Source of the DNA: Macrostomum hystrix
Lineage: Eukaryota > Animalia > Platyhelminthes
Assembly: GCA_950097015.1 (NCBI GenBank)
Contig: CATNEN010000034.1
Span: forward strand, 5,828,001-5,892,000
Direction of reading: 5' to 3'
DNA: 64,000 nucleotides
Positions 1 to 64,000 of this stretch are shown here, piece after piece; position 1 is the first letter of the stretch; each line of letters starts with the position of its first letter. The translations under genes were made by a program, and so were the position numbers. The notes beneath the pieces are model-generated. The model was not told where the DNA came from. It did not search any database and saw only the letters and a list, made by a program, of their open reading frames with translations.

Positions 1-93
1 TAACAGCTCGTAGATTTAGGGTGGTTTTAGTGGGGTAACAGCCGGTAGACATTCCAACGCATTACAAGCCCAGGGGTAAGCAAATTAAAGCAA

Positions 94-2256
94 TCAATTG
101 AAGCCGCTCTGCATCATTCCTCGCCTTCGCCTGTCCTGCATTAGCGCGGTTCGCCCAATGAGTTGGTGCATACTGTTAGTAGCTTGAATGAGTGTGCCCA
201 GCAGGGCTGTGAGTTGCACATCGTTGCACTGGCGATAGAAGGCCCTATAAAATTCCGGACCGCCGCAGACCGGCAGCTGATCGGCTAGGCGGCGCAGATC
301 GCGCAGCACGGCATGACAGGGCGGCAATCGGCCGGCTGTGACGTCGCGCAGATAGGCCATCAGCAGGCCCAGCCGGCTGTGCAATGCGCGCACTGCGCTG
401 CGCTGAACCACCAATGCTTCGGTCACCTTTTACGAGTGAAGCAAAAAACACCATATTCGATTAGAATAATGCAAACTACTCTACTGGCAGTAGAAATACA
501 CGATTTTTTCATCGCGATTGTACCTTGGTCCCGCCGCTGCCAGATATATCCCTAGACACGTGATCAACTCCGATTCTTTCAGCCTCCTCAGTAGCCAGAA
601 TGTAGGTCAGTGGGATAAATAGGCACTTCGGCGAACCATTAACCAGTTCAAGTACCGATTCAAATAGGCGAACAGGAAGGGACTCCGATGTGCCAGCCGC
701 CGATCCCGGCAGCAGGCGGAGTAGGACGGGCATCAGGGGCGAGTCAGACATCACTAGGTCGCATACCTGCTTGTGCAGCGCAGCCTCCGTGTCTGTCACC
801 TGCAGCAATCGATTAGGGATCAATTGTAAAAGAAGAAATGTTCTGGATAAAGTTCATGATGGCAAGAAATGTTCTGGATGAAGTTCATGATGGGAAGAAA
901 TGTTCTGGATGAAGTTCATGATGGGAAGAAATGTTCAGGGTGAAGTTCATGATGGGAAGAAATGTTCTGGATGAAGTTCATGATGGGAAGAAATGTTCAG
1001 GGTGAAGTTCATGATGGGAAGAAATGTTCAGGGTGAAGTTTATGATAGGAAGAAATGTTCAGGGTGAAGTTCATGATGGGAAAAAATGTTCTGGGTGAAG
1101 TTTATGATAGGAAGAAATGATCAGGGATGAAGTTCATGATGGGAAGAAATGTTCAGGGTGAAGTTCATGATGGGAAGAAATGTTCTGGATGAAGTTCATG
1201 ATGGGAAGAAATGTTCAGGGTGAAGTTCATGATGGGAAGAAATGTTCAGGGTGAAGTTTATGATAGGAAGAAATGTTCAGGGTGAAGTTCATGATGGGAA
1301 AAAATGTTCTGGGTGAAGTTTATGATAGGAAGAAATGATCAGGGATGAAGTTCATGATGGGAAGAAATGATCAGGGATGAAGTTCATGATGGAATAAATA
1401 ATCAGGGATGAAGTTCATGATGGGAATAAATAATCAGGGATGAAGTTTATGATGGGAATAAATAGTCAGGGATGAAGTTCATGATGGGAATAAATAATCA
1501 GGGATGAAGTTCATGATGGGAATAAATAATCAGGGATGAAGTTCATGATGGGAAGAAATGATCAGGGATGAAGTTTATGATGGGAAGAAATGATCAGGGA
1601 TGAAGTTTATGATGGGAAGAAATGATCAGGGATGAAGTTCATGATGGGAAGAAATGTTCAGGATTAAGTTCACAATGTGAAGAAATGTTCAGGATTAAGT
1701 TCACAATGTGAAGAAATGTTTAGGATTAAGTTTAGGATCGCGAAAAAATGTTTGTGGTAGAGTTTAGGCTGGGGAGATATGCTTAAGGTGGGATTTGAGT
1801 GGGAGGAAACGAATAAATTTATTTTCTCCAACGTACCTCATCAGGCAAGTCGCAGCAGTAATACCAGCCGACAACACTAAGACTGGGGTAAACTTCGCGA
1901 TACTGAGCTAGGCGAGTCTGGAAGAAGCCAACATCAATAGTGTCCGCAAGCGAAGCTGGTGACGCGCCGGCCGACTGCGGAAAATAGGGCGCCAATTCAA
2001 AACAGTTGCAGATTTCAACCAGCCGACCCTCCTGCTTGCCGAGAAGGGCGCCCAGTACGCGTGTGTGATTGAACTGCAGACGGCAGCGAGTCCAATGATC
2101 CGAGATTGTCAGCAGCACCAGAGGATGCAGGGCGGCGTTAACAGATGGTTGGACGCCAGCTGGAGCCATGTGACCGGAGCCTGAGGCGACAGTCGCGACA
2201 ACAGCCGGGTCGCCGCTAGTCAAAGGCACAGCTGCAGCTGACAAATCCACTTCCAT
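94..2256 (-). CDS. COPS6: COP9 signalosome subunit 6 (MPN domain), 3 exons, ~342 aa
   Basis: Exons 2256-1837, 799-524 and 426-94, all GT-AG and phase 0. Motifs LHPLVLLTISDHWTR, VLGALLGKQEGRLVEICNCFEL, YILATEEAERIGVDHV and FYRQCNDVQL match CSN6 from memory of the family. Confidence 0.92.
829..1735. repeat. 31-32 bp minisatellite (GATGAAGTTCATGATGGGAAGAAATGTTCTG), ~29 copies, in COPS6 intron 1
   Basis: Tandem periodicity read directly; variants drift along the array. Confidence 0.95.
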
Positions 2257-2672
2257 GATGAATTTTGATTAGTTTATTAATTTACTACTATAAGTATTAT
2301 TGTAGATTTGCGAGCTGCCGAATTCGAATTTGAACTGAAAAAAAGGAACGGTTTATTTACCTTCGAGATCAATACTCAGCCGATATGTATAGAAAATGGT
2401 GTAATTCAGATTATACATATACTACAATTAAAACTGTCTCGAAAAATAATTGAACAATACAAGCAGGAATTTTATTCCATACAGCACAATAAATAAAATT
2501 CGAATAATTAGCTATTATAATTTATAATTCATTTGTACAAGCCAACAAGGATAGAAAACAGATAAAATTACGAGTATGACGAGCAACAAAAACTAGAAAA
2601 TAATTAACTTTACTGAAAGCATAGCAAAACGAATTGTTACAAAAGACAGCATTAAAAAACAGGCCCTAACGA

Positions 2673-5600
2673 TCACTGAGTGGCCGCCTCGCTTCTATGC
2701 AGCATCCGCATGTGCCTGACCAGATTGCCGCGCTGGGAGAATCTCAGATTGCACACTTTGCACACGTGCGGCCTGGGCCTATCGGAGTGCAGCAGCGTGT
2801 GTGTGGCCAGCGAGGAGCGCTGGGTGAAGCGGGCGCCGCAGGTCAGACAAACGTGGCCTTCGCTGCGCGAGTGCGACTCCTCGTGTCGGCGAAGATGCGA
2901 CAGGCAGCTGAAGACGCGATCGCAGGGCTGGCACTTGTGCAGAGGCTGCGGCTTAGTTGGCCCACCGCCAACCGCGACAGCGGCTGCCATTGAAGCGGCC
3001 GCGTTAGCCGCAGCCAAGGAGGCCGCGTCGGCTGAGCAGGCGTGGGTAGTGAAGGCCGTGGAGCTGTTGAAGAACTGCATGCACTGGTCGCAACGATAGC
3101 TGCTCTTAAAGCCAGCGGCTGACACGGCGGCGGCTGCGGCCGAGGCGGAGGCGGAGCTAGCTGATGGGGCTGCGTCGGGCAGGCGTCGATAATTTCGCCC
3201 CGGCCGCCGATTCACCCCACTCGCGCCAATAGCCAACGTGGTTGCTGCTGACGTATTGGAAGGCTGCTGCTGTTGCTGTTGTTGTTGCGACTGCGAGGGT
3301 CCAGGCTCGCCGCTAAGCTCCTTTAACAGCGACTCGCTGGCGGCTTGACCAACCGGATCAGCCGAGTCAAAGCCAGTACTCGGCCGGGCGTCCAGATGAT
3401 GCTGATCTGCGGGGACGACCACCTTGGCAACGCCGGCGTCATCTCTGCCAGCATCGATGTCGATCTCCAATGCGGAAGCCACATCAACAATGGTAGCCGC
3501 TGTCTGAGCACTGTTAGCTGAAGAGCTGGCCACCATAGGAACAGAGGCGCCAGTGGCAGCAGTTGCCATGCTGTAGCTTTGCAGAAGAAGCGACAAGTCG
3601 CCGTGATCGGTGTCGGCTAGCAGCAGCGTTGTTCCACCGGCGCCGCTGGCGCCAACGGAGCTGACAATGTCGCCGGAGGCAGTAAGCATGTCTGCACTGC
3701 CGAGAATGTAAAACACGTTGCCCGCATCAACGCTTAGAACAGCTAGCTGCTGCTGCTGTTGCTGAAGAGCTTGCTGCTGTTGAAGCTGCTGCTGCTGCTG
3801 CTGCTGTTGAAGCTGCTGCTGCTGCTGTTGAAGCTGCTGCTGCTGTTGCTGTTGAAATATCAGCTGTTGCTGTTGCTGTTGCTGCTTCTTGCGCAGCTGC
3901 TGCTGCCTGTACCGCTGACGCCGCTGCTGCAGCTGCGGATCTCTCTGAGGCGGCTGTCGTTGCCGGTGCTTTGGCTGCCTTGGAATGTCTGCCGCGGCTG
4001 CTTCTGTAGCTGCTGATTTTCCGTTGGCAGCATCAGCCACCGATGCTGATGGTTGATCATTCTCGATTGCTACCGAAGATGAAGCCTGCTGCCTGCCGGC
4101 GTCGGAGCCGACTGGCACTGGCTGGACCCGGGCCGTCTGGGGGTCGCGTCGAAGCAGCAGGCCGTGCGCCTTCAAATAGTGCCGCTTCCTGGCCGACGAG
4201 AAGTGGAAACTTTCCGCGCACAACTGGCAACGATAGGGCCTGGCACCGGCGTGCAGATTCATGTGGACTCGCAGGCTGCTCTTGGAGGCGAAGTAGTTCT
4301 TGCACAGGTGACAAGCGAGAAGCTTCACCTGAGTGTTCATACCGGAATTCGCTTTTTATTAGGACCAACATCTTCATTTATAAAAAAATTTAAATTTCTT
4401 TTACACTCTTCAGTCAGCCCCGCTATGTTCACTTTCACCCTGGAAACCGTTCCATTGATTGTCACTCCTGGAAACCGTTCCCTTGATTGTCACTCCTAGA
4501 AACCGTTCCATTGATTGTCACTCCTGGAAACCGTTCCTTTGATTGTCACTCCTGGAAACCGTTCCGTTAATTGTCACTTCTGGATACCGTTCCATTGATC
4601 GTAACTCCTGGAAACCGTTCCCAGGATTGTCACTCCTGGAAACCGTTCCCTTGATTGTCACACCAGGAAACCGTTCCCTCAATTGTCACTCCTAGAAACC
4701 GTTCCGTTAATTGTCACTTCTGGATACCGTTCCATTGATCGTAACTCCTGGAAACCGTTCTCTTGATTGTCACTCCTGGAAACCGTGCCCTTAATTGTCA
4801 CTCCTGGAAACCGTTCCCTTGATTGTCACTCCTGGAAACCGTTCCTTTGATTGTCACTCCTGGAAACCGTTCCGTTAATTGTCACTTCTGGATACCGTTC
4901 CATTGATCGTAACTCCTGGAAACCGTTCCCAGGACTGTCACTCCTGGAAACCGTTCTCTTGATTGTCACTCCTGGAAACCGTTCCCTTGATTGTCACTCC
5001 TGGAAACCGTTCTCTTGATTGTCACTCCTGGAAACCGTTCCCTTGATTGTCACTCCTGGAAACCGTTCTCTTGATTGTTAATCCTGGAAACCGTGCCCTT
5101 AATTGTCACTCCTGGAAACCGTTCCCTTGATTGTCACTCCTGGAAACCGTTCTCTTGATTGCCAATCCTGGAAACCGTGCCCTTAATTGTCACTCCTGGA
5201 AACCGTTCCCTTGATTGTCAATCCTGAAAACCGTTCCCTTGATTGTCTCTGCTGGAACTGTCTCCTCGAGCTCCCGATAATTTAGGTGCAAATCTCAAAT
5301 TATGACATAGTCATAGACGACCCACCTGCTGGCTATGCAGCCTAGTTACGTGATACTTCAGCGAGCTGTTAGCCGTAAACGTCTTCTGGCAGATGTTGCA
5401 TTTGTAGGGCCTGGCGCCGGTGTGTACTGAGCCATGCCGAAGCAATTCAATTCTGCGAGCAAATCTGGCGCCGCAAATCTTGCAGACCAGACGATCGCTG
5501 GCCGATTCATCGCCGTCGCGACTATCGTCCGAATCGGCGCGTGTGTCGGCGACGCGATTCGCTGCAGAGATTCCGCCGGCTCGCGCAATTTCGGTTAGAT

Positions 5601-8600
5601 TAACGCCAGCGTCGGTGTGACGCAATTTGGCTGCACGGACCAGCATGCGCTGCGACACGGTCATGTCGGTGGTGACAGCGGCCTGAGCCAGGCTGCGGGT
5701 CTCCTCCTCTGGTAGGCGAATCTGATTCCGGCGCTCTCGATCAAACTCTCGACTGCCCAGCTGATAGTTCCTAGCCTGGAGTGGTGAAGCAATAGTGTTG
5801 TCATTTCGGCAGGGATGTGTGAAACGGTATTTACTTTGGTTTTAAGGGATTTTCCATGCTTATTTTCTTTACGAGACTTTGATTTTTCCTGAAGTTTTTC
5901 AGGGCATCTGCACATTAATTGCATTTCACACACTTTCAGAAGATATCTTGTACTTTAAGGATATTTCTGTACTTTCATCGGAACTCTTGTACTTTCAGTG
6001 GAATTCCTGTACTTTCATTTAAGTTTCTGTAATTTCCTTCGAGTTTCTGCACTTTCCTTCGAGTTTCTGCACTTTCCTTCGATTTTCTGTACTTTCCTTC
6101 GAGTTTCTGTACTTTCCTTCGAGTTTCTGCACTTTCCTTCGAGTTTCTGTACTTTCCTTCGAGTTTCTGCACTTTCCTTCGAGTTTCTGTACTTTCCTTC
6201 GAGTTTCTGTACTTTCCTTCGAGTTTCTGCACTTTCCTTCGATTTTCTGTACTTTCCTTCGAGTTTCTGCACTTTCCTTCGAGTTTCTGTACTTTCCTTC
6301 GAGTTTCTGCACTTTCCTTCGATTTTCTGTACTTTCCTTCGAGTTTCTGTACTTTCCTTCGAGTTTCTGTACTTTCCTTCGAGTTTCTGTACTTTCCTTC
6401 GAGTTTCTGTAATTTCCTTGAGTTTCTGTTCTTTCATTCAAGATTCTGTACTGTCACTGAAATTCCTCTACTTTCATTGCAATTCTTCTACTTTCATTGC
6501 AATTCTTCTACTTTCATTGCAATTCTTCTACTTTCATTGCAATTCCTGTAATTTCATTGCAACTCCTGTACTTTCATTGCAATTCTTCTACTTTCATTGC
6601 AATTCCTGTAATTTCATTGCAACTCCTGTACTTTCATTGCAATTCTTCTACTTTCATTGCAATTCCTGTACTTTCATTGCAATTCCTGTACTTTCATTGC
6701 AATTCCTGTACTTTCATTGCAATTCCTGTACTTTCATTGCAATTCTTCTACTTTCATTGCAATTCCTGTACTTTCATTGCAATTCCTGTACTTTCATTGC
6801 AATTCCTGTACTTTCATTGCAATTCCTGTACTTTCATTGCAATTCCTGTACTTTCATTGCAATTCCTGTACTTTCATTGCAATTCCTGTACTTTCATTGC
6901 AATTCTTCTACTTTCATTGCAATTCCTGTACCTCTATGGAGATTTCTGTCACGTTACTGAATGTCACTGGAATTTAAGAAAAAGCTAGAAAATTTTTTTT
7001 CGCTACCATGAGGAACTCCTGCAGGCTAGGAAAGAGCCTATTGAACAGTAACTATAAATGTATTAGCAGCCCATCCTAACCTGTTTCAAATCCACAAGCA
7101 GGCTCTCTCGCTCGGAGCGCAGCTCGCCAATATGCAATTGCAGATGCTTGATACTGTGAAAATCCCTCTCGCAATGATTGCATCGGAAATGTCGCCTATC
7201 ATTGTGCCTCACAGTGGTGTGGACAGCCAGGGCGCTCTGACTATTGAATGCCTGGCCGCAGTCGTGACACTGCTTGGGCTTAGTCGGATCGTGGCCCAGG
7301 CTGTGATTCTTCAAGGCTAGCTCAGATTGGAACGCCTTGCCGCACTGCCGACAGGCCGGCCGTTCCTGGTGATGCTCCGTGCGCACGTGCAGCTGCAGCT
7401 GTTTGGCCTTGTAGAAACTGCGCTGACACTTTGCGCAGCCGTAGTAGGCGTCCAGGCTTATCTGCGCAGCGTAAACAAATTATAAGATATGAATGCAACC
7501 TACTACTTATAGTAGAAAACTGGAAAGTAACTCTAATAGAAGCGAAGCTTGCTTTCGCTTTGTTTCGCTACTAAAACTTTAGATCTTGTCTTCTTACGCG
7601 GGGAGCAGGGTGTAAAAAACCCTGTGTTTTACCCCAAACTTAATAACAACAACAACAACTTACGCGGAGGTTAGATACACTAGGGCCTAGTTATGCAAAA
7701 ACACCGTCAGGCTCTTATGTGGCCTGTATATAAGTTATATACCCAATCAAGTCTCACCCCCTTAGAGTGTAGTGACTACTCACACACACTACTAGTAACA
7801 AGTATAAAATACCAAAACCTAATTACAATAAACATGCAAACGAATTTCAATTTCACTTTGTGAACACCTCTACTGCTGCTTTAGGGACTTAACTTCAATG
7901 TTTTAGTTTTAATTGCTTGCTCTAATAAATAAAATAAGGTGCAAGAGCGAAAGCTGACGCACGGGTCCAGCATCCCGGATAGGACTAACTTCTACAATGA
8001 ATTCTCTCTAATCAATATTCTACTATCTATCTACCAATTTAAAATATAATAATAATAAAATTAAGTATATATTCTAGGCTCGTACTATCAAACTTTTAAA
8101 AGCAAACTTTCACAATATCATTATTTTAGTCATCTCAAAGAAAATACATATTTTTCTCATATTTAGAATTTGTCCAACCTACCATATCATCTCCCTTAGG
8201 GATGGGATATTGGTTAACCGTAGCCGTTCCATCGCTAGCATAGAGAGCCTCGGTTAGTTGTGGAAAATCTGTAGACAATACGCTAGACAATTGAGCATTG
8301 AGATCGTGCATCGAGTCCGTAACAACCCCGGTGGGATTAGATAGGCGATTCAAGGTTGCAGCCCTGCCACTAGCGGCAATGGTTAAAGTCTGCTGTAAAA
8401 TTCCAGCGCCGGATGTTCCGGGCATTGACGCCGAGACATGCGACGAAGTCGGAGCCGGGGGCGGCGGCGGAGCTGCGGTGCTGTCCAAGCTCGGATCTAG
8501 ATGAGCGGGCACTACAGCGTCGAGACTGTCCATGCCTGAAAAGCAAACAAATAATTAACAGTAAGAAGACCTCGTCGTTATTCCAATTAAAAAATTCCTC

Positions 8601-11600
8601 ATGGAACCATGTCGGCTCCAAAAACTATGCCAATCAGTCGCAGGGACCTTTGTTCTCAGCATCCTAGTCACCAGGATTCCCTTCATCACAATCTGGACCA
8701 TCGGCGGCGACTGTCGGGACCTTCAACAAAAGCACCCGATCAGCATCTCAAAGACAGCTGCATGCAGTCGTCAGTTTCTTCAGTCAGGAGAGATGATCAG
8801 TAAATTAAATTGACGATGGCGACCTTCTAAGCTGACCTGAAAACATACAGACAGACTTCGGGACATTCAATGGAGTGCCGACGCGCAGCCCTGACGAGCT
8901 GGCACCCCCAACAACGTCCTCTTGCGATCAAGGCTCTACAGCAGGCATGTCTGCATATTATTTAATGCTGTATTATCTTTCGTGTCATGCTGTAATATGA
9001 AGCTAATAAAGAATATAAAAATTAATTTTCGAAATGTCATTTGAGAGGTCGAGAGTTCGAATTTCTGCTAGTGGAACCCTCCCAGTCTATGGACTGAACA
9101 GTTGTAACCACATAAAAAAGTCCGTACCATTCAGACAGGTATTTAACAATCGATCAATTTCGGGCTGATCAATAACAGAAGCCGAGCCGTGTAGATTGGA
9201 TAAAAATGACACATCCGTAGGGCACAGGCTGGTTAGCGCGTCCTGCATCAGGTCGTCTGTGGGCAGCACCGGCTGGGGCGCCTGCGGCGGATCCGGCACC
9301 AGCGCCAGGGCGTAGCTGGTGCGGGGCACCGGGTCGCCGCGACGCGTGTGCGCAATGGAATGCCGCTTGCATTTGGTGCGCGTGCGAAAGCCCTGCGCAT
9401 CGTGTAGAATAGGATTTTATATGGCCTTGTAATAATATTGTGGAAGTATACAGTAGACCCGCAGCCAGCGATGAGGCAATACTGGCCATTCCGCTGACTC
9501 CTGAGCACACACGCAACCACAGATACGTACACAGGCACACACTCACACAGGGTTGTACAATTTACACTGACCTACTCATTGTCAGGCAGTGCTCACTATT
9601 ACAATGCCTTGGAGGTTGGCCCTAAAGAGGGGTCGGTGGCAGAGCGGTCAACGCGTTTGCCTCTCGCACCACGGTCACTAAGTTCGATTCCGCGGCGATT
9701 CCGCGGCGAGGCCACATTCATTTGGTGTGCAATTTACGCCCTTGAGGGGCAACAGTGAAATGTAGTGTACACTGCCTGACGATGAGAAAGTCAAGGCAGA
9801 TGTACACACCTGAATCGAGAATCAGAATCGAGTTCAGGCAACTTGGTGCGGGAAATAAACCCGGTTACCCCTTTGCCACACCACCATAACGCCTTGCTGT
9901 GTTTTAGTTCAGTTCCATTCCATTCCTTTCTATTCCAACTGCAATTAGTAGAAAAGGTTGACTACTGCTTAATTGGCAAAGGAGGTCAGAAGTTCGAATC
10001 TGTGAAAAATTCGAAAAATTGCCGAAAGAGAAGCGAGACTTTAGTCTGTTTAACAAGGATTAGACGGGGTAGAGATTAGAATTTGTTTCTCCCCACCCCT
10101 AGTCCGCTGATCATTGCAACAAACCTTGTGGCAGACATTGCAGAAGAAGCTAACACCATCGCCATGCCAATTGTCAATGTGCCGATTAAGATTGCTGCGA
10201 CTCTTAAACGACAGACTCGGGCAGCGGTCGCAGGTAAATGGTCGTTGGCCATCGTGCACTGTTCGTATGTGCTGCTGCAGTACATTAGCTGTACTATAAC
10301 AGCGTTGGCACATTGGACAAAAGTGTGGCCTCAGATTGCAATGACTCATCACGTGACGCTGCAGGTGGCCTTTCTTTTTAAAGATTTTGCCGCACTGATC
10401 GCACCGATGCGGCCGGCTGGGATCCGGAGCATCGGCCACCACGCCAAGACTGCGGGCTGGCGCTGAGGGTACCAGGACGCGTTGAAAATTAGCATCGTAG
10501 ACAATCTCCAAGGGTTCCAGAGCTGGAGCCGGGTCTAACTGTGGCTCCAGCACTCTTGAAACTGTTCGCAGATCCCTAGCCGGATGAGTGCGCAGGTGAT
10601 ATTTCAGATTGCTTTTAGTGATGAAACGGTGAAAGCAGTACTCGCAACTGTACGGATAGATTTCTTCGTGTCGTCGCATGTGTACCTGCGAGGTGAGGGT
10701 CGAATTTAGACAGAACTTGATTTGCCATTTTTTACTTACAGTTTGAGAGCAAAAGAAATGTGAATGACGCACTGTTGATCAGGTTGGTTACCGGCGAACT
10801 TATAGTTAGGAATAGTACATTAGTACTTAATAAAAGTCCACCGGCCGTAAACTGATCAGTTTTTGTTATTTTGTTTCTCCCCATATTAACAGCGCTTTTG
10901 CTGTTTGTCTGTTAAATACGACAGCCGAAACCATAATTAATGACATCGAACTTGACTTGGAGAGATTAAACTACTTGAAGTAGTAAAATTCAATAATATT
11001 CTATATGTCGGAGCCATCTAATTGCATACAGTACAACATGTAGATCAGGTTGGTTACCAATGAACTTATCGATAATTAGTACGCATGTACTTTTATAAAA
11101 GTCCATCGGCCGTAAGCTGAGCAGAATATTGTTTCTCCCTTTACAGCAGCATTATGCCGTTTGTCTGTTCAATACGAAATCAGAGACAAAATTGATGACA
11201 TCGCATTCGACAAAAGAGAGATGTACCACTTGCAGCTAGTAGTAGCTAAACTCATTTACTTGTACGTAGGACGAAATCAAAATACAGTGCAACATGTTGA
11301 TCAGGTTGGTTACCAATGAACTTATCGATAAAAAGTACGCGTGTACTTTTATAAGTCCATCGGCCGTAAGCTGACCAGTATATTTACACTGTCTCTCCAA
11401 TTTCAATCAGCACTTTGCTGTTGACTGCTTAATTCGATGTCAGAAACAAAAGTGGACAACATCGACTAAGACAAAAGGAGATGTATAAGTTAAGAAAATA
11501 ATATTAAATAAAACGTAGCGAAATAGAATATGTAGTTCAGGTTGGTTACCAGTGACATTATCAAAAAAAGAAAAGTACGCCTGTACTTTTATAGAAGTCC

Positions 11601-14600
11601 ACCGGCCGTAAGCTGAACAGCTTTTTACTACTGTTTCTCCCATTTAAATAGCATGCCGCTATCGAAAGTTAAATTCGATGCCCGAAAAACATGGTAAATA
11701 ACATCGAATTAGACAAAGGGAGACGGATGACCTATTCAAGTCAATTTCGTTTTCTGTAACTTACATCTGAACTTTGAATTTCGCAAAGTACATTGTGCTT
11801 TAAAAATGAAAGCTGCATTTTGTTCGTTTAGTTGTAAGCATTGAGTAATAAGACCAGGACGACAATGACATTTAATTGGACAGTGCTAGATTACTAGAAT
11901 ATAATAGTGTGTTCAGCAGCTTTTCTGTTAAAAGAAAATCGATCATCCATACTTAGATTTCAGTATATTGACACAGCGCTTTGGAACTTTAGCTCTATAA
12001 CTCCAACACAAAAGTTTTATTGGCAAATAGAAAGCTGTGCCCATTAAGCCACGATATTCAGTTTAATTTAGTTGTGTTCTATTAGCAAAATTGTAGAAAT
12101 TATCCCAATTTCGATTTATTGATCTAAAAAGACAGCGTTATTGTTGAACAGATGGATGTCCGGCGCACTCATCAGCTGGGAGCAGCAGAGTGTGCCGGCC
12201 AGTAATTCTGCCCATCCTTTGACGGAACAATCTATCTCCCACTTTTGTGTAACTCAGCCATGCGTTTTGAGACAGCCATTTATAGTATAATGATTATCTG
12301 TCAAACGAGGCTTTAGGAGATTAAGCTACGAGTAAAATTAAACAGTAATTACGTGTAAACACCACACTCCCAGGCACGAAAGCAGACAGAAGTTTAAGAA
12401 AAGCAATAAATAAAACGCTTGATAATAAAACTACTTATTTAAGTATTTTGACAAATAAGACAAACTTCAATGATCGCTTCAACTGAGCGCTTCAATGATC
12501 GATTCTAGCAGCTATTGTTGTTCAGTGAAGTGTGCTCAGTGAAGCAATCTTTAAGATAAGATTTAGGAATCTGCAAATTCAGAAATTTTCTATCGGACAG
12601 ATGGATTTCCGGCGCACTCATCAGCTGGGAGCAGCAGAGTGTGCCAGGCCAGTAATTCTGTCCATCCTTTGACGGAACTATCTATCTCCCACTTTTGTGT
12701 ATTTACGTCGAGCGTTACGACACAGTGATATAAACGTTTCTAGTTTCAATGTCAAACGCGACTGTGAGAGACACTCAAACAACTTGAGTTAAATCGATTT
12801 AAAATGTAAATTTGAAGCTCTGCTCGCACCGTCAAGTTTTAGACTAATTAAATGTTAAATAGCACTGCAAAAAAGTGTGCTAAGCAGAACTGATTCTAAT
12901 CACACTAGATTATTATGACGAAACAATGCAGCTCCGTACGTGTGTTGGTATTGTGGCGAAATCCGAGTCATAGATACAAAAAATGCGCTTCGATGGCTTC
13001 TGTGAGACTCTGTTTAGTTATTTCTTTTTACTTTTCGAATTCAATATTCACAACCTTGTTGAGCAGCGACAATTATTAAAAAGTAACTATTCATAATACA
13101 AATTCTTGTCGCGATGCGTTTGCAATAGTAAAAATATTAAGCAGGCACTGCAGCAGCAATTGCACGGGCGCGGCACATCTGAAGGCAGCGTACAGCTGTT
13201 CAGTCCATGGACTGAAAGGACGCCGCACCCACTCTCAATTATCCCAGCTGATGCTGGTACCAACAGCTAGTCGTCTCGCTAAAGGACACAAATTGTTGCA
13301 GTGGAGTCGGTAATCGAACCCTCGACCTTTAAGTTGGGAGTCCGACGCCACTAGACTACAACCCCTACTTGCGCAATACAAGTAGGCTAATAGTCACCCT
13401 TATTTAATAGGTATTAGCAGCTTTTCATGTTGGACAGATGGATTTCCGGCGCACTCATCAGCTGGGAGCAGCAGAGTGTGCCGGCCAGTAATTCTGCCCC
13501 ATCCTTTGATGGAACTATCTATCTCCCACTTGTGTAACTCAGCCATGCGTTTTGAGACAGCCATTTATAGTATAATGATTATCTGTCAAACGAGGCTTTA
13601 GGAGATTAAGCTACGAGTAAAATTAAACAGTAATTACGTGTAAACACCACACTCCCAGGCACGAAAGCAGACAGAAGTTTAAGAAAAGCAATAAATAAAA
13701 CGCTTGATAATAAAACTACTTATTTAAGTCTTTTGACAAATAAGACAAACTTCAATGATCGCTTCAATGATCGCTTCAATGAGCGCTTCAATGATCGATT
13801 CTAGCAGCTATTGTTGTTCAGTGAAGTGTGCTCAGTGAAGCAATCTTTAAGATAAGATTTAGGAATCTGCAAATTCAGAAATTTTCTATCGGACAGATGG
13901 ATTTCCGGCGCACTCATCAGCTGGGAGCAGCAGAGTGTGCCGGCCAGTAATTCTGCCCATCCTTTGACGGAACAATCTATCTCCCACTTGTGTAACTCAG
14001 CCTTGCGTTTTGAGACAGCCATTTATAGTATAATGATTATCTGTCAAACGAGGCTTTAGGAGATTAAGCTACGAGTAAAATTAAACAGTAATTACGTGTA
14101 AACACCACACTCCCAGGCACGAAAGCAGACAGAAGTTTAAGAAAAGCAATAAATAAAACGCTTGATAATAAAACTACTTATTTAAGTCTTTTGACAAATA
14201 AGACAAACTTCAATGATCGCTTCAATGATCGCTTCAATGAGCGCTTCAATGATCGATTCTAGCAGCTATTGTTGTTCAGTGAAGTGTGCTCAGTGAAGCA
14301 ATCTTTAAGATAAGATTTAGGAATCTGCAAATTCAGAAATTTTCTATCGGACAGATGGATTTCCGGCGCACTCATCAGCTGGGAGCAGCAGAGTGTGCCG
14401 GCCAGTAATTCTGCCCATCCTTTGACGGAACTATCTATCTCCCACTTTTGTGTAACTCAGCCATGTGTTTTAAGACAGCCATTTATAGAATAATGATTAT
14501 CTGTCAAACGAGGCTGCGGGAGATTTTATGCTAAGGCCAAACAAATAGTATATTTAGGAGTGCTAATGTGCTACGACTTGCGAAAAATCATGAGGTAAGT

Positions 14601-17600
14601 AGGAAACGTAATAACGTGAAATCCAATCATCTAATTTAGAAATAGTCTGTTGAACAGATGGATGTCCAGCGCACCCAACAGCTGGAAGAAGCAAAGTGCG
14701 ACGGCCAGTAATTCTGTCCATCCTTTTGCGGAACAATCTATCTCGTAAAGTGTCAAATACTTTTTTGTGTTTAGACAGCGATGCCTAACCAATAATGGTT
14801 CGGCTGCTAAACTCCAATATGAGAGATACCCGGCATAACGCCAGTCCTATTACTATGATGCTTTATCAAACAAAATAGAAGAATAGAAAATAGCACCAGG
14901 CCCACCTTGAGACTAGCCTGACTAGATAGCTTCTTGGCGCACTGCGGGCACTCGATTGGTCGCGAGAAGTGAGCGCGCAGGTGTGGCAGCAGAGTCTGGC
15001 GCAGACGAAATCGCTTATGACAGACAAAGCAGGAGAATGGCCGGTCCTTGGTGTGCCGACGCATGTGTCTGCGATTAAGATGGGTTAGGCATGGCTACAG
15101 AGTAACTACAAAATCAGTGCTTAAGTACAATTAGTTTAACTGCGATATAAACATACCTAGCCAAATCGACAATACGTCTAAATGCGTGCCGACACACCAT
15201 GCAGCGCTTACGATTGGCCACAGATTCGTAAGTGAAGCTGCGTCCCGTTGCTTTATCTAATTGCAGTTTTAACCAGCGGTTGCAGAGCAATAATAGTTGA
15301 AGAGGAAGATGCCTGCTGGTGTGGCTCAGCTGGCTGCTGCTTCTGACTAGCTGACAGTTTATCCGGTGATGATTTCACTGTCCTGCGCTTCGGCCTAGCG
15401 CTGCCACTTTTAGCTGGTTCTTCGGAAGAAGGCGCCGCGGCTGCAAGCGCAATGACATGGGTTGTATCAACTTGAACCTCAGTCGCATCGTCAGCGGCAT
15501 TGGTGTTAACAATTTCGTTGGCGTTGGCAGTCTCGGCGGCATTGTCATTGTCCGGCGCAGGCTCCGTGACAGTGCCGACACTCTTTGACTTTGGCGGCCT
15601 GCGTCGGCGAATCTTTTTAACGATGGCGCTGACCTGCAAATTTCCAGTTTCGGATATAAAAATAAAAAAAAAATGTTATTGAAGTAGAGTGATTTGAATT
15701 TATTGTTGAACAGTTGGAAGTCCGGCGCACTCATCAGCTTGGAGCAGCAGAGTGTGCCGGCCAGTAATTCTGTCCACGGAACAATTTATCTCCCACTTTT
15801 GTGTAACTTAAGCCATGCGTTTTGATACAGCCATTTAAAATGTAAAGCTTCACTGTCAAACGTGGCTGTAGGAGATTCATTTAAAGTTAAAAATTCCTTT
15901 ATATAAGCAACTTAGGACAATACTTTATTGCTTAACTTTACGATATGTATGGGCTATGGGTGTGAGTGGCAGGGCGGTCTAACGTATTTTGCACCAATGT
16001 CTTTAAGTTCGATTCCGCGGCGAGGCCACATTCATTTGGGGCGCAGACGCGGAGAGAAGGCTTGGGGGCTTGTCGTGCAATTTACGCCCTTAAGGGCCAA
16101 CCTCCAAGGCACAGTGAAAGTGTACATTGCCTGGCGATGAGAAAGTCAGGGAAAGTGTACACAAATGTGTGCGTGTGTGCTCAGGAGTCAGTGGAATTGG
16201 CAGAATTGCCTCCTCGCGCTGGCTGAGGGTCTACTGTCACCAAATGATGCGCCATTGCTCCCAGCCCTCCTGCAATTATTATTATTATTATTACGATATG
16301 CATATAAATATCGGATACAAGGAAGAAGAATCTGAGCAGGTTAATACCTGCGGATCGCTTGCACTGTCACCGTGCTGTCTAGCCATGTGCAGTTTGAGAT
16401 TGTATCGCTGGGCCGTTGAGAATGCGCACAATTCGCATCGGTGCTTGCTGCCAGCGTGCAGGCGTTCATGAGTGCGCAGGGTGGCCCGCTGGCTGAACGC
16501 CTTGTCGCAGGCCACGCATTTGTAGGGCTTCTCGCCGGTGTGCGACAACAGATGGCGGAGAAGCAGGAAAGATTTCGGGAATTGTTTGTTGCACAGGGGG
16601 CAACGCCTGGGCTGACTGGGGTTCACCAGTTGGGCAGCCCGAGTGCCGCGCAGCTCTTCAGCGGATTCAACAATATTTGAAAGGCCGTGCGACGTATCGG
16701 CGATGACAACGCCGGCTGCGGTGGGTATCTTGGATGGGCGACGAAATGTGCGACGTTTCTTTTTTGATCGCTGCTGCTGGAATAAATGCGTTGGTTTTGT
16801 AACTTTTAGCGATTAAAGACAGTACAGAGTGCAACTAGGTAAACAGCAAGGGATTAACCGATCACTAAGAGATCGGTGGGGAGGGATTAACCGATCGCTA
16901 AAAGATCGGTGGCAAGGGATTAACCGATCGATAAAAGATCGTTGGGAAGGGATTATCCGATCACTAAGAGATCGGTGGGAAGGGATTATCCGATCACTAA
17001 GAGATCGGTGGGAAGGGATTAACCGATCACTAAGAGATCGGTGGGAAGGGATTAACCGATCACTAAGAGATCGGTGGGAAGGGATTAACCGATCACTAAG
17101 AGATCGGTGGGAAGGGATTAACCGATCACTAAGAGATCGGTGGGAAGGATTATCCGATCACTAAGAGATCGGTGGGAAGGGATTAACTGATCACTAAGAG
17201 ATCGGTGGGAAGGGATTAACCGATCACTGAGATCGGTGAGAAGGGAAATATTACAATAGACAAAAGATCATCTGTAGTCAAAACGCAAATCTAACCTTTG
17301 AATTAGTGGTCTGTTGGTGCTGCAGTCGCTTTAGATTCACAATAGTAGCAGGTGTAGCAGAATTAGCAGCAGCAGAAGTAGGAACTAGAGCAAGATCGCT
17401 CAACGCCTCGACTGTCTCAGGCGAGGTCGTCTGTTGTTTGTCGAAATTCGAGCGAAGCTTAGAGCCGCAGACGGCGCGAAAATGTAGCAACAGATTTAGG
17501 CGCTGATCAAAATCGGCGCCGCACACCGGGCACTGATAGACCTCGTCAGTCCAGTGCAGGGAGCAGTGCGCGACAAAGGCCGACCGGCGGAGAATCCGCT

Positions 17601-18336
17601 TGTCACAGATCGGACAGACGAAGCCTGAAGTGGCGGTAACGGATGACGATTCCTCATCACCTGGCCGATGATTAATAGCCGCATGCAGTTTAAGATTGTC
17701 TTCAGTAGAATAGGCCTCGTCGCAGTCGGGCTCCTGACAGGCGAATGGCTTACTTAGTGCGTGATCTAGCACATGAGCTATTAATGACTGACAGGATAAT
17801 AAATTCTGACAGCAGGGGCAGTATGCGTAGCCAATAGGAGGCGGTGATCTGGCGGAGATGGCCAGTTCGGAGCTCTGCTGCTGAGATGATGACGATCGAT
17901 GGTGTTGTCTACGTTGAAAATGCTGCTGCTGCTGTTGCAGTGGCTGTAGCTGCAGCGCCTGAGTTGGCGACTGCTCAGCGAAGCTAACAATCTGCAAGTA
18001 GGTTGTAGAGTTGTTGGGATCTGATGCTGCAAGCGCCTGCACGGAGGCCGAAGATGAAGGTACGGCTGTGTCGTCAGTGGCAATCGTGAGAGTCTGGAAG
18101 ACATTGCCAGAGCTGATGGGGGCGTCAGTCCACAGGGCGGACAGTGGAGCATCTCCAGATGCTGATGAAACATTCAGTATTTGAAAATAACGACCATCGA
18201 GTTCGATACATTGAATCCCAGTAGGTGCTGTAGCAGAAGACACATCTAAGCCATCAAATGTAACGTAGATGCGCTGTTCCGCCTCAGTCTGAAGAAGCAA
18301 CTGCTGCTGCTGCTGCTGCTGCTTGAGCTGCTCCAT
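2673..18336 (-). CDS. Large multi-cluster C2H2 zinc-finger protein (~1,920 aa, ~27 fingers, polyQ tracts), 10 exons
   Basis: Exons 18336-17296, 16776-16348, 15633-15157, 15068-14906, 10685-10125, 9392-9128, 8535-8183, 7461-7081, 5775-5326 and 4328-2673. Phases are compatible and several fingers are split across exons (CMVCRHAF..R|HMRRH, SLK|VHMRRH, CNVCHK|GFRT..H); TGEKPY-type linkers present. One extra base (or a short intron) is needed in exon 3. An alternative stop at 9087 would split this into two genes. Confidence 0.8.
4430..5250. repeat. 28 bp minisatellite (CCTGGAAACCGTTCCCTTGATTGTCACT), ~29 copies, intronic
   Basis: Direct tandem periodicity. Confidence 0.95.
5985..6430. repeat. 20 bp minisatellite (ACTTTCCTTCGAGTTTCTGT), ~20 copies, intronic
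   Basis: Direct tandem periodicity; explains the spurious ORFs at 5975-6441. Confidence 0.95.
6470..6930. repeat. 20 bp minisatellite (ACTTTCATTGCAATTCCTGT), ~23 copies, intronic
   Basis: Direct tandem periodicity; related to the adjacent 20-mer array. Confidence 0.95.
9450..9625 (-). mobile_element. tRNA-derived SINE family 1, headless copy
   Basis: Reverse complement matches the body and tail of the copies at 15960 and 33562 (AGGGCCAACCTCCAAGGCA..CTGCCTGAC..CTCAGGAGTCAG). Confidence 0.75.
9628..9812 (+). mobile_element. tRNA-derived SINE family 1, 3'-truncated copy
   Basis: Pol III A box TGGCAGAGCGG, B box AGTTCGATTCC, and the shared body GCCACATTCATTTGG..CACTGCCTGACGATGAGAAAG. Confidence 0.75.
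10770..10966 (-). ncRNA. Candidate box H/ACA guide RNA, family A copy 1
   Basis: Hairpin, H box (ACAAAA), hairpin, ACA+3 nt. The 3' hairpin has pocket strands TTTACG / AACCAAC, 14 nt from ACA. Confidence 0.7.
11036..11222 (-). ncRNA. Candidate box H/ACA guide RNA, family A copy 2
   Basis: H box ACAATA and ACA box; upper stem GCCGATGGACTT/AAGTTCATTGGT, compensatory relative to copy 1. Confidence 0.72.
11292..11482 (-). ncRNA. Candidate box H/ACA guide RNA, family A copy 3
   Basis: Same fold and ACA box; the H box is degenerate (ACAGTG). Confidence 0.62.
11528..11724 (-). ncRNA. Candidate box H/ACA guide RNA, family A copy 4
   Basis: H box ACAGTA and ACA box; lower stem GTTCAG/CTGAAC is compensatory versus GATCAG/CTGATC; 5' hairpin upper stem AATTCGATGT/GCATCGAATT. 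Confidence 0.7.
12139..12307 (-). ncRNA. Candidate box H/ACA guide RNA, family B copy 1
   Basis: H box AAAGGA, lower stem GGGCAGA/TCTGTTC, upper stem CCGGC/GCCGG, ACA 15 nt from the pocket. Confidence 0.65.
12588..12758 (-). ncRNA. Candidate box H/ACA guide RNA, family B copy 2 (AUA box variant)
   Basis: Lower stem GGACAGA/TCTGTCC, H box AAAGGA, ATA at the ACA position; the 5' half is diverged. Confidence 0.55.
13230..13370 (-). mobile_element. tRNA-derived SINE family 2
   Basis: Minus strand shows A box TGTAGTCTAGTGG and B box GGTTCGATTACC; body shared with 41935-42110 and 59195-59290. Confidence 0.65.
13425..13592 (-). ncRNA. Candidate box H/ACA guide RNA, family B copy 3
   Basis: Same fold, H box AAAGGA, ACA box. 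Confidence 0.65.
13884..14050 (-). ncRNA. Candidate box H/ACA guide RNA, family B copy 4 (AUA box variant)
   Basis: Part of a near-identical ~459 bp tandem duplication unit. Confidence 0.58.
14342..14510 (-). ncRNA. Candidate box H/ACA guide RNA, family B copy 5 (AUA box variant)
   Basis: Part of the ~459 bp tandem duplication unit. Confidence 0.58.
14645..14790 (-). ncRNA. Diverged H/ACA family B copy 6
   Basis: 3' hairpin diverged but still pairs (GCACTT/GGGTGC); ACA retained; 5' half rearranged. Confidence 0.45.
15701..15862 (-). ncRNA. H/ACA family B copy 7 in intron 2, probably decayed
   Basis: ACA retained, but the segment carrying the H box (forward TCCTTTGA) is deleted. Confidence 0.45.
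15960..16293 (+). mobile_element. tRNA-derived SINE family 1, near full length, (ATT)n tail
   Basis: A/B boxes, shared body, and a terminal ATTATTATT run. Confidence 0.8.
16845..17245. repeat. 33 bp minisatellite (GGGAAGGGATTAACCGATCACTAAGAGATCGGT), ~12 copies, intronic
   Basis: Direct periodicity; each unit contains the hairpin ACCGATC/GATCGGT. Confidence 0.95.
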
Positions 18337-19129
18337 GATGATAATTGGATAGCAGACAATTCAAGGTGACAAAATTAATTAGAATTAACTACATTGATGA
18401 TTACTAAAATGCACAGCTGGAAAAGCATAGATTTTTTGGTCAATTAGAAGTTGAATTTGTAAATAATAAATAATATTTGCTAGATATATTTATTATAATA
18501 TAATAACTCATATTCTAGCTTGCTTCATTTCTTGGTTTACTAAGAAGTGCCTACTGATTTTTCAAATTATTTATGAATCAGCTTTTATTTGTCATCATAA
18601 ATATAATAACTAAATTCTAAAGACAAGAAACTACATGAATTCCTGTTGTTTTGGCCATAGCCACTTTGGCCAAAAGTCGAATGAGCATTATAATGCACAT
18701 TTATTATAGTTCTGTCCGCACATAAATGTACTGTCCATAATTTTCAATACATTTAAGCAGTTCTTAAATGAGTTGAAGCCTACCGGGCTGTACATCTGGC
18801 GAATGTACATCTGATAACTTTTGCCAGCTATAAAAGGTGAGAATCAATGCAAATCAATGATTCAATGCCTGTGCATTTAGCTATCCATTGGGCATAAAAT
18901 AGTGGCATAATTTCAATAGCTGACATGAAAATGCTGATGCATCACAATACCGATTGAGTCTGGCAAGTGTATTTTCTGTTCTTCTGAGGTGAGGCAACAA
19001 CAGTAGGCAATTAGCTTTGACATATGCAGTCAATGGCAACACCAAAAGTGTCATACAGGTAAGAAGATATTTCACTTTCATTTTCTGCAGTTGTAGCTCT
19101 TGCGATAACACTATCAAAATGTTGTCTGA

Positions 19130-19780
19130 ACGTTGCCATTTTCACAATTCCAGGAATTTCCCAGGTAGAGATTTGTCAACTAAAAGGCGCAGAATTTTTG
19201 TGGGTCTGCTCGCTTTGTGCTGACAGTGCAGTTCACGATGAAGGTTGGCGATGCTGGCAATGAGGATGGCGGCAAAGGTGGCGATGCTGGCAATGAGGAT
19301 GGTGGCAAGACAGCAAAGGTGGTGATGCTGACAAAAAAGATGGCAAAGGTGGCAATGCTGGCAACAAAGATGGTGGCAATGACAGTGAAAGTGGTGATGC
19401 TGGCAATGAAGATGGCAAAGGTGGCGATGCTAGCGAAAATGTAGTGAATATGGACAGCCATAGATTATTGTGTACTCTGAGGCTGGCATTCGGCATCTTG
19501 TTGCTAAAAAAACCTGGTTCATGGATGGAAAGTTTTATATTGTTAATGAACCATTTTATCAGCTGTTTACCCTTCATGCCTTCCTAAAATCTAATGACAA
19601 TACCAAGCAACTGCCAATATTTTATGTCCTGATGAGCCGACACAAAAAGAACAACTACAAGCTGGTTCTACACTGTATTCTACAGCTTCCCCTGCCCCTT
19701 GCCAACTGTCCCTTGACTCCAATCAGTTGTCACTAACTTTGAGAAGGCGATCTAGAGTACCTGCAAGTTGGTTCTGCCCA
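19130..19780 (+). mobile_element. Decayed MULE/Mutator transposase fragment
   Basis: KKTWFMDGKFYIVNEPFYQLFTLHAF..LPIFYVLMSRHKKNNY followed by VVTNFEKAI resemble the MULE DGTF and DFE motifs; broken by stops and a low-complexity insert. Confidence 0.65.
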
Positions 19781-22113
19781 TAGTTGCCACAGGTCGTGAA
19801 GAAATTAGTAGCGCAGAAAGGTAAAAATAGCGCAGGTTCACCCAAATGACAAAACGTGCGATATATATGACCCCCTTTGCTGCCCAGCCCCCCCGCCCAC
19901 GCCCAACTGCTTCTTTCTCTCCCTCTTACTGTCTGTCATCCAGACAATGACAGCAAAAGGCAGCATAAATTAATGTGCACTGAATAAGAAACCTGTTTAT
20001 TTTTTAGCAAAAAATTGATTTGTCTCAGAAGGGTTTTAAGTATAAAGGGAGGGGGAAGAAATCCAGACAGAAGACATCCATGGGGTGGGCCTTAATCCTT
20101 TTTAGTCTTTGGGTAGAAAAGTGGACGAGGGAGAGATTCACAGCCCAGCCAATTGCAAGTGAGCTGTGGCGTTTGACTTTAAAGTTGGGGTAAGAGAAGT
20201 GTCAAAATAAACATGGGGTTACACCACGGGTCGGCAATCTAACTGCAACCCCTCCTCCAGAGACTTCTAGAAATAACGACTGGACCCGCAAGCCGCAAGG
20301 CACAGCGATGACTAATGTTTTCCCTGCAAGTTGAGGCCGGCATTTTTAGGGGCAGATGGAAGTGCACAAACTTGTTTACTGCAGCCAGAGACTTCTAGAA
20401 GTAACAGCTTTGTTATTTCTAGAAGTCTCTGCCCCTCCTCCAATGTACAGTATCAGTCTGGCGAGAGAAAAACAATCTCATAAAGCTCAACTTGTGACAG
20501 AAATCACACTTCAGCGCAGAATTGGTCATGTTTTGCAAATAGTAGCGCAATATTGCAGGCAATTGAGAATAGCGCAGCTGCGCTAAAATAGCGCAGCAGT
20601 GGCAACTATGGTTCTGCCAGACATGCATATTTCTGGATGTTAATTCTATTTCTAGCAAGCACAGATAAGGCCTTCAAAAGGCTGGTTGCAGGTGGCCTAC
20701 CAAACCAATGGCACCATGAGACAGTATTGCCGAAAAGTACTGTTACTTTTATGTCTGCCACCTCAGCATGTCTCCCAAGCATTTGCAGGGGCTCATGTTT
20801 TTACCTTTCTTTGTGTACCAAGTCTTCTTCTTTTATTACTTGAATACTACGCCAATATTTTAAGCATGTATTTAAAATTATTTGTCATTGTAAAAGTCTA
20901 ATTCAGCTTTCTATCATTGCCATAGGCCTATCCATTATTTACCAAGGACTTGTCAGTTTGATGCCTAACATTGACCAAACAATGCACTAGAAAATAAAAA
21001 CCTAAAAAATCCCTAATGGTCTTGAAACATGCACTAGTCATAATGAAATTAATTTAATAGGCCCTACTACACTTTTTGAGGAAATTTATTTACAATATAG
21101 CTTTATTTTCTATTATAGATTAATCCTCTAATGTTAATTCTTCTCCATTAGATTATTGTTAGACTCTTGACTCACAGAGCTTTAAAAGCAAAAAATGGCA
21201 TACATTAAGAGTAGGCCTAAGAAACTGAAATATAAAGCTACTGCTAGAATTTTTTTGCTTGATTTCTGTAGCTAGGCAGCTAGCTAAAAAAGCAAATATT
21301 GTTATCATTGTCTAAAGGCTGATTAGCTAGAAAAGCTAGATCCAGTCATAGCTATATCTATATTCTATTATTTGACATACAGCCACAGCTATATCTGATT
21401 CAATTAGATAGTAACTAAGCTATGTAGGTTGCTACTAAGCAAGCTAATATTTTAATAATAGCTAGAATAGCAAGTAGGTCCTATTGCAATTGGCCTGGCT
21501 GGCTGCTTGGTTAAATGCTAGGCTATGCTCGCCCCTAGTTAGAATTTAGACAACACTCGTTGCATTGAAGTCATAAATGTGTAAGAGTTTGTCTTATATG
21601 AGTTTTTAGAACTTCTGAATGAGCTTTAACTGTGCTTTGCCACTTAAGTACTAAGAGCTATCGTATCGTATCCAATAACTATAAGCACTGACACATCATA
21701 GGTTGCCGTTGCAGTGCTCAGCTCAGCCTTTGTTTGACGTACGTGGACGAATATTCCCAAAATTTGCGAATTTAAACACGAACAATTAAACAAGCATAAA
21801 TCCACAGGGGTGATCTTAAGCATAATAAACGTAAAAATATAAATTTACAAGATATATATTATTCTTATTTGCATTAATGTTATAAACAACTGCGCGATAA
21901 CGATAAAATAATGACTTAATTTCCCAACGTTTTTTAAATAATAACGAAAGCTTCTCTGTATCTATAACTTCTTTTTTTGCAAAAAGGCTTTAGTGCTTTT
22001 TATATTTGGTAAGAAACTGTCGCCGATTGCGATTTGCTCACAAAATCCATATCTTTTTCTTAACTTGCAATCCATATCTTTGAATTTATTGCTTAGAATA
22101 CGCATTTTCGCTA

Positions 22114-22451
22114 GCCGCAACCCAACCGCATCACTTTTTAAAATCACTTGTACCACTTGCAAAATCCGTCTTTTCTAATAGATTTTGACTAGATTTAATT
22201 GTACCAAACGTTAAATTATCTTCATATTGCTAATAATGTCACTTTTGAAGCCTTCAAATTTCCGGATTTGAAAAAATCGGTGCGGCTGGACATTGGGCTG
22301 ATCACTTGCGTCCTAATTGCTTTTGACTAGATTCTTGTACCGTTTTTAATTTATAAAATTTCAGCAAAATGCGCATCTTTTGAGCTGCTGAAAAGACGGA
22401 TTTTGCAAGTGGTACAAGTGATTTTAAAAAGTGATGCGGCTGGGTTGCGGC
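22114..22451. mobile_element. MITE (338 bp, ~62 bp terminal inverted repeats, TA flanks)
   Basis: 22114-22175 is the reverse complement of 22390-22451 with one mismatch; TA on both sides. Confidence 0.75.
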
Positions 22452-23326
22452 TAGAGAGACACGTCGGTCTTAAAATTGTCTCAACAAGCTCGATCTTAAG
22501 TAGGCACACGAGGCAGAAAGAAGTCATATTTTCAAAAGGCTAAAAATGATTTTTTAATCTTTCAAAATAATTGTTTTTAGATATGTCTTCGTCGAACTAC
22601 ACTTTAAGATCGTCGTATGTGTACTCCAATGTGACGACAATATTTCTGCCATTTATGAACGAGTCCACTTTATAGACAAGAAGTCCTCGCAACTTCAATT
22701 TGCATCCTATTGCACTTCTGTGGTCTATAATTGCTGACAGATTTATGGCTGCGATTGAGAAGATCACCGGCAGCGTTAGAAAGCTAACTGTATTTACCCC
22801 AGACACTAGCGCTGATGAGGGCCAGCAGCTGGTTAAACTGGGGCAAACTAGATGATCAACCAGATCACCATTATTAATGATCGAAGATGGTGATCGAGCT
22901 CGGCTTTCTAGCCTGCCTGTTCCATGAGATGGGATAGCAGACTGAGATCGGATAATCGACTGGGATGAGACATCTATTCAATCTATTCATTGTTGGGTTG
23001 TAGACATTTGAAAATGTCTCTATTTGAAAACAGCTACTTCAAATAATTACGTCTCTAAAAATTTGAAAGCATTTTAAATTGCTATAACAAAAGTCTTTCC
23101 ATTTATTGTTGATTGTTAAATTAAGTAGTACAAATGATGCGCATCCAATTAAAATATATTAATTACTCAAAGAAAATTACTAAAGAATGTAGTCACGGCA
23201 TTTCCAATGCCCACAACTGAAGCGCAAATTTAACAGTGAAGAATTTAGCGCTTTATCGTTTGAACACTTTTTGTCGCGTTTGCGTCAGGACTAGTGTGAC
23301 TTATTTTTTTAATTTGAGTCAATCAG

Positions 23327-25930
23327 ATGGCTCTGTACGAAATATTTTCTCATCCTGAGGTTAGAGTGTATAAATCTACGATAGTTTCAAAGGCTTCATT
23401 ATTTCTTATTTTCTGCATTATCCTGACATTCGTCGCCCCATTTCTATCTGTTTATCGAGCCTATGGTAAGACGATTTTCATAAAGCTAATAGTAGAAATA
23501 TAAGAATAATAACAACTATATTTTTAAGTAAAAAACTGCTTCAGTACAATTTGACCTACTATATAGAGTAAATTTTGCACGCAAAAAACATTTTCCTTTT
23601 TTATACTATAAATATATAAAAGTGTGATGATTGTTTATTAATTTATGTTTTTGTTTCCTTCTATCATAGTACTGCAAAAGGTAGACACAAAAAACAAAAA
23701 CATATTTAGGCAGTTCCTTTTGGTGATTGTATGAATAACTAAATGAGTGCAACTATTGTAGTCATGGAAATGTTTGCACAAGCAAGTACTGCCTAACTGG
23801 CAACAAGACAAGTGCATGGTGACTATATTGTGCAAATTAGCCTGATTTCTAACATTATAATTTTTAAGTCAGATTAGAATGCTGAATGTTGCTAATGCCT
23901 ACAGACAAGCATAAAAATGCATAAGTAGTTATTAGTCATGTCACTATTAGACATTAAATCCTTTTCTTATTTAAATGATCACAGTAAGAATATCCTTTGT
24001 TTTTTATTCTTACTTATTGCTTGACTAAAAAAAATTTGCCTGAAAAGGTCATGTGGTAAACAAAATGCAATTTGCATATATACCTCACATTCATGTTCGC
24101 CTTTTATAACAGCATATATTTTGTGTTTTTAAGTCACAAAAAAAATTCGAAAATATGTTTACTTCTTCGGAACTGACAGAATGTACATGCAACTATTTCA
24201 TAAAACCCAACAGGCTTTTGGAAGAAGGAGGACTTCTACACTGAGCAGCCCGATGTGCGTTTCAAATACCAGGCAATTTTGTTGCTCAGCACCAGTACAA
24301 GCCAGTGGACCTGGAGCACGATGTCAAATCTGAATGCCCTGCAGCAGGCAAACCTTCTGGCTGTACAAATGAAGGTCACTGAGGTTGACTCCAACTTGGA
24401 CGGAAAATACGAATCGTTGCATGTCCAGATTGAGGCTCCACTCGCATCTAGCGAGAACATTCTGGCAGCAAAGCTCATCCTTTTATTTGACTACGAATTG
24501 ACCGTAAGCTGCTATAGAAAAAATAGAATGATAGAATATATTTATAGATGAAAGAGAGGCCTGCTATTCTCTAGAGCGAATCCTATCATCGATTGAAGGG
24601 AATCCTGTTATCGATTGAAGGGAATCCTGTTATCGATCGAAGGGAATCCTGTTATCGATCGAAGGGAATCCTGTTATCGATCGAAGGGAATCCTGTTATC
24701 GATCAAACGGAATCCCGCTATGGATAATGAAAAATACTGCGATGGATAGGGTGGAATTCTATTGTCGGTCCACGTAAATCCCGTTATTGACTCAAGGAAA
24801 TTAAGTTGGCTAAATTGTCTCCGAACTCCGCAGAAAATGTCCTCATTCGCGATGCAATGCATGGCCTATTTGGACTATTCGTCAAGTCGGCCGGGAGCGT
24901 CTCTGTCGGCCAGCGGCCAGCTGAGCTTCAAACAGAAAACTCCCCTAAAGTATACAGGCACCGACGTGCGCTACAATGTGAGACTTCAGAACTATTTAAT
25001 ACGAGTAATAATATGACGAAATTTTTTAAATTTGAACAGCACTAAGATTCGTTCAATTTCCGGAGCAGGTGTCCGTCGTGCCCAGCACTAGCGTCATCAG
25101 CTCGGATTATCAACTGTCCAAGATTTTCTCCGACTATCAAAAACGAAATGGTGAGGCTTTGCTTTTCTTAAATTTCTCAGCTAAAGTACAAAATTAAGAA
25201 CAAATTTAATGTACATTCATTTTGATGAGAGGCAAGATAATCTAATTTTTTATGTAAATGATCCTTGTGGTTATAGAGAATCTTGCTTATGTACATTACG
25301 TTTGCGGGGTTAGAGAATCTAGCTAATGTACATTATATTTGTGGGGTTAGAGAATCTAGCTAACGTATATTACGTTTGCGGGGTTAGAGAATCTAGCTAA
25401 TGTACATTATATTTGTGGGGTTAGAGAATCTAGCTAATGTACATTATATTTGTGGGGTTAGAGAATCTAGCTAATGTATATTATATTTGTGGGGTTAGAG
25501 AATATAGCGAATGTATATTGTTTGTGGGGCTAGAGAATCTAGCTAATGTACATTATGTTTGTGGGGTTAGAGAATCTAGCTAATGTACATTATATTTGTG
25601 GGGTTAGAGAATCAAGGTAGAAAACACTCAGTCGCACCTCAATCCCACCCAGTGAGCACGATGTACGAGCACGCTCTGTACGTATGGGAAACTGGCCGAC
25701 CGACCAACGAGCCGTTTAGGCTAAACGCCACCGTGCACTATCCGCCTGCGAGGATTCTGTACTTGCCAGGCTTCTGGCATCTGATCAAGTGGGCTTGGGT
25801 CCAGTACGTGTCAATGCTGCTGGTGTTTCTATTTGTGTTCGATCGCATCAAAGTGTTTACCTTCCAGAACCAGATCATCGGTACGCTGGTTCAGCGACCA
25901 AAAGTACCGTGCAAGCTTCACGGCAACTGA
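23327..25930 (+). CDS. TMEM231: Transmembrane protein 231 (ciliary transition zone), 5 exons, ~310 aa
   Basis: Exons 23327-23465, 24214-24503, 24834-24977, 25069-25150 and 25653-25930, phase compatible. MALYEIFSHP, GFWKK..EQPDVRF, YLPGFWHLIKWAWVQYVSMLLVFLFVFDRIKVFTFQNQ are characteristic of the family. Confidence 0.93.
24583..24710. repeat. 22 bp minisatellite (ATCGATTGAAGGGAATCCTGTT), ~6 copies, TMEM231 intron 2
   Basis: Direct periodicity. Confidence 0.9.
25268..25612. repeat. 37 bp minisatellite (GTGGGGTTAGAGAATCTAGCTAATGTACATTATATTT), ~9 copies, TMEM231 intron 4
   Basis: Direct periodicity. Confidence 0.92.
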
Positions 25931-26309
25931 ATGAATAAATTTCGTATATATTATTCGCAACTCGCTACTTGCATCGCTACTCAGATTCCAGGTCAAAATA
26001 TGAACTTACAAATATATATCAAGTTCACAATGAATCCTCTATGATTAACTATTTTTGCGTTGTATTTAACGAACTGTAAATTACTTATAGAGAATGCTGC
26101 TAGCTGTTTATCATGTATGTTCATTGGGTGAACATTCGTCCAATGGAATGATCATCCTAAAGTTTTGTCTTATAGAAATAAAAAATGCTTTACAGATGCT
26201 CGGGCTGGCCCGAAATAGATTCTCTGTATTGACACTTTTTTATAAGCCAGGGCTTTCCAGCTCTGTGAAAAATACACTGGTTAGTTGTACGAGTAGATCA
26301 TCTAGCCAC

Positions 26310-27885
26310 GTGACTCAGTACTGGCTCACTAGATATATTCACGACAATGCAGTTCCGTGACTCAGTACTGGCTCACTAGATATATTCACGACAATGCAGT
26401 TACGTGACTCAGTACTGACTCACTAGATATATTCACGACAATGCAGTTCCGTGACTCAGTACTGGCTCACTAGATATATTCACGACAATGCAGTTCCGTG
26501 ACTCAGTACTGGCTCACTAGATATATTCACGACAATGCAGTTCCGTGACTCAGTACTGACTCACTAGATATATTCACGACAATGCAGTTCCGTGACTCAG
26601 TACTGGCTCACTAGATATATTCACGACAATGCAGTTCCGTGACTCAGTACTGGCTCACTAGATATATTCACGACAATGCAGTTCCGTGACTCAGTACTGG
26701 CTCACTAGATATATTCACGACAATGCAGTTCCGTGACTCAGTACTGGCTCACTAGATATATTCACGACAATGCAGTTCCGTGACTCAGTACTGGCTCACT
26801 AGATATATTCACGACAATGCAGTTCCGTGACTCAGTACTGGCTCACTAGATATATTCACGACAATGCAGTTCCGTGACTCAGTACTGGCTCACTAGATAT
26901 ATTCACGACAATGCAGTTCCGTGACTCTGTACTGGCTCACTAGATATATTCACGACAATGCAGTTCCGTGACTCAGTACTGGCTCACTAGATATATTCAC
27001 GACAATGCAGTTCCGTGACTCAGTACTGACTCACTAGATATATTCACGACAATGCAGTTCCGTGACTCAGTACTGACTCACTAGATATATTCACGACAAT
27101 GCAGTTCCGTGACTCAGTACTGGCTCACTAGATATATTCACGACAATGCAGTTCCGTGACTCAGTACTGACTCACTAGATATATTCACGACAATGCAGTT
27201 CCGTGACTCAGTACTGACTTACTAGATATATTCACGACAATGCAGTTCCGTGACTCAGTACTGGCTCACTAGATATATTCACGACAATGCAGTTCCGTGA
27301 CTCTGTACTGGCTCACTAGATATATTCACGACAATGCAGTTCCGTGACTCAGTACTGGCTCACTAGATATATTCACGACAATGCAGTTCCGTGACTCAGT
27401 ACTGGCTGACTAGATATATTCACGACAATGCAGTTCCGTGACTCAGTACTGACTCACTAGATATATTCACGACAATGCAGTTCCGTGACTCAGTACTGGC
27501 TCACTAAATTATTCACGACAATGCAGTTCCGTGACTCAGTACTGGCTCACTAGATATATTCACGACAATGCAGTTCCGTGACTCTGTACTGGCTCACTAG
27601 ATATATTCACGACAATGCAGTTCCGTGACTCAGTACTGGCTCACTAAATATATTCACGACAATGCAGTTCCGTGACTCAGTACTGGCTCACTAAATATAT
27701 TCACGACAATGCAGTGCCGTGACTCAGTACTGACTCACTAGATATATTCACGACAATGCAGTTCCGTGACTCAGTACTGGCTCACTAGATATATTCACGA
27801 CAATGCAGTTCCGTGACTCAGTACTGACTCACTAGATATATTCACGACAATGCAGTTCCGTGACTCAGTACTGACTCACTAGATA
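26310..27885. repeat. 47 bp satellite, ~33 highly homogeneous copies
   Basis: Unit GTGACTCAGTACTGGCTCACTAGATATATTCACGACAATGCAGTTCC. Confidence 0.97.
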
Positions 27886-28363
27886 TCTCTCGGATAGACA
27901 GGCCAAGAGCGGAACATTGCGTGGCTTTAGGCAGAGGCTTTGGTTGGGGTATTAGCACGACTCAAATTTTATGAGCCAGTGTTGCCTAGTAATAAAATAT
28001 TTTTTTTCAATACTGTCAGTTAGTCCCTATATAGGCATGCAAACGTCATAAGTTATTTCTACTCGTAGGCGGGTTCTGCACAAGCGATTTACCCTCGTAT
28101 CAACTGGTCTGGAAGTGCATAAATTATTGACCATATTCCGCCTGCGCCATTGTCATTAAATCGCGAGCCAGAGCGACGCGAAACGTTTTAGCCTTGATGG
28201 TTACGTTGTTTGCACGGATGTGAGGAGTGATGGATGCTAAATTCAATCATCAAACATTTCTGATGAGTATATAATCCTCATGAGTTGGATGAACAAGTTT
28301 CTCATTAGCTATAAGCATCTCTTGAGATCATAGCAACAGCTAAAACAGCATCAGTAAGCAACT

Positions 28364-31300
28364 ATGACGAATCATTTTCAACGCAGTGGTAGTCACGCCG
28401 CGATCATCTTCTTGTGTTTAACAGCAACAGCTGCAGCATCGGGTAAGCTTTCAGTCTATAGTTATATCTAACTTTCAGTTTCAACCATTTTTATTAGCAG
28501 ATTTAAATTTACTGTATAGAATACCTTAAGGAGTATGTCAATACCCGTATTGATCTCACATATATCCACATCTCCCAAAATCTTCAACCAATCACAATGA
28601 AAATCCAGAACACAGGCAAAAATTTTATAGTTAATCCTGAAGGGATTAACATATGGTGGGCAATTCACGAAAATCGGTCATTCGGTTTGGGAGTTCCCGT
28701 GAATTAGGCATTTGAAATACCCGCGTGGTCTATCCCTAGTGGGGGAATATAGCGTGGTCTATCCCTAGTGGGGAATATAGCGTGGTCTATCCCTAGTGGG
28801 GAATATAGCGTGGTCTTTCCCTAGTGGGGGAATATAGCGTGGTCTATCCCTAGTGGGGGAATATAGCGTGGTCTTTCCCTAGTGGGGGAATATAGCGTGG
28901 TCTATCCCTAGTGGGGGAATATAGCGTGGTCTATCCCTAGTGGGGGAATATAGCGTGGTCTTTCCCTAGTGGGGGAATATAGCGTGGTCTTTCCCTAGTG
29001 GGGGAATATAGCGTGGTCTTTCCCTAGTGGGGGAATATAGCGTGCTCTTTCCCTAGTGGGGAATATAGCGTGGTCTTTCCCTAGTGGGGAATATAGCGTG
29101 GTCTATCCCTAGTGGGGGAATATAGCGTGGTCTATCCCTAGTGGGGGAATATAGCGTGGTCTATCCCTAGTGGGGGAATATAGCGTGGTCTATCCCTAGT
29201 GGGGGAATATAGCGTGGTCTTTCCCTAGTGGGGGAATATAGCGTGGTCTATCCCTAGTGGGGGAATATAGCGTGGTCTATCCCTAGTGGGGGAATATAGC
29301 GTGGTCTTTCCCTAGTGGGGGAATATAGCGTGGTCTTTCCCTAGTGGGGAATATAGCGTGCTCTTTCCCTAGTGGGGAATATAGCGTGGTCTATCCCTAG
29401 TGGGGAATATAGCGTGGTCTTTCCCTAGTGGGGGAATATAGCGTGGTCTATCCCTAGTGGGGAATATAGCGTGGTCTATCCCTAGTGGGGGAATATAGCG
29501 TGGTCTATCCCTAGTGGGGGAATATAGCGTGGTCTATCCCTAGTGGGGGAATATAGCGTGGTCTTTCCCTAGTGGGGGAATATAGCGTGGTCTATCCCTA
29601 GTGGGGGAATATAGCGTGGTCTATCCCTAGTGGGGGAATATAGCGTGGTCTATCCCTAGTGGGGGAATATAGCGTGGTCTTTCCCTAGTGGGGAATATAG
29701 CGTGGTCTTTCCCTAGTGGGGGAATATAGCGTGGTCTTTCCCTAGTGGGGGAATATAGCGTGGTCTATCCCTAGTGGGGGAATATAGCGTGGTCTATCCC
29801 TAGTGGGGGAATATAGCGTGGTCTATCCCTAGTGGGGGAATATAGCGTGGTCTTTCCCTAGTGGGGGAATATAGCGTGGTCTATCCCTAGTGGGGAATAT
29901 AGCGTGGTCTATCCCTAGTGGGGGAATATAGCGTGGTCTATCCCTAGTGGGGGAATATAGCGTGGTCTTTCCCTAGTGGGGGAATATAGCGTGGTCTTTC
30001 CCTAGTGGGGAATATAGCGTGGTCTATCCCTAGTGGGGAATATAGCGTGGTCTATCCCTAGTGGGGGAATATAGCGTGGTCTATTCCCTAGTGGGGAATA
30101 TAGCGTGGTCTATCCCTAGTGGGGGAATATAGCGTGGTCTATCCCTAGTGAGGGAATATAGCGTGGTCTATCCCTAGTGGGGAATATAGCGTGGTCTTTC
30201 CCTAGTGAGGGAATATAGCGTGGTCTATCCCTAGTGAGGGAATATAGCGTGGTCTTTCCCTAGTGGGGGAATATAGCGTGGTCTATCCCTAGTGGGGGAA
30301 TATAGCGTGGTCTATCCCTAGTGAGGGAATATAGCGTGGTCTTTCCCTAGTGAGGGAATATAGCGTGGTCTTTCCCTAGTGGGGGAATATAGCGTGGTCT
30401 TTCCCTAGTGAGGGAATATAGCGTGGTCTTTCCCTAGTGGGGGAATATAGCGTGGTCTATCCCTAGTGGGGGAATATAGCGTGGTCTATCCCTAGTGGGG
30501 GAATATAGCGTGGTCTATCCCTAGTGGGGAATATAGCGTGGTCTATCCCTAGTGGGGGAATATAGCGTGGTCTATCCCTAGTGGGGGAATATAGCGTGGT
30601 CTATCCCTAGTGGGGGAATATAGCGTGGTCTATCCCTAGTGGGGAATATAGCGTGGTCTATCCCTAGTGAGGGAATATAGCGTGGTCTTTCCCTAGTGGG
30701 GGAATATAGCGTGGTCTATCCCTAGTGGGGGAATATAGCGTGGTCTATCCCTAGTGAGGGAATATAGCGTGGTCTTTCCCTAGTGAGGGAATATAGCGTG
30801 GTCTTTCCCTAGTGGGGGAATATAGCGTGGTCTTTCCCTAGTGAGGGAATATAGCGTGGTCTTTCCCTAGTGGGGAATATAGCGTGGTCTATCCCTAGTG
30901 GGGGAATATAGCGTGGTCTATCCCTAGTGGGGAATATAGCGTGGTCTATCCCTAGTGGGGGAATATAGCGTGGTCTATCCCTAGTGGGGAATATAGCGTG
31001 GTCTTTCCCTAGTGCGGGAATATAGCGTGGTCTTTCCCTAGTGCGGGAATATAGCGTGGTCTATCCCTAGTGCGGGAATATAGCGTGGTCTATCCCTAGT
31101 GCGGGAATATAGCGTGGTCTTTTCCTAGTGGGGGAATATAGCGTGGTCTTTCCCTAGTGCGGGAATATAGCGTGGTCTATCCCTAGTGGGGGAATATAGC
31201 GTGGTCTATCCCTAGTGGGGGAATATAGCGTGGTCTTTCCCTAGTGCGGGAATATAGCGTGGTCTATCCCTAGTGGGGGAATATAGCGTGGTCTTTCCCT

Positions 31301-34300
31301 AGTGCGGGAATATAGCGTGGTCTATCCCTAGTGGGGGAATATAGCGTGGTCTATCCCTAGTGGGGGAATATAGCGTGGTCTTTCCCTAGTGGGGAATATA
31401 GCGTGGTCTATCCCTAGTGGGGGAATATAGCGTGGTCTATCCCTAGTGGGGGAATATAGCGTGGTCTTTCCCTAGTGGGGAATATAGCGTGGTCTATCCC
31501 TAGTGGGGGAATATAGCGTGGTCTATCCCTAGTGGGGGAATATAGCGTGGTCTATCCCTAGTGGGGGAATATAGCGTGGTCTATCCCTAGTGGGGGAATA
31601 TAGCGTGGTCTATCCCTAGTGCGGGAATATAGCGTGGTCTATCCCTAGTGCGGGAATATAGCGTGGTCTTTCCCTAGTGGGGAGGGGGAATATGTGGTCT
31701 ATTGTGAGCTATGTCATACAGGTACAAGGCTAGAATTCTAGTATGTGGATGTACTTAAGGTAATTATTCGATTAACTAGTTCACTTGCTTATTAGAAATC
31801 ATTATCACCCATTAAATCACGTCAGTGTTCTCAAGCGACCCGGTCTCAGCGATGACCAGCGCTGCACTGACTTCAACGCCGGGTGTCTCACTGATAGAAT
31901 GTGCTGTGCGCTGCAACTTCTTTGACTTCAGCCTCTGCGCCGCCGTCGCTTTCGTGCCCGACACCAAGCTCTGTCTGTTCTCTGCGGCGAAGAGCGCCGA
32001 TATTAATCGGGCCTACCCGACGGCTATTGTGGTTCGACGATACTTGGATGACATGTACAGTGAGTTGATGCACGAGACTGAGGCTGAGATTCGCCGGTTC
32101 CGGTCTAAAGAACGGGTCCTTTCACATGCATAAATCCCCCTTCACCGAAAGCAAAGTCCCAATTAACTGCTCTATTAATTCGGCCTAATGACACTTTTTA
32201 ATGGGTCTAGCTGCAAAGAGTGAATAAGACGACGAAATTTTGTAATAATATTTGTTCTTTTAATGAGCATTTCTTAATGATAGATTAATTTCTATAGTCT
32301 TTGGGCAATACAGTGTACGAGATTCATGACAGCAATCAATTAAAATCATTAAAATGTAAGCAATAAAAGCATACAAATGATTAAAGTACTGCATATCTCA
32401 CCTGTTACACTTCATACTTCAGGATGCTACACCTCATACCTTCAGGTTGCTTCACCTCATACCTTCAGGTTGCTACACCTTATACCTTCAGGTTGCTACA
32501 CCTCATACCTTCAGGTTGTTACACATCATACCTTCAGGATGTTACACCTCATACCTTCAGGTTTTTACACATCATACCTTCAGGTTGCTACACCTCATAC
32601 CTTCAGGTTGCTACACCTCATACCTTCAGGTTGCTTCACCTCATACCTTCAGGTTGCTTCACCTTATACCTTCAGGTTGCTACACCTCATACCTTCAGGT
32701 TGCTACACCTCATACCTTCAGGTTGCTACACCTCATACCTTCAGGTTGTTACACATCATACCTTCAGGTTGCTTCACCTCATACCTTCAGGTTGCTTCAC
32801 CTCATACCTTCAGGTTGCTACACCTCATACCTTCAGGTTGCTACACCTCATACCTTCAGGTTGTTACACATCATACCTTCAGGTTGTTACACATCATACC
32901 TTCAGGTTGCTACACCTCATACCTTCAGGATGCTACACCTCATACCTTCAGGTTGCTTCACCTCATACCTTCAGGTTGCTACACCTCATACCTTCAGGTT
33001 GTTACACATCATACCTTCAGGTTGCTACACCTCATACCTTCAGGTTGTTACACATCATGCCTTCAGGTTGCTTCACCTCATACCTTCAGGTTGCTTCACC
33101 TCATACCTTCAGGTTGCTTCACCTCATACCTTCAGGTTGCTTCACCTCATACCTTCAGGTTGCTTCACCTCATACCTTCAGGTTGCTTCACCTCATACAT
33201 TCAGGTTGCTTCACCTCACAATGGCCTACACATTCAATCACTCAAAACTGACCCTTGAACCCCTCCTTGACGGGACAAAGTTGTGATCTATAGCAGCTCG
33301 GATGTCGGAAATATCTGGAGTACAGGAAAGAATCACGATCATAGGCTAACTTACACACTGCTCGCACGCAGACACGTACGCTGTGGTCGGCAGTCGAATA
33401 TTCCGGGTCATTCAGCAGCGCTCCAAAGGCAGTTTGAGCTTCGCTCGCACCTGGACAGAGTATGAAAACGGATTCGGTGATGAGTCGGACTTTTGGATCG
33501 GTGAGTTCAGTTCAAACTTCTCAGCAGAACCCGAAAGCTCGAAAACAAAACCCGAAAACAAACGAGTTGGGCGTGAGTCGCAGAGCGGTTAACGCGTCTG
33601 CATTTCGCACCAAGGTCCCTGAGCTCGATTCCGCGGTGAGGTCACATTCATTTGGGGCGCAGCCGCGGAGAGAAGGCTTGGGGGGCTTGTCGTGCAATTT
33701 AAGCCATTGAGGGCAACCTCCAAGGCACAGTGAGAATTTACACTGTCTGACGTGTAATGAGAAATTACACGTTAACTTCTGAGAAATTAAATGAGAAAGT
33801 CAGGTTAGATGTACACACCCTGTGAGTGTGTGCCTGCGTACGTTATCTGTGTGTGCGTGTGCTCAGGAGTCAGTGAAATCGGCAGAATTGCCTCCTCGCA
33901 ATGATGTGCCATTGCCCTCAGCCCTCCTGAAATTATTATTTTAATTTTAAACTGCACACACTATATGCCCACCGCCCAGGACTTCGCACTATCAACCAGC
34001 TGACAGGAAGCACTCCCAGACTCATCCGAGTGGAAGCCGTCACCTGGTCGAATGTCCTGTACGCTTTCGAGTACGCCAACTTCACTGTGGGCAACGCCAG
34101 CACCAAATACATAATGAATTTCGCATCATATCTCTCTGGCAGCTCAAACACAACCGATAACCCTCTCTACTACCACAATGGCATGAAGTTCTCCACAATG
34201 GATCAGGACAATGATATGCACCCCTCTGGCTCGTGCTCAATTAGCCTAAATGGCAACGGCGGCTGGTGGTTCAACTACTGCTCCTCCCTCAACCCAAACG

Positions 34301-34410
34301 GTATTTACTATCCAAGCGCCGTTGTGAACGGGGACAGGGCTATGTACCTGTTCGGAGCCGGTAGCACCTCTGCCGCCCTGCAGAGCATTAGGATTCTGCT
34401 GCTACAATAG
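28364..34410 (+). CDS. Secreted PAN/apple + fibrinogen-related domain (FReD) protein, 4 exons, ~290 aa
   Basis: Exons 28364-28442 (signal-peptide-like AAIIFLCLTATAAAS), 31826-32059 (ECAVRC..CAAVAF..C PAN pattern), 33372-33500 (VIQQR..SF.RTW.EYENGFG..DFWIG) and 33980-34410 (HNGMKFSTMDQDND..C..GGWWFNYCSSLNPNGIY); all introns phase 1. Confidence 0.82.
28723..31695. repeat. 28-29 bp satellite (GGGGGAATATAGCGTGGTCTWTCCCTAGT), ~100 copies, in FReD intron 1
   Basis: Direct periodicity. Confidence 0.97.
32410..33220. repeat. 23 bp minisatellite (CTTCAGGTTGCTACACCTCATAC), ~35 copies, FReD intron 2
   Basis: Direct periodicity; explains the three overlapping spurious ORFs. Confidence 0.95.
33562..33945 (+). 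mobile_element. tRNA-derived SINE family 1 copy in FReD intron 3
   Basis: A box GTCGCAGAGCGG, B box AGCTCGATTCC, shared body and an ATT-rich tail. Confidence 0.8.
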
Positions 34411-35052
34411 GATGCGTGGTTCGAGATTTTCTGTAGAACAATGTCGTAAAACTTTGCTATTAGAAAAACGTACTTACTCGCTTCACCATTTTTGTTGTCT
34501 TTTTTCTGAACATTTTTTATCAACTGGTGTCTTCTAGTCTTAATTTTTCTTGAATTCTCAGAACTAGCTGACTATTCATTGTTTTCTTTTGGCTTAAAAA
34601 ACTTATATTTTAGTAGCATGTATTCTAAGCTATAGTATATGAAACATTTTGGAAAATGACAATGTGTACTCTTGTACGCTCGTACTCGTACTCGTAAATG
34701 AAAACTTCTGAGCTACTCATAGTAATACGTTTTCATCAAATAATAAAAAGTCGTTTAAATACCTACATTTTTTTTCTTTATCTCTTAAAATATTTCATTA
34801 ATTACCATATAATACGGAACACGGGCTAAAATGTACCACTCTATTCGATGAAACAACTTCCAGAATCACAAAAAAATTGGCATCGATATTTAATGATTCT
34901 CGTCGGGTGTTTGGTGGCGAAAAACAATACAGGCTATAATTTTTCTGCTCACTAAACTTCATCATGTAGCTACGAGCATATGTCGGCTATTTTGTTGATT
35001 TTTTTATTAATTAATTATGTTGTTAATTATTACATGATTTTTCCTATATGGA

Positions 35053-36616
35053 GCTCAGCAACGACCGCTTCTCCAAGCTCTCGTCGATCAAAAAGCCTGA
35101 CGGCTCGATCACGGAGCGCCCGGAGGAAACGCTCAAGCCCCAAGAACCTTTGGTGGATTTACATGGCGATCATCAGACCGTCCGTTGCGTACGCTGGCCT
35201 CATCTGGGCCGGTGGCATGGGCATCCAGAAAAACCTGGAGGCGCTCTATAGGGTACAGGGCAGAGCCTGTCGTATGACACTGGGCGCCCCACCTTCCACT
35301 CCCTTCGAAGGCATGAATGCCTTCCTCAACGCTACACCCATTGACATTTTTATCAAGGGGGAAGCGGCAAAGTCCACCCGGCGTCTTCTAGATGCGGGGG
35401 TCTCCTTCCAGAATGTGTGAGCCTTCCCGAAGCGCTCCCTTCTGCCTCACTCTGACCTATGCCTGAAAACTCTGAGCGAGTGTGGAGGGCTCACCATCCT
35501 CTCGGATGGGGCCCCGGTCACTTTACTCCGGAGCCACAGGTACAAGGTCAGCATCCTCCCTCGCAATGAGGTCAAGGACTACTGGGCTGACCCGACAGTC
35601 CACTGTTACACTGACGGCTCTCTGATGAACGGCAAATCGGGATTCGGAGTGTGCGTCGCCTCGGATGGTGAGGTCCTCTGGACCCACTCCCAGCACTGTG
35701 GCAAGAGCTCAAGCGTTTTCCAAAACGAAATGCTCGCCATCAGTCTCTGTGCGGCTGAACTGCGCCAGAGGCAGCTGACTGGACGGAGGATCTTTTTTCA
35801 CTCCGACAGTCAAGCAGCTCTCAAGGACCTCAGCCGCTGCACCTCTCGATCCAGAACCACCTTGGACTGCAACACCCAGTTAAACGGGTTGGCGCAGTCT
35901 AACAAGGTGGAGCTGTTGTGGATCCCTGGGCATGCCGGGTTCACAGGGAATGAGATGGCGGACCAGCTTGCTAAGGCTGGCGCAGCCAGCTCCCTGATGG
36001 GCCCGGGCCCGGAGGCCCGATCCCCGCCTCTGTGGTCAACTCTAACATCAACCGCTGGATGGAGACCCAACACCGGAGGAGGTGGTCTAGCACCCTGAAC
36101 TGTCGCCAGTCCAGGGCAGTGCCAACCCCCTCTAGTAATCCTGCGTAAAGCCTTGCTTAGGGTAAATCGCAGAGAACTGAGAGCAGTCACCATGGCCCTC
36201 TCGGGACATGGCTGCTTCACCAGACACCGCTACCTCCAAGGCCACGTGCCTGAGGAAATGTGTCCTTTTTGCTGCTCCGGACGTGAAAACGCCGAGCATT
36301 TCATCTGCCACTGCCCGGCCTTCACCCGGGCTAGGCAAAAACATCTCGGGCCGGCACCGACCCTTGTCGAAGCCTGCTCGCCCGATAACATTCCACAACT
36401 CGCCCACTTCCTCCGGGATACCGGCCGAGCTGATTTCTTCCCAGCCTATGGCGAGGAAGATCGCGCGGCGGAATCGACCGACGGACCACCCTGAGCGGCA
36501 CCGCCTCGCTGGAGGCCGTCTGGCTGCCAGGGGTTAGCGATATGGGCGGCACCGGCCGCCTCCTCGCTGCGTCCGTCATGGAGGCTCCCTGCCGCTAAGT
36601 CAAGTAAGTCAAGTTA
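35053..36616 (+). mobile_element. 5'-truncated non-LTR retrotransposon with RNase H (I/R1/Loa-like), RT deleted
   Basis: 10 bp TSD CCTATATGGA (35043-35052 and 36617-36626); AAGTC-repeat tail; thumb IYMAIIRPSVAYA; RNase H YTDGS..SVFQNEM..HSDSQAAL..LWIPGH..GNEMADQLAK; C-terminal CPFC..ENAEHFICHC; stop and frameshifts present. Confidence 0.88.
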
Positions 36617-37512
36617 CCTATATGGATTCGCTATACGAGCTAGAGGTTTTACATAATGTTAATTATGTTGTTAATTATTACATGATTTTACCTATATGGA
36701 TTCGCTATACAAGCTAGGGGTTTTTACATAATGTTATTCTCCGCGTCAAAAGTGTCTTCGACAAGAACATTCGCTGAATATCCCGATGATGCTGATGTCG
36801 AATGGCTTTGAAAATTAGTTGATCGTAAAGGGCGGAATAATTTTATCCATATGGTGGACTTTCACGAAAATCATTTATTCGGTTTGGGGAGCCATCGTGA
36901 ATTAGGCAGTGGGTATTTCAAATACCCCGTAGTCTTCCTGTAGAGGAGAAAAAAAAGCGTGTTATTTCTGCTGCAAAGGCTTATAATTCAAAACATTTAA
37001 CATAAAGAGCGTACACCAAAATACATGCTAAATAAAAGCATGAGCTGGATACGCTTATGTTAAAAAATGTTAATACTCTATACAAAAACGTAAAGACGTG
37101 GTAATATTCTAGACCAATGGAGAGCCTGCTTGAACTGCGAGAGACAGTGGAAAATGAGACAAAGAGACAGAGAGAGTAAGAGAGAGTGAGAGAGAGAGAG
37201 TATACTCGTGGTTCATTATTACGATTCTGTCGAGTGTACAATCTCATAACTATACTCTGAGGAGGGCTCAGTAGGGGGGGGGCAGATTGGCTGGATGGCC
37301 GCACTGAGCTGGCTGGAACAAGAAATCTATGTGGTCGAGCAGAGAGATGAGACAGCTTGCCTGCTTTTGCAGCTCTCGAATAAATACAAGCAAGGCCTGG
37401 ACGAGCTCACACCCGTGGAAGCAGAAACCCAGGCCCTATAAATTGTCCAATTCGAGTTCTGTCAGGCTTCGAAGTAATTTTTTTCGTCCGGCGCAAAATC
37501 AAGAAATCAAAT

Positions 37513-38281
37513 ATGGCCAATCCGAAGGAAGTGCTGTCCGGCATCAGCCAATACGATCGGGACCAGCTGAACCACGTGGAGGTGGCCGAGAAGTGCGTCC
37601 TACCCGACCGGGACCAAGTCGAGTCCGAACGCAAGGAGGTCCAACTCCGTCAGGAGATTGAGCAGGGCCGGCCGTTGAATCACGTGACTACTGTAGTAGA
37701 AAAGGTGGCCCTGCCGGCCGCTGGCGACATTGCGCAGGAGAAACAGGTTCGGGACAACTAGGTCGCTTTACAAACCAGAAACGTTTACAAGAGTCTCTAG
37801 ATTCGAGCACTCTCTAGCAATGCAGGCACTCTAGCAATTCAGGCACTCTAGCAATTCAGGCACACTAGCAATTCAGGCACTCTAGCAATTCAGGCACTCT
37901 AGCAATTCAAGCACTCTAGCAATTCAGGCACTCTAGCAATTCAGGCACTCTAGCAATGCAGGCACTCTAGCAATTCAAGCACTCTAGCAATTCAGGCACT
38001 CTAGCAATTCAGGCACACTAGCAATTCAGGCACCCTCACCAAATCGCGAAATCTTCTAGGAGCAGCAGTTGCGACAGGAGATCGAGAGCGGGCACGAGTT
38101 GAACCCGGTGAAGGTGCAGGTGCGCAACAGCCTCCCCAATGCCGAGGCCATCGCTCAGGAGCGTCAGGAGCTTCAGTTGCGCCAGGAGATCGAAGCCGGC
38201 AAGCCGTTGCGTCATGTTGAAGTGTGCGTCCGTAACAGCCTTCCGGATGCTGAAGCCATCGCGGCCGAGAAGAAGGCTTAA
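37513..38281 (+). CDS. Multi-repeat beta-thymosin (4 WH2/thymosin repeats), 2 exons, ~151 aa
   Basis: Exons 37513-37746 and 38060-38281, phase 0. Four LxHVxxxxK/RxxLP-type repeats (LNHVEVAEKCVLP, LNHVTTVVEKVALP, LNPVKVQVRNSLP, LRHVEVCVRNSLP). Confidence 0.85.
37808..38035. repeat. 17 bp minisatellite (CTCTAGCAATTCAGGCA), ~13 copies, fills the thymosin intron
   Basis: Direct periodicity. Confidence 0.93.
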
Positions 38282-39066
38282 CACCGATGCACTTCGCTAA
38301 TTGTTTTTAACGAATAGACTCACAGAAATCATTCAGTGCATATTTAACCTTAACTTCTCGTGTTAATAAACAAATTTTTAACTAACCAAATGCTGCAAGT
38401 GTTTTTAAAATACTGAAAAATCCGAAGTGCAGTTAAATATACCTTAAACTGTAGATAACCAAATCCCACTATAACTAATCCAAAATGTTCACATTCATGT
38501 CTGGCATTCGGTTAACATGTTATTCAGTATATTTTATCACTTCTCTAAGCTAATGCCTCCTACAGTTTTACTGGCACTTGTTTTAAAATATCCATGCCTA
38601 CTTTCGCACAGCAGCATCGATTTGGACATTATACAGACCTAACAAAACTAGATCGATATGCATACACTTTACAAGCCTACCAATAAACGCAAACGTACAC
38701 GACTTTACATATAAGTATTCCAATTTCGATTTTATCACTTTTTAGCAATTAGTTTGTTAATTTTTGCACAGAGAAGAAACACACATAGAAGGTATTTACA
38801 TCAAGCTGTGACTCAGACCTATATAGTCAGTCAGACCGCATTGTTACGAGCTATAAGCTGTTGCCTGTTGCAAATTGTCAGTGAAGTCTATAAATAGGCA
38901 TGAAAATACTGAAGCATAGAAACATAAGGAACGGAACAACATACCAGCGTACGTCTAGGCAAGGATATGCAAGCACTGTGAACCAAAATGCATATAATTT
39001 AACTTTGTTATGCCACACCCTTTCTAATATAGCCTCTCAAACCTATAACGTGTCCGGACGATGAGT

Positions 39067-39142
39067 CAGGACAGATATACGCCCTCAGGACAGATATACG
39101 CCCTCAGGACAGATATACGCCCTCAGGACAGATATACGCCCT
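39067..39142. repeat. 19 bp tandem repeat x4 (CAGGACAGATATACGCCCT)
   Basis: Four perfect copies. Confidence 0.9.
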
Positions 39143-40312
39143 AGTAGATTTGAAAAAGCAGATAATACGTCATTTCGGCGTATAATTTTACGATTTCAAT
39201 ACTAAATAATCAAAATTGTAGCAGTGATTTGCAATCCGGTAGAACGGGTATATTTATATATTCATTACACCATACAGGGTAGGACATTTATATTTAAACC
39301 CTTGGGGAGACAAGAGCCACAAAATTTAATAAAATTTAATAATTTTGGTTGATGAAGACTTCAGCTTGAAGATTAACTGATTCGCTTGCACCATACGGAT
39401 TAGTGATTTCGGCCTTAAATATAAAATACGCAGAGTGAATTGTGAGTTTTAACATACGAGTATCAGTGCTTGTTTTAGAAATATAACGGAGTAGTGAAAT
39501 ATAATAAGCACAATGAGCTGAATAAAGTCACACTGAACAGTGCACTGCTTAACAGTGCACACTGATCCTTAATTAAACATTAAAGTAGAATTAGCCGATT
39601 GGCTACTGAATAGATTAAAAGAGAAAAAGAACAGAAATAATAAAATAATTTTTTGCTTTCAGGAAAGACCGCGGCCGAATCACAAAAATTCTAGACACAC
39701 AAGGCGACAAGCCGAAGCCTACTATATATACTACTCTATTCTCAAGCAGTAGTAGCTAGTGCCAATCAAAAACAAAGAACCGCATTTTTCAAAAACTTTA
39801 ACTGTACAACAACATGACCAAAAGTAGTGGGGTTTTATTGGCTTAATCAATTAACTATATATAAAACCCTTGAAAATCTGGAATTATAATTATTAGCATC
39901 CCTAATAAATACAGATAACACAGTAAGAGACATAATATATAACTTAAAGCTTAATAAAAACGCTTTTGGGTCAGATGTGTTGAGTAATTAAAATATATTG
40001 ACAGAACTAGGAACGTGGCGACTATAAGAATAAGGGTGAACTAATAACTTATTGTGGGGATTTCAAATACACAAGGACGGCTTGCGAATGAGAATCTAGG
40101 GAAAACTGTCTATGGTTCCAACTCAAACTCAAGTTGTTCTAAAATAGGTTGATAAAGTAACCAGACCAGAGAATAAATAAATGGATAAGTAACCCAAATA
40201 GGTTTCTTACGAGAATCTGCACTCGTAGATGCAGCACAAACACGAAAGCATTGCTATACACGCGCACAGAACAATAAACAGTACAGATTAGCAATCACGA
40301 TTGAAGCAAAAC

Positions 40313-43300
40313 TTAACAAGAGCAGCCACCAGCCGACTGCTGTTGTTGACCCGCTGAGCTACTCAACGCGATCCCATCCGGACCAGCGGCCTCCCACAGG
40401 CCTGGAGTCTGGATGATCTTCTCCACCAGCTCCTCGAAGGCGGTCTTGACGCCTTCGTTAGTCTTGGCGCTGGCTTCAATAAATAGCATGTGGTGACGCC
40501 GGGCAAACCGCAGTCCTTCGTCACGGGTCACTGCGCGGTTGGCCTTGAATTTGTTTACAGAGTATTAAGCGTAGCTTGCTTCTGTTTGTTACTAACTGTT
40601 TGTTTTGTGTAAAAAGAAGCAATAATCGAAAACAACACCCAATGTCTACTCAGTAAGTTATTCTATTTATTTATATATTTTTATTAATACGGTCTCTATG
40701 ATTTTTTTATCTTTATTACAGTAAGTGAAAAGTGGGTAGTAGGTAGAAAGTGGAAGCCAAAGGAACAATGGGGTACTGGAATTGTGAAGCTGGGGAGACG
40801 GCAGCCAATCAGAATTCAAGCCTTTCCTGGGACTCAACAGGTTTGGGGTGAAACCGCCTAACCACCACCCCACATCATCATCATGCACATGGCATTGAAA
40901 TTTCTGGAGGGCTTGAGTCCTAAACACCAAGAATAACAAGAATTTATCGAGAAACTGAGAGCTTACACAATCAATTTTATTGCCAACTAAGCATTTTGAC
41001 CAGGTTGTTGCGGTTAGCAAATGTGGCTAGCTCATTAAGCCAATTCTCCAGTCGCAAAAATGTGTCCTTCTGTGCCACATCGTACACCAATATGACGCCC
41101 TGGGCGTTGCGATAGTAGCTCGGTGTAAGAGTACGAAAGCGTTCCTGGCCAGCTGTGTCCTGTAAAGTTAAGGCCGATTTTACACAATAGATTTAGGTAG
41201 CGGTCTGCCACTAAACATATAAATAACTAAGTGCAACATTAAGAATTCTCCATAAAAGAGAAAAAATGACTTACCCAGATTGCTAGCTTAGCTTTGTTTC
41301 CATCAACAGTTAGTGTCTTCACTTTAAAATCGACACCTGAAATAAAAATTATCTATGCATACAAACTAGATTTGTTTTGTTATTCTATAAAAACATTACA
41401 TTTTTTAAATAATCTAAATTACCAATAGTAGCAGGCTGGTCATTGTCAAATGTGTCATCAACAAATCGAAGTAGCAAACTACAAAAAATGTTGGTTGTGC
41501 AATGTTTAGAAAAAAAGATTAGATCATACTGAAAGTAGGCTGTCTTGTTTATTGTGTCAGTAGTTCTTGGGCAAGATTATTTTTTACAAGGTAAAAATCA
41601 TAGGCCCAGCTATTTACCTGGGAAAAAATATTCTTGCTAAAAAATAATTAGGCAATTGTTGACTGATATTTATTTCATAATTAGTTAAGTAAAAGAGAAA
41701 GCAGATTAAAGCAGAATTAAATCATACTCTTAGTAACAAATAAAAACTGTGTTAAAAATATGCAAAGCATAAAAAACATGGCCTAGTTAAATTAGCTTGA
41801 TAATACTAAGCTTTCATTTGATAATACTAAGCTTTCACTATATATTAGGCCTAACATACTTTGTTTTACTTAAAGTGATCAGTTATCAAAATATATTAGT
41901 TACTGAGTATTCATAAAATAGGAGGTTGTATCCTTGTGGATAGGGCCTACAGTAGGGACTCATGACTAAAAGGTTGGGGGTTCAATTCATGACTCCACTG
42001 GAAGAATTTATGCCCTTAAGCAAGACACTTAACTCTAAATTGCTTCAGTTCACCTATCTGTTCAATGAGTACCAGCATTGGCTGGGGGTAATTGAGGGTA
42101 GGTGTGGCATCCCCTGGCATCCCCTTAGCAATACTAAATAGCAATACATAGGCCTAGCCTTTAGATACACCATGCAATAGCTGCTGCTCTGCTGTTGTCT
42201 GTACATCTGGCCCAATTAGGGCAGTTGTAATCAATTATTGTTATTACAAGTATAAAGTATGCAAACTCAATTATATGGCATACTAGCTTTTTTTGCCCGT
42301 TGTTTTTGGGGCAGAAATTTAAAGCAAAGCAGTAAGCAATTCACGTCTCTGTATTAACTTTATAGTGAAGGTCACCATTTATTTATTTACTGCATTAATG
42401 AAAAGTGAAGAGTTTGTTTAAGGGCGTTTTAAGTAAAAAATATGTGAAAAGTTTGTCCAAACAGCCCCCTCTTGATTACTTCTTTAGAAACATGTCTCTT
42501 AGCCACTCCTCTATACAGTCAGTGGCAGATCCAGGAATTTTGTTTTGGGGCGGTCTGTCAGGGGAGCGCCATGAGAATCACAGAGGGGGTGCCAGCGGCC
42601 GAAAAAGGGCGCCATGGGAGCCAAGAAAGGGCGCCAGCGGCTGAAAAACGGGAGCCAGCGGCTGAAAAAGGGGCGCCAGCGGCCGAAAAGGGGCGCCAGT
42701 GCTGCGACTGGCTCTGCACAATAGCTCGCGGTACACCTCTAGCTGCTCAGGCATGAGTCGGGGCTCATTCTCCTCTATGAACTGTCCCAGCTGCTCCTGG
42801 TCATAGCCTCTTTCTCGCAGCATCTCCCTGCACAGGTTGTCCTGTTGTCCTGTCCTGTTTGCTTTTGGAAGTCCAAAAGAATCTAGATAGCGATCGGTCA
42901 ACTCCAGCACCTTGTCCTCAATGCGCAGCAGGGCCTCGTTAAACACTGCTTCTGTGAATGGCAACTCTGGCTCCTGAGCCACGAATCGCGCCCGGAAGAG
43001 AATGTCTTCGGCCATGGGTTCTTTGAATGTTTCCCAAAGCTGAATTGGATCAGAGAGACCACAGGTGGCAACCATGATGGCAAAGAGATCTCGCAGGTGA
43101 CTTGGTGAGCGCACCGTTGCCGCTTCCTCCAATGTCGCTCTCCATTGAGCAACATCTTCCAGCAGTCCCAGTCGCTGACATGCTTCATGAAAAGTTTGGC
43201 AGGTATGGCCTTCCACCGTTCTAATGTGTCTAAATGACGTCGGACCAATCACGGTGTGTAGCAATATACGCAGGTAGTAGCATTCACGGTGGTTTGGGTG

Positions 43301-44603
43301 CACCGTGTACACTCTGGCTAATGCATCAGTCTGTCGTATTTCAGGATGGCCCGGAACTGCAGCGCCTTGAACCCGCCGCTTCCATCCTTTCGAAGAGGCG
43401 TTCCATGTGTAATAGGCAGGCACCTGGTGGTACAGCAAAGTCCTGGCAAAGGGGTCTTCAGCGCACAACTTGAAGAAAGCAGTAAGAGTAGTGTCCTGTG
43501 GCCTTTGAGCGGCCTCTCTCTTTCTTCTATCCCAGGCTGGCTGGAGAGAAATATCGACCAGAGAGCCCTGCACACTGGGACGCCACCACACTCACCGCAC
43601 TCAGTCTCAGTGCTGCTTGGGGGCCAGTAGACAGTCTAGGGGTTTGGGCTGTGTACATTCACGGCTTGAAATACAATGTACAGTCTGGGGCTTCGGCGCC
43701 CGGGGAAGGGAGGGGGTGGCTGTAATAAAATTTGGCCCGCAGAGTGGCGGAGGGGAGTTGGGGTGGCTGTCCTCGGAAAACAAAAAGTGACTCACTTTGA
43801 GATGATGCAGCTTTGCTCTGGATTGAGTAGAGATGTTCAAAATTGACAGCATTGTTGGAAAACATGTAAAGTGTAAGTGGATCAAATTTGGAGAAAATCT
43901 GACAAAGTGGGGCGACGATAAGTCGAATTGAGTGATTTTTTGACGATTTTTGAGCAGTTTTTTGCACTTTTGAGCAGGAAGGAAATGATTTTTCGGGAAT
44001 TTGAGTAGCCTATTGCACTCAGCGTAGGTGGTTTTAGGTATGTGCAAAGTTTGGTGCGATTTGGTTGAGCGGTTTCGGCGTCTATAAAGACAAAAGGTTG
44101 CACACACACACACAGACAGAGTTTTCACTTTTATATATATAGATGTAGGACATCAGACTGTGATATCTTTTATATTGTCTTAAAATCAATGCATACATAT
44201 AGAATTTCATAGAAATAAGAAATAGCTTTAATGCAAAAATATCTATTAACAAATGTTATAGTGCTAAAGCAATAGATATAAACCAAAGTATAACCGAAAG
44301 TTATACTGCTAAAGAATTATAAATATGATTATAAATCACTATAGCAGTTAACCTTGTTCATTAACTATATAGGCTAATCTTGGTAGATAAGTAACATAAC
44401 TTCATATTGTATTTGAGTAATGAAATGTGATATTCTTATTTTATTAAAAACTTAACGTAAGTTGGGTTTACAAAAAATTTTGTAAGGAAATTAAACTGCA
44501 ATCAATTCAACTCTAATAAAATCAATTAGACTTACCTTGACTTTCCAACTCCACTTTCCCCAATAATTAGAATTTTAAGAGTTGTCAGTACTTCAGTCTC
44601 CAT
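40313..44603 (-). CDS. RAB18: Rab18 small GTPase, 5 exons, ~202 aa after correcting one extra base
   Basis: Exons 44603-44536, 41478-41423, 41336-41275, 41159-40967 and 40543-40313. TLKILIIGESGVGKSS, ATIGVDF, WDTAGQERFRTLTPSYYR, GNKID, FIEASAK and a C-terminal CSC; +1 nt at ~40989. Confidence 0.9.
41935..42110 (+). mobile_element. tRNA-derived SINE family 2 copy
   Basis: B-box-like GGTTCAATTC; body GCCCTTAAGCAAGACAC..GTACCAGCATTGGCTGGG shared with 13230 and 59195. Confidence 0.6.
42283..44143 (-). mobile_element. Non-autonomous Helitron (1.86 kb) with RepHel fragment, in RAB18 intron 1
   Basis: 5' end A|TCTATATATATAAAA at 44143; 3' hairpin GCCC..GGGC then CTAG|T at 42286-42283; the internal ORF (TTLTAFF..LLYHQVP..ARVYTVHP..ECYYLRILLH..GPTSF..FHEACQRLGLLE) is a typical RepHel segment. 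Confidence 0.85.
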
Positions 44604-46268
44604 TGTGTGAATGTTAAACTTAGATTTAGATTTAGATTTAAAGGTGAGCTTGGTTTAGGTTTAGGTGTGCCTCAACTTTATGTTTTATCTGTATGACTTA
44701 CAAGGCAAATCACAGAAATCGTAGAAATTCAAATAACTCATAGAGTTTAAAATTCTGCCAGACAGCAATAACAAAAAGAAATATATAAACAAGCTATCAA
44801 TAGCTAGTTTTATACTAGTCGATCAATTCATTTTTTAAAACAGTTAAAGCAATTAATATTAGGCTACACAATCTCAGAATCGGTCAACTTATTTTGCACT
44901 GAAAAAGCCGACATACCTATATATAAAAATATGCTTAAGAGGCTCAAAGGGTGTCTGTATTTGAAAATCTATTGTCTATTTCCAAGTGTGTATTTGGCTC
45001 GTAAATGTGCAAAATGGTAGCGTACGACGAATTGATAATGTATTTTATTTTAATGTAATGTAATCGTAATTTCGATAGTGTATTATTTGTGTATGTCCAC
45101 TGGCCAGTATATAGTGCTGGGTGTGCTTACCCAATCGCCTAAACCCGTCGACAGATCTAGGAATTTCAGCAATTTATTTATTCCCCTAATACAATTTCTT
45201 TTATCTTTGCGAACTATAACGTTCGTAAGCCTCCTTAGCTCGAGTACTAGGCTAAGTCAGATCTCACAAGGGCTTGTGGCAGCTTAACTGTGAGTAGTAT
45301 GAGTATTTTTATGAGTAGTATGAGTATTTGCTATGAGCAGCATATGAGTATTTGATTTTATTAGTATATGAGTATTCAGTATGAATAATTGTTAGTATCT
45401 ACTATGCGTTCGTGAAAACCAAGAGATGTAAATTAAACTTAGTACAAAAGAGACATTTGTCTTATTTTTTACCTTCGCTGTTAACCTGCAGGCGGGTCAT
45501 TTATTGTTTGATCGACCCGAATTGATAGCTCAAACTAATCCAATTTTATAGAATAAAATTCAGTGAAGCGAGATTGGCACTCCAATTTTCTAGCCCGTCT
45601 GCTTCACTAGTATCGGTGTCAAATAGTCTATACTGCTGTAGATTATCGAGCCAACACCGGAGCAGGAAATGGCCTGACACTGGCACACCTGAGCGCCTGA
45701 GTAATTTTAACAGATAGTTATCAGCGACATGGAATATAGCCACAGATCACTCTAAAGTGCCAAGTTCCCACAGTACAAGAAGTATAACAATAGACGAGGA
45801 TAGTACTTGTGGTACATTCGAATGTCATGCATGCAGTTACACACCTAAGAGCTTACATGGGTACAGCAAGCTATAACTTTTTCGCCATTAATTTATCCAT
45901 GTTCCGTAGATTTCAAAATATACTAAAAACTCGAAATTATCATACAGAAAAATGTTACTTCATGTTCGAAAGATAAAAACCTGCATGTACGAGCACACGC
46001 AAGGATATTTTGAGAATAATATTGTCACCAGTAGCAAAACAATAACAGCGGGCGTTTCGTTCCATGCAAGCTAAGACAAAGTATTTTTACACTGAATTAC
46101 AATATACAGAAGCAGCCTTTAAAACACAACTATAAGACCATAAGACGACAAAAAGCAGATAGATGATTTAATCTCTATTTAGATTATAAATTAGAAAGCT
46201 AATTTAGATGATTCATAAGCAGACCTAATAAAACGTCAGTGTCAAGTGCTTGAGTACAAATCGTCGGA

Positions 46269-47417
46269 CTAGCTGATTTCGAGATTCGGTTCAGCGTCGT
46301 CTGCGTTCCCGATGGGACCTGTATCTTCAACTGCAGCTGAGTGCAGCTGCGGGGACCTCTGCAGCTCTACATCGCCTTCCACCGGGCTTCTGCGTCGGCG
46401 GCGACTCTCCTCGGAGCGTCTTCGACCTATTCCAGCCTTTTGGTCGGTTCCATTCACTCCTCGACAGACGGTGCCGAGGCACACTTCAAAGAAGATGGAG
46501 TTGAAAAACATGTACAGAAAGAAGTTGTGCGCAGAGTTTAATGTCAGTAGAAAATCGGTGATCTCGCGCACAATTCGTTGTGCGTCCGTGTTGACCTCGT
46601 GATAGCCCAGGCCATAGAGTGTCATGGCTGCGTCGGGCAAGGCGAACGCTATGAACAGGCAGATAACGATGACCAGCATGAGAGTGATGCGGTTCCGAGC
46701 CGCCAGACGTCTATTAGCCCGCGTCTTGCGCACGTTCACTATAATGCACGCGTTCAGCACAGTCAGGATGACCAGTGGAACGATGCACCGGAAGCTGGAT
46801 TGAAACTTAGAGTAAGACGAGGACAGATAATTCGTCCACAGTTGCGTCACATTCAATGTGAACTGTACCTGACTGGCGTTAGTGTTAATAACTGGCACCT
46901 TCTCGTAGCGTAGGCCAATAGGTATATTGACAAGCAAGACTAGCACGGCAATCATCGAGCTGGCCAGAGTCGCCTTGCCAACAGTGAGGGCGCCTCGACA
47001 TGCCGTGGGGAACACAACCATGAGGAAGCGCTCAAATGCCACGGCCACGGTCATCCAGGCAGCCACGGTGGATGCATACTGGGACAAGAAGTAGCCCACC
47101 TGATAATAGTTCACGTAGATGACATCCTCACTACCAGCGAAGAAGTACTTACAGATGACACTCGGAGTGTACATCAGATCATTGACTAGCTTCATGAGAT
47201 CGCCAAACGCCAGCGTCAACAAGTAGATGTTTGTCGAGGTACGCATCTTGCGTTTAGCAAAGACCAACACACAGAGCAGGTTGCAAACGATGCCGACTAG
47301 GCACACGAGCGGAACTAGGCCCAAGCCGATTACCATCTGCACCCAGCGGTATGCTTGCTCACTGCCACGCGCGTTCGGACCAGAAGATGGGTTGCTAACA
47401 CCTTCAGTGTTGTTCAT
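46269..47417 (-). CDS. Class A GPCR, FMRFamide/peptide-receptor-like, single coding exon, 382 aa
   Basis: Seven hydrophobic segments; GIVCN (TM1), TNIYLLTLAFGDL (TM2), AFERF (TM3), VP..L..LN (TM5), LLTLNSAHNFFLY (TM7); N-terminal NNT sequon. Confidence 0.88.
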   Translation of the reverse strand: MNNTEGVSNPSSGPNARGSEQAYRWVQMVIGLGLVPLVCLVGIVCNLLCVLVFAKRKMRTSTNIYLLTLAFGDLMKLVNDLMYTPSVICKYFFAGSEDVIYVNYYQVGYFLSQYASTVAAWMTVAVAFERFLMVVFPTACRGALTVGKATLASSMIAVLVLLVNIPIGLRYEKVPVINTNASQVQFTLNVTQLWTNYLSSSYSKFQSSFRCIVPLVILTVLNACIIVNVRKTRANRRLAARNRITLMLVIVICLFIAFALPDAAMTLYGLGYHEVNTDAQRIVREITDFLLTLNSAHNFFLYMFFNSIFFEVCLGTVCRGVNGTDQKAGIGRRRSEESRRRRRSPVEGDVELQRSPQLHSAAVEDTGPIGNADDAEPNLEIS

Positions 47418-50400
47418 TTTGGAGAATGAAATCAGAAGCGAGGGAGGTATCCTGCAGGCGGAACCTATTTATGGATTTCGGGATGATGGTTTTGCGGCTA
47501 ATTTAGCTGCTGTGCTCCCATTGGCCAATGCATTGACGCTCTATTGAGGCAGACAAGCCCAAATTGTTATTTGGCGATACATTCTTATTAAAGCATTATT
47601 TTAGTGGAAGTAGAATCCGAATTCCCATCTTGTTTAACACACAATTAAATTCATATATTAGCCGAAAAGTTGATAGGAAAGCCAAAAAAACTATTTGCTT
47701 TGAACTTGTTCGTCTGTATCCGACTCGGTGTACAAAGAGTAAATGTACTGAGTCTATGCACATCGGAGAAGCACTGTCTCGGACGCATCAAGCACTATTT
47801 TCATTTTCTGAGGTCAGCCAATGTCTGAGAAAAGTTCAAACTCCAATATTATTATTTAAGCTAAGTTTTGATATTGGTTTCTACCCAAGTTGAGTGTCCT
47901 CATCTTTAATCACGTCGCCAAACTATAGATCCTTGAATACTGGATCGGATGTGTAATCCCCCGCTTTACTATAGTATATACGAGCTTCACACAACTTCAC
48001 ACTGCAGGAAGGGTCTCTTGTTTCTTCTTTGCCTGCTTAAAAGCCAGCTTCTCAAAATCCGCTTTAGTTGCATCGTCATCGGCTTATGGGTATCATCTTA
48101 TCATGCTATGTGCTAGCTGTAGAGAGCTGTTAAAATGAGAGACCCGTTGCACTTAGTGCAATTTTACTAAAAGTCCTTTAGAAAAAAAAACTGTGCGATA
48201 GATAGCAGCGTTCTTTAGGCAACGTAAAAAAAGTTACGTTGCCAGCTTAATAAACGGCCTTTATATTCAAATATGATTCCATAGCGATTTGAGATCCGGG
48301 CTCATTTAAGGACTAACTTTTCCTAGTGCATGGTCCTCGCGTTCATTATGAGACGACACTATAAAACCATGTGGGTCGTTAGGATTTCAGGAAATCTGAG
48401 CATAGTCAAATTGTACACCGTATACATGCGAGTATGAAAAATTGTTAGCTATGCCATCTCTTAAGTAGACTGGAAGTCAAATTACGAATTAATCTAATAT
48501 GCCCTCGGAAAAAACCTGCTTGCATCACAAAGCTTTTGTCACAGTTTTCTCAAAAAAGGTCACTCAGCGACCTTGGTGGAATTGGACGCATACTCTTGTC
48601 TGTATACTTGAAGAAATATTTTAATAAAAGAACTTGACACCTGTCTGATAACACCGCTTTGGTGTTCAGTCTTTCGTGAAAGGCGGGAATGCGTCAATTA
48701 CTCCTAGGGGTGCCTCATCCAGTCCTCTCGTGAAGCGCCACGGTGGGACATTGTGACAAATTTCATCGACGGGTTTTAATCAGGTCGTGTTGAGCCGTTG
48801 GTTCGTACTCAAAGTTGACGCGACCCCTCAATGGGAATTACATGTAGATTTACCCAGCTTAAACTCGTCATTCGCTCGCTGAATTTATTGAAGTGCCCAT
48901 GTGATGACGAGATCTTTAAGACAGCAAGCTGGTGGCTAATCCGCTTGTAGACGTTGACAGCAGGTGTTGTACGTGGCCCAAAACAGCCATTGAGTGATGC
49001 CAGCGTCGAGTGAGGATAAGAGAAAGACAGATTTGGAAAGGCCTGGGTGTTAAATAGAAACGAGAGGAGTCTCAGCTGTGACTAAAATTTGGCTTGCTTG
49101 ACAAATCCAAGCCTTCTGATTGCGGAAAGCGTGTCTTCGCGCAGGTGTAACGCAAAATGTTGTTTTAAAATTAGTACCATAGCAGGACTGGTCAACAGAC
49201 TATAAGGAGCAGCACCTGAAACTGAAAATTTGTCAAAATTTTGCACTTGAAATATCTCAAGAAGCTTCTTTTAATTTGAACTAAGAAAATCCAGAGAATC
49301 TAGAATTTCGACTTCAAATTATAATTAGCTCGAGCATTTTTGGAAAGTTTTGGCGTTTCAAAATTGTTTTACTGCAGCGTGCATATTTTTGATGTTGCTC
49401 TTTAGCATCAAAATTCACGTTCTCAAATTCGCAACGGCAGCTAACTTGGCGGCAACCTTGCTTTTAGACGAAATTGAGACCTAATCTTCTCAAACTCACG
49501 GTGGATGGTGGTGCGAGTTCATAACGCGTAGTCGGATGTTCGCCTTCCTCGCGTGACGACCAAATTTGTCTTTGTCTGAGACTGAGCAACTCTCGCGGAC
49601 TTAAGCTATTTCTTGAATATTTTCGATTTCGTTGCGTGCAATCAAGACCATGTCAAATATTACCTCATAGGTATTTTTTATCGCAAAAAGTTGGTTGAGA
49701 CACACCGAGGATTTCCTGTCTCGACGTTATGTCGCTGACTCAATTAGAAAATAGAGTTTTACCAATTTTTTTTAAACTCTATTGCTAATAATTTTCAGAA
49801 TTTAAATTATCGCTCGAAATGTGATGTATTTTTTCATGAAAAATGCGTAGATATTGTTATAAAAAATTACATCGAGGGGATGTAAAACTAGGAGCTGGCC
49901 GACGTTTACATCACGTGGGCCAGCTGCCACAGCCCACGCATTAGACTGGGGCGTGGGCGGCGACGATTGCGAGATTGGACCGCCACCCAAAGCCGGTGCA
50001 AGGCGCAACCGGACCCTCACGCAGCCTAGTTTGAACCCGCATGCGGGCTGCTAGTACCTCAACCAGCCACAAGGGCGTGTAACCAATGGCGCCCTGTGTC
50101 CAACTGGCTGGAATTAATTTGTAGTGGTCGAACGATCAGGTCAGTGCACTTGGCAGCGCGGGATTACGGCAGTGGTATGAAGGTGTCTCGCGGAGCAGGT
50201 GTGCTTGAAGGTCATGTCGTCACAAGAGGCAAGAGGCATCGCGCCAGCCTCACCCTGATACTGACGCCCTCAGAGAGCCAGCTGCTGCCAGACAATCGGG
50301 ATCTGTGGGTCCAGAATTAATCCGTGATTCCTGAGGTGCCTCGCAAGGGCCTCGTTTGTACTCGGTGAAGGGCGCACCCGCGCAAAACTCGTACTCCGAC

Positions 50401-50721
50401 AGCAGAACCCACGGGAGGGCGAAGTTTTCATGACCGTCGATGCAGCAGTATTTCGTTAGCTAGAAATATGCCCTGATGAGTATACCCAGAACTTCCAGTT
50501 GACTCCTAAAATTAGCATTTTAGGGTCATACAGTCATACAAGACAGAGCATATAGGAGTGTAGCAACGTAAACGCATCAACTGAATACGCAAAGTCGGTT
50601 GCAAGGTGCACCAGCGAAGCGGACAAGCAGCCGGGAGGCCGAGACCGTACGACAAGTTTCACTAGCCCTTTTCAGAACATTGGTATGTGGCTGTGTCAAT
50701 GACATCTTGACTAGAAATGAT

Positions 50722-51320
50722 GCAGGGGAGAGATGGGACAGGGGAGAGATGGGACAGGGGAGAGATGGGACAGGGGAGAGATGGGACAGGGGAGAGGTGG
50801 GACAGGGGAGAGATGGGACAGGGGAGAGATGGGACAGGGGAGAGATGGGACAGGGGAGAGATGGGACAGGGGAGAGATGGGACAGGGGAGAGATGGGACA
50901 GGGGAGAGATGGGACAGGGGAGAGATGGGACAGGGGAGAGATGGGACAGGGGAGAGATGTGACAGGGGAGAGATAAGACAGGGGAGAGATGGGACAGGGG
51001 AGAGATGGGACAGGGGAGAGATGGGACAGGGGAGAGATGGGACAGGGGAGAGATGGGACAGGGGAGAGATGGGACAGGGGAGAGATGGGACAGGGGAGAG
51101 ATGGGACAGGGGAGAGATGGGACAGGGGAGAGATGGGACAGGGGAGAGATGGGACAGGGGAGAGATGGGACAGGGGAGAGATGGGACAGGGGAGAGATGG
51201 GACAGGGGAGAGATGGGACAGGGGAGAGATGGGACAGGGGAGAGATGGGACAGGGGAGAGATGGGACAGGGGAGAGATGGGACAGGGGAGAGATGGGACA
51301 GGGGAGAGATAAGACAGGGT
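50722..51320. repeat. 16 bp G-rich minisatellite (GGGGAGAGATGGGACA), ~37 copies
   Basis: Direct periodicity. Confidence 0.96.
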
Positions 51321-54300
51321 AGAGACAAGGAACTCTGAATGCAGTATCTGTACAGATCTATACAGATACTGTATTCAGAGTTCCTTGGTAGAGATGACGG
51401 TCAATAAGAGAAGTGGCGGGGTATTAGAAATTGTCAGAGGGCTGAGAGTAAATATTAATTAGCTTAGCAGGCCGTATCTGTTCTGTCCAGAGTTTAAGAA
51501 TCCCTGATTCAAAGGTGCTAAGCAGAGAAGCCTCCTATATCTTCGAAAGGCCTGCTAATATGAGTATGGATGACATGTTCCTTATTAATTATCCTGCACG
51601 TGGCTACAAATGAAAAAAAACACGAAAATGTGTGACTCCCCCGACCTCCTGGATACTGGATCTTCCACTAATTAATTAGTCAATTTTTGGGTCTTTCACC
51701 AATATCGTCATGCAATCCTCCTAAAATGCAATCAGCTCTAACTAATCCCCTTAATTGATAGTGTTATAAAGCCGCGAACTAAGTCGGTTGCTCGGTGCAC
51801 TCTGATCGCAATGCTGATCCCAGGTATATTCCCAGTGTGTTCTCCTGAATTGTGTTGGTCATTCTTCCTGACAGCAGTTTTCTGAGCGATCTCATCGGGA
51901 CGAAGATTTCTAGAACGGAACTCACATTTAATTTCGTACATACAGAGCTCTAAATGATTTCCAAAGCTCTATTTATTTTTTATTGGTTAAAATCTACTTT
52001 ACCCGGCGTACAATGTGTACAATGTGTCTCGCCCCATTTTGTAAGTGTCTTTTCTAGAAGTCTAGGACCTATATCAACTGCATGCATGGAAATTTTGCAT
52101 CAAGCTTATAAATTAGGAATAGAATCTGCATTGCTGAACTACGGACATTTGGTATGCCCCTTTGTGTGGCTTTTTCTCGTATGCTCGGACTTTGTCTATG
52201 AATTCATATTTGCATTGGCACCACTAATATATAGAATTACCCAGTATTATACTGGTAAGGTTTTTTCGGAATTCCAATGCTACAAATGACAATCGCAGAA
52301 CTCCTGATCGAAGCTCTTTAAATTTTGTCGGACGACATCCAAAGGGAATTAAGAACACGCGGTAATGCAGTGCAAATATTTATGGCCCATTGGTGCAAGT
52401 GACATTCTATGATTCTATAGTACGCATAGTGCATAAAAAATTGTACAGCTGTTTCATTTTGGATTGCTTCAAACACTTATGTTGCTGCCTGGTGCCTAGA
52501 TGCATGCATGAATTATGAGCAACATTAATGACTTCTTGCAGGCTGAATTTTTTCATCAACAGTGAGCAACGATTATTTGAACATCAATTATTCGTTCTTT
52601 TTTTATCTCAAAGTTTGAGATTACAGCACTTCAAGAGGCTTGCAAATCGCTTAATAGTGTAAGGGTGTCGGCGAGGTTGGGTGACAGTATGAGAGAAACA
52701 GCCAATCACGAGAGGAGGAGGTGATAGTAGAACACGACTGAACTGGTGCACACCATAAATTAAGGATCACTATAAAGCTATGGCTACTGAAAGTAGAGGA
52801 CATCATTCACAATATGAGACTTAAAGAATAGGGATATATATTAGTGCAGTAGTTGCTTAGAGCCTTTGGACTTTTCTGACCGCAGGTTCATGAGTTCGAA
52901 TCTCAGCTAGCCCGAGGGAAACAATTAGCTTTCTTCCTTAAGAAAAACAAATTTTCGTTAAATTTTCTCATATATCTTTGCGTGTTAGTTATTATTTGTA
53001 GACCGCGAGTTAATATAGTCCTGTCTATGTGAGACAAACCTCCCAGCAGCCTGTTTACTTTGAAAGTTCAGGACAGTAAAAAAGAGCATCCGCAGAATTG
53101 TGCACTGCATTTGGATGAGTCACGCAAAATGTGCGACTGCACTGCGTCACTGGCTGCGCATCCATAAATTTCATGTACCGTTGCCTGCCCGAAACAGATG
53201 TTAATCACTGCCATACTGCAACTTTTAGGCAATATGCGAACTTTCGGTTTTATCCTCAACTCCTCTAAGTTGTTACCAGAGGAATTCTCGTTCTTTATCG
53301 ACGATCCGCGCGCCAATCCTCGCGGATTTAATTTTGCGTTGTGCAACGCGGCCCATTGAAGGCGCAGTGATTCGCCGACCTGCTGCTGACTGATGCCGAC
53401 ATGATCTTTGAGCTTCGCGATCATTACGGCTTTATCAGCTCTAATTATGCATGAGTAAATAAAAGGTACAATGCAACAGCCACATGCATTAGTGCGTTGC
53501 GCTTGTTTAACGTGATAGAACCCGATCTAGCTACAACTAGTAAAGTTTTTTTAGATACCTAAAGTGAGATACAGAGAACTGTTAAATAGAAATACAGGAA
53601 AACGGTGGCGCTCAAATCCGGTGCACAGACGACGTCAAGAATGATGATTACAGCTTCGATTTGTGTATATTGTAAATAAAAACAAAAAGGTAGAGTAAAA
53701 ATCTATCTTTCATAATTTTTGTTACTTTGCGTAGATCTTAATTTTTATCTTCCAATGTAATTTGTTTAAACAAGTAGCAATAAGTCGAGCGATACCGCTT
53801 TTTAAAACTATAAAAGTTTGAATTGAAATTCGGTCATGCACGATCGACAGTAAGTAATAGTGTCTTTAAGCATTTGAATGCGATAATAGATCGGTAGGCC
53901 TAATGTCGGAACTTAAAAGTCTAGAAAATATTTATTTTCAACATAACTCTATTTTTCTAACTAGCCTGCAAAATTAGCAAACCTTTTCGCCGGCTTCATT
54001 CATTCGTTCGATTTTTTGATCGGGCTAACTCTAAAAGGAATTATAGTTTCATTGTCTAGCATGAACTATAAATGTGCAGTAAATGATATTAACAAGCAGA
54101 TTTCTTTATTTTACAATTTAGTTTTTTCTACCATATAAATTGTGTTTTTTAGTTTCTTATATTCATCTATGGCTATAGCTTCTCTGTGCAGAAACTGTGC
54201 AGTTACAATACAATTTTCCTGTGTGCACTACGTGATTTGTTATGATATAAGCAAAAAGTCAGATAGGCCTATATTATATGTAAACAATTAGAATACATCT

Positions 54301-55044
54301 TTTGTATATTAGTAGGTAGCTAGAGAAAAATTGACTAGACTTTGGTAGTTTTTGCAGTCTAATTTTTTACTATAAATAAAAATTACTTATGATTTCAAAT
54401 TTAATGTCAATGTTTAAAAACAAAACAGAAATCAAAATCAAAGTGAACTTTCTTTCCCCACAAGCCACAAGAATAAAACAAAGAAGCTTATTTGTATTCT
54501 TGAAATAAGTTGATGAAATTAGATGCTAATTTATTTATCAGCACAACAACATTTTTGTATTCTTTCATTGTGCATTTGTCTCTATTGTACACATCTGTCA
54601 ACCAATTGTTGGGTTTGCATTGTATGTCATTGTCCAATAAAATATAGATAGTCTTTTAATGTTTATGCGGACAGGTTCATTTAATTGGGCTCTTGAGTTA
54701 TAGTTAAAATTAGCAACTAGCAGGGTATTTGCAAATCTAGTCAGATTAAAGTCAACTCTGTCATTGTAAAGCCCTTACATGACTTTCAAAAACTTTTTGG
54801 GCATTTGCAAAGTTAAGTTGGATTGTTTGTGTTAGATATGCCATTGTATAGTTCTATGTATGATATTTGTGCCTAGTATAATGCTATCACAGGTTCTCAT
54901 ATATTATCAGAATTAAATAAATTTCTATCTGTTCTGCCAAATGTAAATCAAATGGCCACACCTTTGCAGAACTTTTTAATAACAATTGCGGGAGGGCGGT
55001 AGGCATTAACATATCATTTGGTGACAGTAGCTAGACCTGCTACC

Positions 55045-55312
55045 AGCAAGGAAGAAATTGGGCCCTTTGCTGACTCCTGAGCATACACTCAGATACTGTA
55101 CAAAAGCACACAGGTGTGTACATCTGCACTTTCTCATTGTCAGGCAGTGTACACTTTCACTGTGCCTTGGAGGTTGGCCCTGAAGATCAGAAATTGCATG
55201 TCAAGCCTCTTAAGGCTTATCTTGGCAACAGTGTCCTAATTTAATTTGGCCTTGCCACAAAATTAAGCTTAGGGACCTTGGTGCAAAAGGCAGATGTGTT
55301 AACCACTCTGCC
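55045..55312 (-). mobile_element. tRNA-derived SINE family 1, degenerate copy
   Basis: Reverse complement of the body (CTGACTCCTGAGC, GTCAGGCAGTG, GCCTTGGAGGTTGGCCCT) and head. Confidence 0.7.
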
Positions 55313-58300
55313 AATCATCCTATTGCAGAACTTTACTTTTTTTAAATAAAAATTTATTAAATTAATTTTTTGCTTAGACCAATTTACTATTTAAATATAT
55401 GATGTATAAATAATACAACTAAATGGCTGTTATTATTATTATTATTATTAAGTCAATGGTAACAATGCCAATATTGAGTGCACATTCTTTATGATGAGAG
55501 TAAAAATGTGTTTTTTAACTTATTAATTGTGTTATGACAGTAAAATCTTAAGCATTCTTGTTGGATCCTAAATAACAATGATGAACATAAATTTAAGCTT
55601 GTATTGAAAGTTGTCATGAGTAAATAAGGATAGCTTCTGTTTAGCTTCTGTTGGAATATCTTAGTGTATATTTAAGCAGAAAATGAAGTTTGTAGTTATC
55701 AAGACAGGTTCATAAATATATATTGTATCATTGTTGCAGTTTGTTGAATCAAATGTTCATTTCTTGTCTAGATATTAGACAAATTTTGTGCATAAAAATT
55801 TAATAATTGGTTTAAGTTGTGTGAGGGCTACATATTCTATTAAATAAGATTGTACACTGATTGATACCACTATGCATTAAGTTGTTCATTAATTCTGAGT
55901 ATCTATGAATTGACATAGACACATTAGGGTTTAAGCAAGTCCAACTGATACTGGTGAGTAATTTTAGAATGGTGTTTCTTGACAGTTGCAACAAACATTG
56001 CACTATATGTGGCAGTTTTGTATAACAGAGGTCTCCAGCTATTTTGTGTGTTTATTTGTTCTTAAAATGAACTTCCAGGTTAAAATAGTTTTGCTTAGCT
56101 ATGCTTTGTTGAATCAGTTATAATAGGAGTAGAGATATATTTTTGTTCTATTTCTATTCTTTCAAACACATTTTCAGAAAGGAATTTGTGTTTCTTATTT
56201 ACTATATTTTGTCTTGCTTTCAATCCGGTGCATAGTCCCAGATTTGTCTGGCTTCTTTCAAATGTGCATCCAGCTACTATTTCTACTAACTACTAAACTA
56301 TTAAACTCGCCTTTGTCAATATTTTTCTTCAATTACATGGACCGTGATAATTACATGCTGCCAGAATTGCCATTACACAAATCACACATCCCATCTATTT
56401 AATATTATAGAGGCTAGCTGTGGCTCAGCTGGCCATTACTACTCAGTCTCCAGTTGGCTAGATGCTTAGCAATCATATCTTCTCTTTGATTACAGCTTAG
56501 CTGTTTTATCCTGCAGCGGAAGCGTCATCCATTGGGCTAATTAATCTTCTGCTCCCCTCATTTCCTCGTCCAAGGGCTTAAGATCTACTGTGAATTTTAA
56601 TAATACGTTCTGATGCGTCGAATTTTATCTACCTTTTTTATTTAGCCACCTGGTGACTCCGGTTTAAAGTATAATTGAGATCTTGCTGCTTACTCACTCT
56701 TAAACACGTGATTAAGGTGATTTTTCACTCCCCCTAGTGACGCAGCTCTCATTGCTACTACTGCTGCCTTCTCATTGCTAAAATGGTTTCCCAGAATAAA
56801 GCGCGGTAGAAATACTAATTCTCTTTTTTTAGCCTCTCCCTCTCTTCCTCTCTGTATATTTTTTTACCGATTATGTATGACGTTAGTGCCCCAATCTACC
56901 TTTCCCCGGTCCAATAGCGCATAATCTGGCATCAGCATCAGATGCACAGTGAAGGGGGGTTGGCTGCCGTGTATGGGCTCAGCAGCCAGCGGGATTGGCG
57001 GTCCTGTGAACACTGTCCTGCAGTGTTTCCAATCGCAAAGCAGCGTGAGGAGTCTGCTACTTTGCTTTGAAAATAAAATGGAAAATAGTTAAAACGCAGT
57101 TGTAGTTGCGTGTGTGTGTGTGTGCTTCTCTTTCCTTTTTGGCATTTTTTTCTCCGTTTCTGTCAGCGTGACGCATTTCTGCTTACCGTCTCCACGCCAA
57201 CTGTTTGAATGTAAGTTGAAATTGGGATTGATGGCCGACAAGTACTAGTGCTTATCCGCCTTGCCCAACATTATTTTATGTTATATGCATTCCTGCGATG
57301 CTAAGTGTAGATTAGGTCTCCATTGAGAATTTCTTTAAGCTATGCTCTGTCCTAATCTGTCTTATACAGATCGTATATCATCCGATCAATCTAGTCATGC
57401 GTCTAAAGATAATATAATTGTGTAATATGGTTTGCTCCATGGATACTTACATAGATATGTATAATAATAAATCAATTATTCAAAGTCACTTACACAATTA
57501 CTAGGCAGCGTTCAGTAGAGTAGAATATTATGCATACTATGAAAATTCTATGCAATCTTCATCCGAGATTAAAACACCTTGCGTCATTTAATTTTCTTAA
57601 GTAACAAAATCTAGTATCCTAAAATAGAATGTCTAGAAAAAAGTGTTTTTCCCGTTTGGGATTTAGGAGGATGGGAAGTTGCTCAATTCGAGCAGGCCTC
57701 CAAAATTTCAGGCTAGATTAGGTAGCTTCAACTATTTGTTTGATTAGCCGCCCTAACCCCCCCCCCTATGAAGCTGGATAAGCCGCCTCTGAAATATCAA
57801 ACTAAGCCGACTGCTTATTAAGTATAAAGCGACAGGTAGACTATTAAAGGTGCAAATCTCTAATCCTGAGCTTCTCGCGTCAATCCCTTTGCGTCCGTCT
57901 CAAACGAAATCCATGTATGGGAGGCGCTCGCTTGTGTTCCCTTTCCGTCCGGGCACCCAGCCCAAACCGCCTGTCTCCGGGTCCTTGCCGCCAATCTTGT
58001 TCAATATTTCTACGCGGCGCAACTTGAGGCCATTTTCCTACTCTTAAATTCCCTGAATTTCCTGTCCCGCCCTATCTTGCCTTCATCAACAGAGAGTCCC
58101 TTCTTCTCTTCCTCTTCTCGCCTTTGAAGCAGAGCAGGATGGCTTTTAATCACTTTCACTGTTGGCAATGTCCACAGCTCTATCAATGTTCTTTCCTGCT
58201 CATCTGTGATTGCCAAGTGGAAAGGGGAAATTATCCTACCCGCATCGCTAGTACCAGCCTCCTGTTTCAATTTTTAGCTCATTTATTGCTGTTGTTGCTG

Positions 58301-58814
58301 AACGGTCCCCGTTTCTTCTTATTTAATTTTAAGTGATTTCAAATTCTTCCCGCTCTGTCATTTGCTGTATTTCTTTTAATTATGCTGTAGGCTTGATTTC
58401 TTTAATCCTTTTGCTAATTCGAGTCTTCTTTTAAAATAGTCATTGTCATTCCTTCGCGTATTTGCTTAAAAACGTGGTCGTTTTCTTTAAAACAGGATAT
58501 AATAGATTATTAAATGGAATGCTACCTGTGCATACAGAAGAATATTGCAAACATACATGTAGTTTTTCTACGCTGATAAAGTCATGTACACTGCCAGACG
58601 ATGAGAAATCCTGAGTATGTTTACTATCGTAGTGGACTACCTTGCTTACGCAACCCAATTCGTCTGACAATTTATTTTTCAGCTTTCGCTAACAAAACAA
58701 CACGATCTCAGATGCTTCACTGATAAGTATAATTGTGCGCCAATTAATTCGTCACAGCTATTGCTAAGGTCCTTCCTGTACAAAGATACATTTTAGTTCA
58801 AGAAAACAAACGGA

Positions 58815-59082
58815 ATGAATTATCCGCCAATAGACGTTAAACGTGAGGCCGAAGAAGTTGACGACTATATCAATGATGACAACTCCGTCACCGCCAGCGC
58901 CAGCCGGGGCAACAAAGGCCCAGCTGTTGCTAGGAAGAAGCAGAAGCTAAAGGAGCCAGTCGATATGGGCGTTATGTCCGAGAATCAGATCTGCGTTGTG
59001 TGCGGCGACTACGCTTCCGGCTTTCACTATTCGGCCCTGACCTGCGAGGCTTGCAAAAGCTTTTTTAAGCGCACCGTTCAGG
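58815..59082 (+). CDS. Nuclear receptor, N-terminal exon with first zinc finger (NR3/ERR-like); no further exon recognised in the window
   Basis: [31 protein letters not shown] followed by the phase-1 donor G|GTGAGC. Confidence 0.85.
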
Positions 59083-59194
59083 GTGAGCAGTGGTTGGGGC
59101 CATAATCAGGGACCATAATCAGTTTAACCAACTTTTAGTATTTTCCTCATCTCAGGTGATACGAAGATATACATTACATATATATACATAACGC

Positions 59195-59290
59195 CTATTT
59201 GAAATCAGTAAACTAAAGCACTTGGGAGTTAAATGTCTTGTCCAAGGACACAAATTGTCTCCGTTGGACTGAGATTTAAAATCCCGAAAT
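59195..59290 (-). mobile_element. SINE family 2 fragment
   Basis: Reverse complement ACAATTTGTGTCCTTGGACAAGACATTTAACTC matches the family 2 body. Confidence 0.55.
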
Positions 59291-59894
59291 CTCCTTTGTA
59301 GCCTCTTATTTTAATTGGCTGCTAAATTTGTATCAGTCCTACAAAAGTGCACACTATATTGTAAGTGTAATGTCTAATATTCTATTCAAAAGAAAGGCAA
59401 TGAGCTCCTCAGTGATTATTCCTCCTCTTTAAATCCCAGTGGGCTCCAACCTTCAAAATCTCTCAGATACTCGGATGTTGAAATTTCTGCTTGGCAGAGT
59501 GGAATAGTCACAAGATAGCTATTCCTTGTCACGCAAATGTCGACTGATGAGAGCGTGTCACGCGCTTATTTCCCAGTCTCAGTTGGTCATATTCAAAACC
59601 AATTTTCATAATTCTCCTGTAAAATAGGCTTGCACTTTATAAAAAACTACCAGCCATCTGGCATCTACCCTTATCTCCGTCTGCAGATAAGCATGAGTAC
59701 ACGTGCTCCGGAAACTTTGACTGCTCTGTTAGCAAGTCGATGCGCAAGTCGTGCCAGTATTGCCGCTTTCAGAAGTGTCTGGTTAATGGCATGCTGCCTC
59801 AGGGTAAGAGTCTGCGCTCTTTTTAATATTATTTTCGATATGATTGTATACAATTTTTAATATGACGTGTGATTCACATCTTTTAGATTCTTAT

Positions 59895-61915
59895 ATGTCT
59901 TGACTATCGATTCTTATATCCCGAGACTATCGATTCTTATATCCCTAGACTATCGATTATTATATCCCTAGACTATCGATTCTTATATATCCCTAGACTA
60001 TCGATTCTTATATCCCTAGACTATCGATTCTTATCCCTAGACTATCGATTTCTTTATCCTTAGACTAACGATTCCTATATCCCTAGACTAACGATTCCTA
60101 TATCCCTAGACTATCGATTCCTATATCCTTAGACTAACGATTCCTTTATCCCTAGACTATCGATTCCTATATCCTTAGACTAGCGATTCCTTTATCCCTA
60201 GACTAACGATTCCTTTATCCCTTGACTAACGATTCCTTCATCCCTTGACTAACGATTCCTTCATCCCTAGACTAACGATTCCTATATCCCTAGACTAACG
60301 ATTCCTTTATCCCTAGACTAACGATTCCTATATCCCTAGACTAACGATTCCTTTATCCATAGACTATCGATTCCTATATCCCTAGAGCCTAGACTAACGA
60401 TTCCTTTATCCATAGACTAACGATTCTTATCTCCCTAGACTATCGATTCTTATATCCCTAGACTATCGATTCTTATATCCCTAGACTATCGATTCTTAAT
60501 CCCTAGACTATCGATTCTTATATCCCTAGACTAACGATTCCTATATCCCTAGACTATCGATTCCTATATCCTTAGACTAACGATTCCTTTATCCCTAGAC
60601 TATCGATTCCTATATCCTTAGACTAGCGATTCCTTTATCCCTAGACTAACGATTCCTTTATCCCTTGACTAACGATTCCTTTATCCCTTGACTAACGATT
60701 CCTTCATCCCTAGACTAACGATTCCTATATCCCTAGACTAACGATTCCTTTATCCCTAGACTAACGATTCCTATATCCCTAGACTAACGATTCCTTTATC
60801 CATAGACTATCGATTCCTATATCCCTAGACTAACGATTCCTTTATCCATAGACTAACGATTCTTATCTCCCTAGACTATCGATTCTTATATCCCTACACT
60901 ATCGATTCTTATATCCCTAGACTATCGATTCTTAATCCCTAGACTATCGATTCTTATATCCCTAGACTATCGATTTCTTTATCCCTAGACTAACGATTCC
61001 TATATCCTTAGACTAACGATTCCTATATCCCTAGACTAACGATTCCTATATCCCTAGACTATCGATTCCTATATCCTTAGACTAACGATTCCTTTATCCC
61101 TAGACTATCGATTCCTATATCCTTAGACTAACGATTCCTTTATCCCTAGACTATCGATTCTTATATCCCTAGACTATCGATTCCTATATCCTTAGACTAA
61201 CGATTCCTTTATCCCTAGACTAACGATTCCTTTATCCATAGACTAACGATTCCTTTATCCCTAGACTAACGATTCCTATATCCTTAGACTAACGATTCCT
61301 ATATCCCTAGACTAACGATTCCTATATCCCTAGACTATCGATTCCTATATCCTTAGACTAACGATTCCTTTATCCCTAGACTATCGATTCCTATATCCTT
61401 AGACTAACGATTCCTTTATCCCTAGACTATCGATTCTTATATCCCTAGACTATCGATTCCTATATCCTTAGACTAACGATTCCTTTATCCCTAGACTAAC
61501 GATTCCTATATCCCTAGACTAACGATTCCTATATCCTTAGACTAACGATTCCTTTATCCCTAGACTAACGATTCCTTTATCCCTAGACTAACGATTCCTT
61601 TATCCCTAGACTAACGATTGCTTTATCCCTAGACTAACGATTCCTATATCCATAGACTAACGATTCCTTTATCCCTAGACTAACGATTGCTTTATCCCTA
61701 GACTATCGATTCCTATATCCATAGACTAACGATTCCTTTATCCCTAGACTAACGATTGCTTTATCCCTAGACTAACGACTCCTATATCCATAGACTAACG
61801 ATTGCTTTATCCCTGTACTTATGATTCCTTTATCCATAGACTATAGATTATTATATCCTTAGACCTTAGATTCTTATATCCCTAGACTATAGATTCTTAT
61901 ATCCCTAGACTATCT
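59895..61915. repeat. 23 bp minisatellite (ATCCCTAGACTAWCGATTCYTWT), ~88 copies, in the nuclear receptor intron
   Basis: Direct periodicity with higher-order block duplications. Confidence 0.96.
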
Positions 61916-64000
61916 ATTTAAGTTCCTGGGATCCCTAGATTTTCGGTTTCTAAATACTTTTTCCTAGAATGTTTTGCACTATTTAATCCCACTTATAGTT
62001 GCTATTCGCATCTGATTATCTTTCATTGGTCTCCCGACAATGAATACACTTTTTTCGCAGTTTATTAGCCACTTTGTATGCATTAACTCACTTCATAGGT
62101 AAGGCTAAGTGTTAGGTAGCTGGGACTATTGCAAACTGTCAGTAGCACGGCTCTCTACTCTCTCCGCATATAGAGTGTCTCAAAATCTGCTTCCGCTTGT
62201 GCACTTACGGGCTAAGTAGGATACTCAGACAGACAGCTCAGGGATTTATTTGCCTAATGGCCATCTGGGCTCCCATCGCCATCTAGTTTGCTGTTTGCGC
62301 GCGTCTAAATCTACTCAAAAGGCGCTTGGCAACAAAGCTTTGTGAATTTTCGTTTTATTTTTACCGACTTTTTCTGGCTTTCCTAGTCCATTTATTACTT
62401 ACGCTAATAATCTCTCTTCGTCTTCCCTCTCTAGTCGCATCTTTTTTGAAGCCCCTCTTCTGCATATGGCAGAAAGAAAAATTGAGATTACTTATGGGAA
62501 GTTATAAAAAACTCAAAGACGTTGTAGGCCAGGGAACGGAGGCCTTCTCTGATCCTTTAATATGTCCGCTCTTTTCATTTTAATGGTAACTTTCGTTCAG
62601 TTTTCTCTTTCCTTAACTAGTTGGCTTGAGAAAGACACTTTTTGGCCAGTTTTTTCGTGTTTTTTATTATTATTCATAAGTCTTAAATGCTGTTGTTTGT
62701 CACGACGTTCGATATTTAATACCTAAAAAATGAAAATGACATAAGGATTCAACAAGTAAAGCATATTAATTGAAAATGAAAAATTGTCTATGGACTGAAG
62801 CGAAGTCTCTAAGCGAAGCGGTTTCTAAATACTTTTTCCTAGAGCTTCCTGTTCCTTTTTCCTGTAGCTTCTTATCTGAAAGCTACACGACGGTAGGACG
62901 CATCGGACTATCATAACAACTAACTGACTGATAAAAAAACCGAAAAGTTAACAATTATTACGTCCCAAAAATAACGAATTCAAAATTATTCTATTGTATA
63001 TCGTTAAAACCTATCGTTTATTGCACCACACAATTCATTGATAAAAAGTGGGTAATGTAAGAATATATATACCGGCTATTGAGGGTACTAATGGCTGTGA
63101 CCGAGGACGCGCAGCGCGCAGCGCGTCATTGAGCAACGCTGGGATTCCCAGCGGTTCTGTTTGCACCATAGACATTCCACCAGGGTTTTAATGTCGTCCA
63201 TTAAAACCCATTAAAACCCCGAGCGAAGCCCGTAATACTGCCATAGACTAAACCCAGAGAACGGTTCTCGCTTCTTAAGAGGAGTGGGACTGTTGAGTGG
63301 ATCATCAGAGAATTTATTACGGAACCCATCGTCTCTTATATGTATAGCACTATATATACTCGTAGCATTGTGCAAAGATCATTGATTTTAGATCACTAAA
63401 ACAGTATTTCTCGAAGACAAAATAGCATTATTGACCACTGAAGAACTAAGGTTTTGAATCTGCTTAAATTGGCGTCAAAAGGACTCTGCTTAGTCGCAAT
63501 AATATCCACTTCAGATATTTGACTTTAGTACAGTCAAGTTTTTTTCGACTCTCTTGTGTACTTTTATCGAGTAATCAGTAAACAGCATTTTACGACAAAA
63601 ACTTTGAAGCATTTCTTTTCGAATAGGTTTTTCTATTGACCTGGAAGTGATTTTGACAAGGTTAATGTGTGGCTTTTATGGTCTGCTGTTGAAAAAAAAC
63701 GGTTGATTCGCTAAGAAATAGTCTAGAAGCAAACACTTGACATATAGTTTGATAAAAAACAGTTTTTATCAAAAACCCAGTGCATCAGAATGATACTTAG
63801 TGTAACACATCTGTCAGATATTGCATCCTTCAGAAGCGATAAATCTACCAATATATATTGCCTGTTTGTCACAAGGTCATGGCACAATTATATAACCTTA
63901 ATAACCTATAATACGCAGCAATATAATACTATGGCTTCTTGAGTGGCTGTATCGCGAAGGTGATATAATGAAGCTAGTGTAAGGAGTTTTACTGCTCAAG

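Follow-up and report, generated by a model that had tools for sequence, protein, structure and literature searches.

A tandem array of four probable box H/ACA RNA genes in a zinc-finger gene intron of Macrostomum hystrix

The Array and Its Host Gene

The window analysed here (64,000 nucleotides of the Macrostomum hystrix genome) contains four direct-repeat copies, designated c1 to c4, which lie head to tail on the minus strand at 10770–11724 and are in the sense orientation relative to the intron of the multi-exon C2H2 zinc-finger gene that hosts them. The host intron (10686..14905, minus strand) is 4220 nt long, with its 5' splice site AAG/GUGGGC at 14905 and its 3' splice site cgcag/ at 10686. 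The upstream exon (14906..15068, minus strand) carries C2H2 fingers and ends in ...SLK just before the intron, the downstream exon (10053..10685, minus strand) likewise carries C2H2 fingers in a frame that stays open to a stop at 10050, and when the two exons are joined across 14905/10686 one C-x2-C-x12-H-x3-H finger is restored. A possible extra splice donor, GUAAGU at ~11757–11762 (some 35 nt upstream of c4), was set aside, since the long intron is the simpler model given the zinc finger rebuilt across 14905/10686. The host gene is fast-evolving, and its protein is rich in poly-Q and low-complexity sequence. Searched exon by exon, it yielded no orthologue in another species: the 211-aa exon adjoining the intron gave a single unrelated zinc-finger match (38%), the 555-aa last exon gave two generic matches, and the 352-aa first exon, compared with the whole representative library, gave poly-zinc-finger proteins only, which cover residues ~170–300 at 26–38% identity and leave the N-terminal part uncovered.

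The boundaries of the units were taken from their folds and box positions, as shown by the following coordinates, all on the minus strand. Copy c1 (10770..10965, 196 nt) has its H box ACAAAA at 10869–10874, its 5' pocket strand UUUACG at 10846–10851, its 3' pocket strand AACCAAC at 10783–10789 and its ACA at 10773–10775, its predicted 3' end preceding the 3' splice site of the host intron by 84 nt. Copy c2 (11036..11222, 187 nt) has the H box ACAAUA at 11127–11132, CUUACG at 11111–11116, AACCAAC at 11049–11055 and ACA at 11039–11041; copy c3 (11292..11482, 191 nt) has the degenerate H box ACAGUG at 11387–11392, CUUACG at 11365–11370, AACCAAC at 11305–11311 and ACA at 11295–11297; and copy c4 (11528..11724, 197 nt), whose lower stem bears an A-U to U-A swap, has the H box ACAGUA at 11629–11634, CUUACG at 11607–11612, AACCAAC at 11541–11547 and ACA at 11531–11533. 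The start-to-start spacing is 266, 256 and 236 nt, and pairwise identity among the copies ranges from 68 to 81%. The first-pass annotation had described four diverged repeats of ~190 nt, about 250 nt apart, on the host strand of a zinc-finger gene intron, which agrees with the lengths of 187–197 nt, the spacing of 236–266 nt and the sense-intronic position found here; its statement that the spacers have diverged freely holds for most of their length (45, 69 and 70 nt, mostly dissimilar) but not for ~15 nt 3' of the ACA, which c2 and c3 have in common. The same intron also carries a second repeat family (family B) with six copies, partial ones among them.

Fold, Boxes and Pocket Geometry

Folded singly, each of the four copies adopts the same succession of a 5' domain, a hinge, a 3' hairpin and a tail, and the RNAalifold consensus of the four copies has the same structure, so that the hairpin-hinge-hairpin-tail plan of box H/ACA snoRNAs is found in the single folds and in the consensus alike. 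Fold z-scores against dinucleotide shuffles are -3.9, -3.6, -5.3 and -2.3 for c1 to c4, with c3 giving the most stable fold. The consensus comprises 45 pairs with 94% of cells paired, compared with 25–47% when the partners are slid. The minus strand folds 4–17 kcal/mol better than the plus strand, and it contains several invariant G-U pairs that would be C-A on the opposite strand. A single stem of 5–8 bp closes the 5' domain and encloses two branches, which makes this domain a fork. The 3' hairpin consists of a lower stem of 6–7 bp, an internal loop of 6 x 7 nt and an upper stem of 12 bp, with an apical stem that does not vary among the copies.

The hinge sequences (ACAAAA, ACAAUA, ACAGUG and ACAGUA in c1 to c4) contain the H box ANANNA in three of the four copies, that of c3 being without the last A, and an invariant terminal ACA stands directly 3' of the stem in all four. 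The distance from the junction of upper stem and loop to the ACA is exactly 14 nt in every copy, within the 14–16 nt that characterise H/ACA RNAs, and the units, at 187–197 nt, are longer than typical animal H/ACA RNAs. The plan proposed in the first reading of the sequence, hairpin-ACANNA-hairpin-ACA with a degenerate H box in the third copy and the pocket 14 nt from the ACA, was thereby recovered in all four copies.

Conservation and Covariation of the Four Copies

All four copies have AACCAAC as the 3' strand of the pocket, and the 5' strand reads UUUACG in c1 but CUUACG in the other three; the alignment gives the same YUUACG/AACCAAC pocket as the first reading, which had (T/C)TTACG as its 5' strand. 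Differential conservation was observed between the pocket and the remaining single-stranded positions, with 12 of 13 loop bases invariant versus 23 of 93 other unpaired columns (Fisher p = 3.8e-6), all comparative support being drawn from four paralogues that belong to one genome and share ancestry. Both ACA triplets, in the hinge and at the terminus, are likewise invariant across the copies. Four stem pairs are altered on both sides with pairing kept, namely a G-C to A-U change in the upper stem (alignment columns 128/178), an A-U to U-A change in the lower stem of c4 (alignment columns 113/194) and two further changes in the 5' domain; the upper-stem change and the lower-stem change from GATCAG/CTGATC to GTTCAG/CTGAAC are both as they had been described beforehand.

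Genome-Wide Distribution and Database Searches

BLAST and a covariance model both detected only these four copies in the 220-Mb genome, the covariance-model search having scored the best 150 first-look candidates. The first-pass annotation had held that dispersal genome-wide as a transposon family would refute the guide RNA reading; the copies found are instead all local. It had also suggested a comparison with Infernal and Rfam, which assigned the units to no family: Rfam 15 gave no match at the gathering score in the 64-kb window, and at E <= 10 the region 10500–12000 gave one spurious match only.

Class Assignment and Proposed Biogenesis

The four units are probably paralogous genes for one RNA of the box H/ACA class, a judgement that concerns the class and not the target. 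The H/ACA reading is supported, at the level of sequence and predicted structure, by the fold, the boxes, the geometry, the strand specificity, the conservation of the pocket, the covariation, the sense-intronic position and the lack of dispersal, and every sequence-level test that was run came out in favour of the pseudouridylation-guide architecture which the first reading had recognised. A microRNA precursor was rejected by inspection, as the stem is interrupted by a loop of 6 x 7 nt and conservation falls on the strands of this loop instead of on a single 22-nt arm.

In the biogenesis that we propose, dyskerin/Cbf5, Nop10, Nhp2 and Gar1 would assemble on each unit within the nascent intron, and cuts in the spacers would release the units, since with ten units (four of the present family and six of family B) in one intron the inner ones would not be freed by exonuclease trimming from the intron ends. 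The 3' loop would then pair with rRNA on either side of one uridine, which dyskerin would turn into pseudouridine. The 5' domain showed neither loop strands that are conserved nor a target that is credible, and it therefore probably serves only RNP assembly; as a guide it was rejected, its candidate strands being invariant at only 1–3 of 7–8 positions and its highest pairing scores with rRNA or U1, when the pocket was defined in two different ways, being 6–8 with no target common to the copies.

Candidate rRNA Targets

The pockets were paired with the species' own 18S, 5.8S and 28S rRNAs, with U1, U2, U4, U5 and U6, and with the rDNA spacers. Free-register duplex energies were discarded as a means of ranking targets because they did not respect H/ACA geometry, with lower-stem bases paired and registers shifted. 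Three rRNA sites, 18S U852, 18S U1784 and 28S U3391, score about equally at 9–10 pair-equivalents, where a score of at least 9 against 18S/5.8S/28S is reached by ~5% of shuffled guides for any one site, and no pairing comparable to these rRNA sites was found in U1, U2, U4, U5, U6 or the rDNA spacers. Both 18S tracts that the first-pass annotation had named, GUUGGUU-UU-CG and GGUU-UC-CGUAGG, are present in the 18S of this species, at 845–855 and 1780–1791 respectively.

The most likely single target, though at less than even odds, would be 18S U852. Here AACCAAC would pair with GUUGGUU at 845–851, U852-U853 would be left single-stranded, and C854-G855 would be matched by the CG of the 5' strand, giving a duplex of 7+2 pairs with two further A-U pairs beyond one mismatch, in which the sole variable loop base would not pair. 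The earlier choice of GUUGGUU-UU-CG as best target thus fits in its 7 bp with AACCAAC, but U1784 and the then unlisted 28S U3391 score about as well; one side of the U852 duplex has only two contiguous pairs, and the predicted base is one off human Psi897. The earlier placement of the tract in the region of human Psi863/866 was off by ~30 nt, as those sites lie in AAPsiAAPsiGmG, which is 815–822 here. GUUGGUU-UU-CG equals human 18S 891–901; the modification known from that tract, Psi897, precedes the predicted U852 (human U898) by one base. The human 18S fragment UUUUCG at 896–901 carries Psi897 (PMC6182160, supplement), which falls after DKC1 knockdown (PMC12043245) and has been attributed to SNORA44 (PMC9941101). 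In addition, 18S U852 lies inside rm2, the tract on which U17/snR30 docks.

Alternative Targets and Alternative Identities

An RNA of the same class might, with lower probability, direct pseudouridylation of 18S U1784 in helix 45 (GGUU-UC-CGUAGG), which is 29 nt from the 3' end, corresponds to human U1840 and lies two bases before the cytidine acetylated in yeast (C1773) and human (C1842), and at whose yeast equivalent we know of no pseudouridine. This site has the highest contiguous score, with 4 pairs to AACC and 6–7 pairs to the 5' strand, a score reached by only 2–4% of shuffled guides, and the variable pocket base, whether C (c2 to c4) or U (c1), finds the same G as its partner; however, G-U pairs account for two or three of the total, no use would be made of the invariant AAC that ends the 3' strand, where the chance invariance of three unpaired columns is ~0.25 cubed, and no pseudouridine stands at human 1840 in the excerpted part of the human site table. 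It is unlikely that the one invariant pocket serves more than one of the rRNA sites (18S U852, 18S U1784 and 28S U3391), although the three together use all 13 pocket bases and three sites with at least 9 pair-equivalents arose in only ~1/2000 shuffled-guide trials, these events not being independent since the sites resemble each other. If this were so, lineage-specific flatworm pseudouridines would be expected at two functionally loaded 18S positions, and U17 and the guide RNA would be rivals for one stretch of pre-rRNA. More doubtful again is 28S U3391 as the target, in UUGGUU-UA-UGUG ~35 nt after the sarcin-ricin loop, in a stretch that presumably includes human Psi4598, Psi4606 and Gm4607 by our own numbering offset, which puts all three on the right base. 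Gm4607 is present in the excerpted part of the human site table. The 6 + 4 pairs speak for 28S U3391. Against it, G-U pairs make up two of the four on the 5' strand, the base that would be modified is offset by two positions from the equivalent of Psi4606, and the score is the lowest of the three sites and is equalled by 5–9% of shuffled guides.

As to the identity of the RNA, it is very unlikely to be a non-modifying H/ACA RNA of the U17/snR30 kind, with rm2 (in 18S expansion segment 6) as its docking site and the folding or processing of pre-rRNA as its role. AACCAAC does hold the AACCA core of the U17 m2 motif AAACCAU, ends 7 nt before the ACA like m2 and pairs with the same 18S tract (rm2 UGGUUU, 847–852 here; PMC2664660), and the size of ~190 nt, the several intronic copies and the invariant distal stem recall U17. 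Yet the 5' strand YUUACG is unlike m1 and has no complement near rm1, and a 7-nt spacing is a trivial outcome of the 14-nt geometry when the loop strand has 7 nt. The SNORA73 hallmarks, m1 AUAUUCCUA together with m2 AAACCAU in the proximal 3'-hairpin loop and m2 7 nt before the ACA, are represented by AACCA and the spacing only, and the SNORA73 model has no match in 10500–12000. Identity with U17/snR30 was rejected on account of a canonical U17 elsewhere in the genome, with m1 AUAUUCCU and m2 AAACCAU (the flatworm's own U17, at G000:C38:26648681-26648902), and of the failure of either covariance model to recognise the other RNA. It is highly improbable that the units are hairpin-forming intron DNA repeated in tandem without RNA function, or guide genes that are all now decaying; the defective H box of c3 and the partial copies in neighbouring family B would be in keeping with this, but four copies drifting neutrally to 68–81% identity would not all have retained 12 of 13 loop bases, both ACAs and the 14-nt spacing, nor would their stems show paired changes. 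The least probable reading is a Cajal-body H/ACA RNA (scaRNA) with a spliceosomal snRNA as its target, or else a set of mobile-element copies, which have the general hairpin shape only in their favour: the apical loops of the 3' hairpins (UAAU, AUGC, ACGC and AGGC) are without the UGAG CAB box, the best snRNA pairings score 5.5–7.5, below the rRNA sites, and the family is confined to a single intron.

Comparison with Known H/ACA RNAs

Read as genes for a box H/ACA RNA, the array adds a new family to a well-known RNA class and leaves the understanding of that class unchanged. To our knowledge, flatworm snoRNAs are almost unannotated; since the family is moreover invisible to Rfam, a well-delimited entry is added for annotating Macrostomum genomes, which comes with boxes, pocket and a ready covariance model, and with it three precise pseudouridine predictions for flatworm rRNA. 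Human SNORA44 and the flatworm RNA would both act on the same 18S U-run (GGUUUUCGG) (PMC6182160, PMC9941101), but there is no detectable homology between them (no Rfam match at E = 10), and canonical pairing of the flatworm RNA would select the next U, the equivalent of human U898, and not 897. U17/snR30 (Rfam SNORA73) and the present RNA are both H/ACA RNAs of ~200 nt that occur in several copies within introns, and in both a loop strand of the 3' hairpin, 7 nt before the ACA, has an AACCA core, which pairs or would pair with rm2, whereas the flatworm family has no m1 motif and goes unrecognised by the SNORA73 model.

The closest organisational parallel considered is that of the intronic H/ACA guide gene clusters of Drosophila melanogaster (Huang et al. 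2004, J Mol Biol 341:669; cited in PMC5932544), in which diverged isoforms of one H/ACA guide with a common guide sequence are reported to lie head to tail and in the sense orientation in a single protein-coding intron, as they do here. The flatworm units differ in matching no fly family by sequence or Rfam, in their greater length and in their forked 5' domain, and the 4.2-kb flatworm intron holds ten units of two families. Beyond Drosophila, the array offers a clear animal case of a protein-coding intron that houses many guide RNAs, an arrangement that would imply cutting between the units instead of simple trimming of the spliced intron.

Genomic organization of family A

Family A consists of four direct repeats on the minus strand at 10770–11724 of the window, namely c1 (10965–10770, 196 nt), c2 (11222–11036, 187 nt), c3 (11482–11292, 191 nt) and c4 (11724–11528, 197 nt), with start-to-start distances of 266, 256 and 236 nt and spacers of 45, 69 and 70 nt. 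The copies exhibit pairwise identities of 68–81%, indicating that the duplications are old, and these values agree with the first-pass annotation, which had described four diverged repeats of ~190 nt placed ~250 nt apart. Copies c2 and c3 also have about 15 nt in common past ACA+3 (ACAUGUUGYACUGUAU; 11026–11041 and 11282–11297, minus), to which c1 and c4 are unlike, and which may represent a recent shared origin or a processing signal.

The assignment of the repeats to a zinc-finger gene intron was borne out by C2H2 zinc-finger coding in both flanking exons, one starting at 10685 and one ending at 14906. The splice boundaries are AAG/GUGGGC at 14905 and cgcag/ at 10686; when the exons are joined there, a perfect C-x2-C-x12-H-x3-H finger is regained, which defines the host intron as 10686–14905 (4220 nt), with the end of c1 lying 84 nt from the 3' splice site. 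Protein searches with the host exons, taken singly, returned only generic zinc-finger proteins and no orthologous locus.

Both BLAST and R1, a covariance model built from c1–c4, were run over the window's own 220-Mb assembly and found the four local copies only, with R1 scoring the best 150 first-look candidates, so that very diverged copies could be missed; on this evidence a dispersed repeat was ruled out for family A. Rfam 15 gave no match to a known family at the gathering score across the 64-kb window, and at E <= 10 the family A region gave one match only, which was spurious.

Several neighbouring features were also observed. Family B (12138–15892, minus) has units of ~200 nt; the intron of family A holds six and the next one upstream a seventh. 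Some copies are 99–100% identical across 160–300 nt, others are partial, and one folds into two hairpins followed by ACA. R1 gave no match to family B, indicating that the two families are unrelated. At 1819–2256 (minus) lies an open frame encoding a JAB1/MPN domain (E = 1e-10); it begins ~400 nt beyond the stop that ends the 555-aa last exon of the zinc-finger gene, shares that gene's strand, and possibly forms with it a tightly spaced or operon-like pair in this trans-splicing flatworm. A 33-nt tandem repeat of about ten units (16829–17164), reading in frame as the 11-aa INRSLRDRWEG, is located in non-coding DNA between zinc-finger exons.

Secondary structure and conservation

The copies were folded singly, their energies were compared with dinucleotide shuffles, and a consensus was computed with RNAalifold. 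The same shape was obtained from c1, c2, c3 and c4 each folded alone: a 5' domain with a closing stem of 5–8 bp around two hairpins, the first long and the second short; a single-stranded hinge; a 3' hairpin built from a lower stem of 6–7 bp, an internal loop of 6 x 7 nt, an upper stem of 12 bp and an apical stem of 5 bp; and a short tail. Fold-energy z-scores were -3.9, -3.6, -5.3 and -2.3, and the consensus contains 45 pairs matching the single-copy folds, so the hairpin-hinge-hairpin-ACA architecture proposed at first pass was recovered by both routes. Pairing cells on the consensus reach 94%, falling to 25–47% when partners are slid by 1–3 columns. Four stem pairs are altered on both sides with pairing kept, among them both compensatory changes noticed earlier. 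The plus strand folds 4–17 kcal/mol worse in every copy, and several invariant G-U pairs become C-A if read from the opposite strand, so the predicted family A RNA is the minus strand, which is the sense strand of the host gene, as annotated.

The hinge opens with an invariant ACA (ACAAAA, ACAAUA, ACAGUG, ACAGUA); the H box ANANNA is fitted by three of the four copies, and the misfit of c3 (ACAGUG) matches the degenerate box attributed to it. All four have another invariant ACA immediately after the 3' stem. The pocket, which is the 3' hairpin's internal loop, has the 5' strand UUUACG in c1 and CUUACG in c2–c4, and the invariant 3' strand AACCAAC, just as first read. In every copy AACCAAC ends 7 nt before ACA, and the upper stem lies exactly the 14 nt from ACA that had been claimed, which is the canonical pseudouridylation-pocket spacing.

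In the pocket 12 of 13 bases are invariant, whereas among the remaining unpaired columns 23 of 93 are (Fisher p = 3.8e-6). Mean pairwise identity is 1.00 for the 3' loop strand and for the apical stem, 0.92 for the 5' loop strand, 0.38 for the apical loop and 0.69 for the whole RNA. A guide RNA under selection is expected to show constant single strands and flanking stems with paired changes, and the constant loop strands and pairwise-changing stems seen in this alignment are consistent with that expectation. The fold, boxes, 14-nt geometry and loop-strand constancy together support, at the level of sequence, the reading of family A as H/ACA-type guide RNA units. In the 5' domain, the candidate loop strands lack conservation (invariant at 1–3 of 7–8 positions), and the target scan yielded no credible target for them.

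Predicted rRNA targets

The scan covered the 18S, 5.8S, 28S and spacers of the rDNA unit present in this species' assembly, plus U1, and applied the canonical rule, whereby U-N is left unpaired between an rRNA 5' flank pairing with the 3' loop strand and an rRNA 3' flank pairing with the 5' loop strand. Three candidate sites stand out for the pocket: 18S U852 (GUUGGUU-UU-CGGAAC; 7 + 2 Watson-Crick pairs, with 2 extra after one mismatch), 18S U1784 (GGUU-UC-CGUAGGU; 4 + 6–7 pairs, 2–3 being G-U) and 28S U3391 (UUGGUU-UA-UGUG; 6 + 4 pairs, 2 being G-U), while U2, U4, U5 and U6 from the genome gave nothing comparable. Shuffled guides reached a score of 9 about 5% of the time; three sites at that level turned up about once in 2000 trials, a figure that overstates the case because the sites resemble each other. 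Both tracts first proposed, GUUGGUU-UU-CG and GGUU-UC-CGUAGG, are thus among the top sites; neither is decisive, and 28S U3391 has joined them. A full-length U1 snRNA gene (151.7 bits; locus L009 713–875, G000:C15, minus) was also found in the intergenic spacer of the 11.6-kb rDNA repeat, between 28S and the next 18S.

Human equivalents were assigned from positions and short motifs quoted in papers. Taoka et al. 2018 (PMC6182160, supplement) list the human 18S fragments AAPsiAAPsiGmG (861–868) and UPsiUUCG (896–901), whose counterparts here lie at 815–822 and, as UUUUCG, at 850–855, giving an offset of +46. Psi863/866, which the first-pass annotation had placed in the GUUGGUU-UU-CG tract, therefore fall about 30 nt upstream of it. 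The known human site within the tract is Psi897 (reported occupancy ~23%, later ~35%), which drops on DKC1 knockdown (PMC12043245) and is attributed to SNORA44 (PMC9941101). Canonical pairing would select U852, equivalent to human U898, one base downstream of Psi897. By our own offset, 28S U3391 would lie two bases from the Psi4606 equivalent, Psi4598 and Psi4606 being human 28S pseudouridines. U1784 equals human U1840, two bases ahead of ac4C1842; the excerpt of the Taoka table (PMC6182160) contains no pseudouridine at 1840, and Gm4607 of 28S is present in it.

Among the three, U852 is ranked first, though not decisively: its duplex has Watson-Crick pairs only, its pairing accounts for 11 of the 12 loop bases that are invariant and would leave the sole variable base unpaired, and it falls within a U-run pseudouridylated in human. 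It is tentatively favoured as the target, at somewhat below an even chance.

Comparison with known H/ACA RNAs

U17/snR30 has an m2 motif, AAACCAU, placed 7 nt before ACA (PMC2664660), and the docking site of this motif, rm2, is likewise the tract GUUGGUUU. Family A resembles U17/snR30 in its AACCA core, 7-nt spacing, ~190 nt size and several intronic copies, but its 5' loop strand does not resemble m1. A canonical U17/snR30 (SNORA73) orthologue occurs elsewhere, at locus L022 1501–1722 (G000:C38:26648681–26648902, + strand), with m1 AUAUUCCU followed by m2 AAACCAU, 7 nt and ACA; its 48.9 bits fall short of the 74 that Rfam sets as gathering score, which means that standard annotation would pass over it. 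R1 scores this locus at 7.8 bits, misaligned, and thus leaves it unrecognised. With a separate U17 locus, no recognition by R1 and a 5' strand unlike m1, the identity of family A with U17/snR30 was rejected; family A appears to be a distinct RNA that may bind the same pre-18S stretch. Several H/ACA isoforms clustered in one intron are known in Drosophila (Huang et al. 2004, as cited in PMC5932544), and family A, with its isoforms likewise grouped in a single intron, adds to this known class.
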